NCBI RefSeq assembly: GCF_044324785.1
Contig: NZ_CP172127.1
DNA from: Escherichia coli
GTDB taxonomy: Bacteria > Pseudomonadota > Gammaproteobacteria > Enterobacterales > Enterobacteriaceae
Length of the DNA stretch: 64,000 bases
Reading direction: 5' to 3' (one strand)
The translations under genes were made by a program, and so were the position numbers. The notes under the pieces were generated by a model. The model was not told the origin of the DNA and did no database searches. It saw nothing but the letters and a program-made list of their open reading frames with translations. Below are positions 1-64,000 of the stretch, piece by piece; positions within the stretch are counted from its first letter, which is position 1, and each line of letters begins with the position of its first letter.

Positions 1-525
1 TTCGAAACGATGGGTCAGATTCAGGCCAAAATCCCAACCGAGGTGCTGGTCACCGATCGCCGCGAATTTGAACTGGCTGAAGAGGGTTTTATCACCCTTA
101 CCATGCGTAAAGACTCTGATAATGCAGCCTTTTTCTCTGCAAACTCGGTACAAAAACCGAAGCACTTTCCGGGTAAAGACGCAGAAACCAACTATAAGTT
201 GGGTACGCAGCTTCCTTATCTCTTCATCATTAATCGGTTAGCGCACTACATCAAGGTGTTGCAGCGTGAACAACTGGGGTCATGGAAAGAAAGGAGCGAC
301 TTAGAGAGGGAGCTTAATACCTGGATCCGTCAGTATGTTGCCGACCAGGAAAACCCGCCTGCGGACGTGCGCAGCCGCAAGCCTCTGCGTGCTGCCAGAG
401 TTGAGGTTATGGATGTGGAGGGCGAACCCGGCTGGTACCAGGTCGCGCTGAGCGTGCGGCCCCATTTTAAATTTATGGGGGCAAACTTTGAGCTTTCCCT
501 GGTTGGCCGGTTAGACAGGGAGTAA
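1..525 (+). CDS. tssC: T6SS contractile sheath large subunit TssC (VipB), C-terminal part; gene starts upstream of the window
   Basis: Frame is open from position 1; the translated C-terminus resembles TssC/VipB and sits immediately upstream of tssE as in canonical clusters. Confidence 0.85.
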   Translation, partial: FETMGQIQAKIPTEVLVTDRREFELAEEGFITLTMRKDSDNAAFFSANSVQKPKHFPGKDAETNYKLGTQLPYLFIINRLAHYIKVLQREQLGSWKERSDLERELNTWIRQYVADQENPPADVRSRKPLRAARVEVMDVEGEPGWYQVALSVRPHFKFMGANFELSLVGRLDRE

Positions 526-531
526 CACGCC

Positions 532-945
532 ATGATACCGGATCGGGAAAGAACCACAGGTTCTCTTTTTGAGCGTATGGAAGCCTCACCGGCCAGAAAC
601 TGGCAGGGAAGCAGTATTCATGCGCTCAGGCAGTCCATTCGCCAGAACCTGCGAAACATTCTTAATACCCGGTCCGGTAGTTGCCGGGGTGCGCCTGAAC
701 TGGGCATTGATGAACCGGAAGGGGCTGAAAACTTCCGCGAATCAATGAGTCTGGCCATCGCGCAATGTATAGAACGCTATGAACCCCGGATCTCACACGC
801 TGAAGTGCAGGCAGTGGTTTCATCCGCCACCAACCCGCTGGATATGACGTTTCATATTACAGCCTGGGTGACATTTAACGAAACGCATGAAGTGCTTGAA
901 TTTGATATGGCACCGAATGGCAGCCAACATTATCGGGTGGACTGA
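532..945 (+). CDS. tssE: T6SS baseplate subunit TssE (gp25-like)
   Basis: 137 aa, typical TssE size; position between tssC and tssF. Confidence 0.85.
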   Translation: MIPDRERTTGSLFERMEASPARNWQGSSIHALRQSIRQNLRNILNTRSGSCRGAPELGIDEPEGAENFRESMSLAIAQCIERYEPRISHAEVQAVVSSATNPLDMTFHITAWVTFNETHEVLEFDMAPNGSQHYRVD

Positions 946-948
946 CAG

Positions 949-2799
949 ATGGAATTTGAAGAACGCTATTTCCGGGAAGAACTCGATTACCTGCGCCAGC
1001 TCAGCAAGCTGCTGGCAACGGAAAAACCCCATCTTGCCCGCTTCCTGGCCGAAAAAGATGCGGATCCGGATATTGAACGCCTGCTGGAAGGCGTGGCTTT
1101 TCTTACCGGCAATCTCCGCCAGAAAATTGAGGATGAATTCCCAGAACTGACGCACGGGCTTATTAAGATGCTCTGGCCTAATTACCTGCGTCCGGTTCCG
1201 GCAATGACCCTTATTGAATATACGCCGGATATGGATAAGTCTTCTGTGCCGGTGTTAATCCCCCGTAATGAGCAGCTTACAACCAACGCCGGGGAAATCA
1301 GAGTCGATGAAGTGCTGCCCTCCGATGCTAAAAAGGAGGAGCCGCCTCCCTGTACCTTCACCCTCTGCCGGGATATCTGGCTGCTGCCCGTTCGCCTGGA
1401 GCAGATTGAAAACCGCAGTACGACCCGTAATGGTGTTATCAACATCACCTTTTCGGTCGCACCGGGAACGGACTTCCGCACGCTGGATCTGAACAAACTT
1501 CGCTTCTGGCTCGGCAATGACGACAACTATACCCGTGACCAGCTTTATTTATGGTTCTGTGAATACTTGCAGGGTGCCGACCTGACTGTGGGTGAACAGC
1601 ATATTCGCCTGCCTGAGTTTATGCTGAAAGCTGTCGGTTTTGAGCCGCAGGATGCCATGCTGCCTTGGCCGAAAAACGTCCACAGCGGCTACCGGATCCT
1701 TCAGGAGTATTTCTGTTACCCGGATGCGTTTCTCTTTTTTGATCTTTGTGGTTGCCCGGCGTTGCCTGACGGATTGCAGGGTGAATCCTTTACCCTACAA
1801 CTGCGTTTTTCGCGCCCATTGCCCGTGGACATCCGGTTGCGCCGCGACTCCCTGCGCCTGTATTGCGCGCCTGCCATTAATTTATTTATCCACCATGCAG
1901 AAGCCATCACGCTGAACAACCGGCGGGCAGACTATCCGCTGGTTCCCAGCCGCCATTATCCGGAACATTACGATGTCTTTTCCGTTAACGGCGTGATAAG
2001 CCAGGTGCAGGATATGTTCAGGAAAAAAGATCTGGGGCGTCCTGTTTCGACGCAGGCCGCGCGCCAGTGGCCTGCCTTTGAAAGTTTCAGCCATCAGATG
2101 GAATACAGCCGGAAGCGGGAAGTGGTGTACTGGCATCACCGGACCAAAACATCCCTGTTCCATCGCGGCTTTGATCATACCCTTGCTTTTATACATGCTG
2201 ATGGCAGTTATCCGTCAGACGAATCGCTGCTCAGTAATGAAGTGGTTTCGGTATCGCTGACCTGTACCAACCGTGAGCTTCCGTCACAAATTCGTTCCGG
2301 CGATATCACCGGCACAACCGGTAAAAATGCGGCTGTTGCTTCATTTCGCAACATTACCCGCCCGACGCAACCGCTCTGGCCGGTCATTGATGGCAGCCTG
2401 CACTGGTCCCTGCTCTCCGCCATGAACCTGAATTATCTGTCATTACTGGATACGGACGCGCTGAAGCAGGTCATCGCCAACTTTGATCGCCACGCAATCC
2501 ATCATCCGCAGACGGCGCGGCTGTCACAACAAAAGCTGGATGCCATTGAGCGTCTGGAGACCCGCCCCGTTGATCGCCTGTTTACGGGTATTCCCGTCCG
2601 GGGGCTGGCCTCCACGCTGTATCTGCACCCGGAGCCGTTTGTCTGTGAAGGGGAAATGTATCTGCTCGGTACGGTGCTTTCGCATTTTCTGTCGCTGTAC
2701 GCCAGCGTTAACTCATTCCACATGCTGACCGTTGTGAACACAGAAAGCCAGGAGACATGGAAATGGACGGAAAGAACCGGGCAGCATCCTCTTATCTGA
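949..2799 (+). CDS. tssF: T6SS baseplate subunit TssF
   Basis: 616 aa; size and position (after tssE, before tssG) match TssF/VasA. Confidence 0.88.
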   Translation: MEFEERYFREELDYLRQLSKLLATEKPHLARFLAEKDADPDIERLLEGVAFLTGNLRQKIEDEFPELTHGLIKMLWPNYLRPVPAMTLIEYTPDMDKSSVPVLIPRNEQLTTNAGEIRVDEVLPSDAKKEEPPPCTFTLCRDIWLLPVRLEQIENRSTTRNGVINITFSVAPGTDFRTLDLNKLRFWLGNDDNYTRDQLYLWFCEYLQGADLTVGEQHIRLPEFMLKAVGFEPQDAMLPWPKNVHSGYRILQEYFCYPDAFLFFDLCGCPALPDGLQGESFTLQLRFSRPLPVDIRLRRDSLRLYCAPAINLFIHHAEAITLNNRRADYPLVPSRHYPEHYDVFSVNGVISQVQDMFRKKDLGRPVSTQAARQWPAFESFSHQMEYSRKREVVYWHHRTKTSLFHRGFDHTLAFIHADGSYPSDESLLSNEVVSVSLTCTNRELPSQIRSGDITGTTGKNAAVASFRNITRPTQPLWPVIDGSLHWSLLSAMNLNYLSLLDTDALKQVIANFDRHAIHHPQTARLSQQKLDAIERLETRPVDRLFTGIPVRGLASTLYLHPEPFVCEGEMYLLGTVLSHFLSLYASVNSFHMLTVVNTESQETWKWTERTGQHPLI

Positions 2800-3845
2800 G
2801 TCCGGGAAATCCCCCGGCAGATAAAGAGCAGAATGATCCGCTGGTACAGGTTTTTCATAACGCCTGCTCTTACAATTTTTTTGCGATGGCGGAGCTGTTG
2901 CACCGCCTGGCACAGGGTGAAAAGGGGACGCCGGAATTATCCCTGCGCGACGATCCGGCACAGGAAACCCTGCGTTTCAGCGCCGATGCCAGCCTTGCGT
3001 TTCCCCTGAGTGATATCAGTGCGCTGAAACGGGATACGTCAGGGGCATTCAGGATGACCACCACCTTTATGGGGTTACAGGGGAGCCAGTCGCCTCTCCC
3101 CGGTTATTACCTCGATCACCTGGCCTGGAAAGCGGTACATGAACAAAGTCCGGTAGGTGATTTTCTGGATATGTTCAGCCACCGCTTGACCCAGTTTGTC
3201 TGGCATATCTGGCGTAAGTACCGCTATCACATCAGTTTTCGTAACGGCGGTGTGGATGCGTTCTCGCAGCGCATGTACTCCCTTGTTGGGCTGGGCCACC
3301 GCCAGCTTCGCGATAAGCTGGCGATTAATCACAGCAAAATGCTGGCGTATTCCGGGATCCTGGCAAATCCGGGACGATCCCCGGAAATAATCTGCGGCCT
3401 GGTGTCCCACTGCTTTGATTTGTCAGACGTGACGCTGCAAAACTGGCAACGTCGCAAGGTGGATATTGAACCGGATCAGCAAAACAGTCTGGGGAGCTAT
3501 TCACTTAAAAATGGCGAAAAACTGGCGGGAAGATCGGTACTGGGCAACTTTGTTCTGGGTACACGGGTGCCCGATCTCAGCGGAAAATTCCAGCTCAGTA
3601 TTACCAGTCTGACCCGAAAACAGTTCCTCTCTTTTCTGCCGTCCGGCGAAAACTTCCTGCCACTGACGATGTTTGTGTCCTTCATCCTGCGCGATCAGCT
3701 TGCCTGGGACTTACATCTGGGGCTGGCGCCGGAGCAGGTGGGCGCAATGCGCCTGGGCGATAACAAAAGTGCGCTGCTGGGCTGGACCAGCTTCCTCGGC
3801 ACACCGGAAGAACGACCCTCAGTCACCATCAGGGTACGGTCGTAA
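2757..3845 (+). CDS. tssG: T6SS baseplate subunit TssG
   Basis: 362 aa; overlaps the tssF 3' end by 43 nt, consistent with coupling. Exact start uncertain (ATGs at 2757 and 2763). Confidence 0.82.
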   Translation: MEMDGKNRAASSYLSPGNPPADKEQNDPLVQVFHNACSYNFFAMAELLHRLAQGEKGTPELSLRDDPAQETLRFSADASLAFPLSDISALKRDTSGAFRMTTTFMGLQGSQSPLPGYYLDHLAWKAVHEQSPVGDFLDMFSHRLTQFVWHIWRKYRYHISFRNGGVDAFSQRMYSLVGLGHRQLRDKLAINHSKMLAYSGILANPGRSPEIICGLVSHCFDLSDVTLQNWQRRKVDIEPDQQNSLGSYSLKNGEKLAGRSVLGNFVLGTRVPDLSGKFQLSITSLTRKQFLSFLPSGENFLPLTMFVSFILRDQLAWDLHLGLAPEQVGAMRLGDNKSALLGWTSFLGTPEERPSVTIRVRS

Positions 3846-3869
3846 ATTATGATAATCACGGAGCAGAAT

Positions 3870-5150
3870 ATGCCGGAAGAGAAACTACAGACGCTTTCAT
3901 TGCAGGTCATTAACGGCAGTGAGCTGGAAAGCGGGCGGGCGGCGCGCTGTCTGTTCACGCAGCAGGGACATGTCGGCCATGGCCCCGAATGCCACTGGTC
4001 GGTACAGGATCGTCAGCAGAGCATTCCGGCTCAGGCTTTTACCGTTATCCTGCACGATGGCACATTTTGTCTGCGCCCGCAGACGGCACAACTGTGGCTG
4101 AACCAGGCAAAAGTCACAGCAATATCAGACCTGATACAGCTGCGCCAGGGCGATGAGATCCAGATAGGGCGTCTGATGGTGAGGGTTCATCTGAACCGGG
4201 GAGATATCCCCCATTACGATGAGGAAATGGCCACTCCCGAAACCATCGTCACCAATCGCGATATGCTCACGGATACCCTGCTGTCAACGGAGGGTGCGCC
4301 ACACTATCCGGGAATGACTCACCGGCATCAGCTTGCAGACACCGTGGTAAACGGTTTTTCTGCCGATCCACTCCAGGCACTTCAGTCCGAAAGCCTGATT
4401 ACCACGGGCGATCCGCTTTCAGGCATTGCGGCTGTCCGGCCATCGGCACCGCTGTCCGATCCGGCAAGTAATGGGGGGATCAATACTCCGTTTATGGATC
4501 TGCCGCCCATTTATGCCAGCCCCGGCGATCGTAATGATGACTTCTCTGTGGCAGAAATGGCGCAACGCCACCTTGCGGTCACCCCCTTACTGCGCGGTCT
4601 CGGCGGCTCGCTTACCGTGAGCAATTCTGACGATGCGGATGATTTTCTGGAAGAGGCCGGACGCACGTTACAGGCCGCAATAAAAGGTCTGCTCGATTTG
4701 CAGCAACAGCGTAACAGCCTCTCAGACAAACATTTGCGCCCGCTGGAAGATAACCCGCTGCGCCTGAACATGGATTACGCCACCGCGCTCGACGTGATGT
4801 TTGCCGAAGGTAAAAGTCCGGTACATCTGGCGGCTCCCGCCGCTGTCAGTGAAAGCCTGCGTAATGTCCGCCACCACGAAGAAGCTAACCGGGCAGCGAT
4901 TGTGGAGTCACTTCGTGTCCTGCTTGACGCTTTCTCACCACAAAATCTGCTGCGCCGCTTTGTGCAGTACCGCCGCAGCCATGAACTGCGCCAGCCGCTG
5001 GATGATGCCGGAGCATGGCAAATGTACAGCCATTATTACGAAGAACTGGCCTCCGATCGCCAGCAGGGGTTTGAGATGCTGTTTAACGAGGTCTACGCCC
5101 AGGTCTATGACCGGGTGCTTCGTGAAAAACAGCGGGAGCCGGAAGCATGA
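3870..5150 (+). CDS. tagH: T6SS FHA-domain protein TagH (Fha/VasC-like)
   Basis: N-terminal region has an FHA-like pattern; GGAG lies just upstream of the ATG at 3870 (longest ORF starts at 3849); C-terminal region is Ser/Pro/Asp-rich. Confidence 0.8.
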   Translation: MPEEKLQTLSLQVINGSELESGRAARCLFTQQGHVGHGPECHWSVQDRQQSIPAQAFTVILHDGTFCLRPQTAQLWLNQAKVTAISDLIQLRQGDEIQIGRLMVRVHLNRGDIPHYDEEMATPETIVTNRDMLTDTLLSTEGAPHYPGMTHRHQLADTVVNGFSADPLQALQSESLITTGDPLSGIAAVRPSAPLSDPASNGGINTPFMDLPPIYASPGDRNDDFSVAEMAQRHLAVTPLLRGLGGSLTVSNSDDADDFLEEAGRTLQAAIKGLLDLQQQRNSLSDKHLRPLEDNPLRLNMDYATALDVMFAEGKSPVHLAAPAAVSESLRNVRHHEEANRAAIVESLRVLLDAFSPQNLLRRFVQYRRSHELRQPLDDAGAWQMYSHYYEELASDRQQGFEMLFNEVYAQVYDRVLREKQREPEA

Positions 5151-5671
5151 ACAGGAAGGCGTTTCTGGCCTGCGTGCTGATGTGCGTCATATTAACCGGC
5201 TGCGAAACGGCGAAAAAAATCAGCGAGGTGATCAAAAACCCGGATATCCAGGTCGGGAGCCTGAAGGAGCAACCTTCGGAAATAACCGTCACCCTGCTGA
5301 CCGAACCGGACACCAATACCAATGCGGAGGGTGAATCAGCCGCCGTGGATGTGCAACTGGTGTACCTGACTGACGACTCAAAATTGCTGGCAGCCGACTA
5401 TGACCAGATAGCCAGTACGCCGCTACCGGATGTGTTGGGTAAAAACTATATCGACCACCAGGATTTCAACCTGTTGCCGGACACCATCAAAACCCTGCCG
5501 CCGGTAAAGCTGGATGAGAAAACGCAGTTTATTGGTGTCGTGGCCTATTTCTCCGATGACCAGGCCACTGAATGGAAACAAATCGAGACGGTGGAAGGAA
5601 CCGGCCACCATTACCGCCTGCTGGTGCATGTACGTCAAAGCAGCATCGAAATGAAAAAAGAGGATGAATAA
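5147..5671 (+). CDS. tssJ: T6SS outer-membrane lipoprotein TssJ
   Basis: 174 aa; signal peptide with lipobox (MNRKAFLACVLMCVILTGC); ATGA overlap with tagH stop. Confidence 0.88.
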   Translation: MNRKAFLACVLMCVILTGCETAKKISEVIKNPDIQVGSLKEQPSEITVTLLTEPDTNTNAEGESAAVDVQLVYLTDDSKLLAADYDQIASTPLPDVLGKNYIDHQDFNLLPDTIKTLPPVKLDEKTQFIGVVAYFSDDQATEWKQIETVEGTGHHYRLLVHVRQSSIEMKKEDE

Positions 5672-5673
5672 TT

Positions 5674-7005
5674 ATGGCAACCACCCGCAACAAGGTGATG
5701 TGGCAGGAAGGGATGCTGATGCGCCCACACCATTTCCAGCAACAGCAGCGTTACAACGACTACCTGGATAACCAGCGCTTCCGGGCCATGAATGATTTAT
5801 CCTGGGGATTTACCGAACTCACCCTCAACAATGAACTGCTGGCGCAGGGTAAGATCATGATTGACAGCGCGTCAGGCACACTGCCCGACGGCACCGTCTT
5901 TTCTATCCCCGACCAGGACGCACTGCCCGATCCGCTGCACCCGCAACATTTTCCGGACGAAAGAAGCCGCAATATCTACCTCGCTCTGCCGGTCGCCAGT
6001 GATGTGAGAAATGAAATCAGCGACGGGCGGCGAATCGGGCGTTACCGGCTGAATTATGCCGATGTCCGGGATCTGCATTCAGAAGAAGGTGACGCGCGAA
6101 CATTGACGCTGGGTCAACTGACGCCGCGCATTATGAGCGGTGCAGAAGATATGAGCGCCTATATTACGCTCCCGCTTTGCCGTATCAGCGATCGCCATGC
6201 CGACGGCTCACTGACGCTGGATGACGATTTTATCCCCTCCTGCCAGAATATTCAGGTCAGTAAGAAACTGCGTGTTTATCTCAAAGAGGTACAGGGGGCC
6301 ATTGGCGGACGGGCAAGCGATCTGGCAAACCGCATTGGCTCTCCGGCGCAGAGCGGCATCGCGGATGTGGCGGAATTTATGATGTTGCAGTTACTTAACC
6401 GTAACCAGACCCGGTTTACCCATCGCGCTCGTCGATCCCAGCTCCACCCGGAAGATTTCTACCTTGATCTTGCCGGGTTGCTGGGTGAACTGATGACCTT
6501 TACCGAGCCGTCGCGCCTGCCCTGCCCGCTTGATGTGTATGATCATCATGACCTGACCAAAACATTTAAAACGCTGTTACCGGAAGTCAAACGGGCGCTG
6601 CATACCGTACTGTCGCCAAGAGCCGTCAATCTGCCGCTACATCTGCGTGACGGTATCTGGCAGGCCGATATTCATGACACAGAACTGCTGCAATCTGCCA
6701 CCTTTGTCCTGGCCGTGGCGGCAAACATGCCGGTCGATCAGATCCAGCGCCAGTTTATCCAGCAGTCGAAAATTTCCTCGCCGGAAAAAATCCGCAATAT
6801 GGTCAGTGTGCAGATACCCGGCATTCCATTGCGTGCCCTGATGGTGGCTCCCCGCCAGCTTCCTTACCATTCCGGGTTCAGCTATTTCGAACTCGACAAG
6901 AGCGGACAGGCCTGGACAGAAATGGCTGCCGCCGGGGCCGTTGCACTGCATGTATCCGGCAGTTTCCCGGATCTGAACATGCAACTGTGGGCGATAAGAG
7001 GGTAA
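5674..7005 (+). CDS. tssK: T6SS baseplate/membrane-complex connector TssK
   Basis: 443 aa; N-terminus VMWQEGMLMRPHHFQQQQRY resembles the conserved TssK N-terminus; position after tssJ. Confidence 0.88.
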   Translation: MATTRNKVMWQEGMLMRPHHFQQQQRYNDYLDNQRFRAMNDLSWGFTELTLNNELLAQGKIMIDSASGTLPDGTVFSIPDQDALPDPLHPQHFPDERSRNIYLALPVASDVRNEISDGRRIGRYRLNYADVRDLHSEEGDARTLTLGQLTPRIMSGAEDMSAYITLPLCRISDRHADGSLTLDDDFIPSCQNIQVSKKLRVYLKEVQGAIGGRASDLANRIGSPAQSGIADVAEFMMLQLLNRNQTRFTHRARRSQLHPEDFYLDLAGLLGELMTFTEPSRLPCPLDVYDHHDLTKTFKTLLPEVKRALHTVLSPRAVNLPLHLRDGIWQADIHDTELLQSATFVLAVAANMPVDQIQRQFIQQSKISSPEKIRNMVSVQIPGIPLRALMVAPRQLPYHSGFSYFELDKSGQAWTEMAAAGAVALHVSGSFPDLNMQLWAIRG

Positions 7006-7009
7006 GACG

Positions 7010-7771
7010 ATGGATGAGGGGTCACTGTCTCTGCCACCATTTACCGGATACGACGAAAAAAGCCAGCGCGACTATCATCTCGCGCTTCGTGGCAACAGCC
7101 TGAATCCGATGATCGACGCAGCCACGCCGCTCCTCGGTATGGTGATGCGCCTTTCAACCATGAACAGCCAGACGATGCCGGAGCATCTTTTTGCTCAGGT
7201 GGTGACGGATGTTCAGGCCGTGGAGCAACTGCTTCAGGAGCAGGGCTACGAACCGGGCGTGATTATCTCGTTTCGCTACATCCTCTGCACGTTTATTGAT
7301 GAAGCGGCGCTCGGTAACGGCTGGTCGAACAAGAACGAGTGGATCAAGCAGTCATTGCTGGTCCATTTCCACAACGAAGCCTGGGGTGGCGAGAAGGTTT
7401 TCATCCTGCTGGAGCGCCTGATCCGTGAACCCAAACGTTACCAAGATCTGCTGGAATTTCTCTGGCTCTGTTTTTCTCTGGGATTTCGCGGGCGCTACAA
7501 AGTGGCAGCACAGGATCAGGGGGAATTTGAGCAGATCTACCGCCGCCTGTACCACGTCCTGCATAAACTGCGCGGCGATGCCCCTTTCCCGCTGTTACAC
7601 CAGGACAAAAAAACCCAGGGCGGGCGTTATCAGCTCATCAGTCGCCTGACCATTAAACATATTTTTTGTGGTGGCGTTGTCGTGCTGGCGTTGTTTTACC
7701 TGTTCTATCTGTTGCGGCTGGACAGCCAGACGCAGGACATCCTGCACCAGCTAAACAAATTACTTCGATAA
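7010..7771 (+). CDS. tssL: T6SS inner-membrane protein TssL (DotU family, no OmpA-like extension)
   Basis: 253 aa; C-terminal hydrophobic helix (FCGGVVVLALFYLFYLL); position between tssK and clpV. Confidence 0.85.
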   Translation: MDEGSLSLPPFTGYDEKSQRDYHLALRGNSLNPMIDAATPLLGMVMRLSTMNSQTMPEHLFAQVVTDVQAVEQLLQEQGYEPGVIISFRYILCTFIDEAALGNGWSNKNEWIKQSLLVHFHNEAWGGEKVFILLERLIREPKRYQDLLEFLWLCFSLGFRGRYKVAAQDQGEFEQIYRRLYHVLHKLRGDAPFPLLHQDKKTQGGRYQLISRLTIKHIFCGGVVVLALFYLFYLLRLDSQTQDILHQLNKLLR

Positions 7772-7779
7772 GGACGTTT

Positions 7780-17652: not shown

Positions 17653-18132
17653 ATGGCGAATTTAATTTATTTAACACTAAATGGTGATAATCAAGGGCTC
17701 ATTTCAAGTGGTTGTTCATCACAACCATCCATTGGAAATAAAGCTCAAACAGCACACATTGATCAAATTATGATTTATGAATTCATGCATGGATTAAATC
17801 GAGATCAAAACGTCAACCATCATCATTTGACAATAAAAAAACCTATAGATAAAGCATCACCCTTATTAGGTAAAGCAATTTGCGACAATGAATTATTGAC
17901 ATGTGATTTTTCCTTTTATCGTACAAATAAATTTGGAATTAATGAACTGTACTATAAAATCAAATTAACTGGAGCAAAGATAAGCGACATTCATGTCTCT
18001 ATATCACATATTGTTGTTGATAACAGCGTTCAACCCGAAGAGTCAGTTTCTTTCAGTTATGAGTCAATTATATGGGAGCATTGTTCCGCTGGCACTAGTG
18101 CATACAGTTTATGGGAAGATCGTCTTCTTTAA
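17653..18132 (+). CDS. hcp: Hcp (TssD) family protein, divergent and AT-rich
   Basis: 159 aa; N-terminal IYLTLNGDNQG and C-terminal SVSFSYESIIWEH fit the Hcp pattern; AAGGAG RBS 8 nt upstream; much lower GC than the upstream core. Confidence 0.8.
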   Translation: MANLIYLTLNGDNQGLISSGCSSQPSIGNKAQTAHIDQIMIYEFMHGLNRDQNVNHHHLTIKKPIDKASPLLGKAICDNELLTCDFSFYRTNKFGINELYYKIKLTGAKISDIHVSISHIVVDNSVQPEESVSFSYESIIWEHCSAGTSAYSLWEDRLL

Positions 18133-18152
18133 AAATATCTGGGATTATTATA

Positions 18153-19049
18153 ATGGCTAACAATATTTTACACTCTTCAACATCAGACAGTGAAAGCAAA
18201 AATACAAGCACTGACAGTACGTTATTTAATGAAAAATTCCCATTTCGATTAAGGCAAGATTTCGCATCAAGAATAACAGAAGATGAAAGTGATTTTTTTA
18301 AATGGAAAAAAATAAGAGAGTTGGCAATTGTGAGCAATCATAAAGAATGGAATAAATATGACTTATTAATTTCAAAATCTGTTAATGAAATCAACATTCA
18401 TTTGTCCAGCACTCCATACTTTCAGCCGTTGGATTGGTATATAATAAAAGCCATGCTCTGGACTGAAAACGATGCGGCAAATACTTCTCAGTGGAATGGT
18501 TATCCATTACAAATTGGTCGTTTTCGGAAAGATAAAGCGATGCCTGCTTTAATCTCTGGTGAAAAATCCACAGCCCTTGTTACCCCACCACAATGGAGAA
18601 ACAAAGCATTCAATGGGTTAAAAGATCCAGAAAGAAATTACTGGGCAAAAGAACAAATAACTGGCTCTCCAGAAGAGAATGTCAAAGCAGCAATTACTTA
18701 CTTAATGATGAAACTTTCTAATACAAAGGAAGAATCAACTATCGATCAATATGACTCAACTCTATATAGCGCCATTGTCCAAAAAGGCGATTTGGCTGAC
18801 AACATCAGAAAAGAGAGAAAAACGACCATACCTAACTTAACGAAAAACAACCCTGGAAAAAATCTCGATAAAATACACCCGGGAGATATTTTATATTATC
18901 AAAAAGCATCCATGAAAGTAATAATTACTGGATGGAAACCTATCACAATAAAAAATGTAGCGATGAATTATAATGGTGGTGGAGATCCCAAGTATGCAAT
19001 AAAACTTCAGTTCGTTTATACATTGCTCACAAAAAACAGAGTGTTATGA
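18153..19049 (+). CDS. Hypothetical protein; candidate T6SS effector (possible peptidoglycan glycosidase)
   Basis: 298 aa from ATG 18153 (alternative ATG 18111); no signal peptide, no Cys; AT-rich; directly downstream of hcp and coupled to a downstream signal-peptide protein. E…GxxQ…AxxYL motif spacing weakly resembles GH23-type lysozymes. Confidence 0.6.
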   Translation: MANNILHSSTSDSESKNTSTDSTLFNEKFPFRLRQDFASRITEDESDFFKWKKIRELAIVSNHKEWNKYDLLISKSVNEINIHLSSTPYFQPLDWYIIKAMLWTENDAANTSQWNGYPLQIGRFRKDKAMPALISGEKSTALVTPPQWRNKAFNGLKDPERNYWAKEQITGSPEENVKAAITYLMMKLSNTKEESTIDQYDSTLYSAIVQKGDLADNIRKERKTTIPNLTKNNPGKNLDKIHPGDILYYQKASMKVIITGWKPITIKNVAMNYNGGGDPKYAIKLQFVYTLLTKNRVL

Positions 19050-19501
19050 GAATGGGAAAAATAACAATTATTCTACTGCTTACATTCTCATGTACAAAAG
19101 GTCTGGCATTTGACATTTCCATGTCTAAAGAATGTAGTGGCGTTGATGAACTTGAATTTGTTGATTGTGTTAAAAACTCATTTATTATGAGCACTATTAC
19201 ACTTAAAAAAGCAGAAGCAAATATAAAAGAGAAAATTAAAAAATGGAATAACGATGAGGACGAAGCAATAAGAAAAGAAGCAGTTATTTCTTTAAAAAGA
19301 CTAGAATCTTCTAATCGGGAATTTATACGTTACAGATTTGCTCAATGCTCTTTTGCTCTAACCTGGGGGGCCAGAGTAGGACGCCTGGCATTCTCTCGAC
19401 TATATCCATGCTATACTGAGTTAAACAAAATAAGAGCCATGCAACTAAACAATGCTTACATTTCAGATTTTCAAAATCCAGATGAGATATCCAGCAAATG
19501 A
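19046..19501 (+). CDS. Small periplasmic protein, candidate immunity protein (DUF1311/LprI-like pattern)
   Basis: 151 aa; ATGA overlap with the upstream gene; cleavable signal peptide (ITIILLLTFSCTKGLA); four Cys and a KKW…RYRFAQC…G…YPCYTELNKIR pattern reminiscent of LprI-type lysozyme inhibitors. Confidence 0.6.
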   Translation: MRMGKITIILLLTFSCTKGLAFDISMSKECSGVDELEFVDCVKNSFIMSTITLKKAEANIKEKIKKWNNDEDEAIRKEAVISLKRLESSNREFIRYRFAQCSFALTWGARVGRLAFSRLYPCYTELNKIRAMQLNNAYISDFQNPDEISSK

Positions 19502-19854
19502 TTATTATAAAATTAAGATTAACATTACTATTTATACTGGCCACAATTACATATTCAGTACAATCAGACGAATTCGATGATCAAACCACTTACACGCAAT
19601 ACCGTTATTTTTCCACAGCCATACCAGAAGATATACGTAGATTTATGTTCTACGTAGATTTGTGCTTTGTAGATTTAGCATTCGATATCGAAACTGACTC
19701 AATGACAGCTAAAAATGATATTATTAATGAATGTACCCCATTAAAAGAAAGAAACAAAACATTAAAAGAAAAATATAAAAAAGATGAAGAGATAATAGCA
19801 ATTCTTTCCATTGCAGATGATACCATTTTAATTTATGAAGAATTAAAAAAATAA
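19498..19854 (+). CDS. Small secreted/membrane protein, possible second immunity or orphan immunity gene
   Basis: 118 aa; ATGA overlap with the previous gene; N-terminal hydrophobic signal (LRLTLLFILATITYSVQS); AT-rich; Lys/Glu-rich C-terminus. Confidence 0.5.
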   Translation: MIIIKLRLTLLFILATITYSVQSDEFDDQTTYTQYRYFSTAIPEDIRRFMFYVDLCFVDLAFDIETDSMTAKNDIINECTPLKERNKTLKEKYKKDEEIIAILSIADDTILIYEELKK

Positions 19855-19978
19855 CTCACATGCAATTCACTGGCAATATATATTATAATTTTATAAAAAA
19901 TCATATTTACATTATAGAAATACTCAGCTCCTGTTTGCTGCCCGCCCTAAACTACAGGCGGCAGCATAACAATAACGA

Positions 19979-20779
19979 TTACTGGAATCGACTCACCAAG
20001 TCTTTCACCATTGATACATATGTTTTTTGTTTCAAATTAAACAGTTGCACTTCCGTAACATGGTCATTTGATAGTTCTTTATTGCTCGTTTTTGTTATTC
20101 CAGCCGGCGGAAAAATTACTCTCGATTCATAATTCACCGGCGACCAGGTAGCCCACTCACCTGTTGCCACATCCACCAGCGTGAAACGTACCAGGTAGCG
20201 CAGGGAGATAGCGTCAGTGAGTTTTTCATTTTTATAGTCGGACCATACTGTTGATTTCAGCACAGAGTCATATTTTCCTGTCTGCAACGTATCATGGTAA
20301 ACAATAATCGCTTTCTGATGCCCTTTCGCAGCCACAAAACGCAATGCCTGCATCCAGTTCATATTTTCAGCACTGGCAACATCCTCGTTCTCATTTTTAT
20401 CTTTATTTTTGTTACAAGTCAGAGGCTTTTGCCTGTCCGGGATACCAGAGAATGTGGAAACAGTATAATATTTTCTCATCTCCTCCTGCATAATGGTCTC
20501 CGGTGCGCGACTGCCAGACTGAACAAGTATTACAGGAGAACTGAGGGGCACACGAAACTCATCTCCTTCAAGCGCAGCTTGAATATCCTCCTCGGATACA
20601 GCCAGAGTGGTTTCATTACCGAATAAATCTTTGTCTGTCAGTTGTGGGGGAGTGTTTTTATTAATATTACTTTGTGTAACTTGAGCTTTTTTCTTTTTTT
20701 CATCAATAGGAGATTCAGAGGCACATCCTGCAAGCAGCGAGAATAACACACATATGCAACAAACCTTTTTTGAATTCAT
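19979..20779 (-). CDS. yafT: Lipoprotein YafT
   Basis: 266 aa; lipobox (LLAGC); lies next to tRNA-Asp aspV as yafT does in E. coli. Confidence 0.8.
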
Positions 20780-21043
20780 AATCGGACACTCCCTCGCCTG
20801 TCATAATGATTAGAATATTTAGCACTGATAACGGACTCTAATTATATACCCCACTTAAATAATAACAAACAAAATCAACATGAAATATACATTCATTTAA
20901 TCAATATAAAATTATTCTCTAAAAATATATTTAAGTTGAATGGTTCGATATCATTATTGAATTTTAATAAATGAGACAACAAGCGAGAGTTACGCACTTA
21001 CGCCAGAGTAAAATCATTGAACAGAGAAATAGCGGGATTTAAA

Positions 21044-21080
21044 TGCAAAAAAACCGCAAAATTAAAAATCTTGCGGTTCT
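21044..21080 (-). terminator. Rho-independent terminator downstream of aspV
   Basis: Stem AACCGCAA/TTGCGGTT followed by a T-run on the minus strand. Confidence 0.6.
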
Positions 21081-21105
21081 CTGAACTCATTTTCATGAGT
21101 GAATT

Positions 21106-21182
21106 TGGCGGAACGGACGGGACTCGAACCCGCGACCCCCTGCGTGACAGGCAGGTATTCTAACCGACTGAACTACCGCTCC
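21106..21182 (-). tRNA. aspV: tRNA-Asp (GUC)
   Basis: Reverse complement matches the canonical E. coli tRNA-Asp over 77 nt (GGAGCGGTAGTTCAGTCGGTTAGAATACCTGCCTGTCACGCAGGGGGTCGCGGGTTCGAGTCCCGTCCGTTCCGCCA). Confidence 0.95.
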
Positions 21183-21314
21183 GCGTTGTGTTCCGTTGGG
21201 AACGAGGCGAATATTACGGATTGCCTCACCCTTCGTCAACGGTTTTTCTCATCTTTTGAATCGTTTGCTGCAAAAATCGCCCAAGTCGCTATTTTTAGCG
21301 CCTTTTACAGGTAT

Positions 21315-22046
21315 TTATGCCCGCCAGAGACAGCTTCCGCCCTTTTTCTGCACCAGATCGAGACGGGCTTCATGTGCTGCAAGCTCTTCATCTGTCGCAA
21401 AAACAACGCGTAACTTACTTGCCTGACGCACAATGCGCTGAATTGTTGTTTCATCTTGTTGCTGTTGCGTCTCTCCTTCCATCGCAAAAGCCATCGACGT
21501 TTGCCCACCAGTCATCGCCAGATAAACTTCCGCAAGGATCTGGGCATCGAGTAATGCCCCGTGCAACGTTCGTTTACTGTTATCTATTTCGTAGCGGGCA
21601 CATAACGCATCGAGGCTGTTGCGCTTACCGGGAAACATTTTCCTCGCCACCGCAAGGCTATCGGTGACCTTACAGAAGGTATTGGTCTTCGGAATATCGC
21701 GCTTAAGCAACGAAAACTCGTAGTCCATAAAGCCGATATCGAACGCTGCGTTATGGATAACGAGCTCCGCGCCGCGGATATAGTCCATGAACTCATCGGC
21801 AACCTCGGCAAACGTGGGCTTATCGAGCAAAAACTCATCGGCAATACCATGTACGCCAAAGGCTTCCGGATCCACCAGCCGATCGGGTTTGAGATAAACA
21901 TGGAAGTTATTGCCCGTCAGACGACGGTTCACCACCTCAACGGCACCAATCTCAATGATCTTGTGGCCTTCATAGTGCGCACCAATCTGGTTCATACCGG
22001 TAGTTTCGGTATCGAGAACGATCTGGCGTGTAATTGCAGTGCTCAT
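21315..22046 (-). CDS. dnaQ: DNA polymerase III epsilon subunit (3'-5' proofreading exonuclease)
   Basis: [20 protein letters not shown]… N-terminus; 243 aa; divergent from rnhA. Confidence 0.95.
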
Positions 22047-22110
22047 AGCGGTCATTTATGTCAGACTTGTCGTTTTACAGTTCGATTCAATTACAGGAAG
22101 TCTACCAGAG

Positions 22111-22578
22111 ATGCTTAAACAGGTAGAAATTTTCACCGATGGTTCGTGTCTGGGCAATCCTGGACCTGGGGGTTACGGCGCTATTTTACGCTATCGCGGA
22201 CGCGAGAAAACCTTTAGCGCAGGCTACACCCGCACCACCAACAACCGTATGGAGTTGATGGCCGCTATTGTCGCGCTGGAGGCGTTAAAAGAACATTGCG
22301 AAGTCATTTTGAGTACCGACAGCCAGTATGTCCGCCAGGGTATCACCCAGTGGATCCATAACTGGAAAAAACGTGGCTGGAAAACAGCAGACAAAAAACC
22401 AGTAAAAAATGTCGATCTCTGGCAACGTCTTGATGCTGCGTTGGGGCAGCATCAAATCAAATGGGAATGGGTTAAAGGCCATGCCGGACACCCGGAAAAC
22501 GAACGTTGCGATGAACTGGCTCGTGCCGCAGCGATGAATCCCACACTGGAAGATACGGGCTATCAAGTCGAAGTTTAA
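22111..22578 (+). CDS. rnhA: Ribonuclease HI
   Basis: [23 protein letters not shown]…; 155 aa from ATG 22111 (longest ORF starts at 22039). Confidence 0.95.
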
Positions 22579-23297
22579 GCCTGTGGTTTGCGACATTGCC
22601 GGGTGGCTCCAACCGCCTGGCGAATTCGTGGCTTGTTTTTACTCTGTTTCATCGGATTTAGCGTTAAAGGAATAGTCCGTTTCCGGGCGACAATAAGTTG
22701 TAAGCAACCAAGCGCAGGAATATGCGCATTCAATAGTTTTCCACCGTGTTTGTTCCACGGGAGAACGTGGAAACGGCTGGCGTGTAGCACTTCAAAATTC
22801 AACAAAGAGAGCCAGTCCAGCTGCCGCATCAGAGTAAACATCCGGCTGTTATAGGGAGAGGTTTTTCGCAATACCGGCACAAGTTTGCGTAATCCCATTA
22901 AACTGATGGGATTGAAGCCACTAATCACCAGCCAGCCATCATCAATCAATACCCGATCGGCTTCACGCAATAAACGATGCGGATCGGTGCACCACGGCAA
23001 TGTATGTGCCAGTAGACAAACATCAACGGATTTATCGGCAAAAGGAAGATGAAGTGGGTCCGCCTGCACCTGGACGGGCAGTCCTTGCGCAGAAACATTC
23101 ACTTGATGAGAAACCGCGCACGCTTCGCAATTGATTTCTGCGCTTAAATTGCCAATCTTAAGCAGATGAAAACCATACATTTTAGTGAACCACGGGTTGA
23201 GCTGGCGCTCCAGCGCCTTGCGATAAAGCTCTCCCCAGGGCAAATCGCCCCAGCAATCAGGAGCCACGACAGTTTGAGGGACTCTTGCCGGTTTCAT
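22575..23297 (-). CDS. yafS: SAM-dependent methyltransferase YafS
   Basis: About 240 aa; conserved position between rnhA and gloB; start assigned to MKPARVPQ (longest ORF extends to 23315). Confidence 0.85.
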
Positions 23298-23327
23298 CAC
23301 AACCTTCCGTTTCACACTGAGAGGTAA

Positions 23328-24086
<759 letters not shown>

Positions 24087-24157
24087 TAAAACTTTCTTGT
24101 CATCGGCTCCGTTCGCCGTTATGATCGGTCGTCTTTTAAGCAACTATTGACACACAC

Positions 24158-25516
24158 ATGAAGGCAAAAGCGATATTACTCGCCTCTGTCCTGCTCGTGG
24201 GTTGCCAGAGTACCGGCAACGTTCAACAGCACGCACAGAGCCTTTCTGCAGCTGGTCAAGGGGAAGCAGCAAAGTTTACAAGTCAGGCACGATGGATGGA
24301 CGATGGGACGTCTATCGCGCCAGATGGTGACTTGTGGGCTTTCATTGGCGACGAGCTAAAGATGGGAATTCCGGAAAATGACCGGATTCGCGAACAGAAA
24401 CAGAAATATTTACGCAATAAGAGCTATCTCCACGATGTAACTTTACGGGCAGAGCCGTATATGTACTGGATAGCCGGGCAAGTTAAAAAACGTAACATGC
24501 CTATGGAACTGGTACTACTACCCATAGTGGAGAGCGCTTTTGATCCTCACGCAACGTCTGGCGCCAATGCCGCAGGCATCTGGCAGATCATTCCGAGCAC
24601 GGGGCGCAATTATGGTTTGAAACAGACCCGCAATTATGACGCGCGTCGCGATGTTGTTGCTTCAACAACTGCCGCGCTGAACATGATGCAGCGTCTGAAC
24701 AAGATGTTTGACGGCGACTGGCTTCTGACCGTAGCGGCTTATAACAGCGGCGAAGGTCGGGTCATGAAGGCAATTAAAACGAACAAAGCGCGTGGGAAAT
24801 CCACGGACTTCTGGTCGTTACCGTTGCCGCAGGAAACGAAGCAGTACGTGCCTAAAATGCTGGCATTGAGTGATATTCTCAAAAACAGCAAGCGTTATGG
24901 CGTACGTCTGCCAACGACCGATGAAAGCCGTGCTCTGGCGCGTGTGCACCTGAGCAGCCCAGTTGAAATGGCGAAGGTTGCAGATATGGCGGGGATTTCC
25001 GTCAGCAAGCTGAAGACATTCAACGCTGGCGTGAAAGGCTCCACGCTGGGCGCAAGTGGTCCGCAGTACGTGATGGTGCCAAAGAAGCATGCAGATCAAC
25101 TGCGTGAATCTCTGGCTTCGGGCGAAATTGCTGCTGTACAGTCGACGCTGGTTGCCGACAATACGCCGCTTAACAGCCGTGTTTACACCGTACGCTCTGG
25201 CGACACGCTTTCAAGTATCGCTTCACGTCTCGGCGTTAGCACCAAAGATTTGCAGCAGTGGAACAAACTGCGCGGATCTAAGCTGAAGCCAGGCCAAAGC
25301 TTGACGATTGGCGCAGGTAGTAGCGCACAGCGGTTGGCAAACAACAGCGATAGCATTACGTATCGTGTGCGCAAAGGCGATTCGCTTTCAAGCATTGCTA
25401 AACGCCACGGCGTGAACATCAAAGATGTGATGCGCTGGAACAGCGATACTGCGAATCTGCAACCAGGCGATAAGCTGACGTTGTTTGTGAAAAACAACAA
25501 CATGCCAGATTCCTGA
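24158..25516 (+). CDS. mltD: Membrane-bound lytic murein transglycosylase D
   Basis: 452 aa; lipoprotein signal (LLVGC); transglycosylase core followed by C-terminal LysM-like repeats. Confidence 0.93.
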   Translation: MKAKAILLASVLLVGCQSTGNVQQHAQSLSAAGQGEAAKFTSQARWMDDGTSIAPDGDLWAFIGDELKMGIPENDRIREQKQKYLRNKSYLHDVTLRAEPYMYWIAGQVKKRNMPMELVLLPIVESAFDPHATSGANAAGIWQIIPSTGRNYGLKQTRNYDARRDVVASTTAALNMMQRLNKMFDGDWLLTVAAYNSGEGRVMKAIKTNKARGKSTDFWSLPLPQETKQYVPKMLALSDILKNSKRYGVRLPTTDESRALARVHLSSPVEMAKVADMAGISVSKLKTFNAGVKGSTLGASGPQYVMVPKKHADQLRESLASGEIAAVQSTLVADNTPLNSRVYTVRSGDTLSSIASRLGVSTKDLQQWNKLRGSKLKPGQSLTIGAGSSAQRLANNSDSITYRVRKGDSLSSIAKRHGVNIKDVMRWNSDTANLQPGDKLTLFVKNNNMPDS

Positions 25517-25530
25517 CAAACCAGATAATG

Positions 25531-25562
25531 AAAGGCACCGATTCCCCCGGTGCCTTTTTTAT
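25531..25562. terminator. Bidirectional rho-independent terminator between mltD and yafE
   Basis: Hairpin AGGCACCG…CGGTGCCT followed by a T-run, flanked by A/T on both sides. Confidence 0.7.
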
Positions 25563-26333
25563 TTATGCTGCTTTATGTGCTTCTACCATGATGATATCAC
25601 TGGTGAAAGAGCCATCATTCTGCAAGGCAAAATACGTTTTCACCTCTGTCGATGCGCTCTGTTGGTAAATGCGAATAGCGTCTACTAACGCTTCTGGCGT
25701 ACGCATTCTCGCGACCCATGAAGAAAATTCCAGCGGTAACTTATCTGTAATTAAATTATCAACTACCAGATTGGCTTCATTGATTAACGTCAACCACTCA
25801 CCGCTGGCGTAGTTTCGTACGTGAGAGGTATCGCGTAATGCTTCTACCGTCTGTAACCAGATGTCGCGCACTGGGTGACCCGGAGACATTACGTCCATCA
25901 CAATCAGCCTACCGCCAGGTTTCAATATCCTATTCACTTCTCGCAGTGCTGCACCAACATCATGCCAGTGATGGGCAGAATAACGGCTGATAACAATATC
26001 AAATGCGTTATCGGCAAATGGCAGACTTTCGGCATAACCCTGGCGGGTGGTGATATTTTTCAGTTGCCGGACTTCGGCAGCTTGTGCCACGACATCCAGC
26101 ATTTGGGCAGATAAGTCATACGCCACCACCGTGCTCACGTTTTGCGCAGCGACAAAGCTGGCATGCCCTGCTCCGCAGCCCATATCAAGTACACTTGCAT
26201 CAGGATAATCAGCCAGACACACCGCCAGGCGCTGTAAATCTCGTCCGGCTGCATGTACGGTACTGGTCAGATATTCGCTGGCTTGAGAGCTAAACTGCTT
26301 TTCTACATGGTCATGGTGGGATTGTATTGTCAT
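25563..26333 (-). CDS. yafE: Class I SAM-dependent methyltransferase YafE
   Basis: 256 aa; methyltransferase motif I (VLDMGCGAGH). Confidence 0.85.
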   Translation of the reverse strand: MTIQSHHDHVEKQFSSQASEYLTSTVHAAGRDLQRLAVCLADYPDASVLDMGCGAGHASFVAAQNVSTVVAYDLSAQMLDVVAQAAEVRQLKNITTRQGYAESLPFADNAFDIVISRYSAHHWHDVGAALREVNRILKPGGRLIVMDVMSPGHPVRDIWLQTVEALRDTSHVRNYASGEWLTLINEANLVVDNLITDKLPLEFSSWVARMRTPEALVDAIRIYQQSASTEVKTYFALQNDGSFTSDIIMVEAHKAA

Positions 26334-26410
26334 TGCGCTGTCCTTTTGTTATTTGAGTATAAAAGGGCAGCGCCAAACGTTGGTCTGCCCTGTGGCAGAC
26401 CTGACATACC

Positions 26411-27262
<852 letters not shown>

Positions 27263-27451
27263 CTACTGTTATAGGGATTTTAGCTCACTCTTTCAACGAG
27301 CAATTGTATATTGTTATGTAAGCAAGTGCTTACACCGGTCAGAATTTTGCTCATCATTGAGAACATTAAATCGGATGACATATCACGCATCCTGATGGTT
27401 TAATGACAAATAAATTCAAAATATCTCTTCTATTTTGCAACAGGAGCAAAA

Positions 27452-28366
27452 ATGAAAGCCACGTCGGAAGAACTCGCCATTTTTGTTTCGGTCGTCGAAA
27501 GCGGCAGCTTTAGCCGGGCAGCGGAACAATTAGGGCAAGCAAACTCAGCGGTAAGCCGGGCAGTGAAAAAGCTGGAGATGAAACTTGGCGTTAGCCTGCT
27601 TAATCGGACCACGCGGCAACTTAGCCTGACGGAAGAAGGCGAGCGTTATTTTCGTCGCGTACAGTCAATTTTGCAGGAGATGGCAGCGGCAGAATCAGAA
27701 ATTATGGAGACGCGTAATACACCGCGTGGACTGTTGCGCATCGATGCCGCAACTCCAGTGGTGCTGCACTTTCTGATGCCGTTGATTAAGCCTTTCCGTG
27801 AACGCTATCCGGAAGTCACTTTATCACTAGTCTCCTCCGAAACGATTATTAATTTGATCGAAAGAAAAGTGGATGTCGCGATACGCGCCGGTACGTTAAC
27901 GGATTCCAGCTTACGTGCCAGGCCGTTATTTAACAGTTATCGAAAAATTATAGCCTCCCCCGATTATATTTCCCGCTATGGGAAGCCAGAAACGATCGAC
28001 GATTTAAAGCAACATGTTTGCCTGGGATTCACTGAACCCGCTTCCCTCAATACCTGGCCGATAGCCTGTAGCGATGGACAATTACATGAGGTGAAGTACG
28101 GTTTGTCATCCAATAGTGGGGAAACACTGAAACAGCTTTGCCTGAGTGGCAACGGGATTGCGTGTTTGTCCGACTACATGATCGACAGAGAAATCGCTCG
28201 CGGAGAATTGGTGGAGTTAATGGCAGATAAAGTGTTGCCAGTGGAAATGCCATTTAGTGCAGTCTATTACAGCGACCGTGCGGTAAGTACGCGCATCCGG
28301 GCTTTTATCGATTTCCTTAGCGAGCATGTAAAAACAGCTCCCGAAGGAGCTGTCAGAGAAGCTTAA
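27452..28366 (+). CDS. yafC: LysR-family transcriptional regulator YafC
   Basis: 304 aa; N-terminal helix-turn-helix typical of LysR regulators; divergent from yafD. Confidence 0.9.
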
Positions 28367-29166
28367 TCCCATTCAGGAGCCAGACCTTCCGGGCTAACCA
28401 GGCGGTCGTTGCAATCCAGTGCGGCGATCGCTTTTTTATCTTCGGCATCAAGCTGTAAATTTTGTGCCTTAAGATTACTTTCCAGGTTTTTACGTTTAGT
28501 AGAAGAAGGAATTACGGAGTAACCTTCCCCCATAGCCCACGCCAGAATCACTTGTGCCGGAGTCGCATTGTGTTTAGCTGCGATACGAGCAATAACCGCA
28601 TCTTTCAGGGCCTTACCATACGCCAGCGTCATATAGGAAGTAATATGGATGCCGTGCTGTTTAGCCCAGGCAACCACTTTACGGTTTTGCAGATAAGGAG
28701 AGAGTTCAATCTGGTTAGTAGCGATGTTTTCAGCGCCAACAGCAGCAATCGCCTTTTCCATCAATGGGATCGTGAAGTTGGAAATACCGATCTTACGCGT
28801 CAGCCCTTGTTTTTTGGCTTCCAGCAGCGCCTGCATAAACTCTTCAACAGAGACTTCATCGTTTGGTGACGGCCAGTGGATTAGCGTCAGATCAACATAA
28901 TCGGTACGCAATTTTTGCAGGCTCTCTTTCAGACTCGGGATCAATTTGTCTTTGCTGAGATTTTCAATCCAGATTTTAGTGGTGATGTAGAGTTCATGAC
29001 GTGGCACGCCACTTTCTGCAATCGCCTGACCTACTGCGGCTTCGTTATCATAGATTTGTGCGGTATCAATTGCGCGATAACCAAGTTCTAGCGCTGTTTT
29101 CACAGATGAAATAACAACGTCGTCTTTGAGACGGAAAGTACCTAAACCAAATGCAGGGATAGCCAT
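28363..29166 (-). CDS. dkgB: 2,5-diketo-D-gluconate reductase B (aldo-keto reductase)
   Basis: 267 aa; aldo-keto reductase sequence ([13 protein letters not shown]…); conserved position next to the rrnH distal tRNA. Confidence 0.92.
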
Positions 29167-29285
29167 AATATGCCTCTTTTAATGCTATGTTCGTTAACTG
29201 AGGTGATTATGGACTTTAGACTGTTGCGGAAAAAGGGCGTAAAACGCAGAGGATTTTTGCGATTTTGGCAATAATAGAAATACAG

Positions 29286-29318
29286 ACGAAAAAAAACCTC
29301 GAGCGTTAACTCGAGGCT
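29286..29318 (-). terminator. Rho-independent terminator of the rrnH operon
   Basis: Minus-strand hairpin CCTCGAG-TTAACG-CTCGAGG followed by eight T, just downstream of aspU. Confidence 0.85.
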
Positions 29319-29328
29319 TCTTAATAAG

Positions 29329-29405
29329 TGGCGGAACGGACGGGACTCGAACCCGCGACCCCCTGCGTGACAGGCAGGTATTCTAACCGACTGAACTACC
29401 GCTCC
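29329..29405 (-). tRNA. aspU: tRNA-Asp (GUC), distal tRNA of rrnH
   Basis: 77 nt identical to the aspV copy at 21106-21182. Confidence 0.95.
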
Positions 29406-29457
29406 ACCGAATTCTTTTACAACCACCGGTTTTATGACCGACTTACTGCTTAATTTG

Positions 29458-29577
29458 ATGCCTGGCAGTTCCCTACTCTCGCATGGGGAGACCCCACACT
29501 ACCATCGGCGCTACGGCGTTTCACTTCTGAGTTCGGCATGGGGTCAGGTGGGACCACCGCGCTACGGCCGCCAGGCA
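29458..29577 (-). rRNA. rrfH: 5S ribosomal RNA
   Basis: 120 nt; reverse complement matches E. coli 5S rRNA (TGCCTGGCGGCCGTAGCGCGGTGGTCCCACCTGACCCCATGCC…). Confidence 0.97.
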
Positions 29578-29668
29578 AATTCTGTTTATCAGACCGCTTC
29601 TGCGTTCTGATTTAATCTGTATCAGGCTGAAAATCTTCTCTCATCCGCCAAAACATCTTCGGCGTTGT

Positions 29669-32573
<2,905 letters not shown>

Positions 32574-32747
32574 TCACAACCCGAAGATGTTTCACTTCAG
32601 AGTTGCGAAAATTTGAGAGACTCACGAACAACTTTCGTTGTTCAGTGTTTCAATTTTCAGCTTGATCCAGATTTTTAAAGAGCAAAACTTCGCAGTGAAC
32701 CTTTGCAGGTACACTCTGAAGTATTTTTTATTTAATCACTACAGAGA

Positions 32748-32823
32748 TGGTGGAGCTATGCGGGATCGAACCGCAGACCTCCTGCGTGCAAAGCAGGCGC
32801 TCTCCCAGCTGAGCTATAGCCCC
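32748..32823 (-). tRNA. alaV: tRNA-Ala (UGC), rrn spacer tRNA
   Basis: Reverse complement matches GGGGCTATAGCTCAGCTGGGAGAGCGCCTGCTTTGCACGCAGGAGGTCTGCGGTTCGATCCCGCATAGCTCCACCA. Confidence 0.95.
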
Positions 32824-32865
32824 ATAACATGTAGTTAAAACCTCTTCAAATTTGCGGTGCAAATT

Positions 32866-32942
<77 letters not shown>

Positions 32943-33010
32943 GTAGAGGTTTTACTGCTCATTTTCATCAGACAATCTGTGTGAGCACTACAAAGAACGC
33001 TTCTTTAAGG

Positions 33011-34552
<1,542 letters not shown>

Positions 34553-34734
34553 AAAAGTTTGATGCTCAAAGAATTAAACTTCGTAATGAATTACGTGTTC
34601 ACTCTTGAGACTTGGTATTCATTTTTCGTCTTGCGACGTTAAGAATCCGTATCTTCGAGTGCCCACACAGATTGTCTGATAAATTGTTAAAGAGCAGTTG
34701 CGACGCGGCTTTCAGCTCACTGTCGCGAGGTGGC

Positions 34735-34766
34735 GTATATTACGCTTTCCTCTTTCAGAGTCAACC
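34735..34766 (-). promoter_or_regulatory. rrnH P2 promoter (-35 TTGACT, 16-nt spacer, -10 TAATAT)
   Basis: Minus-strand hexamers at plus coordinates 34759-34764 (-35) and 34737-34742 (-10). Confidence 0.7.
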
Positions 34767-34844
34767 CTAAATTTCAGGATTTTTCTCTTCAACCGAACCG
34801 GCTGTTTGTGTGAAGTGATTCACATCCGCCGCGTCGATGGAGGC

Positions 34845-34902
34845 GCATTATAGGGAGTCGGCTCAGGAAGACAAGCGGAAAAATGCATTTTTATTTCAAC
34901 CG
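34845..34902 (-). promoter_or_regulatory. rrnH P1 promoter with AT-rich UP element (-35 TTGTCT, 16-nt spacer, -10 TATAAT)
   Basis: Minus strand reads TTGTCTTCCTGAGCCGACTCCCTATAATGCGCCTCC, closely resembling rrn P1 core promoters; AT-rich tract upstream (plus 34879-34900). Confidence 0.8.
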
Positions 34903-34917
34903 CTCATCTTTTAATCA

Positions 34918-35490
34918 TTACGCCGGTTTTTGCTGCTTTTTTATCGCTTGCGGCAGGTCTGCCAGGCTATTTAACACCCAATCCGCCGCGTTTTCTGCTT
35001 CAGGCGTAACAGGTTTACCCGTACGCACCAGCACTTTTGTTCCCACGTTCGCCGCAGCCGCTGCCTGCATATCTTCTAATTTATCGCCCACCATATAAGA
35101 AGCGGCCATATCAATATGCAAATAATCGCGTGCCGATAAAAGCATCCCCGGATGTGGTTTGCGGCAGTCGCAGACCTGGCGAAACTCTTCAACACTACCC
35201 TGCGGATGATGCGGGCAATAATAGATGCCATCCAGATCGACATCGCGGTCCGCCAGCGACCAGTCCATCCACTCGGTCAGCGTTTCAAACTGTGCTTCAG
35301 TAAATTTACCGCGAGCAATGCCAGACTGGTTGGTTACTACCACCAGCGCAAAGCCCATTTTTTTTAGCTCGCGCATGGCGTCAATAACACCGTCGATAAA
35401 TTCAAAGTTGTCGATCTCATGGACATAGCCGTGATCGACATTAATGGTGCCATCACGGTCAAGAAAAATTGCGGGTACGCTCTTCGCCAC
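34918..35490 (-). CDS. gmhB: D-glycero-beta-D-manno-heptose-1,7-bisphosphate 7-phosphatase
   Basis: 190 aa; HAD motif ([10 protein letters not shown]); conserved position upstream of rrnH. Confidence 0.93.
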
Positions 35491-35579
35491 CTTTTATAGC
35501 TCCTTAATAAGGCATGTGACGCTAGTATCGCATGTTTCGACCAGCAAGAAAGTGCTCTTCGCATAAACCTGATTGATTT

Positions 35580-35595
35580 AGACGTCTGGATGCCT
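35580..35595. promoter_or_regulatory. MetJ operator (tandem met boxes) upstream of metN
   Basis: Perfect AGACGTCT followed by degenerate GGATGCCT, about 85 nt upstream of the metN start. Confidence 0.65.
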
Positions 35596-35677
35596 TAACA
35601 TCCATTTCATTGACGGCGTTGCCCGTTCCAGGCATTCGAAATGCCACGACTAACTTAATGACGATAATAAATAATCA

Positions 35678-36709
35678 ATGATAAAACTTTCGAATATCAC
35701 CAAAGTGTTCCACCAGGGCACCCGCACCATCCAGGCGTTGAACAACGTCAGCCTGCATGTGCCAGCTGGACAAATTTATGGCGTTATCGGTGCCTCAGGC
35801 GCGGGTAAGAGTACGCTTATACGTTGTGTAAACCTGCTGGAGCGCCCAACCGAGGGTAGCGTGCTGGTCGATGGCCAGGAACTGACCACGCTGTCAGAAT
35901 CCGAGTTGACCAAAGCTCGCCGCCAGATTGGTATGATTTTCCAGCATTTTAACCTGCTCTCTTCACGTACTGTTTTTGGCAACGTGGCTCTGCCGCTGGA
36001 GCTGGACAACACACCGAAAGATGAGATCAAACGTCGCGTGACGGAATTGCTGTCATTGGTTGGTCTTGGCGATAAGCATGATAGCTACCCGTCGAATCTT
36101 TCCGGTGGGCAGAAACAGCGTGTGGCGATTGCCCGTGCGTTAGCCAGCAATCCCAAAGTATTGCTGTGTGATGAGGCCACCAGCGCGCTGGATCCGGCAA
36201 CGACACGTTCTATTCTCGAACTGCTGAAAGACATCAACCGCCGTCTGGGTTTGACGATTCTGTTGATCACCCACGAAATGGACGTTGTGAAGCGCATTTG
36301 TGATTGCGTGGCGGTCATCAGCAATGGCGAACTGATCGAGCAGGACACGGTAAGTGAAGTGTTCTCGCATCCGAAAACGCCGCTGGCGCAGAAGTTTATT
36401 CAGTCGACCCTGCATCTGGATATCCCGGAAGATTACCAGGAACGTCTGCAAGCGGAGCCATTCACTGACTGCGTGCCGATGCTGCGTCTGGAGTTTACCG
36501 GTCAATCGGTCGATGCCCCACTGCTTTCTGAAACCGCGCGTCGTTTCAACGTCAACAACAACATTATTAGCGCGCAGATGGATTACGCCGGTGGCGTTAA
36601 GTTCGGCATCATGCTGACTGAAATGCACGGCACACAACAAGATACGCAAGCCGCCATTGCCTGGCTGCAGGAACACCATGTAAAAGTAGAGGTACTGGGT
36701 TATGTCTGA
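35678..36709 (+). CDS. metN: Methionine ABC transporter ATP-binding protein
   Basis: 343 aa; Walker A (GASGAGKST), ABC signature (LSGGQKQR). Confidence 0.95.
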
Positions 36710-37355
36710 GCCGATGATGTGGCTGCTGGTTCGTGGCGTATGGGAAACGCTGGCAATGACCTTCGTATCCGGATTTTTTGGGTTTGTGATTGGTCTGCCG
36801 GTTGGCGTCCTGCTTTATGTCACGCGTCCGGGGCAAATTATTGCTAACGCGAAGTTGTATCGTACCGTTTCTGCGATTGTGAACATTTTCCGTTCTATCC
36901 CGTTCATTATCTTGCTGGTATGGATGATTCCGTTTACCCGAGTTATTGTCGGTACATCGATTGGTTTGCAGGCAGCGATTGTTCCGTTAACCGTTGGTGC
37001 AGCACCGTTTATTGCCCGTATGGTCGAGAACGCTCTGCTGGAGATCCCAACCGGGTTAATTGAAGCTTCCCGCGCAATGGGTGCCACGCCAATGCAGATC
37101 GTCCGTAAAGTGCTGTTACCGGAAGCATTGCCGGGTCTGGTGAATGCGGCGACTATCACCCTGATTACCCTGGTCGGTTATTCCGCGATGGGTGGTGCAG
37201 TCGGTGCCGGTGGTTTAGGTCAGATTGGCTATCAGTATGGCTACATCGGCTACAACGCGACGGTGATGAATACGGTACTGGTATTGCTGGTCATTCTGGT
37301 TTATTTAATTCAGTTCGCAGGCGACCGCATCGTCCGGGCTGTCACTCGCAAGTAA
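36702..37355 (+). CDS. metI: Methionine ABC transporter permease
   Basis: 217 aa; multi-TM permease; overlaps metN stop. Confidence 0.95.
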
Positions 37356-37394
37356 CGTTCAACACAACATAAATAATTGAAGAAGGAATAAGGT

Positions 37395-38210
37395 ATGGCG
37401 TTCAAATTCAAAACCTTTGCGGCAGTGGGAGCCCTGATTGGATCACTGGCATTGGTAGGCTGCGGTCAGGATGAAAAAGATCCAAACCACATTAAAGTCG
37501 GCGTGATTGTTGGTGCCGAACAGCAGGTTGCAGAAGTCGCGCAGAAAGTTGCGAAAGACAAATATGGTCTGGACGTTGAGCTGGTAACCTTCAACGACTA
37601 TGTTCTGCCAAACGAGGCATTGAGCAAAGGCGATATCGACGCCAACGCCTTCCAGCATAAACCGTACCTTGATCAGCAACTGAAAGATCGTGGCTACAAA
37701 CTGGTCGCAGTAGGCAACACTTTTGTTTATCCGATTGCTGGTTACTCCAAGAAAATCAAATCACTGGATGAATTGCAGGATGGTTCGCAGGTTGCCGTGC
37801 CAAACGACCCAACTAACCTTGGCCGTTCTCTGCTGCTGCTGCAAAAAGTGGGCTTGATCAAACTGAAAGATGGTGTTGGCCTGCTGCCGACAGTTCTTGA
37901 TGTTGTTGAGAACCCAAAAAATCTGAAAATTGTTGAGCTGGAAGCACCGCAGCTGCCGCGCTCTCTGGACGACGCGCAAATCGCTCTGGCAGTTATCAAT
38001 ACCACCTATGCCAGCCAGATTGGCCTGACTCCGGCGAAAGACGGTATCTTTGTCGAAGATAAAGACTCCCCGTACGTAAACCTGATCGTGACGCGTGAAG
38101 ATAACAAAGACGCCGAGAACGTGAAGAAATTCGTCCAGGCTTATCAGTCTGACGAAGTTTACGAAGCAGCAAACAAAGTGTTTAACGGCGGCGCTGTTAA
38201 AGGCTGGTAA
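37395..38210 (+). CDS. metQ: Methionine-binding lipoprotein
   Basis: 271 aa; lipoprotein signal (LALVGC). Confidence 0.95.
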   Translation: MAFKFKTFAAVGALIGSLALVGCGQDEKDPNHIKVGVIVGAEQQVAEVAQKVAKDKYGLDVELVTFNDYVLPNEALSKGDIDANAFQHKPYLDQQLKDRGYKLVAVGNTFVYPIAGYSKKIKSLDELQDGSQVAVPNDPTNLGRSLLLLQKVGLIKLKDGVGLLPTVLDVVENPKNLKIVELEAPQLPRSLDDAQIALAVINTTYASQIGLTPAKDGIFVEDKDSPYVNLIVTREDNKDAENVKKFVQAYQSDEVYEAANKVFNGGAVKGW

Positions 38211-38245
38211 TTTTTAGGCTGTTTCCACAATTTGTAATATCATTC

Positions 38246-38277
38246 AGGACGGGCGCTTGCCCGTCTTGTCATTTTTA
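38246..38277 (+). terminator. Rho-independent terminator after metQ
   Basis: Hairpin GACGGGC-GCTT-GCCCGTC followed by a T-rich tract. Confidence 0.6.
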
Positions 38278-38327
38278 CAAGCTCCTGATTCAATATTGAC
38301 GTTTTGATCATACATTGAGGAAATACT

Positions 38328-38732
38328 ATGCGTGCTTTACCGATCTGTTTAGTAGCACTCATGCTAAGCGGCTGTTCCATGTTAAGCAGATCCCCTGTCG
38401 AACCCGTTCAAAGCACTGCACCCCAGCCGAAAGCGGAGCCTGCAAAACCGAAAGCGCCGCGCGCCACGCCGGTCCGAATTTATACCAATGCAGAAGAATT
38501 AGTCGGCAAACCGTTCCGCGATCTCGGTGAAGTCAGTGGCGATTCTTGCCAGGCCTCCAATCAGGACTCTCCGCCGAGCATTCCAACCGCACGTAAGCGG
38601 ATGCAAATCAACGCCTCGAAAATGAAGGCCAATGCGGTATTACTGCATAGCTGCGAAGTCACCAGCGGTACGCCAGGCTGCTATCGTCAGGCTGTATGTA
38701 TCGGTTCTGCGCTTAACATTACGGCGAAATGA
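38328..38732 (+). CDS. rcsF: Outer-membrane lipoprotein RcsF (Rcs phosphorelay sensor)
   Basis: 134 aa; lipobox (LSGC); Pro/Lys-rich linker; C-terminal Cys pairs. Confidence 0.93.
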   Translation: MRALPICLVALMLSGCSMLSRSPVEPVQSTAPQPKAEPAKPKAPRATPVRIYTNAEELVGKPFRDLGEVSGDSCQASNQDSPPSIPTARKRMQINASKMKANAVLLHSCEVTSGTPGCYRQAVCIGSALNITAK

Positions 38733-39436
38733 GCAGTTTCCAGTTCGAGCAAATAGGCGTTATTCGCTCGCCCTATAAAGAAAAATTCGCCGTTCCGCGC
38801 CAGCCAGGTCTGGTAAAAAGCGCCAACGGCGAACTGCATCTCATTGCTCCCTACAACCAGGCCGATGCCGTTCGCGGCCTGGAAGCGTTCAGCCATTTAT
38901 GGATCCTTTTCGTCTTTCATCAAACGATGGAAGGCGGCTGGCGTCCGACTGTGCGTCCACCGCGCCTCGGCGGTAATGCCAGAATGGGTGTTTTCGCTAC
39001 GCGCTCCACTTTCCGCCCTAACCCGATTGGTATGTCGCTGGTAGAGCTGAAAGAGGTTGTTTGCCATAAAGACAGCGTGATTCTGAAGCTCGGCAGTCTG
39101 GATCTGGTAGATGGTACGCCGGTGGTGGATATCAAACCGTATCTCCCCTTTGCCGAATCGCTTCCAAATGCCAGTGCCAGCTATGCGCAAAGTGCGCCAG
39201 CGGCAGAGATGGCGGTGAGCTTTACCGCAGAGGTCGAAAAGCAGCTTTTGACGCTGGAGAAGCGTTATCCGCAGTTAACGCTGTTTATCCGCGAAGTACT
39301 GGCGCAGGACCCGCGCCCGGCCTATCGTAAAGGTGAGGAAACGGGCAAAACCTATGCCGTCTGGCTGCATGATTTTAACGTTCGCTGGCGCGTCACCGAC
39401 GCAGGTTTTGAAGTCTTTGCGCTGGAACCGCGTTAA
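38729..39436 (+). CDS. trmO: tRNA (adenine37-N6)-methyltransferase TrmO (YaeB/TsaA family)
   Basis: 235 aa; ATGA overlap with rcsF; conserved yaeB position before proS. Confidence 0.88.
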   Translation: MSSFQFEQIGVIRSPYKEKFAVPRQPGLVKSANGELHLIAPYNQADAVRGLEAFSHLWILFVFHQTMEGGWRPTVRPPRLGGNARMGVFATRSTFRPNPIGMSLVELKEVVCHKDSVILKLGSLDLVDGTPVVDIKPYLPFAESLPNASASYAQSAPAAEMAVSFTAEVEKQLLTLEKRYPQLTLFIREVLAQDPRPAYRKGEETGKTYAVWLHDFNVRWRVTDAGFEVFALEPR

Positions 39437-39546
39437 ATTCGCTCCCTTCTCTTTTGACATTTCTTTTGCACTGGTAAACTAAATCACTTTTTTTGTCCCA
39501 GGCTCGCCTTGAGCCTGTTCTACCTTCCAACTGGAACCGTAACAAC

Positions 39547-41265
39547 ATGCGTACTAGCCAATACCTGCTCTCCACTCTCAAGGAGACACCTGCCGACGCC
39601 GAGGTGATCAGCCATCAGCTGATGCTGCGCGCCGGGATGATCCGCAAGCTGGCCTCCGGGTTATATACCTGGCTGCCGACCGGCGTGCGCGTTCTGAAAA
39701 AAGTCGAAAACATCGTGCGTGAAGAGATGAACAACGCCGGTGCGATCGAGGTGTCGATGCCGGTGGTTCAGCCAGCCGATTTGTGGCAAGAGAGTGGTCG
39801 TTGGGAACAGTACGGTCCGGAACTGCTGCGTTTTGTTGACCGTGGCGAGCGTCCGTTCGTACTCGGCCCAACTCATGAAGAAGTTATCACTGACCTGATT
39901 CGTAACGAGCTTAGCTCTTACAAACAGCTGCCGCTGAACTTCTATCAGATCCAGACCAAGTTCCGCGATGAAGTGCGTCCGCGTTTCGGCGTCATGCGTT
40001 CCCGCGAATTCCTGATGAAAGATGCTTACTCTTTCCATACTTCTCAGGAATCCCTGCAGGAAACCTACGATGCAATGTATGCGGCCTACAGCAAAATCTT
40101 CAGCCGCATGGGGCTGGATTTCCGCGCCGTACAGGCCGACACCGGTTCTATCGGCGGTAGCGCCTCTCACGAATTCCAGGTGCTGGCGCAGAGCGGTGAA
40201 GACGATGTGGTCTTCTCCGACACCTCTGACTATGCAGCGAACATTGAGCTGGCAGAAGCTATCGCGCCGAAAGAACCGCGCGCTGCTGCTACCCAGGAAA
40301 TGACGCTGGTTGATACGCCGAACGCGAAAACCATCGCGGAACTGGTTGAACAGTTCAATCTGCCGATTGAGAAAACGGTTAAGACTCTGCTGGTTAAAGC
40401 GGTTGAAGGCAGTAGCTTCCCGCTGGTTGCGCTGCTGGTGCGCGGTGACCACGAGCTGAACGAAGTTAAAGCAGAAAAACTGCCGCAGGTTGCCAGCCCG
40501 CTGACTTTCGCGACCGAAGAAGAAATTCGTGCCGTGGTTAAAGCCGGTCCGGGTTCACTGGGTCCGGTAAACATGCCAATTCCGGTGGTGATTGACCGTA
40601 CCGTTGCGGCGATGAGTGATTTCGCTGCTGGTGCTAACATCGATGGTAAACACTACTTCGGTATCAACTGGGATCGCGATGTCGCTACCCCGGAAATTGC
40701 TGATATCCGTAACGTAGTGGCTGGCGATCCAAGCCCGGATGGTCAGGGTACGCTGCTGATCAAACGTGGTATCGAAGTTGGTCACATCTTCCAGCTGGGT
40801 ACCAAGTACTCCGAAGCACTGAAAGCCTCCGTACAGGGTGAAGATGGCCGTAACCAAATCCTGACGATGGGTTGCTACGGTATCGGGGTAACGCGTGTAG
40901 TAGCTGCGGCGATTGAGCAGAACTACGACGAACGCGGCATCGTATGGCCTGACGCTATCGCGCCGTTCCAGGTGGCGATTCTGCCGATGAACATGCACAA
41001 ATCCTTCCGCGTACAGGAGCTGGCCGAGAAACTGTACAGCGAACTGCGCGCGCAGGGTATCGAAGTGCTGCTGGATGACCGCAAAGAGCGTCCAGGCGTG
41101 ATGTTTGCTGATATGGAACTGATCGGTATTCCGCACACTATTGTGCTGGGCGACCGTAACCTCGACAACGACGATATCGAATATAAATATCGTCGTAACG
41201 GCGAGAAACAGTTAATTAAGACTGGTGACATCGTCGATTATCTGGTGAAACAGATTAAAGGCTGA
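39547..41265 (+). CDS. proS: Prolyl-tRNA synthetase
   Basis: 572 aa from ATG 39547 ([34 protein letters not shown]); longest ORF starts 54 nt upstream. Confidence 0.96.
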
Positions 41266-41274
41266 TGCCAGAAA

Positions 41275-41301
41275 GGGTCCTGAATTTCAGGGCCCTTTTT
41301 T
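41275..41301 (+). terminator. Rho-independent terminator of proS
   Basis: GGGTCCTGAA…TTCAGGGCCC hairpin followed by TTTTTT. Confidence 0.85.
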
Positions 41302-41317
41302 ACATGGATTGTATAAA

Positions 41318-42142
41318 ATGGATAAACCAAAGGCGCATTGCTGCCTGCTTCTCCCCTGCTTTCTTTTCCTTTCGGCCTGTACCGTAGATATCAGCCAGCC
41401 AGACTCATCAGCCACAGCGGTAGATGCCGGGGCAAAAACATGGGCTGTCAAATTCCAGCATCAAAGCTCTTTCACCGAACAATCAATAAAAGAAATAACG
41501 GTACCTGATCTCAAACACGGCGATTTGCTGTTCTCCTCAAGCCTTGGGGTAACCTCATTTGGAATCCGCGTCTTCAGCACTTCCTCTGTGAGTCACGTTG
41601 CAATCTATCTGGGTGATAATAACGTTGCAGAAGCGACAGGCGCTGGCGTCCAGATTGTTTCCCTCAAAAAAGCGATGAAGCATAGCGATAAGCTTTTCGT
41701 CTTACGAGTCCCGGATCTTACCCCGCAACAAGCCACAGAAATCACCGCGTTCACCAACAAAATTAAAGATAGCGGTTACAACTATCGCGGCATTGTCGAA
41801 TTTATTCCCTTTATGGTGACTCGCCAGATGTGCTCACTGAATCCGTTCTCCGAGGATTTTCGTCAACAGTGCGTCAGCGGCCTGGCGAAAGCGCAGTTAA
41901 GCAGTGTGGGCGAAGGAGACAAAAAGTCGTGGTTTTGTTCGGAATTTGTCACTGATGCATTTGCTAAAGCCGGGCATCCGCTTACACTGGCGCAATCGGG
42001 CTGGATTAGCCCTGCCGATCTGATGCATATGCGTATTGGTGATGTCTCTGCGTTTAAGCCAGAAACGCAGTTACAGTATGTTGGGCACCTGAAGCCAGGG
42101 ATTTATATCAAGGCGGGTCGCTTTGTTGGGCTGACTCAGTGA
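41318..42142 (+). CDS. yaeF: YaeF/YiiX-family lipoprotein (putative permuted papain-like peptidase)
   Basis: About 274 aa; lipobox (FLSAC); conserved position between proS and nlpE; start may be 41309 or 41318. Confidence 0.8.
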   Translation: MDKPKAHCCLLLPCFLFLSACTVDISQPDSSATAVDAGAKTWAVKFQHQSSFTEQSIKEITVPDLKHGDLLFSSSLGVTSFGIRVFSTSSVSHVAIYLGDNNVAEATGAGVQIVSLKKAMKHSDKLFVLRVPDLTPQQATEITAFTNKIKDSGYNYRGIVEFIPFMVTRQMCSLNPFSEDFRQQCVSGLAKAQLSSVGEGDKKSWFCSEFVTDAFAKAGHPLTLAQSGWISPADLMHMRIGDVSAFKPETQLQYVGHLKPGIYIKAGRFVGLTQ

Positions 42143-42143
42143 T

Positions 42144-42169
42144 GAAAGCCGGAGAATGCTCCGGCTTTC
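42144..42169. terminator. Bidirectional terminator between yaeF and nlpE
   Basis: Hairpin AAAGCCGGAG-AATG-CTCCGGCTTT between convergent genes. Confidence 0.7.
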
Positions 42170-42171
42170 AA

Positions 42172-42882
42172 TTACTGCCCCAAACTACTGCAATCCTGGT
42201 TCGGATAAAATTTACCCGCCGTATCGGGCGCTAATACTTTGGTTGGCGCACCGGTATCCGGATTAGCCTCAAGCGTAAAGTGCCCTTCTAATGACAGTAA
42301 CATCGGTTTTTCACTATGACCGCGCGCAGCCAGGTAGCCACGCTCCAGCTCTGCGTTATTCGCTACCATGAAACGTTTTCCGGTCGCGCAATCAGTGAAG
42401 GTCGCCGCATCAGCCATATAAAAATACATGCCCCGCAGGGTCATCGGCGTCATGGGTAAACTGGATTGTGCCGGTTCCAGCGTATAGTTGAACTGCGATT
42501 CAATCGGATTACCTTCACGATCGAGCATCTCCAGCGCATCTCCTTTCGCCCGATAATATGACTTTTCACCTTTGCTGTCGGTTAATACCAGCTTGTCAGC
42601 GGTTCGCGCCCATGTACCGTAGGAAGCGAAAGAGGAAGGCTCTTCACGCGCACCAAGATAGCGTTCATTCATCACCCAGGTTCCATCTTTTTCGAGGAAC
42701 AAAGAGGTTTCGATCCCTTCGCAATCGGCACACGGCAGCACGCCGCGCCAACTTTGCGGCATCGGTTTCAGTTCGGCAGCCTGCGCCGGAGAAAGCGTGT
42801 CGACTTCGGCCCGATTATTACATCCCATCAGAGTAAAGAGGCTGATTACAGCCATCGCTGTCACTATCGCTTTTTTCACCAT
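42172..42882 (-). CDS. nlpE: Envelope stress sensor lipoprotein NlpE (CutF)
   Basis: 236 aa; lipobox (LMGC); CxxC motif. Confidence 0.93.
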   Translation of the reverse strand: MVKKAIVTAMAVISLFTLMGCNNRAEVDTLSPAQAAELKPMPQSWRGVLPCADCEGIETSLFLEKDGTWVMNERYLGAREEPSSFASYGTWARTADKLVLTDSKGEKSYYRAKGDALEMLDREGNPIESQFNYTLEPAQSSLPMTPMTLRGMYFYMADAATFTDCATGKRFMVANNAELERGYLAARGHSEKPMLLSLEGHFTLEANPDTGAPTKVLAPDTAGKFYPNQDCSSLGQ

Positions 42883-42895
42883 CCATTCCTTCTTT

Positions 42896-43318
42896 TTATT
42901 CCCGACCGCTGCGCACTTTGCCGCGCATCGCCTTCACGCTTGATTTTTGTGCTTTCGATGCCAGCCTGCGCTCTTTTGATGCGCGGGTGGGCCGCGTGGG
43001 TCGTCGGGCTTTTTGTTCTGTTGTTAAATCTTTAATCACTGCCACCAGCCGGGCCAGCGCCGCTTCGCGGTTGAGCTCCTGATTGCGGTATTCCTGTGCC
43101 TTAATGACAATCACCCCATCACTGCTGATCAAGTGATGGCTGGCGGCGAGCAGACGTTCTTTGTAATACTCTGGCAGGCTGGACGCCCGAATGTCAAAAC
43201 GCAGATGAATAGCCGTTGAGGTCTTATTAACATGCTGCCCGCCCGCGCCCTGCGCACGAATGGCGGTGATCTCAAGCTCACCATCGGGGATAGCAACATG
43301 TCGGGAAATCACAATCAT
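42896..43318 (-). CDS. arfB: Peptidyl-tRNA hydrolase ArfB (YaeJ), ribosome rescue factor
   Basis: 140 aa; GGQ motif ([15 protein letters not shown]); basic C-terminal tail. Confidence 0.93.
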
Positions 43319-43860
43319 GAAGGTTGTTGCCAGGCGGTTAAGTTCACTTCCAGATTATTCTTATCATCCGATAACCAGATCACGCCATCCTGAATCGTTG
43401 CCTGCAGTGTCATGGTACGATCGGCAAAGGCGCTTACTTTCGCCAGTTGTTCATCGTCCAGATACCAGATGGAAAGATTGGAAAACTGCGCGCATTTGCT
43501 CTGATTTTGCTGCCACCAGATTTGCGCCGCCCGACTATTATAGGCAAACAGCGCCACTTCTGCGGCCTGGGTGCAGGCTTTCTTAATCCGCCGCTCATCC
43601 GGCAGCCCCAGCTCAATCCACAAATCAATGCCCAGGTGATCGTTACGCAGCCACGCTTCCGGCTCATCATCGGCACATAAACCACGGGTAAATTGCAGAC
43701 GTTCATCAGCATATTTCAGCCACGCCAGCAGGCGCAGCATCATACGCTCCTGGGTTTCTGAAGGATGGCGCGCCAGCGTCAGAGAGGCATCGAGAAACTG
43801 GTTACGGTCGAGATCGGCCACATTAACCGTTGCTTTATAAATTGTCGCTTTAAGCGCCAT
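43315..43860 (-). CDS. yaeQ: YaeQ family protein
   Basis: 181 aa; conserved position; overlaps arfB start. Confidence 0.88.
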
Positions 43861-44025
43861 AAGAAAACTCCTTTCGAATCAGGAGGCCATTGTAACGGAA
43901 TACGTGCAGTTGCGGCGCTGATATTGCAGAAATGAGTGTGGTATAGTCACCTTGCGAAACAGAGTTTATCTTCGTAGGCTTAGACTTGCATCCACGGTTA
44001 AGTCAGAGTGCTGACAGGAGGGCAT

Positions 44026-44226
44026 GTGGAAAAATATTGTGAGTTAATACGCAAGCGGTACGCGGAAATCGCCAGCGGAGACTTAGGATACGTTCCGGAC
44101 GCGCTGGGCTGCGTTTTGAAAGTGCTGAATGAAATGGCTGCCGACGACGCCCTTTCTGAGGCTGTCAGGGAAAAAGCAGCATACGCTGCGGCAAACTTAC
44201 TGGTGAGCGATTATGTCAATGAATGA
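44026..44226 (+). CDS. yaeP: Small protein YaeP (UPF0253)
   Basis: About 66 aa if started at GTG 44026 ([15 protein letters not shown]…); longest ORF begins at ATG 44008. Confidence 0.75.
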
Positions 44227-44473
44227 TACGTATCAACCAATCAATTGTGATGATTACGATAATCTTGAGCTCGCCTGCCAGCATCATTTAATGCTGACAC
44301 TTGAGCTGAAAGATGGCGAAAAATTGCAGGCGAAGGCCAGCGATTTAGTCTCCCGCAAAAATGTGGAGTATCTGGTCGTCGAGGCCGCTGGTACAACCCG
44401 CGAGCTGCGTCTGGATAAAATTACCAGCTTTAGCCACCCGGAAATCGGTACGGTGGTGGTGAGCGAGTCCTGA
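44219..44473 (+). CDS. rof: Rho-binding antiterminator Rof (YaeO)
   Basis: 84 aa ([23 protein letters not shown]…); overlaps yaeP stop. Confidence 0.9.
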
Positions 44474-44482
44474 TTGACTTTT

Positions 44483-44513
44483 GCCGGATGCGACGTTTGA
44501 TGCGTATCCGGCC
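44483..44513. repeat. REP (repetitive extragenic palindromic) element
   Basis: GCCGGATGCGACGTTTGATGCGTATCCGGCC, a typical enterobacterial REP palindrome, between convergent rof and tilS. Confidence 0.8.
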
Positions 44514-44521
44514 TTCACTGA

Positions 44522-45817
44522 CTAACCATTTCTCTGCCAGACAAAACTTACTCCATTCTCACTTTCAGCCATACCTTCTTGCGTCATAAATACTCCTGCC
44601 GCCGCAATCAGCGTTTCGCCATAAAACAGCAGTGGCGTGGTGTCACGTAGCCACGGCGGAACGCCCAGCTCCTGCCAGATTTTCTTCAGCTTACGTCCGC
44701 CGTTGCGCCCGATAATATGCAGCAATCCTGGCGCTTTGAAACGCACGCTGACCGCTTCGTCTGCACGCGGAGGGCGAATATCGCCTCCCGCAGTAAGCTG
44801 TACACTTCCCAGTCCCGCCGGTAATTCCAGCGGTTGTAGCCACGTCTGCCACGGCACAATGGTTTCGCTTTGCCCAGTGACGGATTTAATCCACCACAGT
44901 TGCGACTGATAGCGGCGGATTTCAAACGCGCCCAGGCGTAAACAGGGGGAAGCATCTTCCCGCGCCAGCGCCACTTCCTGCCAGATCCTCACCAACGCGT
45001 CGCGGGAAGGCATCGGTGCATTCTTCCCTGCCAGCCAGCGGCGTATAATCGCCGCGCGGCGGGCATCACTCATCGCCAGCATTGGCGCAATCTGCAGCGT
45101 CCCCTGCGACGTTTGACAGTGCGCTATATCATCCGCCAGCAGTTCATCTAACAGGCTCTCTTGTTCAGCGCAAAGCGCAGCGCTGCGGGCCGTTGCTTCG
45201 GCAAAATGCGGCCAACGCTGCTGCAATAACGGCACCACGCGCAGGCGCAGAAAGTTACGATCGTATGAGTCGTCCTGATTACTTTCGTCTTCAATCCAGC
45301 GTAAACCATGCGCCAATGCCCACTGCGCCAGTTCCCCCCGCGTGCGGGCAAGCAACGGACGGATAAGCCGTGTTCCGGCAAACTCCGAAACTTCCGCCAT
45401 AGCCGAAAGCCCGGCAGGGCCGCTACCGCGTTTTAGCGCCAGCAGAAAAGTTTCACATTGATCGTCGAGATGTTGCGCGGTGACCAGCACTTCACCGGGC
45501 AACAAGGTGCGGGCAAATGCCTGATAACGCGCCTGCCGCGCCTGGGCCTCAATCCCCAGCCCCTCTTGCGCAAGTTGTACGCGTTCGACCACCAGCGGCA
45601 CCTGCCACTGTTGGCAGATGTTCTCGCAATGCCTAACCCAGGCATCGGCATTGGCACTTAAACCGTGATGCACATGGATAGCGCGTAGAGTGACGCCCGG
45701 ATTTTCCGTCCGCCACTGCACCAACTGATGCAGCAAAACGGTGGAGTCAAGCCCGCCGCTAAAGGCCACCAGAATCTGGCGTGAGGTGAGAAGTTGTCTA
45801 TTGAGCGTGAGTGTCAT
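44522..45817 (-). CDS. tilS: tRNA(Ile)-lysidine synthetase
   Basis: 431 aa; PP-loop motif (SGGLDS) near the N-terminus. Confidence 0.95.
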
Positions 45818-45881
45818 GATGGTGCGATTTTACAGTAGCAATGCCCGGCACGTTACCGGGCAAATGCGGCGATGACAAGCC

Positions 45882-46271
45882 TTACTGCTCATACAGTTCC
45901 AACGGCAGCCCGTCCGGATCGTTAAAGAACGTGAAGCGTTTTTGCGTGTATGGATCGACACGGATGGCTTCACACTTCACGTTATGGCTTTCAAGGTGCG
46001 CCGCTGCCGCATCTATATCATCAACGCTAAAAGCCAGATGACGCAGGCCGCAAGCTTCCGGTCGGCTGGGGCGCTCCGGCGGGAACGGAAATGAGAAAAG
46101 CTCAATCACATATTGCCCATTAAGCGCCAAATCCCCTTTCCACGAGTCGCGCGCTTCGCGATAGACTTCGCTTTGCAGCGTGAAACCAAGAATATCGCAG
46201 TAGAAAGCTTTGCTCACCGCATAATCCGTCGCAATAATCGCAATATGGTGAACCTGTTTTAAACCCAGCAT
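45882..46271 (-). CDS. yaeR: VOC/glyoxalase-family protein YaeR
   Basis: About 129 aa from MLGLKQVHHIAIIATDY; longest ORF extends 9 codons upstream. Confidence 0.85.
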   Translation of the reverse strand: MLGLKQVHHIAIIATDYAVSKAFYCDILGFTLQSEVYREARDSWKGDLALNGQYVIELFSFPFPPERPSRPEACGLRHLAFSVDDIDAAAAHLESHNVKCEAIRVDPYTQKRFTFFNDPDGLPLELYEQ

Positions 46272-46327
46272 AACGTCTCCTTTATTTGTTAACAGCACGT
46301 TACTCGCCCGGAAGCCGCTCTGGCAAG

Positions 46328-48469
46328 TTATCCCGCCATTTTTAGGACTCGTACACGGTAAACGCCGTCTTCGTCCTGTTTCGCGCCGTGAATATCCGTT
46401 TCAAAACCGGGGTAATGTTGCCCTACGGAACAAAGCATCAGTAGAAAATCGAGTACCGTGCGGCTCTCTTTGGTCAGCATTTCTCCTGGCATCAGCAGCG
46501 GTACGCCAGGTGGATAAGGCAGGATCATATTTGCCGATACTCTACCGACCAGTTGTTCCAGCGCAATGGTTTCCACTTCGCCTTTAATCTGTCTCTGCCA
46601 TGCCTGATGTGGCGTCATGATCATTTCCGGCAAAGTATCGAATGCCCGCAACATCAAACCGGAAAGATCGTGTTTACGAATCAGCTTATGGATCCCTTGC
46701 GCCAGATTCTGAATACGCATATTGCGGTAGAAATCGGGATCTTCAGCATAGAGATCGGGTAGCATATTTTTGATCCGCAGGTTGAGATCGTAAGAGCGCT
46801 TAAATTCCGTCAACCCACGCAATAATCCCATTGCTTTGGTTTTATCGATGCCAATACTAAAGAGAAACAGCAGGTTATAAGGACCGGTTTTCTCTACTAC
46901 GATCCCTCGTTCGTCGAGGAATTTTGCTACCAGCGCCGCCGGGATCCCCTCCTCGCTCATATTGCCCTGCTCGTCCATCCCCGGTGTCAAAATAGTGACT
47001 TTAACCGGATCGAGAAACATATGATCGGCATCCGCATCGTTAAAGCCGTGCCACTGTTCGCCAGGCGCAACGGGCCAGCATTCGGCTTCATCCACCTGCG
47101 GCGGTTGCCAGATATCGAAAAACCAACCGTCAGACTCTTCCCGCAGCCGCTGGACCTCTTTGCGAAAATGCAGCGCCCGCTCCACCGAACGGTTAATCAG
47201 CCGTTTGCCCGGATTACCACGCAGCATCGCCGCCGCCGTCTCAACCGAAGCAACAATGGGATAACTGGGCGAGGTGGTGGTATGCATCATAAAGGCTTCA
47301 TTAAACGCCTCTTCGTCATACTCGCCTTTAATGTGGATCAGCGAAGCCTGCGATAACGCCGCCAGCATTTTGTGGGTCGATTGCGTTTCGAAGATCACTT
47401 TTCCCGCAACACGCTCACCGCTCATACCACTTTTACCCTGGTAGATCGGATGAAAATGGGTGTACGGCACCCAGGCAGAATCGAAGTGAATCGACGGGAC
47501 ATCCAGCGTCTGTTTGATCCAGTCGGTGTTGTAGAGCAAGCCATCATAGGTGGAGTTGGTAATCACCGCATGAACCGGCCATTGTGCTTGCGTGGTAGCA
47601 GCGACTTTCTCTGCGATGCTGTCGCGAGTAAATTCACGGCGCGGGATCCCACCCAGAATCCCCAACGCATTACGCGTCGGTTTCAGCCAGACTGGCACTA
47701 CATCGTTCATCATCAACAGATGCGCCAGCGATTTATGACAATTGCGGTCGATCAACAGCGTACTGCCGGATGGCGCGGCGTACATGCCCACAATTTTGTT
47801 CGACGTCGATGTTCCGTTGGTAACGATATAACTCTGTTCCGCGCCAAAAGTCCGGGCGATGTACTCTTCCGCTTCCAGGTGTGGCCCGGTGTGGTCGAGC
47901 AACGAGCCAAGCTCAGTTACCGAGATAGACACGTCCGCCTTGAGGGTATTGCCGCCGAAAAAATCATAAAACAGACAGCCAACCGGGCTTTTCTGATATG
48001 CGGTGCCGCCCATATGCCCCGGCGTACAAAAGGTGTACTTCCGCTCTTTGACGTAGGTAAACAAGGCTTTCGTGAACGGCGGTGTAATGTTATCAAGATA
48101 TTCGTTAGTGTACTGACGAATACGAATGGCGATATCTTCTGCCTGCCCCAGCGCATATTCAAAAAACCAGAGCGCCATCCGCATATCCTGCACGCTGACA
48201 TCCATCGTCGAGTGGGTGTTGATAAAGGCATAAAGCGGAAGATATTCATTAAGTTGATTGATATCGCTACATAAATCGAGACTGTACTCATCCCAGTCAA
48301 AAATCACGCCGCAAATTCGTGGGTTATGTTCGATAAACTTCAGCAAATCAACGCTGTTCTGTGGCCAGATAATCTGAAAGCCTTGCGCCACCAGCGCCGA
48401 CTCCAGTTCTTTGATGGGCTCATCTTTATAAAAGACGCCATGCGGTCCCATAATGGCAATGATGTTCAT
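46328..48469 (-). CDS. ldcC: Constitutive lysine decarboxylase
   Basis: 713 aa; Orn/Lys/Arg decarboxylase family; conserved position next to accA. Confidence 0.95.
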   Translation of the reverse strand: MNIIAIMGPHGVFYKDEPIKELESALVAQGFQIIWPQNSVDLLKFIEHNPRICGVIFDWDEYSLDLCSDINQLNEYLPLYAFINTHSTMDVSVQDMRMALWFFEYALGQAEDIAIRIRQYTNEYLDNITPPFTKALFTYVKERKYTFCTPGHMGGTAYQKSPVGCLFYDFFGGNTLKADVSISVTELGSLLDHTGPHLEAEEYIARTFGAEQSYIVTNGTSTSNKIVGMYAAPSGSTLLIDRNCHKSLAHLLMMNDVVPVWLKPTRNALGILGGIPRREFTRDSIAEKVAATTQAQWPVHAVITNSTYDGLLYNTDWIKQTLDVPSIHFDSAWVPYTHFHPIYQGKSGMSGERVAGKVIFETQSTHKMLAALSQASLIHIKGEYDEEAFNEAFMMHTTTSPSYPIVASVETAAAMLRGNPGKRLINRSVERALHFRKEVQRLREESDGWFFDIWQPPQVDEAECWPVAPGEQWHGFNDADADHMFLDPVKVTILTPGMDEQGNMSEEGIPAALVAKFLDERGIVVEKTGPYNLLFLFSIGIDKTKAMGLLRGLTEFKRSYDLNLRIKNMLPDLYAEDPDFYRNMRIQNLAQGIHKLIRKHDLSGLMLRAFDTLPEMIMTPHQAWQRQIKGEVETIALEQLVGRVSANMILPYPPGVPLLMPGEMLTKESRTVLDFLLMLCSVGQHYPGFETDIHGAKQDEDGVYRVRVLKMAG

Positions 48470-48566
48470 GTGTTCCTCCTGGAAAATCCTTCCTTAATCA
48501 TAGCCTGCTCAAACCGTGGCGATAAAAAAGGGCCACCGAAGTGACCCTTTTCAGAACATTTGCGAA

Positions 48567-49526
48567 TTACGCGTAACCGTAGCTCATCAGGCGCTGATAA
48601 CGACGATTTTTTAAATCTTCAGTGCTTAACACGTCGAGATCGGCCAGATCCGCCAGCAGTTGCGCTTTCAACGATGCCGCCATCGCTTCCGGGTTACGGT
48701 GAGCACCACCCAGCGGTTCCGGGATGATGGAGTCGATCAGTTTCAGTTCTTTCAGACGCGGAGCAATGATACCCATCGCTTCAGCCGCCAGCGGCGCTTT
48801 GTCGGCGCTCTTCCACAGAATGGACGCACAACCTTCCGGCGAGATAACGGAATAGGTGCTGTATTGCAGCATATTCACTTTATCGCCCACGCCAATCGCC
48901 AGCGCGCCGCCAGAACCACCTTCACCGATAACGGTACAAATAGTCGGTACGCTAAGGCGAGACATTTCACGCAGGTTGCGTGCAATGGCTTCAGACTGAC
49001 CGCGCTCTTCTGCGCCCACGCCCGGATAAGCCCCCGGGGTGTCGATAAAGGTGATGATTGGCATCTTAAAGCGTTCAGCCATTTGCATCAGACGCAGTGC
49101 TTTGCGGTAACCTTCTGGCGCTGGCATACCAAAGTTACGGCGAATTTTTTCTTTGGTTTCACGACCTTTTTGATGACCAATGATCATCACCGGACGACCA
49201 TCGAGACGGGCGATACCACCGACGATAGCTTTATCGTCTGCATACGCGCGGTCGCCAGCCAGTTCGTCAAATTCATCAAATGCCAGGCGAACGTAATCCA
49301 GGGTATAAGGACGCTGTGGATGGCGTGCCAGTTGCGCAATCTGCCATGCACCGAGATCGGCGAAGATTTTACGTGTCAGTTCTACGCTTTTTTCACGCAG
49401 ACGATGCACTTCTTCATCGATGTTAATATCCAGTTTCTCATCCTGACGGCTAACCGCAGTCAGAGAATCGATTTTCGCTTCCAGCTCTGCAATCGGCTGT
49501 TCAAAATCAAGGAAATTCAGACTCAT
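48567..49526 (-). CDS. accA: Acetyl-CoA carboxylase carboxyltransferase alpha subunit
   Basis: 319 aa ([22 protein letters not shown]…). Confidence 0.97.
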
Positions 49527-49538
49527 AGTATTCCTGTA

Positions 49539-52500
49539 TTAGTCAAACTCCAGTTCCACCTGCTCCGAACCAATGAGGCCACGGAGATCGTTTAATAAAC
49601 GATCGCTCGGAGAGACACGCCACGTCGCGCCAAAACGCAACCGCGCGCGTGCATCCGCCCTCTGATAGTAGAGATGTACTGGAATTGTCCCAGAGCGGTG
49701 GGGTTCCAGAGACTGACGGAGTCGGTTTAAAAGCTGGTCATCAATTTGCCTGTCCGTCAGCGAGATAGCAAGCCCGCGAGCATATTTTTCCCGGGCTTCG
49801 TCAATATCCATCACTTCGCGAGCGGTCATTTTAAGCCCACCGCTGAAGTCATCAAAGCTGACCTGTCCGCTGACGATAAGTATGCGGTCTTTTTCCAGCA
49901 ATTGCTGGTATTTATCCAGGGCGTCAGTAAACAACATCACTTCCAGCCGCCCGGAACGGTCATCCAGCGTGCAGATACCGATACGATTGCCGCGCTTGGT
50001 GACCATAACCCGCGCGGCAACAACGAGCCCCGCAGCCGTGATGACTTTACCACGTTCTGTCGGGTGCATGTCTTTCAGCCTTACGCCTCCGACATAACGC
50101 TCAATCTCTTTTAAATACTGGTTGATAGGGTGTCCCGTCAGGTACAGACCTAACGTTTCACGTTCCCCATCTAACACCACCTGCTCCGGCCACGGTTGGC
50201 AGCTGGCGTAGGATTGTTCAATTTGTTCCGGCTCTTCGGCCAGCACGCCGAACATATCGGCCTGACCGATAGCTTCCGCTTTCGCGTGTTGATCTGCCGC
50301 TTTTAACGCATCGCCCAGCGAGTTCATCAGCGCCGCGCGGTGTGGCCCAAGACGGTCAAACGCCCCGGACATGATCAGTTTTTCCAGCACCCGCCGGTTT
50401 AACTTTTTGGTGTCGGTTCGGGCGCAGAGATCAAACAGTTCGCGGAAGTAGCCGCCTTTATTACGGGCTTCGATGATGGCCTCAATCGGACCTTCACCGA
50501 CCCCTTTGATCGCGCCAATACCATACACGATTTCGCCGTCGTCGTTGACGTGGAAATGGTAAAGACCGGAGTTTATATCTGGTGGCAGGATTTTCAGCCC
50601 CATCCGCCAGCACTCATCCACCAGGCCCACCACCTTCTCGGTGTTGTCCATATCGGCGGTCATTACCGCCGCCATAAACTCCGCCGGATAGTGCGCTTTC
50701 AGCCATAACGTTTGATATGACACCAAAGCATAGGCCGCAGAGTGCGATTTGTTAAATCCGTAACCAGCGAATTTTTCCACCAGGTCGAAGATTTTCATCG
50801 CCAGTTCAGCGTTGATTCCGTTCTTTTCTGCACCTTCAGCAAATACAGAACGCTGCTTAGCCATCTCTTCCGGCTTTTTCTTACCCATCGCACGACGCAG
50901 CATATCCGCGCCACCGAGGGTATAACCAGAAAGCACCTGCGCAATCTGCATGACCTGTTCCTGATACAGGATGATGCCGTAGGTTGGCTCCAGTACCGGT
51001 TTCAGGCTTTCATGCTGCCACTGTACGTCCGGATAGGAGATCTCTTCGCGACCATGTTTACGGTCGATAAAGTTATCCACCATCCCTGACTGCAACGGAC
51101 CAGGGCGGAACAGTGCCACCAGTGCGATCATATCTTCGAAGCAGTCAGGTTGCAGACGCTTGATCAGGTCTTTCATACCGCGCGATTCAAGCTGGAATAC
51201 CGCCGTGGTTTCCGAGCGTTGCAGCATGTCGAAGCTTTTCTTATCATCCAGCGGGATCGCGGCGATATCCAGCGGCGGCTCGCCATTCTTCGCCCGCCGC
51301 TTGTTGATCATCTCCAGCGCCCAGTTGATGATGGTGAGCGTACGCAAACCAAGGAAGTCGAACTTCACCAGTCCGGCGTATTCAACGTCGCTTTTATCAA
51401 ACTGGGTGACCGGATGTTTGCCCTCTTCATCGCAGTAAAGCGGCGCAAAATCGGTAATTTTGGTCGGTGCGATAACCACCCCACCGGCGTGCTTACCGGC
51501 GTTACGGGTGACCCCTTCCAGTTTGCGCGCCATGTCGATCAGCGCCTTAACTTCTTCATCCGCTTCGTAGATTTCTGGCAGCTGCGGCTCGGCTTCAAAC
51601 GCTTTCGCCAGCGTCATCCCCGGATCGGGCGGGATCAGTTTCGAGATACGATCGACAAAGCCGTACGGATGCCCCAGCACGCGACCTACGTCGCGGATCA
51701 CCGCTTTCGCCGCCATCGTACCGAAGGTGATGATCTGCGATACCGCATCACGACCGTACATGTCCGCCACGTGTTCGATAACCTGATCGCGTTTCTCCAT
51801 ACAGAAGTCAACGTCAAAGTCAGGCATGGAGACACGTTCCGGGTTAAGGAAACGTTCGAACAGCAGGTCAAATTCCAGCGGATCAAGGTCGGTGATTTTC
51901 AGCGCGTAGGCCACCAGTGAACCCGCACCGGAGCCACGGCCTGGCCCTACCGGTACGCCGTTATCCTTCGACCACTGGATAAATTCCATAACGATGAGGA
52001 AGTAGCCCGGGAAGCCCATCTGGTTGATAACCTGAAGTTCAGTCTCCAGACGTTCGTCATATTCCGGGCGACGCTTCAGACGTTCTTCCTCGTCAGGGAA
52101 TAAAAATGCCAGACGCTCTTCCAGGCCCTCTTTTGCACGCATGACCAGATAATCTTCGGTGCTCATGTCCCCGGTCGGGAACTGCGGCAGGAAGTATTCA
52201 CCAAGACGCACAGTTACGTTACAGCGTTTGGCGATCTCAACGGTGTTGGCAAGGGCTTCTGGGATGTCGGCAAACAGCTCGCACATCTCCTCTTCGCTAC
52301 GCATATATTGCTGCGGCGAATAGTTACGCGGGCGTTTAGGATCGTCGAGGGTAAAGCCGTCGTGGATTGCGACGCGGATTTCGTGTGCGTCAAAGTCGCT
52401 GCTGTCGATAAAGCGCACGTCGTTGGTCGCCACGACGGGCAAACCGCGCGCTTCCGCCAGTTCCACCGCCGCGTGCAGATAGCTTTCTTCGTCCGGCCTG

Positions 52501-53021
52501 CCGGTGCGGATCAGCTCGAGAAAATAGCGATCCGGGAAGTGTTCTTCATAAAACGCGACACACTCATCTACCAGCGCGCTGTTACCACGCAAAAGACTGC
52601 GTCCGACGTCGCCCATGCGCCCGCCAGAAAGAAGGATCAGCCCTTCGTTTAATTCGATAAGCCAGTCGCGATCGATGATCGGCCCGGCAGCACCGTACCC
52701 GCGCTGATACGCTTTTGAGATCAGCAACGTCAGATTCTGATAGCCGGTATTGTTCGCCGCCAGCACCGTCAGGTGGGTTAACTCATCACCCAGCAGGTCG
52801 CACTGGACATTAAAATCTGCCCCGACGATAGGCTTAATCCCTGCGCCATGTCCCGCTCCGTAGAACTTCACCAGACCGCAAAGGTTGGTGAAATCGGTGA
52901 TCGCCAGTGCTGGCATCCCTAACGCCGCCGCCTTTTTTACCAGCGGCGCGGTTTTGGCCAGGCCATCGATCATCGAGTAGTCGCTGTGCACCCGCAGGTG
53001 TACGAAACGTGGTTCAGACAT
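49539..53021 (-). CDS. dnaE: DNA polymerase III alpha subunit
   Basis: 1160 aa ([23 protein letters not shown]…), PHP domain N-terminus. Confidence 0.98.
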
Positions 53022-53057
53022 CTTCAGATTCCGGTTTACTTAATCTCGACACAAGAA

Positions 53058-53654
53058 TCAGGACGCAAGTCCCAGTGCGCGTTTGACAGGCCCAAAGCTG
53101 CGCCGATGGTGTTCGGTCGCGCCGTGTTCAGCCAGTTTTTCCAGATGAAAAGCGGTTGGATACCCTTTGTGTTGGGCAAAACCATATTGCGGGAAAACAA
53201 TATCCAGCGCCGCCATTTCGGCGTCACGCGTCACTTTCGCCAGGATAGACGCAGCACTGATTTCCGGTACGCGGCTATCGCCTTTCACCACTGCCATCGA
53301 AGGCATCGGTAATTTCGGGCAGCGGTTACCGTCAATCAACACATATTCCGGCGCAATATGCAGCCCAGCGACGGCACGCTGCATCGCCAGCATGGTCGCG
53401 TGTAAAATATTCAGTTCGTCGATTTCGTGGGGTTCCGCGCGGCCCAGACTCCAGCTCAACGCTTTCTCTTTGATCTCTTCACAGAGCGCCAGACGGCGTT
53501 TTTCGCTCAGCTTTTTGGAATCATTCAGCCCGGCAATCGGGCGCGATGGGTCAAGGATCACCGCAGCGGTGACGACCGCGCCAACTAACGGCCCGCGTCC
53601 GACTTCATCCACACCCGCAACCAGCTGCGTGTGCGGATAAACAAATTCGATCAT
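53058..53654 (-). CDS. rnhB: Ribonuclease HII
   Basis: 198 aa ([28 protein letters not shown]…). Confidence 0.96.
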
Positions 53655-54799
53655 TGTGCTAACTCCAGAACGGCTTGTGCCGCCTGCTCATCGGCATTGC
53701 AGCGGATCTGCTGATGCAGTTCACGGAAGGTGTCGTGCATCGCGTGGCTGGTTTTCCCGTTCGCCAACAGCGGTAACAGCGCCGCAGCCAGTTTTTGCGG
53801 CTCACACTCTTCCTGCAATAACTCTTTGACTAACTCTCTGCCCGCCAGCAAATTGGGTAGAGAAACATAATCAGTTTTCACCAGTCGCTTCGCCAGCCAG
53901 AAGGTAAAAGGCTTCATGCGATATCCCACTACCATCGGGCATTTCGCCAGCATGCACTCCAGTGCTGCCGTCCCCGACGCCAATAGTGCCGCATCACTAG
54001 CGACCATCGCCTCACGGCCCATCCCATCCAACATATGAACCGACAGGTCTGGCGCAACTTCAGCTTTGATGCGTTCAAACTGCTCGCGGCGTTTGGCATT
54101 CACCAGCGGCACCACAATTTCGAGATCCGGATATGTCTGGCGCAAAAGCTGGGCCGTTTTCAGGAAATCGGCACTAAGCATTTCGACTTCTGCACCACGG
54201 CTGCCCGGCAACAATGCCAGACAGTGGGCATCGTGAGGGATCCCCAGCACATCACGGGCACCATTTTTATCTGGATCTAATGGCATGGCATCAGCCATGG
54301 TATGACCGATAAAGCGGCACGGTACGTTGTATTTGTCATAAAACGCTTTTTCGAAAGGCAGAAATGCGAGCACCAGATCGGTGGCTCTGCCTATTTTGAA
54401 AACGCGTTTCTGTCGCCACGCCCAGACGGACGGACTGACGTAATGAATGGTTTTGATACCCTGCTTTTTGAGGTTACCTTCAAGGGTAATATTGAAGTCA
54501 GGCGCATCAATACCGATAAAAACATCTGGCTTCAGTTCGCCAAAACGCGTTGTCAGATCGGCACGAATATGCAGTAAGCGACGCAGACGCCCGAGCACTT
54601 CAACAATGCCCATCACCGCCAGCTCTTCCATTTCGTACCAGGCTTCGCAGCCTTCAGCCTGCATTCGTGGCCCGGCAACACCAACAAAGCGGGCGTTGGG
54701 CACACGTTCTTTCAGAGCGCGGATTAAACCGGCCCCCAGGATATCGCCGGAGGTTTCTCCGGCGACCAGGGCAATCGTTAATGGACGCTGTTCAGTCAT
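53651..54799 (-). CDS. lpxB: Lipid-A-disaccharide synthase
   Basis: 382 aa; overlaps rnhB start. Confidence 0.96.
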
Positions 54800-55587
54800 T
54801 AACGAATCAGACCGCGCGTTGAGCGTGCAAAGAAATCGGTAAAGGCTTTCACTTCCGGATATGTTTCCGCCAGTTCAGCAATTTCCGGTTTCACTTCATC
54901 GAGCGTTTTACCGCTACGATAAATCAGCTTATACGCATTGCGGATAGCGGTAATCGCCTCACGGCTGAATCCGCGGCGCTTCAGCCCTTCGATATTGACA
55001 CCAAACGGTGTTGCGTGGTTACCCTGCGCAATGACATAAGGAGGGACGTCCTGCGCCACACCGGAGCAGCCGCCAACCATCACATGCGCACCAATGATGC
55101 AGAACTGATGGACTGCGGTCATGCCGCCGATGATCGCGAAGTCGTCAACCGATACGTGACCCGCCAGCGTTGCGTTGTTGGCGAGAATACAGCGGTTACC
55201 TACCGTACAATCGTGCGCAATGTGCGCATTGATCATCAGTAAGTTGTCGCTGCCCACCTTCGTCAATCCACCGCCCTGGACTGTGCCACGATGAATGGTG
55301 ACGCTTTCGCGAATGCGGTTACGATCGCCGATTTCCACACGGGTCGGTTCGCCAGCATATTTCAGATCCTGGTTAACTTCGCCGATGGAGGCGAACTGAT
55401 AAATCTCATTATCGCGGCCAATTTTAGTATGACCATTCACGACAACGTGAGATTTCAGTACGGTACCCTCACCAATTTCGACATGGGGTCCAACGATACA
55501 AAAAGGACCAATGTGAGCGTTAGCGCCAATCGACGCGCCCTCTTCCACAATGGCGGTTGGATGCACAAAGGCGGATTTATCAATCAC
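54799..55587 (-). CDS. lpxA: UDP-N-acetylglucosamine O-acyltransferase
   Basis: 262 aa; hexapeptide-repeat acyltransferase. Confidence 0.97.
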
Positions 55588-55590
55588 GTA

Positions 55591-56046
55591 TCAGGCCTCC
55601 CGGCTACGAGCACACATCATCGTTGCTTCGCAAACTACTTTACCGTCGACCAGAGCAACCCCTTTAAAACGGGTCAGGCCGCGGCGCGTTTTTTCGAAAG
55701 TGACTTCCATGATCATTTGATCGCCAGGCACGACCGGGCGCTTGAAGCGCGCTTCGTCAATACCAGCGAAGTAGTACAGCTCACCCGGTTCCAGTTTTCC
55801 TACGCTTTTAAACGCCAGAATACCTGTTGCCTGTGCCATTGCTTCCAGAATCAGCACACCCGGGAAAATCGGTTTTCCAGGGAAATGGCCCTGGAAGAAT
55901 GGCTCATTGACAGAGACATTTTTTACTGCGCGCAGAAAACGACCTTCTTCAAAATCCAGCACGCGATCCACCAGTAAGAACGGGAAACGGTGCGGCAGAA
56001 GTTCTAAAATCTCTTCAATCTGCAGAGTATGAGTGTTAGTAGTCAA
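55591..56046 (-). CDS. fabZ: 3-hydroxyacyl-ACP dehydratase FabZ
   Basis: 151 aa using a TTG start ([28 protein letters not shown]…); longest ORF from 56139 is an upstream extension. Confidence 0.93.
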
Positions 56047-56150
56047 GATACTCTTCCTGTCAAAATATAAGAAACGACAATAATAACACGGCCTGCCGCA
56101 ATCGTAAGAATGAGACAGGCCGTAAAGTTTGGCGAACAAAAGATGGAACG

Positions 56151-57176
56151 TTAGTCTTGTTGATTAACCTTGCGCTCAAGCGATTTCAGACGCTTGCTCA
56201 TGTCATCAATGTTCATCACCAGTGCAGCGGTTTTGCGCCAGACTTTGTTGGGTTGCAGCGGAATGCCTGAGGAATAGACGCCTGGTTCAGTGATGGGACG
56301 CATCACCATACCCATGCCCGTAACCGTCACTTTGTCGCATATTTCCATATGCCCGTTGATTACGCTGGCTCCGCCGATCATGCAGTAACGACCAATTTTC
56401 AGGCTGCCCGCCATAATGACGCCACCGGCAACCGCCGTATTGTCGCCAATCACGACGTTATGTGCAATCTGGCACTGGTTATCAATGATCACGCCATTGC
56501 CAATAACAGTGTCATCCAGCGCGCCGCGATCGATGGTTGTGCAGGCACCGATCTCCACGCGATCGCCAATAATTACGCGACCAATCTGTGGGATCTTCAC
56601 CCAGTTACCACGATCGTTGGCATAACCAAAGCCGTCTGCGCCTACCACTGTTCCGGACTGGATCAGGCAATTCTGACCGATCTGGATCTCATGGTAAATG
56701 GTTACGTTCGCCCAAAGACGCGAACCTGCACCGATTTTGCTGTTTTTACCTACGAAGCAACCGGCACCGATAATCACGTTATCGCCCAGTTCAACGTCGG
56801 ACTCAATCACCGCGTTAGCGCCAATCGATACGTTGTTACCCAGCTTCGCCGTCGCGTCGATCACCGCACTGGGTGCAATGTTCTGCGCGGGCTGCGGCGT
56901 GGTATCTAAAATTTGCGCCATGCGCGCGTAAGTCAGGTAGGGATTCTTCACTACCAGTGCGGCACTTTTCGCGAAAGGAAGATCGTCCTGGGTCATGACA
57001 ACCGCGGACGCCTGGCACAAGCCTAAATGCTCACGGTATTTTGGGTTAACCATGAACGTGATGTGACCTGTTTGTGCAGATTGCATGGACGCAACGCCGG
57101 TGATGACGATATCGCCATCACCGTGTAGTTCTGCATCCAACTGCTGCGCTAAATCAGCCAGTCGAATTGAAGGCAT
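56151..57176 (-). CDS. lpxD: UDP-3-O-(3-hydroxymyristoyl)glucosamine N-acyltransferase
   Basis: 341 aa ([31 protein letters not shown]…). Confidence 0.97.
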
Positions 57177-57179
57177 TAC

Positions 57180-64000: not shown

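What the first reader, a model, noticed from the sequence alone, without database searches (positions are those of the whole stretch)
2757..2799. 43-nt overlap between tssF and tssG in different frames
The longest tssG ORF begins 43 nt before the tssF stop. Either the genes truly overlap (translational coupling) or tssG starts at a downstream non-ATG codon. The correct N-terminus matters for structural work on the baseplate.
Basis: seen in the sequence. Interest (0 to 1): 0.2.

Follow-up and report, generated by a model that had tools for sequence, protein, structure and literature searches.

The report
Conserved tssF–tssG gene overlap
Two neighbouring genes of an E. coli type VI secretion baseplate really do overlap, most likely by 37 bases rather than 43, and this arrangement is ordinary, already annotated and conserved across many bacteria.

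Summary
tssF (949..2799) and the longest tssG ORF (2757..3845) overlap by 43 nt, with tssG in the -1 frame.

The most likely tssG start is the second ATG, at 2763, which gives a 37-nt overlap:
- RefSeq uses this start.
- An AGGAG sits 8 nt upstream of it, but only 2 nt upstream of ATG 2757.
- All 80 orthologous loci (TssG 49-99% identical) have an ATG at this position.
- 11 of 16 very distant T6SS loci have a start codon there (10 ATG, 1 GTG).

This ATG is the wobble A of one TssF codon plus the TG of an invariant Trp codon. That wobble A never changed on a 79-taxon tree, although its codon encodes E, Q, K, T or R. Neighbouring wobble sites changed a median of 9.5 times. The start codon itself is therefore under selection.

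A start downstream of 2799 is very unlikely. The next canonical start (M44, 2886) lies inside the conserved TssG domain and has no Shine-Dalgarno sequence.

I found no conserved RNA structure and no frameshift site.

Overlapping tssF/tssG with probable translational coupling was already described in Serratia in 2014. The finding is real but ordinary. The only modest new detail is how deeply the Trp-anchored start is conserved.

The parts
949..2799 (+). tssF coding sequence (616 aa), stop TGA at 2797-2799
   Evidence: ORF list; TIGR03359 E=1e-168, aligned to the last residue; RefSeq annotation of the identical stretch in strain N3.
2750..2754 (+). Shine-Dalgarno-like AGGAG embedded in TssF codons Q601-E602 (CAG GAG)
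   Evidence: Sequence. It lies 8 nt from ATG 2763 and 2 nt from ATG 2757. Anti-SD duplex energy is -7.4 kcal/mol for 2763 and -3.4 for 2757. The hexamer CAGGAG, CAGGAA or AAGGAG is present in 75 of 79 orthologous loci, and its wobble G changed only twice on the tree.
2757..2759 (+). Upstream in-frame ATG, the start of the longest tssG ORF (43-nt overlap); probably not the main start
   Evidence: It is present only in the closest clade, where TssF reads W-K-W or W-T-W (window plus 8 relatives; L001-L005). It is absent from the other loci of the 80-locus set. The SD is only 2 nt upstream.
2763..2765 (+). Most likely tssG start codon: the wobble A of TssF K605 plus the TG of W606
   Evidence: RefSeq start. 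All full-length database homologues start here, as M-x-G-K/Q-N-R. An ATG is present at this position in 80 of 80 orthologous loci. It underwent 0 changes on the 79-taxon tree, against a median of 9.5 for the other tssF wobble sites.
2763..2799 (+). 37-nt dual-coding overlap: TssF residues W606-I616 plus the stop, and TssG residues 1-12
   Evidence: Nucleotide variation follows tssF codon periodicity (entropy 0.66, 0.46 and 1.12 bits at tssF positions 1, 2 and 3). TssF W, G and Q are invariant.
2763..3845 (+). tssG coding sequence as best supported (360 aa)
   Evidence: TIGR03347 E=1.4e-104.
2800..2861 (+). Variable-length linker of TssG between the overlap-encoded peptide and the conserved domain
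   Evidence: Its length and sequence vary among homologues. TIGR03347 begins at nt 2862. AlphaFold pLDDT is below 50 for residues 1-24 (the model is weak overall).

Best explanation
tssG is translated from AUG 2763, inside the last 37 nt of tssF, on the same mRNA. Its ribosome-binding site is built into the TssF coding sequence. The AGGAG comes from the TssF Q601-E602 codons. The AUG comes from the wobble A of the K605 codon plus the TG of the invariant W606 codon. The first 12 TssG residues are therefore encoded in the -1 frame over the conserved TssF C-terminus and are largely passengers of that constraint. The arrangement most plausibly couples TssG synthesis to TssF synthesis. Ribosomes either load at the internal SD on mRNA kept open by tssF translation, or re-initiate about 34 nt upstream after terminating at the tssF stop. 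Either way the two mutually stabilising subunits of the (TssF)2-TssG wedge core would be made together. What is shown: the overlap, the SD and its spacing, and conservation and selection of the start codon. What is inferred: the coupling, its mechanism and any role in stoichiometry.
For: 1. RefSeq annotates tssG from the position equal to window 2763, giving a 37-nt overlap.
2. SD geometry favours 2763: AGGAG lies 8 nt before 2763 and 2 nt before 2757. Duplex energy is -7.4 against -3.4 kcal/mol, and -7.4 is as strong as any other gene start in the cluster.
3. All 80 loci from Enterobacterales and Pasteurellaceae carry an ATG anchored on the same Trp codon: 68 with a 37-nt overlap, including Y. 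pestis L043, and 12 with a 34-nt overlap where TssF is one codon shorter.
4. On a tree of 79 loci the wobble A of that ATG changed 0 times, although its codon is GAA, CAA, AAA, ACA or CGA. Other tssF wobble sites changed a median of 9.5 times, and the SD wobble G changed twice.
5. In 11 of 16 distant T6SS loci from Alpha-, Beta- and Gammaproteobacteria (TssG about 23-43% identical) a start codon lies at the same -34 position. The PDB reference EAEC TssG (6GIY chain C) also begins inside tssF, judged from a Sci-1-like locus that aligns with it 1:1.
6. No sigma-70-like promoter was found in 2400-3100, which fits co-transcription.
7. Literature: Serratia tssF and tssG overlap, with 'likely translational coupling' (PMC4072051). 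TssF and TssG stabilise each other, and a TssF-TssG fusion is functional (PMC4604203). TssF:TssG stoichiometry is 2:1 (PMC6300606).
Against: There is no direct evidence (N-terminal peptide or ribosome profiling) for which ATG is used in this locus. In the closest clade both ATGs are kept in 9 of 9 sequences, so 2757 cannot be excluded and both may be used. No conserved RNA structure masks the tssG ribosome-binding site (0 predicted pairs; window fold z=-0.78), so the classical unmasking form of coupling has no support. 34 nt is a long distance for termination-reinitiation. Five of 16 distant loci manage without this start: four use a 4-nt ATGA/GTGA overlap and one has a 25-nt overlap. The 37-nt geometry is therefore not essential to T6SS.
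Confidence: 0.8

Rival explanations
1. tssG starts at the first ATG (2757), as in the longest ORF, giving the 43-nt overlap and an MEMDGKNR N-terminus. Alternatively both ATGs are used.
For: The ATG is in frame and is the first in the open frame. Within the closest clade it is retained in 9 of 9 sequences even though the Thr/Ser codon carrying its A is four-fold degenerate. The EAEC reference protein is also annotated from an ATG upstream of the Trp-anchored codon.
Against: AGGAG is only 2 nt upstream, with -3.4 kcal/mol at allowed spacings. The ATG is absent outside the closest clade, where other clades with Trp at that position have C-TGG. None of the 120 best database homologues starts there. 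RefSeq does not use it. Nine closely related sequences are too few to separate selection from shared ancestry.
Confidence: 0.13
2. tssG starts downstream of the tssF stop, at a non-ATG codon or at M44 (2886), so the genes do not overlap.
For: Large annotated overlaps are often start-codon mispredictions (general knowledge). Some records for relatives pick downstream starts: Salinivibrio L082 and Sinorhizobium L090.
Against: In the tssG frame, 2766-2885 contains only two CTG codons and no ATG, GTG or TTG. M44 lies inside the conserved domain, since TIGR03347 aligns from residue 36 and the invariant Phe is upstream of M44, and it has no SD (+2.2 kcal/mol). The upstream ATG and SD show selection at TssF-synonymous sites. 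L082 and L090 also carry the conserved -34 ATG.
Confidence: 0.03
3. The overlap serves a programmed -1 ribosomal frameshift that produces a TssF-TssG fusion protein, like the natural fusion gene reported in UPEC CFT073.
For: tssG is in the -1 frame of tssF, and an SD-like element lies upstream as in dnaX-type frameshifting (general knowledge). A fusion gene exists in CFT073, and an engineered F-G fusion is functional (PMC4604203).
Against: There is no X XXY YYZ slippery heptamer in the tssF frame in 2700-2799. There is no conserved downstream structure. The conserved ATG with its well-spaced SD is fully explained by ordinary initiation.
Confidence: 0.01

Closest known systems
Serratia marcescens Db10 tssF/tssG (SMA2272/SMA2273), English et al. 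2014, Biochem J (PMC4072051)
   Same: tssF and tssG are described as overlapping genes, with the tssG ribosome-binding site inside tssF and 'likely translational coupling'. The proteins need each other for stability.
   Different: It is a different T6SS cluster and species. I could not read the overlap length from the figure. Coupling was not demonstrated experimentally there either.
EAEC Sci-1 TssF/TssG, the structural reference (PDB 6GIY, 6GJ1, 6N38)
   Same: Same protein families and the same wedge core (TssF2-TssG1). The deposited TssG (366 aa, MHPVERKSQ...) aligns 1:1 with a Sci-1-like plasmid tssG that starts 43 nt before the tssF stop, and a GTG sits at the Trp-anchored -34 position.
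   Different: TssG is only about 30% identical to the window protein. The annotated start there is an ATG 9 nt upstream of the Trp-anchored codon, which is GTG rather than ATG. TssG residues 1-121 are not modelled in 6N38.
Classical translationally coupled pairs with 1- or 4-nt overlaps (ATGA, TGATG; e.g. trpE-trpD, trpB-trpA; general knowledge)
   Same: Same-operon neighbours encoding subunits of one complex, with the downstream start inside or at the end of the upstream gene. Four distant T6SS loci use exactly this ATGA/GTGA form for tssF-tssG, and tagH-tssJ in this window does too.
   Different: Here the start lies 34 nt before the stop, so simple termination-reinitiation at an adjacent codon does not apply. 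The start has its own strong SD.
UPEC CFT073 tssF'-'tssG fusion gene (Brunet et al. 2015, PMC4604203)
   Same: It shows that the TssF C-terminus and the TssG N-terminus can be joined covalently and that an engineered fusion works. This fits the two ends being made and assembled together.
   Different: It is a single fused ORF, not two overlapping ORFs, and it belongs to the Sci-1-like subfamily.

Membership tests
TssG (TIGR03347 / PF06996) | Full-length match to the family profile above the curated cut-off | tested here: met
   349.5 bits against a cut-off of 143.3; profile positions 2-300 of 300 aligned to residues 36-348. PDB TssG chains hit at E=1e-25.
TssF (TIGR03359 / PF05947) | Full-length match to the family profile above the curated cut-off | tested here: met
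   563 bits against a cut-off of 260.3; profile positions 3-600 of 600 aligned to residues 6-616, that is, to the last residue.
T6SS core gene cluster | tssF and tssG adjacent on the same strand among other core tss genes | tested here: met
   RefSeq context is tssB-tssC-tssE-tssF-tssG-tagH-tssJ-tssK-tssL-tssH-vasI-tssA-tssM.
Translationally coupled overlapping gene pair | Downstream start codon and SD lie inside the 3' end of the upstream gene, on the same transcript | tested here: met
   AGGAG at 2750-2754 and ATG at 2763, both inside tssF. No promoter-like site in 2400-3100.
Translationally coupled overlapping gene pair | The start/SD arrangement is conserved beyond what the upstream protein's coding constraint requires | tested here: met
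   0 changes at the wobble A of the ATG and 2 at the SD wobble G, against a median of 9.5 at other tssF wobble sites on 79 loci.
Translationally coupled overlapping gene pair | Downstream translation depends on translation of the upstream gene | not testable with these tools
   This needs reporter fusions with premature stops in tssF.
Translationally coupled overlapping gene pair | RNA structure that masks the downstream ribosome-binding site and is opened by upstream ribosomes (one common mechanism, not obligatory) | tested here: not met
   RNAalifold on 15 diverse junctions predicted 0 pairs. The window fold has z=-0.78.
Programmed -1 ribosomal frameshift site | Slippery heptamer X XXY YYZ in the upstream frame within the overlap | tested here: not met
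   None in 2700-2799.

The most novel reading that the evidence does not exclude
The start codon and SD hard-wired into the conserved TssF C-terminal motif ([QG]-E-x-x-x-W, then 10 residues, then stop) may be an ancient, selected device shared by T6SS of Alpha-, Beta- and Gammaproteobacteria. It would place an initiating ribosome about one ribosome footprint behind the ribosome terminating tssF. That could tune TssG output to the 2:1 TssF:TssG ratio of the wedge, or promote co-translational assembly of two subunits that are unstable alone. The 4-nt ATGA overlap would be the alternative state in lineages that lost the A before TGG.
Probability: 0.3. Interest if true: 0.4.

Novelty: already known. 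Interest (0 to 1): 0.18.

Why it matters
For annotation and construct design, the evidence favours TssG starting at MDGKNR (2763, 360 aa). It argues against trimming tssG to remove the overlap. Deletions or tags at the 3' end of tssF will hit the tssG ribosome-binding site and start, so tssF mutants must spare roughly the last 50 nt (2749-2799) to avoid polar loss of TssG. The overlap-encoded TssG N-terminus is probably dispensable for the wedge structure. Residues 1-63 are not needed in the EAEC system, and lineages with a 4-nt overlap lack those residues. The deep conservation of the Trp-anchored start is a tidy example of a start codon selected at a synonymous site of another gene, but it does not change the understanding of T6SS.

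Tried and rejected
1. RNA structure masking the tssG ribosome-binding site: the single-sequence fold was not better than shuffles, and the alignment fold of 15 junctions gave no pairs. Rejected.
2. Programmed -1 frameshift giving a fusion protein: no slippery heptamer. Rejected.
3. Internal promoter for tssG: no sigma-70-like site in 2400-3100. One terminator-like site on the minus strand is at chance level.
4. Downstream start: no canonical start codon before M44, which lies inside the conserved domain and has no SD.
5. TssG N-terminal motif as an independently selected peptide: mostly rejected. Variation follows the tssF frame, and TssG position 6 varies R/G/W exactly as the wobble of the overlapping TssF codon dictates. 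The hydrophobic residue at position 12 is forced by the tssF stop codon. Mild excess conservation of G3 and D11 remains unexplained.
6. AlphaFold monomer of TssG: low confidence overall (mean pLDDT 58.5). It was used only as weak support that residues 1-24 are unstructured. No fold search was run.
7. RfaH ops element at the junction, reported between tssF and tssG in Photorhabdus (bioRxiv 10.1101/2025.02.08.637259): none near 2757-2799.
8. One literature search failed on term length. I found no paper describing the exact 37-nt conservation. The library is incomplete, so this is not proof of novelty.

Full report
**Observation**
The window carries an E. coli type VI secretion cluster. A 1-kb stretch around the finding is 100% identical to strain N3, and more than 2,000 complete E. 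coli genomes hold it at 95% identity or more. ORF 949..2799 is TssF (616 aa; TIGR03359, E=1e-168, aligned to its last residue). ORF 2757..3845 is TssG (362 aa; TIGR03347, E=1.4e-104, aligned from residue 36). The two ORFs share 2757..2799, which is 43 nt. tssG lies in the -1 frame of tssF.

**Which start codon**
The junction reads CAG GAG ACA TGG AAA TGG in the tssF frame (Q601 E602 T603 W604 K605 W606). It contains two in-frame ATGs for tssG, at 2757 and 2763.
- RefSeq annotates tssG from the second ATG, giving 360 aa, MDGKNR..., and a 37-nt overlap.
- AGGAG (2750-2754) lies 8 nt before ATG 2763 but only 2 nt before ATG 2757. The best anti-SD duplex at allowed spacings is -7.4 kcal/mol for 2763 and -3.4 for 2757. 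Other gene starts in the cluster range from -5.8 to -7.7.
- Between 2766 and 2885 the tssG frame has no ATG, GTG or TTG, only two CTG codons.
- The next ATG (M44, 2886) lies inside the conserved domain, downstream of an invariant Phe, and has no SD.
- None of the 120 best database homologues begins with the longer form. All full-length ones begin M-x-G-[KQ]-N-R or a variant of it.

**Conservation in orthologues**
I fetched 80 loci from one genome per species, covering Enterobacterales and Pasteurellaceae, with TssG 49-99% identical.
- Every locus has an ATG anchored on the same Trp codon (xxA TGG).
- In 68 loci, including Y. pestis L043, it lies 34 nt before the tssF stop, giving a 37-nt overlap. 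In 12 loci it lies 31 nt before the stop, because TssF is one codon shorter after the Trp.
- The start is therefore tied to the Trp codon rather than to a fixed distance from the stop.
- A purine-rich hexamer (CAGGAG, CAGGAA or AAGGAG) sits at -14..-9 in 75 of 79 loci.
- The upstream ATG (equivalent to 2757) occurs only in the closest clade. There both ATGs are kept in 9 of 9 sequences. That is too few, and too closely related, to show selection.

**Is the start itself selected?**
Through the overlap, nucleotide variability keeps the tssF codon periodicity. Mean entropy is 0.66, 0.46 and 1.12 bits at tssF positions 1, 2 and 3. For tssG this means its first codon position varies most and its third varies least. 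TssF W, G and Q are invariant, and H and L nearly so. TssG residues 2-12 are more variable (mean 1.59 bits against 1.04). They vary as expected for a passenger frame. Position 6 is R, G or W, which are the NGG codons set by a TssF wobble base. Position 12 is V, L, I or M, forced by the stop codon.

Against this background one tssF wobble site stands out. The A of the conserved ATG changed 0 times on a neighbour-joining tree of 79 loci, although its codon is GAA, CAA, AAA, ACA or CGA. Other tssF wobble sites nearby changed a median of 9.5 times (range 2-20, leaving aside the Trp codon). The SD wobble G changed twice. With a mean of about 9.8 changes, a rough Poisson estimate for zero changes is below 1e-4. 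The start codon and SD are thus maintained by selection independent of the TssF protein sequence.

**Distant systems**
A tblastn search of TssG against plasmid and chromid records gave 16 diverse T6SS loci, with TssG about 23-43% identical.
- Eleven have a start codon at the same -34 position: Salinivibrio, Skermanella, Parasedimentitalea, Klebsiella, Rhizobium, a Rahnella plasmid, Sinorhizobium, Ralstonia, Paraburkholderia, Pantoea, and an Enterobacter plasmid where it is GTG.
- Four have a 4-nt ATGA/GTGA overlap: Vibrio, a second E. coli system, Campylobacter and Phyllobacterium.
- One (Caballeronia) has a 25-nt overlap.
- All use the same relative frame. The 4-nt lineages simply lack the first 11 TssG residues.
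- The Enterobacter plasmid protein aligns 1:1 with PDB 6GIY chain C (EAEC TssG, MHPVERKSQ...) when read from an ATG 43 nt before the tssF stop. The structural reference protein therefore also starts inside tssF.

**Mechanism**
Shown: an SD and an AUG embedded in tssF with good spacing and under selection, and no promoter-like site nearby.

Inferred: translational coupling. The literature supports the idea but does not prove it.
- Serratia tssF and tssG were described as overlapping with 'likely translational coupling' (PMC4072051).
- TssF and TssG are unstable alone and stabilise each other. A TssF-TssG fusion is functional, and a natural fusion gene is reported in CFT073 (PMC4604203).
- The wedge core is (TssF)2-TssG (PMC6300606).

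I found no conserved RNA structure that would mask the ribosome-binding site. The likelier routes are therefore direct SD-driven loading on mRNA kept unfolded by tssF translation, or backward re-initiation after termination. The second route is known for distances of this order from classical phage work (my recollection, not checked here). A frameshift-fusion model is rejected because there is no slippery site.

**Relevance for structural work**
In EAEC, TssG residues 64-366 suffice for TssK-F-G complex formation. The 6N38 model starts at residue 122, while TssF is modelled to its last residue. An AlphaFold monomer of the window protein has pLDDT below 50 for residues 1-24, though the model is poor overall. 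The exact N-terminus matters mainly for genetics, because the tssG start and SD lie inside tssF.

**Verdict**
The overlap is real, but most likely 37 nt rather than 43. A downstream start is very unlikely. The arrangement is already annotated in RefSeq and was described in principle in 2014, so the finding is ordinary. The depth of conservation of the Trp-anchored start, and its selection at a TssF-synonymous site, is a modest addition that I did not find described in the searchable literature.

Noticed in passing
window 3849..5150 (tagH): The longest tagH ORF starts at ATG 3849, but RefSeq starts it at 3870, where the SD is better (-5.8 against -3.9 kcal/mol). A 2026 paper reports a conserved internal start producing two Fha/TagH isoforms in Vibrio (PMC13389060). 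I did not check whether this E. coli tagH has one.
   Followed up: partly
window 7666..10563 (tssH/clpV): The longest tssH ORF starts at TTG 7666 and would overlap tssL (7010..7771) by 106 nt. RefSeq starts tssH at about 7780 with no overlap. This is a probable example of a longest ORF overshooting the true start.
   Followed up: no
window 5147..5150: tagH (ends 5150) and tssJ (starts 5147) overlap by 4 nt, the classical ATGA coupling junction. tssH and vasI (10560..10563) do the same.
   Followed up: no
L043 1..2917 (Yersinia pestis NCTC5923): The tssF-tssG junction is intact (ATG 34 nt before the stop), but only a 290-codon 3' fragment of tssF remains. Two minus-strand ORFs (769..1554 and 1608..2285) occupy the upstream part, which suggests an insertion has disrupted tssF.
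   Followed up: partly
L086 715..2468 (Klebsiella pneumoniae CP125156) and L088 655..2540 (Rahnella aquatilis plasmid): tssF is split into two ORFs in both records, by frameshift or sequencing error, while the 37-nt junction with tssG is intact. CP125156 is a 5.37-Mb record labelled as a plasmid, so it is probably a chromosome.
   Followed up: partly
L082 2471 (Salinivibrio) and L090 2516 (Sinorhizobium): These records annotate tssG from a downstream start (a 23-nt gap and a 1-nt overlap respectively), although the conserved ATG 34 nt before the tssF stop is present in both (MADESR..., MAHNAW...). Start annotation across records is therefore inconsistent.
   Followed up: yes
L093 2456..2470 (Sci-1-like Enterobacter plasmid; equivalent to EAEC TssG in PDB 6GIY): The annotated ATG (MHPVER...) has its AGGA only 2 nt upstream, whereas the Trp-anchored GTG three codons downstream is 11 nt from it. 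This is the same ambiguity as in the window, so the reference EAEC TssG may be numbered 3 residues too long.
   Followed up: partly
window 11242..12723 and 16187..17626: In strain N3, RefSeq flags tssA and the VasL-domain gene as frameshifted pseudogenes. The window has long uninterrupted ORFs at the corresponding places, so the window is not identical to N3 there.
   Followed up: partly
window 25905..25916 (- strand): There is an exact match to the RfaH ops consensus GGCGGTAGnnTG (GGCGGTAGGCTG). By colinearity with N3 it lies well outside the T6SS cluster, apparently inside a methyltransferase gene. The count of near-matches in the window is at chance level (6 against 3.6 expected).
   Followed up: no
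window about 21000-22100 (by colinearity with N3, L103 11760..12700): The T6SS island ends next to a tRNA-Asp gene followed by dnaQ-rnhA. This is a tRNA-adjacent island position.
   Followed up: no

Follow-up and report, generated by a model that had tools for sequence, protein, structure and literature searches.

The window analysed here is a stretch of 64,000 nucleotides of Escherichia coli contig NZ_CP172127.1. Its first 17.6 kb hold the main operon of an E. coli T6SS-2-type type VI secretion system, in the order tssC (partial), tssE, tssF, tssG, tagH, tssJ, tssK, tssL, clpV, vasI, tssA, tssM and vasL. After vasL come an hcp gene, three small AT-rich genes, yafT on the opposite strand, tRNA-Asp, dnaQ, rnhA, gloB, mltD and an rRNA operon (Table 1). 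The closest complete genome is that of E. coli N3, with 99.7% identity across 22 kb, and in N3 the part of the island upstream of the window carries a divergently transcribed hcp-vgrG-rhs operon and tssB. Since N3 shows a vgrG-linked hcp beyond the window, the island has two hcp genes. In the naming used for APEC (Ma et al., 2018; PMC5874247), hcp2B denotes the copy linked to vgrG and hcp2A the terminal copy, the latter being known as z0247 in EDL933.

Table 1. Features at the distal end of the T6SS-2 island (window coordinates).
Feature	Position	Strand	Basis or remark
vasL, conserved GC-rich part; last core-operon gene, left flank of the module	16277..17586	+	
vasL tail, AT-rich and cassette-specific, last 13 codons (TIPTIKKDIEFQ*)	17587..17626	+	holds the left recombination breakpoint
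Terminal (auxiliary) hcp/tssD, allele A1, exact ORF of 159 aa	17653..18132	+	TIGR03344, Pfam PF05638
Putative effector, 298 aa	18153..19049	+	
Immunity candidate 1, DUF1311/LprI-type, lysozyme-inhibitor-like	19046..19501	+	hydrophobic N-terminus
Immunity candidate 2, 118 aa	19498..19854	+	hydrophobic N-terminus, no family match
yafT 3' end, diverged and AT-rich, last ~47 codons	19979..20125	-	holds the right recombination breakpoint
yafT, conserved part; right flank	20126..20779	-	Pfam YafT matches homologues; DNA 96% identical to DA33133 from ~20125
tRNA-Asp (aspV), chromosomal landmark of the T6SS-2 island	21106..21182	-	ARAGORN, Rfam

The terminal hcp and its AT-rich neighbours

The product of the terminal hcp matches TIGR03344 (TssD) over residues 1-156 with 197.9 bits (cut-off 58.9) and Pfam T6SS_HCP with E = 3e-23, and its relatives in the PDB are Hcp3 3he1, 6a2v and 5mxn. 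Examined for an Hcp-ET architecture, it has no C-terminal toxin extension and is a bare Hcp domain, in which the L2,3 loop is 9 residues shorter than in the core Hcp. The putative effector lies directly 3' of hcp and is followed by the immunity genes, a synteny that is kept in loci carrying an effector of the same family (effA-type loci). All four genes are on the same strand, with a gap of 20 bp between hcp and the effector gene and overlaps of 4 bp between the effector gene and immunity gene 1 and between the two immunity genes. A promoter and terminator scan of 17.0-21.2 kb returned no excess over shuffled sequences and no separate hcp promoter.

The GC content of hcp is 0.329, with 0.41, 0.34 and 0.23 at the three codon positions (GC3 0.231). 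The three genes downstream have a GC content of 0.275-0.344 and a GC3 of 0.21-0.30 (0.21 for immunity candidate 2), as against 0.52-0.63 and 0.51-0.73, respectively, for the twelve core genes from tssE to vasL. The lowest GC3 among 3,788 in-frame 160-codon segments of core genes was 0.512, which places hcp at z = -7.7. Synonymous codon usage was compared by a leave-one-out log2 likelihood ratio of cargo versus core. Per codon, this ratio was +0.54 for hcp and +0.44 to +0.60 for the cargo genes, against -0.28 to -0.82 for each core gene. Because GC1 and GC2 are shifted as well, the amino-acid composition of the protein is also affected. The change in composition is abrupt on the left: GC per 100 bp goes from 0.58 (17400-17499) through 0.50 (17500-17599) to 0.26 (17600-17699), a sharp step about 40 bp before the vasL stop codon, and at the right edge it rises from 0.30 (20000-20099) to 0.55 (20100-20199).

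The first-pass annotation of this DNA had described hcp as being as AT-rich as the genes behind it and unlike the core, and the GC3 values bear this out. The codon-usage comparison also had the outcome it predicted, grouping hcp with the cargo and not with the core operon. Its remark that the protein diverges from common E. coli Hcps was equally right: the protein shares 28% identity with the vgrG-linked, GC-rich Hcp of the same island, 55% with the commonest terminal Hcp of E. coli, the type-B WP_001284199, and 68% with the terminal Hcp of UTI89/ExPEC, WP_000013181. Among 5.8 billion proteins, the nearest Hcp from outside E. coli is 72% identical.

The putative effector (~34 kDa) has no signal peptide and no cysteine. 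It gave no match to Pfam or NCBIfam domains and contains no PAAR-, VgrG- or MIX-type domain or other known T6SS marker; its family comprises 364 representatives at E <= 0.001. An AlphaFold model built with 73 homologues (pLDDT 88.7) is confident except for the first ~45 residues, which are disordered. The model has a lysozyme-like/lytic-transglycosylase-like fold, with a LysM domain inserted within the catalytic domain, and its structural matches include the Hcp1-dependent effector Tse3. Glu105 is invariant and is a candidate catalytic residue. The protein falls into no described Tge or SLT sequence family. A profile search of the PDB yielded only EmtA (E = 0.16), and Foldseek matches were limited to the LysM part. 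Homologues of ~240 aa found outside the enterobacterial T6SS-2 context do not have the disordered N-terminal extension, and one homologue of 243 aa, with an LprI immunity partner, has no hcp nearby. In a search for Rosetta-stone fusions of Hcp and toxin, none of 150 effector homologues started with an Hcp domain.

Immunity candidate 1 is annotated in RefSeq as belonging to the lysozyme inhibitor LprI family/DUF1311, and Pfam LprI matches its homologues. Beyond hcp and the effector gene, the cassette encodes only two small predicted exported proteins, and no PAAR, adaptor or VgrG gene. Judged by sequence and model, these genes have the hallmarks of an antibacterial T6SS toxin that acts in the periplasm and is paired with exported immunity proteins.

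Three alleles of one slot in E. coli

A census of 5,426 complete E. coli genomes revealed three alleles of the slot between vasL and yafT. Allele A1, found in the window, consists of hcp (GC3 0.23), the predicted lysozyme-like/LysM toxin gene and two immunity genes. It occurs in 363 genomes, with an hcp of at least 99% identity throughout; a match to 80% or more of the 4.1-kb region is likewise found in 363, and the linkage of hcp to its cargo is complete. Allele B, in 2,549 genomes, combines an AT-rich hcp (GC3 0.32) with genes for a 304-aa protein and YkfM. The 304-aa toxin candidate has transmembrane helices at its C-terminus and matched nothing in Pfam or NCBIfam. A further ~540 genomes keep part of allele B, some of these partial matches being ykfM and the flanks only. 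The third allele, found in 580 genomes, has no cargo: yafT comes straight after hcp, whose composition is core-like (GC3 0.61 in UTI89). If the explanation favoured below holds, YkfM of E. coli K-12 would be a leftover immunity gene of the commonest allele.

A comparison of the window with the type-B strain DA33133 shows how abruptly the histories of adjacent genes diverge. VasL (annotated VasL/ImpA_N; GC3 0.63 in the window) is 97% identical in amino-acid sequence, with a dS of 0.125, whereas the Hcp encoded 26 bp downstream is 55% identical, with a dN of 0.34 and a saturated dS; the cargo genes of the two strains are unrelated. At the left breakpoint, at ~17586 and just past the conserved WLLLKN codons, the identity of the two alleles at the DNA level drops from 0.95 to 0.47, and the vasL tail beyond this motif is different in every lineage. 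The right breakpoint, at ~20125, falls within the 3' part of yafT, and beyond it homology between the two alleles returns; the YafT C-termini of the alleles are homologous yet diverged. Flanked by the two breakpoints, one among the 13 terminal vasL codons and the other in the yafT 3' end, hcp lies wholly within the exchanged segment. Since the diverged yafT end moves with the block, the exchange probably proceeds by homologous recombination and not by way of a self-mobile element. Thus hcp in E. coli belongs to an exchangeable cassette and not to the core operon, a conclusion that we regard as solid. In both O157:H7, where the toxin gene is frameshifted, and strain N3, the effector is inactivated and hcp is intact, indicating that hcp is retained without a working cargo.

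Related loci in other genera

A profile of terminal Hcps was run against one genome per species and retrieved 44 loci, to which metagenome look-ups added more. Cargo classes were assigned by homology, as automation by ORF rules misclassified two loci (L015 and L059). Ten core-attached loci with effA- or effB-type cargo, from E. coli, Salmonella, Yokenella, Citrobacter, Atlantibacter, Superficieibacter and further contigs, have an hcp GC3 of 0.23-0.35 next to a vasL GC3 of 0.55-0.70. In ten core-attached loci without cargo, hcp is GC-rich like the core (GC3 0.47-0.62). In three further loci (L025, L028 and L037), the hcp that precedes AT-rich cargo of another kind has an intermediate or normal GC content. 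In effA-type loci immunity candidate 2 follows immunity candidate 1, the exception being a truncated Salmonella contig (L005), and extra immunity genes are arrayed in L015, L016 and L059.

The toxin family of allele B is also present in Rahnella and Buttiauxella, in orphan hcp-toxin-immunity islands that lie amid housekeeping genes and lack a T6SS core in the 7 kb around them; comparable orphan islands are found in Photorhabdus and Xenorhabdus. The E. coli type-B Hcp and the orphan Hcps of Rahnella and Buttiauxella form one clade, with a neighbour-joining bootstrap of 75% and values of 55% and 80% in re-analyses. We considered a compositional artefact as the origin of this clade and rejected it as unlikely, because the clade survives Dayhoff recoding (80%) and spans a GC3 range of 0.32-0.52. 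The clade is the most direct evidence that hcp has moved together with a cargo family. In a regression over 21 core-attached loci, in which Hcp identity was modelled on VasL identity, sharing a cargo class added 0.12 to Hcp identity (permutation p ~0.0005).

Within the effA family the picture is different at the level of individual toxins. The effectors and their immunity proteins form three subfamilies that are 35-43% identical to one another: A1, the window allele; A2, in Salmonella, an Escherichia-like contig, C. youngae and L059; and A3, in Yokenella, Atlantibacter and Superficieibacter. Across the effA loci the identities of effector and immunity protein 1 are tightly correlated (r = 0.96) and those of Hcp and VasL follow one another (r = 0.75), as against r = 0.30 for Hcp and effector. 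The clearest case is the pair of Yokenella and Citrobacter youngae (L014 and L015), in which Hcp is 94% and VasL 93% identical, with similar dS for the two genes, and the effectors and immunity proteins share 36% and 25%, respectively. As nearly the same AT-rich hcp is followed by different toxins in these two loci, toxin-immunity pairs must be exchangeable while hcp stays in place.

The window Hcp itself is about equidistant (68-72%) from all other terminal Hcps. Its grouping with the other effA-linked Hcps received a bootstrap of 19-20%, with either amino-acid or Dayhoff-6 distances, and its membership in an effA-linked Hcp clade was therefore dropped. Given the swaps behind the same hcp and this weak clustering, the type of Hcp tracks the cargo family at best; Hcp specificity thus appears to lie at the level of the effector family and not of the individual effector allele. 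The nearest relatives outside E. coli are 72% identical for Hcp and 38-42% for the effector, so that with no close relative of either the donor lineage is unsampled. Finally, low GC3 in hcp outlasts synonymous saturation (L005 versus L014, dS 2.8, both with GC3 0.30-0.35), and the AT-richness of hcp is for this reason a stable state and not simply a mark of recent import.

These comparisons divide an earlier proposal, made from the window alone, that hcp is co-transferred with its cargo as a specialised carrier. Its first half stands within E. coli, where the 363 of 363 linkage and the contrast in dS between vasL and hcp place the gene in an exchangeable cassette. Among the effA loci of other genera, where Hcp identity follows VasL and not the toxin, the proposal does not carry over; the type-B Hcp and the orphan islands do fit it. 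A specialised-carrier role for this particular toxin, which would be predicted to bind inside this Hcp ring, is plausible, weakened as it is by the cross-genus data.

A possible minor Hcp and its cargo

The explanation that we favour overall, and hold to be somewhat better than an even bet, is that an AT-rich, exchangeable hcp-effector-immunity block contains a terminal Hcp acting as a minor Hcp that loads its toxin. The block, of ~2.5 kb (about 17587-20125), starts with hcp and continues with the putative lysozyme-like/LysM effector and the two immunity candidates. It fills the distal T6SS-2 slot between vasL and yafT/tRNA-Asp and in E. coli is exchanged whole, hcp included, probably by homologous recombination with the orthologous loci of other enterobacteria. 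The tube would be built mainly from the GC-rich, vgrG-linked Hcp. By analogy with known lumen carriers, the terminal Hcp, as a minor component, may chaperone or stabilise and load the effector encoded next to it, for which the cassette supplies neither a PAAR or VgrG partner nor an adaptor. Delivered in this way, the toxin would attack the cell wall of the prey in the periplasm, and the two exported immunity proteins would shield the producer and its kin. Points against this explanation include the size of the effector, which at ~34 kDa exceeds that of most lumen cargo, the 243-aa homologue that lacks an hcp nearby, and the three loci in which AT-rich cargo follows a GC-normal hcp.

Hitch-hiking is the main rival account: hcp would move with the cargo only through its position between the breakpoints, or because homology in its conserved 5' half serves as an anchor, and would have no cargo-specific role, the effector being exported in another way, for example on VgrG or through the major Hcp. 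Several observations fit this account. Effector-immunity pairs do swap behind an unchanged hcp in other genera, hcp persists where the effector is dead, and the DNA identity of the E. coli hcp alleles is 0.60-0.72 in the 5' half versus 0.47-0.58 in the 3' part. A 2026 preprint (10.64898/2026.06.15.732508) moreover describes Hcp-cargo contacts as dispersed and tolerant of variation. However, the left breakpoint is located in the vasL tail and thus precedes hcp instead of interrupting it; the correlation between Hcp clades and cargo families extends to orphan islands, which have no core flank for recombination; and the cassette offers no PAAR, adaptor or VgrG partner for another route. On balance we consider hitch-hiking unlikely.

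If instead the terminal hcp were an old, vertically inherited resident whose low GC is held by selection, through H-NS silencing or expression tuning, its composition would be uninformative about transfer. The commensurate divergence of Hcp and VasL among effA loci of different genera, with similar dS, would be expected of such a gene, as would the persistence of a GC3 of ~0.30-0.35 through saturation, and H-NS is known to repress hcp2A and T6SS-2 in APEC and EHEC (PMC5874247). Within E. coli, however, the histories of the adjacent vasL and hcp differ more than 10-fold, one slot holds three alleles of which one is GC-rich and without cargo, and the type-B Hcp is related to those of orphan islands, which together make a resident gene quite improbable. 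We give still less weight to the notion that the terminal Hcp is itself secreted to act on host cells, as an effector or a virulence factor, the toxin and immunity genes being functionally unrelated to it. Such a role has been reported for Hcp2A and Hcp1 of APEC and NMEC (Zhou et al., 2012, as summarised in PMC6730261), but that work deals with the allele that is rich in GC and lacks cargo, whose Hcp is 68% identical to that of the window, whereas allele A1 is always linked to an antibacterial-type toxin and to predicted exported immunity; the notion is therefore very improbable for A1.

Returning to the minor Hcp, a further reading, which we find rather unlikely, makes two linked claims about it. 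There would be a loading code at the level of the family, with one Hcp clade for each toxin family (lysozyme-like/LysM and membrane, respectively) and with toxin-immunity alleles interchangeable within a family. The AT-richness of hcp, with a GC3 that stays at ~0.3 through saturation beside an operon of ~0.6, would be actively maintained, carrier and toxin being co-silenced (for example by H-NS) or co-tuned separately from the machine. The compositional boundary in the vasL tail would then be a selected boundary of a regulatory module and not the scar of a recent transfer.

A minor Hcp that loads a neighbouring toxin would not be without parallels. Hcp1 of the P. aeruginosa H1-T6SS reportedly carries Tse1, Tse2, Tse3 and Tse4 as lumen cargo (Silverman et al., 2013). 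There, one major Hcp serves several unlinked effectors, whereas here the gene directly upstream of the effector encodes a second Hcp that has diverged to 28% identity with the core Hcp, and the effector shares 11% sequence identity with Tse3. The preprint cited above (10.64898/2026.06.15.732508) provides a precedent for loading of cargo in the Hcp lumen. There is also a close likeness to the minor Hcps of Bacteroidales, which are encoded by extra hcp genes in variable regions beside effector-immunity cassettes. These co-segregate with their cognate effectors, the Hcp phylogeny clusters by effector (PMC13213661, with PMC13035841), and they are proposed to serve as particles that recognise and load effectors, separate from the Hcp that makes up most of the tube (PMC13213661). 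Unlike the present case, with a proteobacterial T6SS and a single extra Hcp, the Bacteroidales systems are T6SS-iii with five hcp genes and Hcp1-Hcp2 heterohexamers. Specificity also differs, being here at the level of the family at most, with effector-immunity pairs swapping behind an unchanged hcp.

The exchange itself recalls V. cholerae, in which, as far as the summary in PMC6730261 goes, low-GC effector-immunity modules are swapped between strains by recombination (Unterweger 2014; Kirchberger 2017); that source mentions no such exchange study in E. coli. The lower-GC modules and the extra immunity arrays (L015, L016 and L059) are shared features. In V. cholerae, however, hcp and vgrG stay conserved as anchors, change being confined to the genes that follow them, whereas E. 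coli T6SS-2 replaces hcp itself. The hcp/vgrG 'effector islands' of Pantoea and Erwinia, as outlined in PMC3235180, likewise have variable putative effectors downstream of hcp; unlike these islands, the module described here is attached to the distal end of a core operon and varies among strains of a single species. The window Hcp resembles the Hcp2A of APEC and NMEC, a type IIa Hcp (PMC5874247), in being the last gene of its operon (vipA2-hcp2A) and in belonging to the same Hcp subfamily. Secretion has been reported for Hcp2A (PMC5874247). Its allele, GC-rich and with yafT next to it, has been studied as a host-interacting protein and not as a carrier. With Tge-type and lytic-transglycosylase effectors the putative effector shares the lysozyme-like fold seen in the model, a conserved Glu and a periplasmic immunity (predicted here); unlike them it has an inserted LysM domain and an LprI/DUF1311-type immunity protein, and no sequence family is shared.

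The hcp-toxin-immunity arrangement as such is already known in other bacteria. We found no published description of the three alleles of this slot, of the effA toxin family or of the link to YkfM, and the literature on ykfM or yafT in connection with T6SS yielded no description of the vasL-yafT slot. The stability of low GC at these loci is a caution that such composition can persist over the long term in cassettes of this kind and is not proof of recent import. If the favoured explanation holds, it would supply a concrete Hcp-cargo pair for the E. coli T6SS-2, whose antibacterial effectors are poorly defined, and this would include the O157:H7 locus z0247, where the toxin downstream had gone unnoticed. 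One species with three alleles of a tube protein, two of them linked to toxins and one core-like and toxin-free, would amount to a natural swap experiment on the choice of cargo by Hcp.

Effector integrity and its N-terminal extension

The reading frame of the putative lysozyme-like/LysM effector is intact in the window, as seen by comparison with E. coli O157:H7 TW14359 and strain N3. In O157:H7, an extra A within an A-run causes a frameshift at the position equivalent to window 18305 (codon ~51), and in N3 the same position carries a TGG to TGA change that converts W51 to a stop. The two effector losses are independent events at one shared spot. Despite the dead effector, hcp and the immunity genes are intact in both strains. 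Across the protein database, members of the effector family number about 574 with an intact sequence and about 514 with a truncated one.

The A-run at window 17604-17610, in the tail of vasL, is one A shorter in O157:H7, and since the missing A shifts the frame of the vasL tail, the annotated vasL CDS of this strain overlaps hcp. In the same strain tssM is likewise annotated as frameshifted. The window has uninterrupted reading frames for all of tssM, tssA, vasL and the effector gene.

Residues 1-45 of the effector (window 18153-18290) form a polar N-terminal extension which is predicted to be disordered. The extension is found in effectors linked to T6SS-2 (293-306 aa) and is missing from the ~240-aa homologues encoded elsewhere. 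These residues are a candidate for a loading tag.

Composition and landmarks along the window

The T6SS-2 core (window 532-17586) has a GC content of 0.52-0.63, with clpV and vasI at 0.60-0.63, and the whole 64-kb window has 0.519. The core is compositionally atypical too, in the direction opposite to that of the AT-rich hcp block. In strain N3, the genes behind the Rhs core (L004 10646-11485, outside the window) have a GC content of 0.34-0.40, against 0.63 for the Rhs core itself. The island's opposite end thereby also has a low-GC toxin/immunity tip, the second one it carries. Low GC is also seen in gloB (window 23331-24086; GC 0.40, GC3 0.35), far below its neighbouring genes, and window 23611-24160 has a GC over 480 bp of at most 0.36, as do only two other stretches of the 64 kb. 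The rRNA operon accounts for the scarcity of ORFs and the strongly negative GC skew in its region.

The hairpin in the immunity 2-yafT gap was not called in the terminator scan because it is not followed by a T-run. A 90-aa ORF that spans it (19860-20132) is probably spurious.

Features located in the window and in compared E. coli loci
Feature	Sequence	Coordinates	Strand	Description
ykfM	L001	3804-4283		encodes multi-pass membrane protein; directly after type-B toxin gene
IS903B	L013 (strain 23CRST038)	6854-8402		inserted in type-B hcp
Imperfect GC-rich hairpin	window	19937-19965		GCTGCCCGCC...GGCGGCAGC; between convergent immunity 2 gene and yafT
Complete rRNA operon	window	29332-34552	-	16S, two tRNAs, 23S, 5S, one tRNA

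Alternative alleles and related loci

Only part of the type-B allele, the alternative content of this slot, is found in about 540 E. coli genomes, some of which retain just ykfM and the flanks. By its appearance, ykfM resembles an orphan T6SS immunity gene. In strain 23CRST038, where IS903B splits hcp, the toxin gene and ykfM are intact. The gene ykfM is found in K-12 as well.

In L015 (of the Yokenella/Citrobacter youngae pair), L016 and L059/L060, the immunity pair (families immunity 1 and immunity 2) is duplicated in tandem behind a single effector gene, an array of the kind that successive effector replacement leaves. Orphan members of this Hcp family in Photorhabdus and Xenorhabdus (L051, L052, L053, L055, L056) carry a C-terminal extension of 85-105 aa, for a total of 243-264 aa. 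Behind them lie AT-rich ORFs, 259-406 aa long, and small genes, so that these proteins may be extended Hcps that have cargo of their own.

Follow-up and report, generated by a model that had tools for sequence, protein, structure and literature searches.

What does a third gene do in an effector-immunity unit that has been taken for a pair? The question is raised by a small gene, here called B, at the 3' end of the T6SS-2 island of an Escherichia coli chromosome, where it follows an effector gene (E) and an immunity gene (A). Etse4/Etsi4 and the SPI-19 LysM/LprI modules are currently described and tested as two-gene pairs. The effector-immunity pair E/A is already known; what is new is B, a member of a family that is called "hypothetical" or left unannotated and has no recognised relatives. 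The window, meaning the whole stretch of 64,000 nucleotides analysed, carries E, A and B intact. The original prediction took B for a second small secreted protein, coupled to the first, and suggested that it could be a second immunity protein (for a different toxin, or an orphan immunity gene) or a membrane-anchored adaptor.

The window E is an orthologue of ancestral Etse4 (etse4ori) of EHEC and the O55:H7 ancestor, with protein identities to the alleles of the EHEC/O55:H7 lineage of about 98% for E and about 96% for A. In the Etse4 paper (PLoS Pathog 2026, PMC12981562), which deals with the same locus, Etse4 is Z0246 and Etsi4 is Z0245 of EHEC EDL933, the O55:H7 effector is named etse4ori, and the toxin, active in the periplasm and not in the cytoplasm, is neutralised by a DUF1311 protein. 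The rescue assay described there used a toxic 198-aa fragment of Etse4, and co-expressed Etsi4 alone restored growth in BL21, a strain without the module. The T6SS of the O55:H7/O157:H7 lineage has been reported to be degenerating, and the O157:H7 source strain of the published Etse4 has a frameshifted B. More distant is the S. Dublin type of effector, SED_RS06235, at about 35-37% identity to the window E. According to PMC8867033, SED_RS06235 of SPI-19 has a LysM and a transglycosylase domain by HHpred, SED_RS06230 has an LprI domain, and the two, called a bicistronic E/I pair, have a 1.5-fold competition phenotype. This type-2 module shares the Hcp-E-A architecture and the role in competition.

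Annotation and profile searches agree with these assignments. E is annotated as "peptidoglycan-binding", LysM Pfam matches are found in 2-4 of 11 E family members, and a PHROG endolysin match is obtained at 5.8e-4; a sequence search of PDB with E gave zero matches. A matches Pfam LprI (E = 0.0029) and has four invariant cysteines, and its model matches the DUF1311 crystal structure 3gi7 (target-normalised TM-score 0.78, probability 1.0) as well as many DUF1311 proteins of AFDB. The published rescue experiments used A only, and the searched text of PMC12981562 and PMC8867033 does not describe a third gene. For the Etse4/Etsi4 paper the unit consists of two genes; the strains studied there have a frameshifted B, in contrast to the intact B of the window. 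The S. Dublin pair is likewise described as bicistronic, yet a B homologue lies behind A in Salmonella loci L019 and L026/L027.

The features of the locus are collected in Table 1. On the plus strand the order is tssM, vasL, hcp, E, A and B, with yafT convergent on the minus strand and the island ending at tRNA-Asp/yafT. The hcp-E-A-B block has a GC content of 30-35%, compared with 55-58% in tssM/vasL, and Pfam T6SS_HCP is recorded on orthologues of the window hcp. Positions 17600-20200 are covered in 363 complete E. coli genomes, and identity to the 15 best matches among these is 97.8-99.8%. Promoter and terminator scans around B returned no more sites than shuffled sequence, and their sole "terminator" call is a palindromic repeat within B. 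Taken as a whole, the 131-nt region with the hairpin between B and yafT is not exceptional (z = -1.2).

Table 1. Coordinates of the genes, predicted protein features and repeats at the end of the T6SS-2 island, counted from the first letter of the window.
Feature	Position	Strand	Remarks
tssM	12742-16266	+	T6SS core gene
VasL-domain gene (vasL)	16187-17626	+	upstream of hcp
hcp, 159 aa	17653-18132	+	first gene of the low-GC hcp-E-A-B block; "Hcp family T6SS effector" annotation in near-identical genomes
Effector E, 298 aa	18153-19049	+	counted from the MANNILH start; start in ORF list 18111; intact in the window
Immunity gene A, 151 aa	19046-19501	+	DUF1311/LprI fold; = Etsi4
Gene B, 118 aa	19498-19854	+	start overlaps stop of A (ATGA)
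Predicted Sec signal peptide of B, residues 1-23	19498-19566	+	cleavage after VQS; heuristic n/h/c-region analysis
Three direct repeats, core GTAGATTT	19634-19680	+	core starts 19637, 19654, 19669
Cys56 codon	19663-19665	+	family-invariant; alignments A1 and A3
Cys79 codon	19732-19734	+	family-invariant; alignments A1 and A3
21-nt in-frame tandem, PLKERNK / TLKEKYK	19739-19780	+	copies 19739-19759 and 19760-19780; copy number varies in the population
A6 run	19777-19782	+	A8 in the common allele, where 19783 = A (alignment A5)
GC-rich hairpin	19932-19971		between convergent B and yafT; plausible bidirectional terminator
yafT, lipoprotein gene	19979-20779	-	island boundary beside tRNA-Asp

The basic description of B given by the original prediction holds. 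The ATG-started open reading frame is present, its ATG shares bases with the TGA of the 151-aa upstream frame, and its N-terminus is signal-like, with K/R residues followed by a hydrophobic core, and positive by signal-peptide heuristics. In the N-terminal sequence MIIIKLRLTLLFILATITYSVQS/DEF the 11-residue core has a Kyte-Doolittle value of 2.43 and contains no acidic residue, and positions -3 to -1 read V-Q-S; 35 of 38 family members pass the same n/h/c-region analysis. The mature window protein is predicted to be acidic (pI 4.4, charge -9), whereas E is basic (pI 9.35, charge +9) and mature A is mildly so (pI 8.4, charge about +2). Cys56 and Cys79 probably form a disulfide, and the invariance of these two cysteines would fit an oxidising compartment such as the periplasm. 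B is a real, translationally coupled small protein, predicted to be exported, on the immunity side of the effector locus.

The claim that B has no obvious similarity to the first small protein is also borne out. BLASTP aligns B and A over a short stretch at E = 0.012, and profile-profile comparison of the two gives a probability of 0.5%. The possibility that B is a degenerate copy of A was considered and rejected, as the BLASTP stretch includes the signal-peptide region of A and the family alignments compared by hhalign reach only the same 0.5%. Nor does B belong to DUF1311/LprI (PF07007), having two cysteines versus four, no Pfam match, and no profile relationship to the A family. Both A, which has the DUF1311 fold (3gi7), and B are small, helical, cysteine-containing proteins predicted to be periplasmic; beyond this, no relationship in sequence, profile or fold was found between B and DUF1311.

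Searches for relatives define B as a family of its own. With the family HMM the window protein reaches 104.8 bits (E = 2.8e-31), while it has zero matches in Pfam even at E <= 10, as well as zero matches in NCBIfam, PADLOC and a sequence-profile search of PDB; in PHROGs the only match, at 0.019, is to a family of unknown function. Pfam was searched with all 38 members as well as with the single sequence, and the one exception to the lack of usable matches concerns TssO. The profile of TssO (PF17561), a component of the Bacteroidota T6SS-iii, weakly matches 7 of 38 B members at E <= 0.001 (best 5.5e-5), with no match to the window protein or to P0026. A profile search with B gave 67 proteins at E <= 0.01, of which at least a dozen are close variants or fragments of the E. 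coli B; where a source is named, it is E. coli, E. albertii, Citrobacter, Salmonella, Hafnia or Kluyvera. Across 1.84 billion representative proteins, exhaustive searching with HMMER brought up three true distant homologues (122-124 aa; 33-39% identity, also given as 29-39%) along with three spurious eukaryotic repeat proteins. The genome-collection scan added Atlantibacter, Superficieibacter and Yokenella, and confirmed only four loci because its confirmation reference was a divergent E. coli sequence; the taxonomic breadth of B comes mainly from profile searches and locus retrieval. Homologues are found in at least ten enterobacterial genera.

Members of the family share a signal peptide, a helical domain of ~95 aa and a C-terminal ...DDT..IY helix, to all of which the window protein conforms. 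The invariant residues are P43, C56, C79, K92, Y93 and L103, and the consensus motifs are MPQDLQDFFE.ADAC and KYKNNKDYS.RLTVYDDTIIIY. The window gene also has the genomic context of the family, lying directly 3' of a DUF1311 gene on the same strand and within an Hcp-E-(A-B)n block.

Loci were typed with HMMs for Hcp, E, A and B, and the architecture H-E-(A-B)n, with n = 1-4, occurs in all of the first 30. Because these had been retrieved through B itself, six further loci were fetched through two different A proteins; in these every A is followed by a B, which brings the architecture to 36 of 36. Directly behind an A match lie 58 of 62 B matches, and 58 of 60 A matches are followed by B, the exceptions being split or fragmentary matches of either gene plus one lone A match in L022. 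In 52 of 58 pairs the B ATG lies -4 to +10 nt from the A stop. Citrobacter portucalensis and Kluyvera have several E-A-B units in tandem. A survey for cassettes with one or both genes, as the original prediction had proposed, finds both genes kept, also in orphan A-B cassettes without an adjacent effector, where B is intact (L012, L013, L016 and L029). Its retention there points to a function in the attacked cell and not in effector loading. B is also encoded beside the effector and co-inherited with it, which is one operational mark of an immunity gene.

The three proteins diversify together. Their identities correlate pairwise (r = 0.95-0.98 over 17 unique triples) with similar rates of divergence, and fall to 25-48% between module types. 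Tabulated against each other, the clusters of A and those of B are nested, and none of 35 unique pairs crosses types. Strict subtype pairing and correlated divergence of A and B are also expected from tight physical linkage alone.

Structure prediction adds a possible contact between the two proteins. A single-sequence AlphaFold2 model of B comprises the signal-peptide helix and four helices (residues 44-62, 69-79, 82-92 and 97-117), with pLDDT of 58-93 in 10-residue blocks of the mature part. Foldseek of this model against PDB finds generic helical bundles only (E > 1). Mature A and mature B were also modelled as a fusion through a (GGGGS)5 linker with 27 paired rows, a shallow alignment. This model has a pTM of 0.74, with cores at pLDDT 85-97 and about 50 of 246 residues, in the linker and tails, below 50; with one fifth of the chain disordered, such a pTM indicates that the A and B domains are confidently placed relative to each other. 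The model suggests that A and B may form a heterodimer, as judged from one linker fusion with a shallow alignment. Foldseek of the fused model against PDB and AFDB50 returns DUF1311 proteins for the A part and only B itself for the B part, and a natural A-B fusion protein was not found in AFDB50. The predicted folds differ, A having three long helices and B four shorter ones.

The reading favoured here, held with about even confidence, makes B the second member of a periplasmic immunity cassette of two genes and, probably, the partner of A. The published two-gene toxin/antidote pair would then look like a three-gene unit, in which an Hcp-linked, LysM-containing, lytic-transglycosylase-like T6SS effector comes together with the A-B cassette. 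B would be exported via Sec and its signal peptide cleaved after residue 23, leaving a strongly acidic mature protein of ~95 residues (11 kDa) with four helices held by the Cys56-Cys79 disulfide. Mature B might then bind A as a heterodimer, and the complex might be a more effective or more specific inhibitor of the basic E in the periplasm than A by itself. The opposite charges of B (-9) and E (+9) count as evidence for such a cassette. A stronger form, in which an obligate heterodimer of the DUF1311 inhibitor and B confers immunity and B sets the specificity or potency of protection, is put forward tentatively and is doubtful as it stands. We infer that B is auxiliary and not essential, given that A alone suffices in the only published functional tests, and that O55:H7 CB9615 has intact E and A ORFs with a frameshifted B. 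B is evidently dispensable in that strain.

Much of the same evidence could be read in another way. B may be an independent second immunity protein with its own surface on E, so that a ternary E-A-B complex forms and either protein alone protects in part. B tracks the divergence of E as tightly as A does (r = 0.98), the charge contrast between B and E is strong, and orphan cassettes retain B. There is also a precedent for two structurally unrelated immunity proteins on one toxin, the Tde5-Tdi5a-Tdi5b three-protein complex of P. aeruginosa (J Biol Chem 2026, PMC13392607), whose locus likewise has two unrelated immunity-locus proteins per T6SS toxin. Tde5, however, is a cytoplasmic DNase to which both immunity proteins bind independently, whereas E acts on the periplasmic cell wall and a contact is predicted between A and B. 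That predicted contact weighs against independent action, though it would be compatible with a ternary complex. In S. Dublin (PMC8867033), deletion of E and A with the downstream DNA left in place still sensitised cells 1.5-fold, so B, if intact there, gives less than full protection by itself; the copy of B examined in Salmonella (P0041, L019) has an altered C-terminus. Independent dual immunity is on balance unlikely.

A further alternative keeps B beside A without assigning it any inhibition of E. B could be a periplasmic accessory of A: it might help A to fold or to remain stable, localise A to membrane or peptidoglycan, or regulate A by keeping it inactive until it is required. Such an accessory should be strictly paired with A and translationally coupled to it, and the contact predicted between the two is in keeping with this; over-expressed A working alone, as in the published assays, is expected if B only tunes the level or stability of A. 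An accessory need not diverge as fast as E, although co-evolution with a fast-evolving A could explain why B does, and B has no similarity to any known chaperone family in Pfam, NCBIfam, PDB or fold searches. We consider a purely accessory role quite unlikely.

The roles offered by the original prediction fare less well. Orphan immunity arrays downstream of hcp are known, as in the hcp island of Pantoea agglomerans (PMC9796082), and B could in principle protect against a different toxin encoded elsewhere. It is nevertheless paired with A in 58 pairs and in the A-retrieved loci, no B-only cassette was seen in the loci typed, subtypes of A and B correspond strictly, and what is repeated in the arrays is always A-B. 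A gene that co-diversifies with A and E without ever mixing subtypes does not behave as immunity for a different toxin, nor does one that is not met apart from A behave as an orphan immunity gene; an unlinked target for B is very unlikely. The membrane-anchored adaptor is not supported either, given a predicted signal peptide of the cleavable type, two invariant cysteines that would fit a periplasmic disulfide, and the retention of B where there is no effector to load. Known T6SS adaptors are cytoplasmic. The predicted signal peptide, the lack of any Pfam or NCBIfam match and the presence of B in orphan cassettes also speak against membership of the adaptor and chaperone families DUF4123, DUF1795/Eag and DUF2169.

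That B is a real gene, and that purifying selection acts on it, is shown by allele comparison. The B sequences of the window and of the common allele (strain Santai) have 12 differences, 7 synonymous and 5 non-synonymous, which gives a dN/dS within E. coli of 0.18 (binomial P = 0.0036 for this many synonymous changes), and for the same two alleles the other five frames of B have a non-synonymous excess. Its neighbours give similar values within E. coli (hcp 0.26, E 0.11, A 0.16, yafT 0.15), and across genera B (0.13-0.35) and A (0.11-0.30) fall in the same range. That B is a decaying remnant, either a degenerate copy of part of A or an AT-rich ORF that is spurious and has no current function, is highly improbable: the weak BLASTP similarity to A, the AT-rich and repeat-rich sequence without a Pfam family that PGAP often leaves unannotated, and the frameshifts in most sequenced E. 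coli carriers (a sample dominated by O157:H7) are outweighed by selection confined to the frame of B within E. coli and across genera, by the conservation of length, motifs and both cysteines across at least ten genera, and by the negative profile comparison with A and the differing predicted folds.

Comparison with other loci brings out what would be distinctive about the favoured two-gene cassette. The Pantoea agglomerans hcp island likewise has small periplasmic proteins 3' of an hcp-linked, peptidoglycan-targeting effector, in arrays that accumulate, and these include LprI-domain and other orphan immunity genes (PMC9796082). In the Pantoea, Serratia and PldB arrays the repeats are paralogues or independent single-gene immunities, whereas here the repeat unit is a fixed heterologous pair, which is unusual among T6SS immunity loci. 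The Serratia array is that of Rap1a/Rap1b, and the PldB array of P. aeruginosa consists of three Sel1-like immunity paralogues; both are similar tandem immunity arrays. Because the conserved third gene travels with A even in orphan arrays, it is a real gene that annotation pipelines often miss, and immunity in these modules may be a two-protein function, for which very few precedents exist. The A-B pair also offers a simple marker for immunity cassettes and arrays in enterobacterial genomes. If the obligate heterodimer were correct, it would be the first T6SS immunity complex of the periplasm to have two subunits, and assays of Etsi4 or SED_RS06230 as single genes would put protection too low or assign it wrongly. 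Interest in the locus would rise with confirmation of an A-B complex or of a specificity role for B.

B and the A+B pair are carried by the same 364 of 5426 complete E. coli genomes, with one copy each, all chromosomal. Carriage on plasmids or phages was considered and rejected on this ground and on that of a tblastn search with a clade-2 B protein, which had zero matches in 72,556 plasmids. Among 40 evenly spaced E. coli copies, in a sample dominated by the O157:H7 clone, the intact 357-nt B is found in 6 (~85% not intact). Slippage-prone repeats and A-runs have repeatedly inactivated the gene, including in the O55:H7/O157:H7 lineage.

The original prediction had emphasised a near-duplicated segment inside B, a claim that stands only in part. 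Short direct repeats do exist, but in the pair proposed, 19651-19665 with 19666-19680, no more than 9 of 15 bases agree. More exact is the 11-mer TACGTAGATTT, which occurs twice (19634 and 19651) at an out-of-frame offset of 17 nt, with a third copy of the core 15 nt onward. Their significance against codon shuffles is marginal (~0.02 when the exact run is scored, 0.09 with a 15-nt window), and because TACGTA is palindromic an 8-bp hairpin is also possible in this region. Distant homologues have the same length here without the repeat, so that no residues have been added and the region is not a domain duplication; the same observation rules out a structural or functional role for the 15-nt duplication, and the internal duplication is weak and without structural meaning. 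The strongest local repeat, absent from the original prediction, is the 21-nt tandem, which matches at 18 of 21 bases (P = 0.006) and is the only repeat in B clearly above codon shuffles.

These repeats, together with the A-runs of B, act as indel hot spots. O157:H7 strain F8798 has a 17-nt deletion exactly between the two TACGTAGATT copies, and one database variant lacks 15 nt in the repeat region, which turns YVDYCFVDLAF into YVDLAF. The 21-nt tandem region has gained extra copies in one variant (P0013) and lost 36 nt in another (P0004). A 1-nt deletion in the A8 run underlies the frameshift of B in O55:H7 and O157:H7 (alignment A5), and in strain TUM13936 the terminal A7 run has a +1 insertion that lengthens the B reading frame.

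The genes for Hcp, the transglycosylase-like effector (E), the DUF1311 immunity protein (A) and the 118-residue protein (B) form a low-GC block (30–35%) at 17400–19900 of the window, with sharp edges against the adjoining T6SS core (55–58% GC). Such a compositional boundary would fit mobility, or acquisition, of hcp together with its cargo cassette as a single module. Repeated units occur in other loci (L012, L013, L016, L024/L025 and L029): up to four A-B cassettes of alternating subtype lie in tandem 3' of a single effector, and in Citrobacter portucalensis and Kluyvera the whole E-A-B unit is present two or three times in series. In the arrays examined, the unit breakpoints lie in the spacers between A-B pairs, which span roughly 40–320 nt; none disrupts a pair.

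Features within B and at related loci
Feature	Locus	Position	Remark
First two repeat copies with TACGTA	window	19634-19656	potential 8-bp hairpin
21-nt tandem repeat, in-frame	window	19739-19780	PLKERNK / TLKEKYK
A-run, site of the B-inactivating deletion in O55:H7/O157:H7	window	19777-19784	alignment A5
A-B array	L012	3136-7066	
A-B array	L016	5404-10349	
Salmonella enterica B copy (P0041)	L019	8001-8390	
Pseudogene, 111 nt, beside yafT	L036 (BL21(DE3))	26187-26297	minus strand

In the O55:H7/O157:H7 lineage B is inactivated by a 1-nt deletion in a run of eight adenines (L002, L005 and L006), and PGAP calls no CDS at the B position in the genomes with this deletion. A G at 19783 interrupts the run in the window, shortening A8 to A6, so the window allele is less prone to slippage. 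B decay is also present in some Salmonella genomes. The sequence of P0041 is wholly divergent past ...KDYSARL, with consequent loss of the conserved TVYDDTIIIY helix, and B is fragmentary in the second cassette of the same locus.

The coding sequence of B is repetitive, and the copy number of the 21-nt tandem differs between database variants: the ERNKTLK unit occurs three times in P0013, and 36 nt are missing from this region in P0004. Farther upstream, the first two copies of a separate short repeat could also pair into an 8-bp hairpin because TACGTA is palindromic; a terminator scan flagged both strands at this site, within the B coding sequence.

Among the 38 B-family members in alignment A3, seven match TssO (PF17561), a T6SS-iii component of Bacteroidota, weakly (best 5.5e-5), and four match DUF4364; neither the window B protein nor P0026 has such a Pfam match. 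These similarities may reflect compositional bias or a true remote relationship. One protein cluster, P0048 (152 aa), matches the B profile at 5e-31 and the A profile weakly at 6e-7. Read-through or fusion joining an A tail to the B ORF could account for this, as could a wrongly called start.

The state of the effector ORF also varies, as a comparison of the window (18111–19049) with L001, L005 and L006 shows. It is uninterrupted in the window and in strains Santai and CB9615. In strain N3, whose sequence is 99.8% identical to the window, a stop codon lies within the ORF, and the O157:H7 copy is split. Even when the ORF is uninterrupted, PGAP divides E between a "partial" pseudogene of 219 nt and a CDS of 597 nt.

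In BL21, an IS1 element follows the pseudogene beside yafT. One frame of this pseudogene terminates in ...FLARKIQQLNN*, an ending that is similar to the last helix of A-family (DUF1311) proteins and not to B. The pseudogene looks like the leftover of a different, deleted module variant.

Follow-up and report, generated by a model that had tools for sequence, protein, structure and literature searches.

The variable region of the Escherichia coli aspV T6SS island includes yafT and reaches the 3' end of the tRNA gene

The interval 19855-21105 of the window analysed here (the whole stretch of 64,000 nucleotides from E. coli) is very probably the arm, on the aspV side, of the long-known T6SS island of E. 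coli, which fills the gap between yafV and aspV, has its right boundary at the 3' end of aspV, carries at 17575-20124 a cargo exchanged by homologous recombination, and lacks an integrase. The real edge of the island is the 3' end of aspV (21100-21106) and not position 19855, where the initial annotation had set an island junction. The gene yafT and the AT-rich spacer next to it are part of the variable region, because in genomes with an empty site homology to the window starts only at 21100-21106.

The window begins within tssC and contains both aspV and dnaQ, with Pfam matches for Hcp and VasL, while the yafV end of the island was seen in genome N3, which is 99.2% identical. The annotation of N3 lists the full core of the secretion system, namely tssB, C, E, F, G, J, K, L (icmH), H, A, M, VasL, Hcp, VgrG and Rhs. 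The final plus-strand ORF of the cassette stops at 19854, and yafT is convergent with the cassette ORFs. The cassette end, yafT, the AT-rich spacer and aspV, all named in the initial annotation, are real, and an Rfam scan of 19500-21400 returned the tRNA only, plus a chance-level RAGATH-11 match (E 0.45). The features, with computed coordinates, are as follows.

~17575-20124: low-GC module (~34%) delimited by sliding identity and GC, comprising the last ~50 nt of the VasL gene, hcp, the effector, two putative immunity genes, the hairpin between the convergent genes and the final 146 nt of yafT
17653-18132, plus strand: hcp (TssD), an allele tied to the cassette (Pfam T6SS_HCP, 1.8e-23; TIGR03344, 1e-58)
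18153-19049, plus strand: putative T6SS effector cleaving peptidoglycan glycan strands, with an SLT-like lytic transglycosylase fold and a LysM domain, 298 aa
19046-19501, plus strand: putative periplasmic immunity protein, LprI/DUF1311-like, 151 aa (weak Pfam LprI match, E 0.0021, below the cut-off)
19498-19854, plus strand: ORF of 118 aa in translation, with a signal-like N-terminus, a second putative immunity protein or a protein of unknown role, final gene of the cassette
19855-19978: convergent intergenic region between the last cassette ORF and yafT
19937-19965: GC-rich imperfect hairpin GCTGCCCGCC / GGCGGCAGC, 13 nt downstream of the yafT stop, with 9 bp, one bulge and a 10-nt loop
19979-20779, minus strand: yafT, ORF of 266 aa, YafT-family lipoprotein (PF25851), lipobox LAGC with invariant Cys19
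19979-20124, minus strand: variable 3' segment of yafT, inherited together with the cassette; K-12, A2, the B2 type and E. albertii are homologous to the window from 20100-20125 onwards
20780-21105: AT-rich spacer between yafT and aspV, 326 nt, 29.8% GC, conserved right arm of the variable region
20841-20868, minus strand: promoter-like site of yafT, TTGTTA-16-TATAAT (10/12 match)
21048-21082, minus strand: aspV intrinsic terminator, stem AACCGCAA/UUGCGGUU followed by U7 (folding, covariation)
21100-21106: actual right edge of the variable region, coinciding with the 3' end of aspV; homology starts at 21100 in C9 and at 21106 in PBP8
21106-21182, minus strand: aspV, tRNA-Asp(GTC) (ARAGORN; Rfam tRNA, 67.7 bits)

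The position of the edge emerges from the comparison of strain classes. An empty arrangement, with yafV ~98 bp from aspV and neither yafT nor the T6SS, is found in 757 of 5426 complete E. coli genomes; in the empty-site strain C9 the yafV stop lies 98 bp from aspV. Strain PBP8 instead carries a different island with mobile-element genes at aspV. Homology breaks among the strain classes examined fall at 20125, at 20628 and 21025 (both IS1) and at 21100-21106, and in no class is there one at 19855. It had been proposed that strains lacking the T6SS, if identical to the window up to 17626, would displace the boundary; the comparison gave the opposite outcome, as homology is present only from 20125, within yafT, in K-12-type strains and from 21100 in the empty type. 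Position 17626 does mark a real feature, the left edge (~17575) of the swappable low-GC module. The spacer can be aligned across E. coli phylogroups and E. albertii and is missing in empty-site genomes. Moreover, yafT occurs in 4321 of the 5426 genomes (80%), and only 364 have the 3' end of yafT and the intergenic region seen in the window.

The empty allele has its own spacer of 108 bp, and the last 13 nt of its yafV differ from those of the occupied allele; the difference between the two states is therefore a replacement and not a clean insertion. When the island and its ends were compared with this spacer as possible sources, no match was found. In Pseudocitrobacter, the 3' flank of aspV is homologous to about 50 nt of the spacer, which include a terminator hairpin carrying compensatory changes. 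Deletions have also shaped the locus: K-12, with the order yafV-ISAs1 remnant-truncated yafU-ykfM-yafT-aspV, is a T6SS deletion scar, and deletions bounded by IS1 are present in W21 and 2-C14-1. The T6SS core occupying the same slot is ~75% identical in B2 E. coli and 92% identical in E. albertii, with 91-96% identity on the dnaQ side; judged from these alignments, the contrast of ~75% and 92% at one slot would count as allelic replacement.

Since E. albertii and E. whittamii both have aspV followed by yafT and the T6SS, Escherichia may originally have had the occupied state, and the 757 genomes with an empty site could then be secondary. In its strong form, this account holds that yafT, the spacer and the T6SS were ancestral at aspV, that the empty allele is a derived loss and that only deletion scars, and no insertion boundary, are to be seen. 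The two species share the order aspV-yafT-Hcp-VasL-TssM, identity to the window is ~91-92% for the E. albertii T6SS and for its flanks alike, an agreement suggestive of vertical descent, and several deletion derivatives are independent of each other. We nevertheless consider it unlikely: the spacer of the empty allele is unmatched in the island, its Pseudocitrobacter-like stretch looks like an old orthologous flank and not a deletion joint, and the 3' ends of yafV differ between alleles.

Of 28 species loci that could be evaluated across other genera, 22 have yafT convergent with Hcp/VasL, at a distance of at most 1.1 kb downstream of a tRNA gene whose identity depends on the genus (Asp, Ser-GGA or Phe). 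The gene is not strictly bound to the island, because the remaining 6 of the 28 loci have yafT without an adjacent T6SS. In the single Salmonella yafT locus sampled, which spans 16.8 kb, the gene adjoins an Rhs/VgrG cluster and no tRNA is present.

In some of the published genome papers, yafT is regarded as backbone beside the island. According to such a placement, yafT and the spacer belong to the core genome, the island ends at 19854/19855, and 19855-21105 is an island-backbone junction. The high frequency of yafT and its retention in K-12, which has no T6SS, speak for this placement. It is rendered very improbable by the 757 genomes in which yafV abuts aspV with yafT, spacer and T6SS all missing, by the strain classes examined, none of which breaks at 19855, and by the other genera, where yafT accompanies the T6SS end next to tRNA genes of different kinds. 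The preferred reading remains that of an island arm ending at aspV.

As the initial annotation had observed, the window contains no integrase, IS or tRNA-derived repeat. The annotation of N3 agrees, with no integrase or transposase between tssB and aspV and no integrase between yafV and aspV. When the window and the whole N3 island were searched for repeats of the aspV 3' end with 15-, 16- and 24-mers, allowing up to 2-3 mismatches, the only matches were aspV itself and the identical aspU, which lies at 29329 in the window. Of the partial tRNA-Asp repeat and the integrase remnants, both suggested as worth looking for upstream, the N3 island shows no repeat and, in its annotation, no integrase. 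At its far end, N3 has the order yafV-ISEc1 pseudogene-two hypothetical genes-Rhs-VgrG-Hcp. The earlier suggestion that mobility genes lie at the far boundary is correct insofar as a mobile-element gene is present there, outside the window, but this is an IS (an ISEc1/ISAs1 pseudogene) and not an integrase. Because 41 nt separate the yafV stop from the start of the multicopy IS match, the island-type 3' end of yafV was not formed by the ISEc1 terminus. Likewise, the description of an old, stabilised insertion holds in that the region is old, without integrase or direct repeats, and shared at aspV-yafT with E. albertii and E. whittamii; as to insertion, the alleles point to replacement.

Among the hallmarks of integrase-type tRNA islands, the boundary at the tRNA 3' end and the existence of empty sites were found, while an adjacent integrase and a distal repeat were not. 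The region resembles P4/CP4-type islands in its location at a tRNA 3' end, its atypical base composition and its variable presence among strains, and differs from them in having no tRNA-adjacent integrase, no repeat of the tRNA 3' end and a history of replacement in place of clean insertion. Islands of this kind, adjacent to a tRNA gene and devoid of integrase or direct repeats, are well documented. From the breakpoints, we infer that the whole T6SS region would be gained, lost and replaced through homologous recombination within the genes on either side and through deletions mediated by IS elements (ISEc1, IS1), and that an integrase would not be involved. It is hardly credible that the region is a still-mobile integrative element with aspV as attachment site and an integrase located past the window near yafV. 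In favour of this reading, the break in homology falls at the 3' end of the tRNA, related yafT-T6SS units of other genera adjoin tRNA genes for Asp, Ser and Phe, and other strains have islands with integrase and IS genes at the same end of aspV (the PBP8-type island being a complex mosaic with a truncated integrase ~20 kb in). Against it, N3 has neither the integrase nor the repeat, and the loci examined leave no space for an integrase between the tRNA and yafT (326 nt here).

Within the island arm, the best-defined unit is the module between the VasL gene and yafT. In sliding comparisons with strain A2 and E. albertii, identity is ~0.9 up to ~17570, where it drops to ~0.65; beyond ~17964 it is at noise level, and at 20125 it jumps back to 1.0. 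GC content decreases from 56% to 33-35%, and position 19855 falls inside this low-GC segment. The version of the cassette seen here, of O157:H7 type, occurs in 364 of the 5426 genomes, and over their full length the cassette and the yafT region are 97.2% and 95.4% identical, respectively, to O157:H7 genomes. An alternative cassette, with a YafU-like effector and YkfM, is found in 3089 genomes, and its hcp shares ~65% nucleotide identity with that of the window. In B2-type strains, yafT directly follows hcp. These patterns suggest that 17575-20124 is cargo which would be swapped between lineages by homologous recombination, with the right-hand crossover within yafT, 48 codons before its end, and with the conserved 5' four-fifths of yafT plus the spacer serving as right-hand anchor.

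The putative effector has a lysozyme/SLT-like fold with a conserved catalytic-type Glu. Neither it nor the 118-aa ORF, which is hypothetical in the N3 annotation, gave a significant match in Pfam and NCBIfam, and PDB sequence searches with the three single proteins returned nothing. The 151-aa protein is named 'lysozyme inhibitor LprI family' or 'DUF1311' in RefSeq and has a hydrophobic, signal-like N-terminus in translation. The export and immunity context seen consists only of adjacency to hcp and signal-peptide-like neighbours. The arrangement recalls the Tge/Tgi and Tse3/Tsi3 pairs in having a cassette effector beside hcp, a lysozyme/lytic-transglycosylase fold with a catalytic-type Glu, and then small signal-peptide proteins, one of them LprI/DUF1311-like. 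It differs in that the putative effector has an embedded LysM domain, and the likeness is one of fold, with no named Tge family assigned by sequence.

A palindrome at about 19930-19960 had been proposed to terminate both the cassette and yafT. The structure is present, at 19937-19965, and is stable (dG -19 to -25 kcal/mol, z ~-2.9, with 0-3 of 200 shuffles folding equally well). Downstream of yafT, K-12 and E. albertii have hairpins with a similar CUGCCGCC/GGCGGCAG stem, Buttiauxella and E. fergusonii have other GC hairpins, and B2 E. coli and Hafnia have only weak ones. In comparison with intrinsic terminators, the GC-rich stem-loop is there and the U-tract is absent on both strands, the stem being followed by AUAACAAUAACG on the plus strand and AAACAGGAGCUG on the minus strand. 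A terminator scan of 19700-21400 found no terminator-like site. Termination of both transcripts is thus unproven, because the palindrome has no U-tract and the scan found none. The probable role of the hairpin is to stabilise or end the transcript of yafT and, perhaps, that of the cassette as well.

The spacer carries two further signals, the promoter-like site of yafT and the terminator of aspV. A GGTATATAAT-like -10 element sits 45-60 nt upstream of yafT in most genera examined. The aspV terminator, which is preceded by a small hairpin at 21085-21100, folds with dG -23 kcal/mol (z -5.6, 0 of 200 shuffles) and shows a compensatory C-G to U-A change in E. albertii; the simple terminator scan missed it, probably because its core stem has too few G-C pairs for the rule applied. 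As for the protein, a 95%-identical homologue (P0001) and all listed homologues carry the precomputed PF25851 assignment, together with LAGC and the invariant C19. A direct Pfam and NCBIfam scan of YafT gave no match, the Pfam set scanned being one without PF25851, and the confidence of its structure model is low (pLDDT 60). The protein is probably a lipoprotein of the outer membrane. More tentatively, YafT may form the conserved end, on the tRNA side, of a family of Enterobacterales T6SS islands that settled beside Asp, Ser-GGA and Phe tRNAs in different genera, and it may be functionally tied to the T6SS, for example as an outer-membrane lipoprotein which assists firing or protects against it, with its 3' end as cargo crossover site and K-12 yafU and ykfM as effector-immunity relics; no literature linking ykfM or yafU to the T6SS was found.

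The island itself is already described, as the EHEC aspV island, LF82 PAI I and APEC T6SS2. The 37-kb aspV T6SS island of EHEC strain EDL933 (PMC5363993), LF82 PAI I at aspV (PMC2941450), GI-16/T6SS2 of APEC, adjoining yafT (PMC4232414), and 'T6SS/1 subtype i1' of mastitis strains (PMC5422975) occupy the same slot between aspV/dnaQ and yafV and have the same order, tssB to tssM followed by VasL and Hcp, with a divergent Hcp-VgrG-Rhs arm. There is no essential difference from the region studied here, except that these descriptions put the boundary outside yafT or leave it undefined, whereas yafT and the spacer are here inside the variable segment. In Salmonella, aspV has been called a hot spot for the acquisition of different T6SSs, and SPI-20 is reported to have no obvious flanking direct repeats (PMC2907695). 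Like the island described here, SPI-6 and SPI-20 are T6SS clusters at aspV, and the ~75%-divergent T6SS alleles in the E. coli slot are a parallel to them; genus, island content and T6SS lineages differ.

The understanding of T6SS islands is left unchanged by these results, whose value lies in annotation and in cassette typing (364 genomes of O157 type and 3089 of YafU/YkfM type). The boundaries of the aspV island belong at the 3' end of the tRNA and at the last codons of yafV, and not outside yafT. In K-12, yafT, ykfM, yafU and yafF are to be read as the scar of a lost T6SS. Furthermore, the interval from hcp to yafT is a defined slot for the exchange of effector-immunity cargo, useful for typing the T6SS armament of E. 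coli.

The window is a piece of the E. coli chromosome that runs opposite to the K-12 map, and its best match, strain N3, is 99.2% identical over 16000-22500. To the left, a T6SS cluster extending past the window start comprises, according to the N3 annotation, tssC, E, F, G, tagH, tssJ, K, L, H, vasI, tssA, tssM and VasL; the last ends at 17626, and GC drops from 56% to 33-35% beyond that point. To the right of aspV lie dnaQ, rnhA, yafS, gloB and mltD. The features concerned are as follows.

17653-18132, plus strand: hcp
18111-19049 or 18153-19049, plus strand: ORF of 312 or 298 aa
19046-19501, plus strand: ORF of 151 aa
19498-19854, plus strand: ORF of 118 aa
19855-19978, no strand: gap of 124 nt
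19979-20779, minus strand: yafT
20780-21105, no strand: yafT-aspV spacer, 326 nt, 29.8% GC
21106-21182, minus strand: tRNA-Asp(GTC) gene aspV (ARAGORN)
29329-29405: second, identical tRNA-Asp copy, aspU, at the end of rrnH (ARAGORN)

The cassette end, yafT, the spacer and aspV are real, as judged by ORFs, ARAGORN and GC content, and lie where the initial annotation had placed them; overall, its observation was confirmed in part and its interpretation supported in part. The two tRNA genes form 77-nt direct repeats, 100% identical and 8.2 kb apart, which enclose dnaQ-rnhA-yafS-gloB-mltD-yafE-yafD-yafC-dkgB and are a potential recombination substrate. The N3 annotation marks both tssA and the VasL gene as carrying frameshifts (locus L001, 15310-16724 and 20278-21688), and an internal stop interrupts the N3 effector. 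The ORFs of the window are unbroken where N3 is disrupted (11242-12723 and 16187-17626), and the T6SS may therefore be intact here though decayed in its nearest sequenced relative.

The right-hand edge of the variable segment was located by comparing 16000-22500 with 5426 complete E. coli genomes, which yielded discrete homology-break classes, each inspected. An island junction had been proposed at 19855, but none of the five classes breaks there; breaks fall at 20125, 20628, 21025, 21100 and 21106. Among strains lacking the T6SS, homology with K-12 resumes at 20125, within yafT, and with C9, which carries the empty site, at 21100, with 98 bp from the yafV stop to aspV; the right-hand boundary is the tRNA 3' end. 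The empty-junction probe was fully covered in 757 genomes. A2, like most T6SS-positive strains, matches the window in the T6SS core and throughout the sequence from 20125 on, and has a different cassette between hcp and yafT. Part or all of the region is missing through IS1-bounded deletions in W21 (homology from 21025) and 2-C14-1 (from 20628), while PBP8, with a break exactly at 21106, carries another island, a mosaic that includes toxin-antitoxin genes, IS genes and integrase fragments. This large island (L015, 1-49901) abuts the aspV 3' end and includes CbtA/YeeU toxin-antitoxin genes, fragments of IS66, IS110 and IS630, an integrase fragment of 200 aa, an iron-uptake cluster and genes for sugar utilisation; the tRNA is adjoined by its toxin-antitoxin end, not by an integrase. 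Since yafT and the spacer, present in 4321 of the 5426 genomes, are missing along with the T6SS in the empty class, they are part of the variable segment.

On the other side, the point at which empty and occupied alleles part is 13 nt short of the yafV stop. Between yafV and aspV, the empty allele carries 108 bp peculiar to it, with no match to the island. The ~50 nt of this stretch closest to the tRNA, with the terminator hairpin among them, show homology to the Pseudocitrobacter aspV flank (L004 11894-12001 against L021 5742-5800), with compensatory stem changes, and in Pseudocitrobacter yafT and a T6SS follow that flank. The occupied Escherichia allele has a different aspV terminator, common to E. 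coli, E. albertii and E. whittamii. In the window this is an intrinsic terminator of textbook type at 21048-21082 on the minus strand (stem AACCGCAA/UUGCGGUU followed by U7; dG -23, z -5.6); in E. albertii a compensatory change turns C-G into U-A. Given the separate spacers and terminators, the two alleles differ by replacement, and both look old.

The position 19855 itself belongs to a swappable cargo module. In a sliding-window comparison with A2 and E. albertii, identity is about 0.9 up to about 17570, within the final 50 nt of the VasL gene, and about 0.65 from there. It stays near ~0.65 throughout hcp, whose alleles are therefore homologous yet diverged, becomes noise past about 17964 and returns abruptly to 1.0 at 20125. 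Residues 1-218 of YafT are nearly identical to those of K-12 YafT and the last 48 only loosely similar. The window-type module occurs in 364 of 5426 genomes, most of which are O157:H7 (97.2% identity); N3 is among them with 99.8%. A YafU-like/YkfM module is found in 3089 genomes and is complete in 2581; the A2-type cassette codes for YkfM and for a protein of 309 aa whose C-terminal part has transmembrane segments. In B2-type strains hcp is followed directly by yafT, and E. albertii has four other small ORFs in the module position.

The K-12 order is yafV, an ISAs1 remnant (yafF), an N-terminally truncated hypothetical gene (yafU), ykfM, yafT and aspV. There, yafU is the C-terminal remnant of the 309-aa transmembrane protein which comes after hcp in T6SS-positive strains, and the adjacent ykfM is a multi-TM gene (K-12 locus L002, 6612-7733, yafF/yafU/ykfM; locus L003, 5165-6583). 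The deletion junction joins the interior of ISEc1 to the interior of the effector gene and so fits an IS-associated deletion. Together, yafU and ykfM resemble the decayed remains of a T6SS effector-immunity pair, truncated by a deletion that begins in the ISAs1 element; no paper tying either gene to the T6SS was found in the open-access literature.

The window cassette (18153-19854) encodes an SLT/lysozyme-fold protein and then two small signal-peptide proteins, one of them DUF1311/LprI-like; among the 5426 complete genomes it is confined to 364. The representative library yielded 364 homologues of the 298-aa protein, with the family consensus WTES..MQIG..YNGxGD and an invariant Glu at residue 105; LysM was matched in 34 of 44 homologues, and SLT weakly in three of the 44. 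Its AF2 model is confident (pLDDT 87), and the LysM domain is embedded in the protein. The following gene (19046-19501) has weak LprI/DUF1311 likeness and a signal-like N-terminus. From this we infer a putative peptidoglycan glycan-cleaving T6SS effector with periplasmic immunity.

A palindrome had been suggested to terminate both cassette and yafT. Its arms, GCTGCCCGCC (19937-19946) and GGCGGCAGC (19957-19965), pair over 9 bp, leaving one C bulged, around a loop of 10 nt; the hairpin is 13 nt past the yafT stop. The hairpin is stable (dG -19 kcal/mol on the plus strand and about -25 kcal/mol on the minus strand; z about -2.9, equalled by 0-3 of 200 shuffles), but neither strand has an adjacent U-tract and a terminator scan of 19700-21400 reported zero sites. 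A hairpin with a similar stem (CUGCCGCC/GGCGGCAG) follows yafT in K-12 and E. albertii, unrelated GC hairpins in Buttiauxella and E. fergusonii, and only weak hairpins in B2 E. coli and Hafnia. The element is read here as a conserved yafT 3'-end structure, a putative stabiliser or a weak or factor-dependent terminator, with a bidirectional role possible.

Beyond E. coli, one genome per species was scanned with the YafT alignment, and the loci were then searched by tblastn and ARAGORN. YafT homologues (precomputed PF25851:YafT) share 43-81% identity across the sampled Enterobacterales loci. Of 28 evaluable loci, 22 have Hcp and VasL, usually with TssM, convergent with yafT and about 0.1-5 kb downstream of it; in six, yafT stands without a T6SS, so that the linkage is strong, not absolute. 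A same-strand tRNA gene lies ≤1.1 kb upstream of yafT in at least 12 loci and varies by genus (species-representative loci L017-L045, positions about 4800-6000): tRNA-Asp in Escherichia, Pseudocitrobacter, Superficieibacter and Hafnia (there as the distal tRNA of an rrn operon that neighbours clpB), tRNA-Ser-GGA in Citrobacter werkmanii, Enterobacter asburiae, Phytobacter and Yokenella, and tRNA-Phe in Lelliottia and Trabulsiella. With ~85 tRNA genes per 5-Mb genome, adjacency within 1 kb would by chance involve ~1-2% of genes, a rough, uncomputed estimate. In Atlantibacter, yafT comes after tRNA-Asn with the T6SS absent. Most genera have a GGTATATAAT-like -10 element 45-60 nt ahead of yafT, in agreement with the predicted yafT promoter at 20868-20841. 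C. werkmanii, E. asburiae, Phytobacter and Yokenella share a tandem duplication of about 185 bp in the tRNA-Ser(GGA)-yafT spacer (loci L027 5194-5580, L029, L034 and L022).

The far side of the island in N3 reads yafV, an ISAs1-family pseudogene, two hypothetical genes, Rhs core, VgrG, Hcp and tssB, with ISEc1 starting 41 nt after the yafV stop, as set by multicopy matches. No integrase is annotated between yafV and aspV in N3, and searches for the aspV 3' end with 15-24-mers (2-3 mismatches allowed) matched only aspV and aspU. The lack of an integrase and of a tRNA 3'-end repeat, described in the initial annotation, thus holds, and upstream, between yafV and aspV in N3, no partial repeat was found and no integrase is annotated; of the mobility genes suspected at the far boundary, an IS is there, but no integrase.

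The core itself varies as well. In a B2 strain (L016 1-5548 against window 12589-17957) it is only about 75% identical to that of the window, with 96% on the dnaQ side; deeply diverged T6SS lineages therefore fill one yafV-aspV slot within one species, which points to allelic replacement of whole T6SSs, and on these identities the yafT/spacer/aspV side appears as the conserved flank of the slot. The corresponding values for E. albertii are 92% (T6SS) and 91% (flank). In E. whittamii, a T6SS occupies the same aspV slot, with a core at about 75% nucleotide identity to the window's, as in B2 E. coli.

Boundaries, allele classes and frequencies, the lack of integrase and repeats, the far-end IS and the synteny in other genera are observed directly. 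Upon them, a model may be proposed in which the region would be gained, lost and exchanged by homologous recombination in conserved flanking and internal segments (yafV, the VasL 3' end, the 5' four-fifths of yafT, aspV/dnaQ) and would be eroded by ISEc1- and IS1-associated deletions. An original tRNA-directed integration is possible, with no present signature in its favour.

A T6SS island at aspV is already known in substance, since the literature describes a 37-kb aspV-associated T6SS island in EHEC EDL933 (PMC5363993), PAI I of LF82 inserted at tRNA AspV (PMC2941450) and, in Salmonella, aspV as a hot spot for acquiring different T6SSs, with SPI-20 lacking obvious direct repeats (PMC2907695). 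To this are added the exact boundary, a cargo slot whose crossover falls within yafT, and the interpretation of yafU and ykfM in K-12 as remnants of a T6SS.

What the first reader, a model, noticed from the sequence alone, without database searches (positions are those of the whole stretch)
35580..35595. MetJ operator upstream of metNIQ
A perfect met box (AGACGTCT) immediately followed by a degenerate second box lies in the gmhB-metN intergenic region, consistent with MetJ/SAM repression of the methionine transporter operon.
Basis: partly seen in the sequence, partly recalled or inferred. Interest (0 to 1): 0.2.

Follow-up and report, generated by a model that had tools for sequence, protein, structure and literature searches.

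The report
Known MetJ operator at metN promoter
This is the already published binding site of the methionine repressor MetJ, sitting on top of the promoter of the E. coli methionine-import operon metNIQ; it is real and conserved, but textbook-level and not new.

Summary
AGACGTCT GGATGCCT lies at 35580-35595 in the 187-bp gmhB-metN intergenic region of an E. coli chromosome. The site is one box longer than reported. With the published metbox matrix it is three tandem boxes, AGACGTCT|GGATGCCT|TAACATCC (35580-35603, 20.43 bits). It is the only site in the 64-kb window that passes the published thresholds, and 0 of 500 shuffles reach its score. It is letter-for-letter the E. coli K-12 metN operator listed by Augustus & Spicer 2011 (3 boxes, 20.45 bits, 74 bp from the ATG). 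They measured 20-fold MetJ-dependent repression and report a gel-shift assay of the tested operators. A published transcription start (Kim et al. 2012; K-12 222714 = window 35609) places the boxes at -29 to -6. They fill the 17-bp spacer between a conserved -35 (TTGATT) and a -10 (TAACAT) that is itself the start of box 3. Most likely mechanism: SAM-loaded MetJ dimers bind cooperatively and block RNA polymerase. The arrangement recurs upstream of metN in 81 Enterobacterales genomes fetched here. Verdict: interpretation supported, already known, low interest. Side observation: a conserved CCACGG motif in the metN leader remains unexplained.

The parts
35580..35587 (.). metbox 1, AGACGTCT (perfect consensus; -29..-22 relative to the TSS)
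   Evidence: 12.58 bits with the published matrix; sequence; listed in the published K-12 metN operator
35588..35595 (.). metbox 2, GGATGCCT (-21..-14)
   Evidence: 4.22 bits, above the published per-box threshold of 3.145. A natural E. coli variant GGATACCT exists. Other Enterobacterales have AGACGCCT here.
   Evidence: 3.63 bits; part of the published 3-box site. TAACATCC in 58 of 81 orthologous sites. The variants TACCATCC (13) and TAGCATCC (5) keep TAnnAT.
35573..35578 (+). -35 hexamer of the metN promoter, TTGATT (17-bp spacer to the -10)
   Evidence: Position fits the published TSS. It was not part of my search pattern, yet it is TTGATT in 53 and TTGACT in 23 of 81 orthologous regions. 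The hexamer assignment is inference.
35596..35601 (+). -10 hexamer of the metN promoter, TAACAT
   Evidence: Ends 7 nt upstream of the mapped TSS; conserved as TAnnAT in all 81 sites. The hexamer assignment is inference.
35609..35609 (+). metN transcription start site (A)
   Evidence: Kim et al. 2012 supplementary table: NC_000913 222714 (-), 83 reads, 5' UTR 69 nt, upstream sequence ...TTGATTTAGACGTCTGGATGCCTTAACATCCATTTCA. Coordinates map as K-12 = 258323 - window. Klebsiella pneumoniae has the equivalent TSS and the same upstream sequence.
35609..35677 (+). 69-nt metN 5' leader
   Evidence: From the TSS to the ATG. No Rfam family match. Contains the CCACGA motif at 35644-35649.
35678..38210 (+). 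regulated operon metN (35678-36709), metI (36702-37355), metQ (37395-38210)
   Evidence: ORFs; RefSeq annotation of matching E. coli genomes
34918..35490 (-). divergent neighbour gmhB (not known to be MetJ-regulated)
   Evidence: ORF; annotation. The gmhB-metN synteny holds in 79 of the fetched loci.

Best explanation
Window 35580-35603 is the MetJ operator of the metNIQ (metD) methionine ABC-importer operon. It consists of three contiguous 8-bp metboxes that occupy -29 to -6 of the sigma-70 promoter: -35 TTGATT at 35573-78, a 17-bp spacer, -10 TAACAT at 35596-601, and the TSS at A35609. When methionine, and therefore S-adenosylmethionine, is plentiful, SAM-bound MetJ dimers (ribbon-helix-helix) bind one per box. 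They are stabilised by dimer-dimer contacts, nucleated on the perfect box 1, and extend over the weaker boxes 2 and 3. This array covers the spacer and the -10 hexamer and keeps RNA polymerase off the promoter. When SAM falls, MetJ leaves and the importer is made. What is shown: the sequence, its score and its uniqueness in the window; identity to the published operator; the TSS position; cross-species conservation; and, in the literature, MetJ-dependent repression in vivo. What is inferred: the hexamer assignments, promoter occlusion as the step blocked, the order of box occupancy, and actual occupancy of box 3.
For: Three-box site, 20.43 bits, unique in 64 kb; 0 of 500 shuffles reach that score. 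Identical to the published K-12 metN operator, with the same 74-bp gap to the ATG. Ec.metN-lacZ repression ratio of 0.05 in wild type versus delta-metJ; the same study ran a gel-shift assay on the tested operators. [quoted passage not shown] Salmonella delta-metJ shows metN log2FC 4.27 in the comparison with wild type. The experimental TSS at window 35609, and the same promoter in Klebsiella, put the boxes at -29..-6. In 81 Enterobacterales loci the pattern lies 54-96 bp (median 75) upstream of the metN ATG. Flanking -35 and -10 elements that were not part of the search pattern are conserved there, while the rest of the intergenic region diverges. The published unbiased survey found metboxes at metNIQ in 121 of 122 Enterobacterales genomes, including Erwinia and Yersinia. 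Within E. coli, 5207 of 5424 genomes are identical over 35566-35615. The variant examined carries a G-to-A change that the metbox matrix tolerates.
Against: Nothing contradicts it. Four caveats apply. (1) My cross-species set was selected on boxes 1-2, so their conservation there is by construction; only the flanks are independent evidence. (2) Box 3 doubles as the -10 hexamer. In 18 of 81 species it changes to TACCATCC or TAGCATCC, which weakens the metbox but preserves the -10. Its conservation may therefore owe more to the promoter than to MetJ, and Erwinia is scored as a 2-box site in the literature. (3) No footprint or point-mutation data for this particular operator were accessible here; the two 2002 primary papers and Marincs 2006 are not held. 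(4) Occlusion, as opposed to another step of initiation, is inferred from geometry.
Confidence: 0.95

Rival explanations
1. The block 35573-35603 is conserved only because it is the metN core promoter. The resemblance of the spacer to metboxes is incidental, and MetJ does not act here.
For: The boxes coincide with the promoter spacer and -10. Box 3 variants preserve the -10 rather than the metbox.
Against: Sigma-70 spacers are not normally sequence-constrained, yet this one scores 12.58 + 4.22 bits as metboxes. Published delta-metJ data show about 20-fold derepression, alongside a gel-shift assay. Yersinia keeps the register with different but still metbox-like letters, AGCCGTCT AGACGCCT.
Confidence: 0.02
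2. AGACGTCT is a chance palindrome (it contains the GACGTC palindrome) with no function.
For: A single 8-mer is expected 0.55 times per window; 42 of 100 shuffles have at least one.
Against: The three-box score is not reached in 500 shuffles. The position and orientation upstream of metN recur in 81 genomes from many genera. It is a published functional operator.
Confidence: 0.01
3. The inverted repeat TGGATGCCTTAACATCCA (35587-35604), followed by TTTCATT, is an intrinsic terminator or attenuator hairpin.
For: Flagged by the consensus terminator scan: 6 pairs, 3 of them G-C.
Against: It lies upstream of the mapped TSS at 35609, so it is not in the metN transcript. The upstream gene gmhB diverges, so no transcript ends here. 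The T tract is poor. The symmetry is what two adjacent palindromic metboxes produce.
Confidence: 0.01
4. The operator is shared and also represses the divergent gmhB gene. This is an addition to the main explanation, not a replacement.
For: The site is only 89 bp from the gmhB start codon. MetJ sites are shared by the divergent pairs metJ/metB and metE/metR.
Against: The published table lists the site for metN only, although it duplicates shared sites for divergent genes. The same study shows that a shared intergenic region need not mean regulation, with exbB next to metC as the example. The conserved candidate gmhB promoter (extended -10 TGcGATACT, reverse complement of 35524-35532) lies about 50 bp from the boxes. 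There is no functional link between heptose synthesis and methionine.
Confidence: 0.05

Closest known systems
E. coli K-12 metN (b0199, formerly abc) MetJ operator, as listed in Augustus & Spicer 2011 Table S1 (PMC3228920)
   Same: Identical 24-bp sequence, box count, score (20.45 versus 20.43 bits) and 74-bp distance to the ATG. The whole 187-bp intergenic region differs from K-12 at 3 positions, none in the operator or promoter.
   Different: Nothing in the operator. This window comes from another E. coli lineage; only 496 of 5424 genomes are at least 99% identical over the 1.9-kb query.
Other MetJ operators of the met regulon (metA, metB/metJ, metC, metE/metR, metF, metK, mmuP)
   Same: Tandem, unspaced 8-bp AGACGTCT-like repeats close to the regulated gene's start. 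There are 2-4 boxes per site, at about 5-11 bits per box on average.
   Different: metN has one perfect box plus two weak ones (6.8 bits per box on average). metB/J, metA and metF carry four boxes, and metC two strong ones.
Yersinia, Serratia and Hafnia-type metN operator
   Same: Same register, same third box TAACATCC, and a similar distance to the ATG (71 bp in Y. pestis).
   Different: Boxes 1-2 read AGMCGTCT AGACGCCT, so box 2 is the stronger. The -35 is TTGACT, closer to consensus.

Membership tests
MetJ operator (metbox array) | Two or more contiguous 8-bp repeats resembling AGACGTCT, with no spacing between them | tested here: met
   AGACGTCT|GGATGCCT|TAACATCC at 35580-35603
MetJ operator (metbox array) | Each box at least 1/4 of the consensus score and the whole site at least the consensus score (12.58 bits), using the published information matrix | tested here: met
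   12.58, 4.22 and 3.63 bits, total 20.43; the only such site in 64 kb; 0 of 500 shuffles as high
MetJ operator (metbox array) | Located in or next to the promoter of a methionine-related gene | tested here: met
   Boxes at -29..-6 of the experimentally mapped metN TSS; downstream genes are metN, metI and metQ
MetJ operator (metbox array) | Conserved at the orthologous position in other MetJ-bearing species | tested here: met
   81 Enterobacterales loci carry it upstream of metN, though these were ascertained on boxes 1-2. The independent published survey found 121 of 122 Enterobacterales genomes.
MetJ operator (metbox array) | Bound by MetJ with SAM in vitro and required for MetJ- and methionine-dependent repression in vivo | not testable with these tools
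   Literature only. Ec.metN repression ratio of 0.05, with a gel-shift assay run on the tested operators. [quoted passage not shown] Salmonella delta-metJ metN log2FC 4.27. No box-mutation data were seen.
MetJ operator (metbox array) | The genome encodes MetJ | not tested
   metJ is not near this locus and I did not look for it in the window. The window is E. coli, and E. coli K-12 carries metJ as b3938.

The most novel reading that the evidence does not exclude
The operator itself is known. What the evidence does not exclude is a second, undescribed layer of control in the 69-nt metN leader. A CCACGG motif (CCACGA here, 35644-35649) sits at a fixed ~34 nt upstream of the ATG in 54 of 81 Enterobacterales leaders, even where the rest of the leader has diverged. 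Lineage-specific 5'-proximal hairpins and the absence of a recognisable Shine-Dalgarno sequence accompany it. Together these could form a post-transcriptional element, such as an sRNA or protein binding site, or a stability or translation determinant.
Probability: 0.2. Interest if true: 0.3.

Novelty: already known. Interest (0 to 1): 0.06.

Why it matters
It confirms that a sequence-only reader can correctly call a classical repressor site. The annotation gains little: the site is already in the literature, with in-vivo repression data and comparative genomics. The modest additions here are an explicit placement of the three boxes on the experimentally mapped promoter (-29 to -6) and the point that box 3 is also the -10 hexamer. 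That overlap may explain why box 3 is conserved even in species where it is a poor metbox.

Tried and rejected
(1) Single-box and two-box consensus searches are not significant on their own. The published matrix was needed.

(2) The promoter scan proposed ATGCCA-16-GATAAT (35641-35668) on the plus strand and a minus-strand site overlapping the metN ATG. I rejected both as the metN promoter because the published TSS is at 35609. The true promoter, TTGATT-17-TAACAT, matches only 8 of 12 positions and fell below the scan's threshold.

(3) The terminator-like hairpin at 35587-35604 is rejected. It lies upstream of the TSS and is a by-product of metbox symmetry.

(4) A fourth box is rejected. The upstream octamer ATTGATTT scores -9.9 bits and the downstream ATTTCATT scores -19.4 bits.

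(5) The Rfam search of 35400-35800 at E<=1 found nothing.

(6) RNAalifold on 42 Enterobacteriaceae leaders predicted no consensus pairs. Explicit pair counting for two hand-drawn hairpins gave 75.4% paired versus 73.3% in shuffles, with few compensatory changes, which is inconclusive. Single-sequence folds of the first 36 nt gave a median z of -1.19 and were strong only in the Yersinia, Serratia and Hafnia type.

(7) The primary papers Gal 2002, Merlin 2002 and Marincs 2006 are not held in the library. A text search for papers combining metN, MetJ and 'transcription start site' found none.

(8) 37 of the 120 genome-contig hits had neither metN nor gmhB beside the match, and most of those visible in the listing come from unrelated phyla. 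I treated them as chance occurrences of a 17-mer in 298 Gb.

Full report
**1. What is in the sequence**

Positions 35580-35595 read AGACGTCT GGATGCCT. The stretch lies in a 187-bp gap between a minus-strand ORF (35490..34918) and a plus-strand ORF starting at 35678. Megablast against complete E. coli genomes matches 5424 of 5426 genomes. It names the genes gmhB, metN and metI, and metQ follows. So the window is E. coli chromosome and the gene context was also called correctly.

**2. Is it more than chance?**

- One AGACGTCT per 64 kb is roughly what chance gives (0.55 expected; 42 of 100 shuffles have at least one).
- The double consensus with up to 3 mismatches occurs in 10 of 100 shuffles.

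I therefore used the published information matrix and thresholds for metboxes (Augustus & Spicer 2011, Table 3):
- The site grows to three contiguous boxes, AGACGTCT (12.58 bits), GGATGCCT (4.22) and TAACATCC (3.63). These span 35580-35603 and total 20.43 bits.
- It is the only site in the window that passes the thresholds.
- Shuffled windows give 0.65 qualifying sites on average, but none of 500 reaches 20.43 bits.
- The flanking octamers are far from metbox-like (-9.9 and -19.4 bits), so there is no fourth box.

**3. It is a published site**

Table S1 of Augustus & Spicer lists, for E. coli K-12 b0199 metN, 'agacgtctggatgccttaacatcc', 3 boxes, 20.45 bits, 74 bp from the start of translation. 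The window has the same 24 letters and the same 74-bp gap (35604-35677). The whole intergenic region differs from K-12 MG1655 at three positions, all outside the operator and promoter.

The functional evidence in the literature is as follows:
- A lacZ fusion driven by the 400 bp upstream of E. coli metN had a repression ratio of 0.05 in wild type versus delta-metJ. The same study ran a gel-shift assay on the tested operators, but I could not read the metN lane.
- In Salmonella, the comparison of delta-metJ with wild type lists metN at log2 fold change 4.27.
- A second comparative study places metNIQ in the core MetJ regulon.

**4. Where it sits relative to the promoter**

By eye, TTGATT (35573-78), 17 bp, then TAACAT (35596-601) looked like the promoter. 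It matches only 8 of 12 consensus positions, so the consensus scan missed it and offered two other candidates instead.

The supplementary TSS table of Kim et al. 2012 settles the question. It gives the E. coli metN TSS at NC_000913 222714 (-), with 83 reads, a 69-nt 5' UTR and the upstream sequence ...CTGATTGATTTAGACGTCTGGATGCCTTAACATCCATTTCA. With the mapping K-12 = 258323 - window, this is A35609. Klebsiella pneumoniae has the equivalent TSS (71-nt UTR) behind the same sequence.

The boxes therefore lie at -29..-22, -21..-14 and -13..-6. Boxes 1-2 are essentially the spacer, and box 3 begins with the -10 hexamer. That geometry makes steric exclusion of RNA polymerase the natural mechanism. 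This last step is inference.

**5. Related sequences**

- In 83 loci the match has metN and/or gmhB beside it.
- In 81 loci the metN start codon lies 54-96 bp (median 75) downstream of box 3.
- In 79 loci gmhB also diverges upstream, a median of 89 bp from box 1.
- The genera span Escherichia, Citrobacter, Enterobacter, Klebsiella, Kosakonia, Cedecea, Yersinia, Serratia, Rahnella, Hafnia, Budvicia, Dickeya, Erwinia, Pantoea, Tatumella, Xenorhabdus and Moellerella.
- The other 37 hits had neither gene beside the match; most of those visible in the listing are from unrelated phyla, so I treated them as chance.

Because the set was selected on boxes 1-2, only the flanks carry independent information. 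The -35 is TTGATT in 53 loci and TTGACT in 23. Box 3 is TAACATCC in 58, TACCATCC in 13 and TAGCATCC in 5. The -10 is always TAnnAT. The surrounding intergenic DNA is much less conserved.

The box 3 variants lower the metbox score; 24% of the sites fall below the per-box threshold. They leave the -10 intact, which suggests that box 3 is conserved at least partly as a promoter element.

The unbiased figure comes from the literature: metboxes at metNIQ in 121 of 122 Enterobacterales genomes. Examples are a 2-box site in Erwinia and AGCCGTCTAGACGCCTTAACATCC in Yersinia pestis.

Within E. coli, 5207 of 5424 genomes are identical over 35566-35615. The variant I inspected has GGATGCCT changed to GGATACCT, a change the matrix tolerates.

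**6. Rivals**

- 'Promoter only, not an operator' conflicts with the delta-metJ data and with a spacer that scores as two metboxes.
- 'Chance palindrome' conflicts with the three-box score and the conservation.
- The terminator-like hairpin at 35587-35604 lies upstream of the TSS. It is simply the symmetry of adjacent metboxes.
- A shared operator that also controls gmhB is not excluded, but nothing supports it. The published table lists the site for metN only. The same authors showed that exbB, which shares the metC intergenic region, is not regulated. The conserved candidate gmhB promoter lies about 50 bp away.

**7. Side observations in the leader**

There is no Rfam match.
- Many lineages have a 5'-proximal hairpin built from different sequences: GCTTTGG/CCAAAGC in Yersinia, ACCTTGG/CCAAGGT in Serratia, CGGGG/CCCCG in Rahnella.
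- Within Enterobacteriaceae, RNAalifold finds no consensus structure and the pair counts are inconclusive.
- A CCACGG motif (CCACGA here, 35644-35649) occurs in 54 of 81 leaders at about 34 nt from the ATG, against 0.7 expected from composition. Relatedness inflates that figure, but the motif persists where neighbouring bases have diverged. I have no explanation for it.
- metN also lacks a recognisable Shine-Dalgarno sequence.

**8. Verdict**

The feature is a known member of a known family, described in the literature with functional data. Interest is low.

Noticed in passing
window 35596-35603: The third metbox TAACATCC doubles as the -10 hexamer (TAACAT). Across 81 orthologous sites the variants TACCATCC and TAGCATCC weaken the metbox but keep TAnnAT. 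Its conservation may therefore be driven by the promoter as much as by MetJ.
   Followed up: partly
window 35644-35649 (CCACGA; CCACGG in most other species): A conserved motif in the metN 5' leader lies about 34 nt upstream of the ATG. It occurs in 54 of 81 Enterobacterales leaders against 0.7 expected from composition. It is retained in Yersinia, Serratia, Hafnia, Erwinia and Pantoea, where neighbouring bases differ. Its role is unknown.
   Followed up: partly
window 35612-35627 and 35631-35645: Two small hairpins lie in the leader: GACGG/CCGUU just after the TSS, and GGCAUU/AAUGCC. Other families have a 5'-proximal hairpin of unrelated sequence, very stable in Yersinia and Serratia (z of -4 to -7). 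Within Enterobacteriaceae, RNAalifold and the pair counts are inconclusive.
   Followed up: partly
window 35661-35680: metN has no recognisable Shine-Dalgarno sequence. The bases before the ATG are ACGATAATAAATAATCAATG. This A/T-rich block is itself conserved, and Yersinia and Serratia have AAGAA-like sequences there instead.
   Followed up: no
window 35523-35538, minus strand: A strongly conserved block, TAGTATCGCATGTTTC, contains the reverse-complement sequence TGcGATACT. This is an extended -10 that probably serves the divergent gmhB gene. CTCC at 35500-35503 is the complement of a GGAG Shine-Dalgarno for gmhB. Kim et al. 2012 list no gmhB TSS.
   Followed up: no
window about 36694 (K-12 221629), inside the 3' end of metN: Kim et al. 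2012 list a weak internal TSS (14 reads) 8 nt upstream of metI. This suggests some metIQ transcription that would escape the MetJ operator.
   Followed up: no
window 37356-37394 / metQ: metQ is listed as a verified or conserved target of the GcvB small RNA (region R1). The operon therefore has a known post-transcriptional layer besides MetJ. I did not locate the pairing site in the window.
   Followed up: no
window about 33400-34900: Only short, overlapping ORFs occur in all frames downstream of gmhB. By synteny with K-12, where rrsH follows gmhB, this is probably the start of the rrnH ribosomal RNA operon on the minus strand. Not checked.
   Followed up: no

What the first reader, a model, noticed from the sequence alone, without database searches (positions are those of the whole stretch)
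41318..42142. YaeF lipoprotein of the permuted papain-like family in a conserved envelope-stress neighbourhood
YaeF carries a lipobox and, as I recall, belongs to the YiiX/YaeF family of predicted circularly permuted papain-like peptidases. It sits next to nlpE and rcsF, both outer-membrane stress sensors. Its function is unknown and the clustering may be meaningful.
Basis: partly seen in the sequence, partly recalled or inferred. Interest (0 to 1): 0.25.

Follow-up and report, generated by a model that had tools for sequence, protein, structure and literature searches.

The report
YaeF: known permuted-papain lipoprotein gene
This is the already annotated Escherichia gene yaeF, a lipoprotein that looks like an active cysteine enzyme with an unknown substrate, and its position near two stress-sensor genes is inherited gene order, not evidence of a shared job.

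Summary

The "meaningful clustering" idea is not supported:
- nlpE is convergent to yaeF. rcsF lies 2.6 kb upstream, beyond trmO and proS.
- A contig carrying E. albertii NlpE and a Salmonella-like contig keep the whole block without yaeF.
- One Enterobacter genome keeps yaeF without nlpE.
- Distant lipoprotein homologues sit in unrelated neighbourhoods.

New here: the nearest non-enterobacterial relatives include 73 large proteins without signal peptides, in which the YaeF-like domain is fused to muramidase, amidase, M15, trypsin-like and C70 domains. This points to an envelope-degrading role.

Best guess: an outer-membrane-anchored periplasmic thiol acyl-hydrolase or acyl-transferase. The substrate is acyl/lipid (favoured) or peptidoglycan peptide, and this is unresolved. 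The gene is already known and its function is untested, so interest is low.

The parts
41266..41301 (+). proS intrinsic terminator: a 14-bp G+C-rich hairpin plus U-run that ends 17 nt before the yaeF start codon
   Evidence: The RNA fold is -22.9 kcal/mol with z -4.3, and 0 of 200 shuffles fold as well. The same layout occurs in 15 orthologous loci. No sigma-70-like promoter was found in 41000-42400.
41318..42142 (+). yaeF coding sequence (274 aa plus stop)
   Evidence: It is 99.5% identical to yaeF of E. coli VCSW7.
41318..41380 (+). Lipoprotein signal peptide with lipobox LSA|C (residues 1-21; the Cys21 codon is 41378-41380). Residue +2 is Thr.
   Evidence: Read directly from the sequence. 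Cys21 is invariant in 25 orthologues.
41381..41485 (+). Tether / N-terminal extension (residues 22-56) with the conserved motif Q47...S51
   Evidence: pLDDT is 65-84 with two short strands. Q47 is nearly invariant and S51 invariant.
41486..42094 (+). Permuted NlpC/P60 (Peptidase_C92) catalytic domain, residues 57-259
41594..41596 (+). His93 codon (catalytic histidine)
   Evidence: It aligns with BcPPNE His49 (numbering from PMC3142127). Conserved in 90 of 91 relatives.
41630..41632 (+). Glu105 codon (third member of the triad)
   Evidence: It aligns with BcPPNE Glu64. Glu in 89 of 91 relatives and Asp in the other 2.
41777..41779 (+). Tyr154 codon (the conserved NlpC/P60 tyrosine, proposed to stabilise the oxyanion/P1 carbonyl)
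   Evidence: It aligns with YiiX Tyr115. Tyr in 79 and Phe in 9 of 91 relatives.
41783..41935 (+). Clade-specific helical insertion of about 50 residues (156-206) between Tyr154 and Cys207. It contains the conserved pair Cys172 (41831-41833) and Cys185 (41870-41872), a likely periplasmic disulfide.
   Evidence: Helices 156-173 and 179-193 appear in the model. C172 is conserved in 80 of 91 and C185 in 87 of 91 relatives. The equivalent alphaD-alphaF loop walls the S1 pocket in solved relatives (PMC3142127).
41936..41938 (+). Cys207 codon (catalytic nucleophile). It lies C-terminal to His93, which is the circular permutation.
   Evidence: It aligns with BcPPNE Cys154 and YiiX Cys128. Conserved in 90 of 91 relatives.
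42137..42177 (.). Hairpin in the 29-bp spacer between the convergent genes yaeF and nlpE; a probable bidirectional terminator
   Evidence: The fold is -27.4 kcal/mol.

Best explanation
The locus is yaeF. It encodes a lipoprotein that, after Lgt/LspA/Lnt processing at Cys21 and with Thr at +2, should be sorted by the Lol pathway to the inner leaflet of the outer membrane. There it holds a permuted NlpC/P60 cysteine-hydrolase domain in the periplasm on a tether of about 35 residues. The inferred chemistry is the thiol acyl-enzyme mechanism of the superfamily. His93, oriented by Glu105, activates Cys207. Cys207 attacks the carbonyl of an amide or ester, and Tyr154 stabilises the P1 carbonyl. The acyl-enzyme is then resolved by water (hydrolase) or by an amine or hydroxyl acceptor (acyltransferase). 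I favour a fatty-acyl-bearing envelope substrate, such as a lipoprotein N-terminus, a phospholipid or lipid A, over a peptidoglycan peptide, roughly 50:30. The S1 site is built by a clade-specific two-helix insertion that is probably stapled by a Cys172-Cys185 disulfide. The gene is probably expressed at a low level by read-through of the proS terminator. Its position between proS and nlpE, and 2.6 kb from rcsF, is ancestral synteny of Enterobacterales and not a functional module. Shown here: gene identity, lipobox, family membership, fold, conservation of the catalytic residues, and the synteny pattern. Inferred only: localisation, disulfide, substrate and mode of expression.
Against: No biochemical or genetic study of YaeF was found. 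In the closest non-enterobacterial clade the domain is fused to peptidoglycan hydrolases and proteases: Amidase_2/3, phage lysozyme, M15, trypsin-like and C70. It is never fused to a lipase or acyltransferase domain, which favours a cell-wall or protein substrate. YaeF also passes the gathering threshold of the canonical NlpC_P60 model (35.5 bits against 23). The functions of YiiX and BcPPNE are themselves only inferred from bound ligands.
Confidence: 0.6

Rival explanations
1. YaeF is a peptidoglycan-directed enzyme. It would be an outer-membrane-tethered endopeptidase or amidase that cuts stem peptides or the Lpp-peptidoglycan link, like MepS/NlpC but with a permuted fold.
For: Among 73 long relatives the YaeF-like domain is fused to Amidase_2 (7), Amidase_3 (6), phage lysozyme (3), M15/VanY (2) and PG_binding_1 (1). 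It passes the Pfam NLPC_P60 threshold. It shows weak PHROG matches to tail proteins, one annotated with lysin activity. A tethered outer-membrane lipoprotein is a common design for enzymes and regulators that reach the cell wall (general knowledge). B. subtilis YycO (Peptidase_C92) is listed as a candidate cell-wall hydrolase with activity not determined (PMC10653849).
Confidence: 0.3
2. One reading: YaeF works together with NlpE and/or RcsF in envelope-stress sensing, and the gene clustering reflects that link.
For: Four predicted lipoprotein genes (metQ, rcsF, yaeF, nlpE) lie within 5.5 kb. The order is conserved in about 22 Enterobacterales loci.
Against: nlpE is convergent to yaeF, with a terminator hairpin between them. 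A strong terminator separates proS from yaeF. rcsF is three genes away, behind two translation genes. The block is intact without yaeF on a contig carrying E. albertii NlpE (L048) and on a Salmonella-like contig (L052). yaeF occurs without nlpE in L021. Six distant homologues have unrelated neighbours. A CpxR-box scan gave only a 2-mismatch hit at background frequency.
Confidence: 0.05
3. YaeF is a catalytically inert scaffold or binding protein (a pseudoenzyme), or a decaying gene.
For: No activity has ever been reported. The gene has been lost in some lineages.
Against: The Cys/His/Glu/Tyr residues are invariant in 25 orthologues, and the Cys/His/Glu triad is about 97-99% conserved (Tyr about 87%) in 91 distant relatives. 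dN/dS is 0.06-0.13. The gene is intact in 5419 of 5426 E. coli genomes.
Confidence: 0.03

Closest known systems
E. coli K-12 YaeF (b0193); NCBIfam NF008552 'YaeF family permuted papain-like enzyme'
   Same: It is the orthologue. It has 96% protein identity to the main E. coli cluster and 527 bits against the equivalog model. Position and annotation match RefSeq genomes.
   Different: Only allelic divergence. This window comes from a lineage about 95-97% identical in DNA to most E. coli at this locus.
YiiX of E. coli (PDB 2IF6) and BcPPNE of Bacillus cereus (PDB 3KW0), the YaeF/YiiX permuted NlpC/P60 enzymes (Xu et al. 2011, PMC3142127)
   Different: Identity is only 25-26% in the structural alignment. 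Sequence E-values are weak: 2.8e-7 and 3.5e-3 with the YaeF profile. YaeF adds a lipoprotein signal, a tether, a roughly 50-residue two-helix insertion with a conserved Cys pair between Tyr and Cys, and a C-terminal YVGHLK motif. BcPPNE is described as probably cytoplasmic.
Permuted NlpC/P60 enzymes that handle acyl chains: TseH (6V98) and Tox-Act1 (T6SS effectors), PLAAT/HRASLS and LRAT, and S. aureus LnsA
   Different: They belong to different clades and are far more distant than YiiX. They are secreted toxins or cytosolic/membrane enzymes, not lipoproteins. No activity has been shown for YaeF.
Canonical NlpC/P60 peptidoglycan endopeptidases of E. coli (MepS/Spr, NlpC)
   Different: They have the canonical order (Cys before His), a polar S1 pocket and a much smaller domain. 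YaeF fails the defining topology.
Multidomain YaeF-like proteins from soil and other metagenomes, e.g. HJQ31286.1 (Pyrinomonadaceae) and MCB0208140.1 (Anaerolineae)
   Same: The YaeF-like domain covers residues 57-259, including the Cys pair and the YVGHLK motif. E-values are 1e-25 to 1e-53 against the YaeF profile.
   Different: They have no lipobox or signal peptide. They are 400-1538 aa long and fused to C70, amidase, lysozyme, M15 and trypsin-like domains, with a recurrent unannotated N-terminal motif. Their pocket-wall segments are less hydrophobic.

Membership tests
YaeF family (NCBIfam NF008552, equivalog) | Full-length HMM score at or above the curated cutoff (279 bits) | tested here: met
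   527.2 bits, E 6.9e-159, residues 1-274 aligned to profile positions 1-274.
Pfam PF05708 Peptidase_C92 (YaeF/YiiX) | Score at or above the gathering threshold (27 bits) | tested here: met
   43.9 bits, E 3.5e-11. The match covers only the N-terminal half of the model (profile 2-88 of 166), because of the insertion before the Cys helix.
[quoted passage not shown] | Circular permutation: the catalytic His and polar residue precede the catalytic Cys in the sequence | tested here: met
   The order is His93, Glu105, then Cys207. They align with BcPPNE His49, Glu64 and Cys154 (numbering from PMC3142127).
[quoted passage not shown] | The conserved fourth residue, a tyrosine | tested here: met
   Tyr154 aligns with YiiX Tyr115. 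It is invariant in 25 orthologues, and is Tyr or Phe in 88 of 91 relatives.
[quoted passage not shown] | The PPNE fold (five-stranded sheet subdomain plus helical subdomain) | tested here: met
[quoted passage not shown] | A hydrophobic S1 pocket, and triad side chains within hydrogen-bonding distance | not testable with these tools
   Model coordinates are not exposed. There is only indirect evidence: the hydropathy of the pocket-wall segments is KD 1.18 and 0.58.
[quoted passage not shown] | Cysteine-dependent catalytic activity | not testable with these tools
   No experimental report was found.
Bacterial lipoproteins (outer-membrane-sorted) | Signal peptide ending in the lipobox [LVI][ASTVI][GAS]C | tested here: met
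   L18-S19-A20-C21 follows a K-rich n-region and a hydrophobic core. The Cys is invariant.
Bacterial lipoproteins (outer-membrane-sorted) | No Lol-avoidance Asp at position +2 | tested here: met
   Residue +2 is Thr22. It is Thr, Ser or Ala in all 25 orthologues. The rule itself comes from established E. coli lipoprotein-sorting knowledge.
Bacterial lipoproteins (outer-membrane-sorted) | Actual acylation and outer-membrane localisation | not testable with these tools
   This needs globomycin or palmitate labelling and membrane fractionation.
Envelope-stress gene module with nlpE / rcsF | A shared transcription unit or divergent promoter | tested here: not met
   nlpE is convergent, with a hairpin between the genes. 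A terminator lies between proS and yaeF. rcsF is 2.6 kb upstream, behind trmO and proS.
Envelope-stress gene module with nlpE / rcsF | Co-occurrence and co-location across genomes beyond inherited synteny | tested here: not met
   The block occurs without yaeF in L048 and L052. yaeF occurs without nlpE in L021. Distant homologues sit in unrelated contexts.
Envelope-stress gene module with nlpE / rcsF | Regulation by Cpx or Rcs, or a stress phenotype | tested here: inconclusive
   The CpxR-box scan found one 2-mismatch site at 41245-41259, against 62 such sites in the window and 45 expected by chance. No expression or phenotype data are available.
Canonical NlpC/P60 peptidoglycan endopeptidases (PF00877) | Canonical order, with Cys N-terminal to His in one contiguous domain | tested here: not met
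   The PF00877 hit (35.5 bits) covers residues 29-121 only, the His-bearing half. The catalytic Cys is at 207.

The most novel reading that the evidence does not exclude
The YaeF clade is an envelope-lytic 'warhead' domain. The E. coli lipoprotein would be the housekeeping relative of a domain that many soil and sediment bacteria build into large, signal-less, multi-enzyme cell-wall-degrading proteins. Its true substrate would be a peptidoglycan- or Lpp-linked amide bond and not a lipid. That would break the current generalisation that permuted NlpC/P60 enzymes are lipid-directed, and it would add an unrecognised murein or Lpp hydrolase to E. coli.
Probability: 0.25. Interest if true: 0.5.

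Novelty: already known. Interest (0 to 1): 0.15.

Why it matters
YaeF is one of the E. coli lipoproteins for which I found no assigned function. It belongs to a branch of the NlpC/P60 superfamily with no published biochemistry that I could find for its bacterial housekeeping members. Knowing whether it trims acyl chains from lipoproteins or lipids, or cuts peptidoglycan, would fill a gap in envelope-maintenance enzymology. The practical results here are mostly negative. The neighbourhood with nlpE and rcsF should not be used to infer function. Two more useful leads are the fusion partners of the domain elsewhere and the clade-specific pocket insertion with a conserved Cys pair.

Tried and rejected
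1. The promoter/terminator consensus scan of 41000-42400 found no promoter and missed the proS terminator. Direct folding showed the terminator.
2. NsrR: a ChIP peak is listed near c0233/yaeF in CFT073 (PMC5320621). Two of that paper's three motifs were searched and are absent near yaeF in this window, so I dropped this lead.
3. The CpxR-box scan gave background-level hits only.
4. Salmonella context through the NCBI-named NlpE cluster P0363 was uninformative. That sequence is a contig-end fragment and all its contigs stop at nlpE. I used P0364/L052 instead.
5. In Citrobacter rodentium the region downstream of nlpE is rearranged, so it says nothing about loss of yaeF.
6. The first structure prediction used only enterobacterial sequences and was mediocre (pLDDT 70). 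It was replaced by a model from a deeper alignment.
7. Genomic contexts of two multidomain relatives showed only unannotated genes plus a subtilase, with no recognisable secretion or phage system.
It cannot be used to say which species lack yaeF.
9. Literature searches for yaeF, YiiX, b0193 and Peptidase_C92 found no functional study of YaeF.
10. Measuring triad distances and pocket hydrophobicity was impossible, because model coordinates are not exposed.

Full report
**1. What is there**

The window carries an ORF from ATG 41318 to TGA 42142 on the + strand, 274 codons.
- An in-frame TTG lies nine bases upstream, but RefSeq annotates the ATG.
- The 1-kb region matches 5423 of 5426 complete E. 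coli genomes and is annotated there as "yaeF: YaeF family permuted papain-like enzyme".
- The best match is the soil isolate VCSW7 at 99.5%. Most E. coli are 95-97% identical here and in proS, so the window comes from a somewhat divergent Escherichia lineage.
- Gene order, read from translations, Pfam and the RefSeq annotation, is: metQ, rcsF (38328-38732), trmO/tsaA (38729-39436), proS (to 41265), yaeF, then on the opposite strand nlpE (42172-42882), arfB and yaeQ.

**2. Checking the observation**

- *Lipobox.* The N-terminus MDKPKAHCCLLLPCFLFLSAC ends in L-S-A-C21. The Cys is invariant in 25 orthologues from Escherichia, Citrobacter, Klebsiella, Serratia and others. Residue +2 is Thr, so outer-membrane sorting is expected under the standard E. 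coli Lol rule. This is inference.
- *Family.* NCBIfam NF008552 scores 527 bits against a cutoff of 279. Pfam PF05708 Peptidase_C92 scores 43.9 bits against 27.
- *Selection.* dN/dS is 0.10-0.13 within Escherichia and about 0.06 against Citrobacter, so this is a maintained gene.
- *Neighbours.* nlpE is indeed adjacent. rcsF is not: it lies 2.6 kb upstream, beyond two translation genes.

**3. Fold and catalytic residues**

A first AlphaFold run on enterobacterial sequences alone was mediocre (pLDDT 70). I therefore searched 1.84 billion representative proteins with the YaeF profile. This gave 2265 hits at E<=1e-3 and 67 at E<=1e-30. I trimmed the domain from distant hits, built a 61-sequence alignment and re-predicted.
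- The new model has pLDDT 89.1 and pTM 0.86.
- Foldseek against the PDB puts 3KW0 (B. cereus BcPPNE) and 2IF6 (E. coli YiiX) on top.

The profile alignment to the PDB sequences, combined with the residue numbers in Xu et al. 2011 (PMC3142127), gives these equivalences:

| YaeF | Crystal-structure residue |
|---|---|
| His93 | BcPPNE His49 |
| Glu105 | BcPPNE Glu64 |
| Cys207 | BcPPNE Cys154 / YiiX Cys128 |
| Tyr154 | YiiX Tyr115 |

The permuted Cys-His-Glu triad and the signature tyrosine are therefore all present. They are invariant in the orthologues. In 91 distant relatives they are conserved 90/91 (His), 89/91 (Glu), 90/91 (Cys) and 79 Tyr plus 9 Phe of 91. I could not measure side-chain geometry, because model coordinates are not exposed.

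**4. Features specific to the YaeF clade**

- Between Tyr154 and Cys207 lies an insertion of about 50 residues that the model folds as two helices (156-173 and 179-193).
- The insertion carries a conserved Cys172/Cys185 pair (80/91 and 87/91). In a periplasmic protein this is most simply a disulfide. That is inference.
- According to Xu et al., the loop at this position (alphaD-alphaF) and the beta1-beta2 loop wall the S1 pocket of permuted enzymes. So the clade has its own pocket architecture.
- A C-terminal YVGHLK motif is also strongly conserved (His257 in 87/91).
- The pocket-wall segments are more hydrophobic in enterobacterial YaeF (Kyte-Doolittle 1.18 and 0.58) than in the multidomain clade (0.13 and 0.16). 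This is a weak hint towards an apolar ligand.

**5. Is the neighbourhood meaningful?**

I fetched loci encoding YaeF relatives from species-representative genomes and mapped the window's neighbour proteins onto them.
- In 23 Enterobacterales loci yaeF sits in the same place, downstream of proS. In 21 of the 22 loci that extend far enough, it is convergent with nlpE.
- This is a block of housekeeping genes, and the block behaves independently of yaeF:
  - A contig carrying the NlpE sequence that NCBI names E. albertii has nlpE 43 bp from proS with no yaeF and no remnant (L048).
  - A contig 93-95% identical in DNA to S. enterica shows the same arrangement (L052).
  - Enterobacter sp. BIGb0383 keeps yaeF but has arfB where nlpE should be (L021).
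  - Lipoprotein homologues at 35-43% identity in Pantoea, Neisseriaceae, Cardiobacteriaceae and Brachymonas have unrelated and mutually different neighbours.
- Within the window, a 14-bp hairpin plus U-run (the proS terminator; -22.9 kcal/mol, z -4.3) ends 17 nt before the yaeF ATG. No promoter-like site was found.
- The same terminator-then-start layout occurs in 15 orthologous loci. The spacer to nlpE is itself a hairpin (-27.4 kcal/mol).
- So yaeF shares no promoter with nlpE and is probably made by read-through from proS. This is inference.
- A CpxR-box scan was at background. Two of the three motifs from an NsrR ChIP peak reported near yaeF in CFT073 were searched, and neither occurs near yaeF in this window.
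- The clustering is best explained as ancestral synteny with lineage-specific losses.

**6. What the domain does elsewhere**

The 28 full-domain single-domain hits from the profile search are mostly lipoproteins. In addition, 73 (75 by the >=400-aa count) of the 150 best profile hits are long proteins of 400-1538 aa.
- By the count, the YaeF-like domain is C-terminal in 40, internal in 30 and N-terminal in 5.
- They have no signal peptide but share recurrent N-terminal motifs.
- Pfam scans find these partners: Peptidase_C70 (23), Amidase_2 (7), Amidase_3 (6), trypsin-like (5), phage lysozyme (3), M15/VanY (2), subtilase (1) and PG_binding_1 (1). No lipase or acyltransferase partner was found.
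- Named examples come from Pyrinomonadaceae and Anaerolineae MAGs.
- Two genomic contexts were uninformative: arrays of unannotated genes plus a subtilase.
- These look like multi-enzyme envelope-degrading proteins, which ties the YaeF clade to attack on or remodelling of the cell envelope.

**7. Mechanism**

The conserved residues and the fold support the superfamily's thiol acyl-enzyme chemistry. The substrate is not shown.
- *For an acyl or lipid substrate.*
  - YiiX crystallised with a fatty acid in a hydrophobic S1 pocket.
  - Every permuted relative that the papers read here describe as biochemically studied handles acyl chains: Tox-Act1, TseH, LnsA and LRAT/HRASLS.
  - The protein should sit at the inner leaflet of the outer membrane.
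- *For a peptidoglycan substrate.* The fusion partners above, and the cross-match to the canonical NlpC_P60 model.
- *My weighting.* Acyl/lipid about 0.5, peptidoglycan peptide about 0.3, other (a protein substrate or none) about 0.2.

**8. Comparison, novelty and score**

This is the known gene yaeF, in a family defined since 2003 and named in Pfam, NCBIfam and RefSeq, so it is already known. No functional study was found in the searchable literature. The suggested functional clustering is not supported. The only mildly new points are the fusion repertoire of the clade, the pocket insertion with a conserved Cys pair, and the terminator-proximal start. Interest is 0.15.

Noticed in passing
window 41266-41317: A strong proS terminator hairpin (14 bp plus U-run) ends only 17 nt before the yaeF ATG, with no promoter-like site nearby. 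The same layout, followed by an AAAGGA-type ribosome-binding site, is conserved in 15 orthologous loci. This suggests yaeF is expressed by terminator read-through.
   Followed up: partly
window 42137-42177: The 29-bp spacer between the convergent genes yaeF and nlpE forms an 18-bp hairpin (-27.4 kcal/mol), probably a bidirectional terminator. In most E. coli genomes the alignment to this window stops just past the yaeF stop codon (query position about 950 of 1001), so the spacer is more variable than the genes.
   Followed up: partly
proteins P0131-P0265; loci L053 6562-10689 and L054 8001-10127: 73 large proteins without signal peptides, from non-enterobacterial metagenomes, carry a YaeF-like domain fused to Peptidase_C70, Amidase_2/3, phage lysozyme, M15 and trypsin-like domains. 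Many start with a shared unannotated motif (MPAQIRPNRLEVTDRFPMLGFTIRT... or M.NR[LF]..LE...). They lie in same-strand arrays of unannotated genes with a subtilase. This may be an undescribed family of multi-warhead cell-wall toxins or lysins with an unknown delivery route.
   Followed up: partly
proteins P0138, P0145, P0149, P0150, P0161, P0173: Several long proteins match the YaeF profile in four separate stretches, with the best stretch covering only the N-terminal, His-bearing half (profile 53-160). This suggests tandem repeats of that half. Their meaning is unknown.
   Followed up: no
window 38729-38732: rcsF and trmO/tsaA overlap by 4 bp (the rcsF stop overlaps the trmO start). The stress sensor rcsF is therefore probably co-translated or co-transcribed with a tRNA methyltransferase gene, and the overlap is kept in the orthologous loci.
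   Followed up: no
whole window (tested at 39800-40800 and 41200-42200): Only 3-84 of 5426 complete E. coli genomes are >=99% identical to the window in yaeF or proS. The closest is a soil and leaf-litter isolate from Hong Kong (VCSW7). The source is a divergent, possibly environmental, Escherichia lineage.
   Followed up: partly
L048 5703-5744; L052 5703-5826; L021 7488-7543: Clean presence/absence polymorphisms occur in the proS-nlpE interval. yaeF is absent on a contig carrying E. albertii NlpE and on a Salmonella-like contig, with a terminator hairpin in its place in L048. nlpE is absent next to yaeF in Enterobacter sp. BIGb0383.
   Followed up: yes
PHROG phrog_1128: YaeF residues 54-237 match the phage family phrog_1128 at E 9e-22. 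That family is labelled 'enoyl-CoA hydratase/carnithine racemase-like', which looks like a mislabel for a YaeF-like N-terminal domain in a 381-position profile.
   Followed up: no
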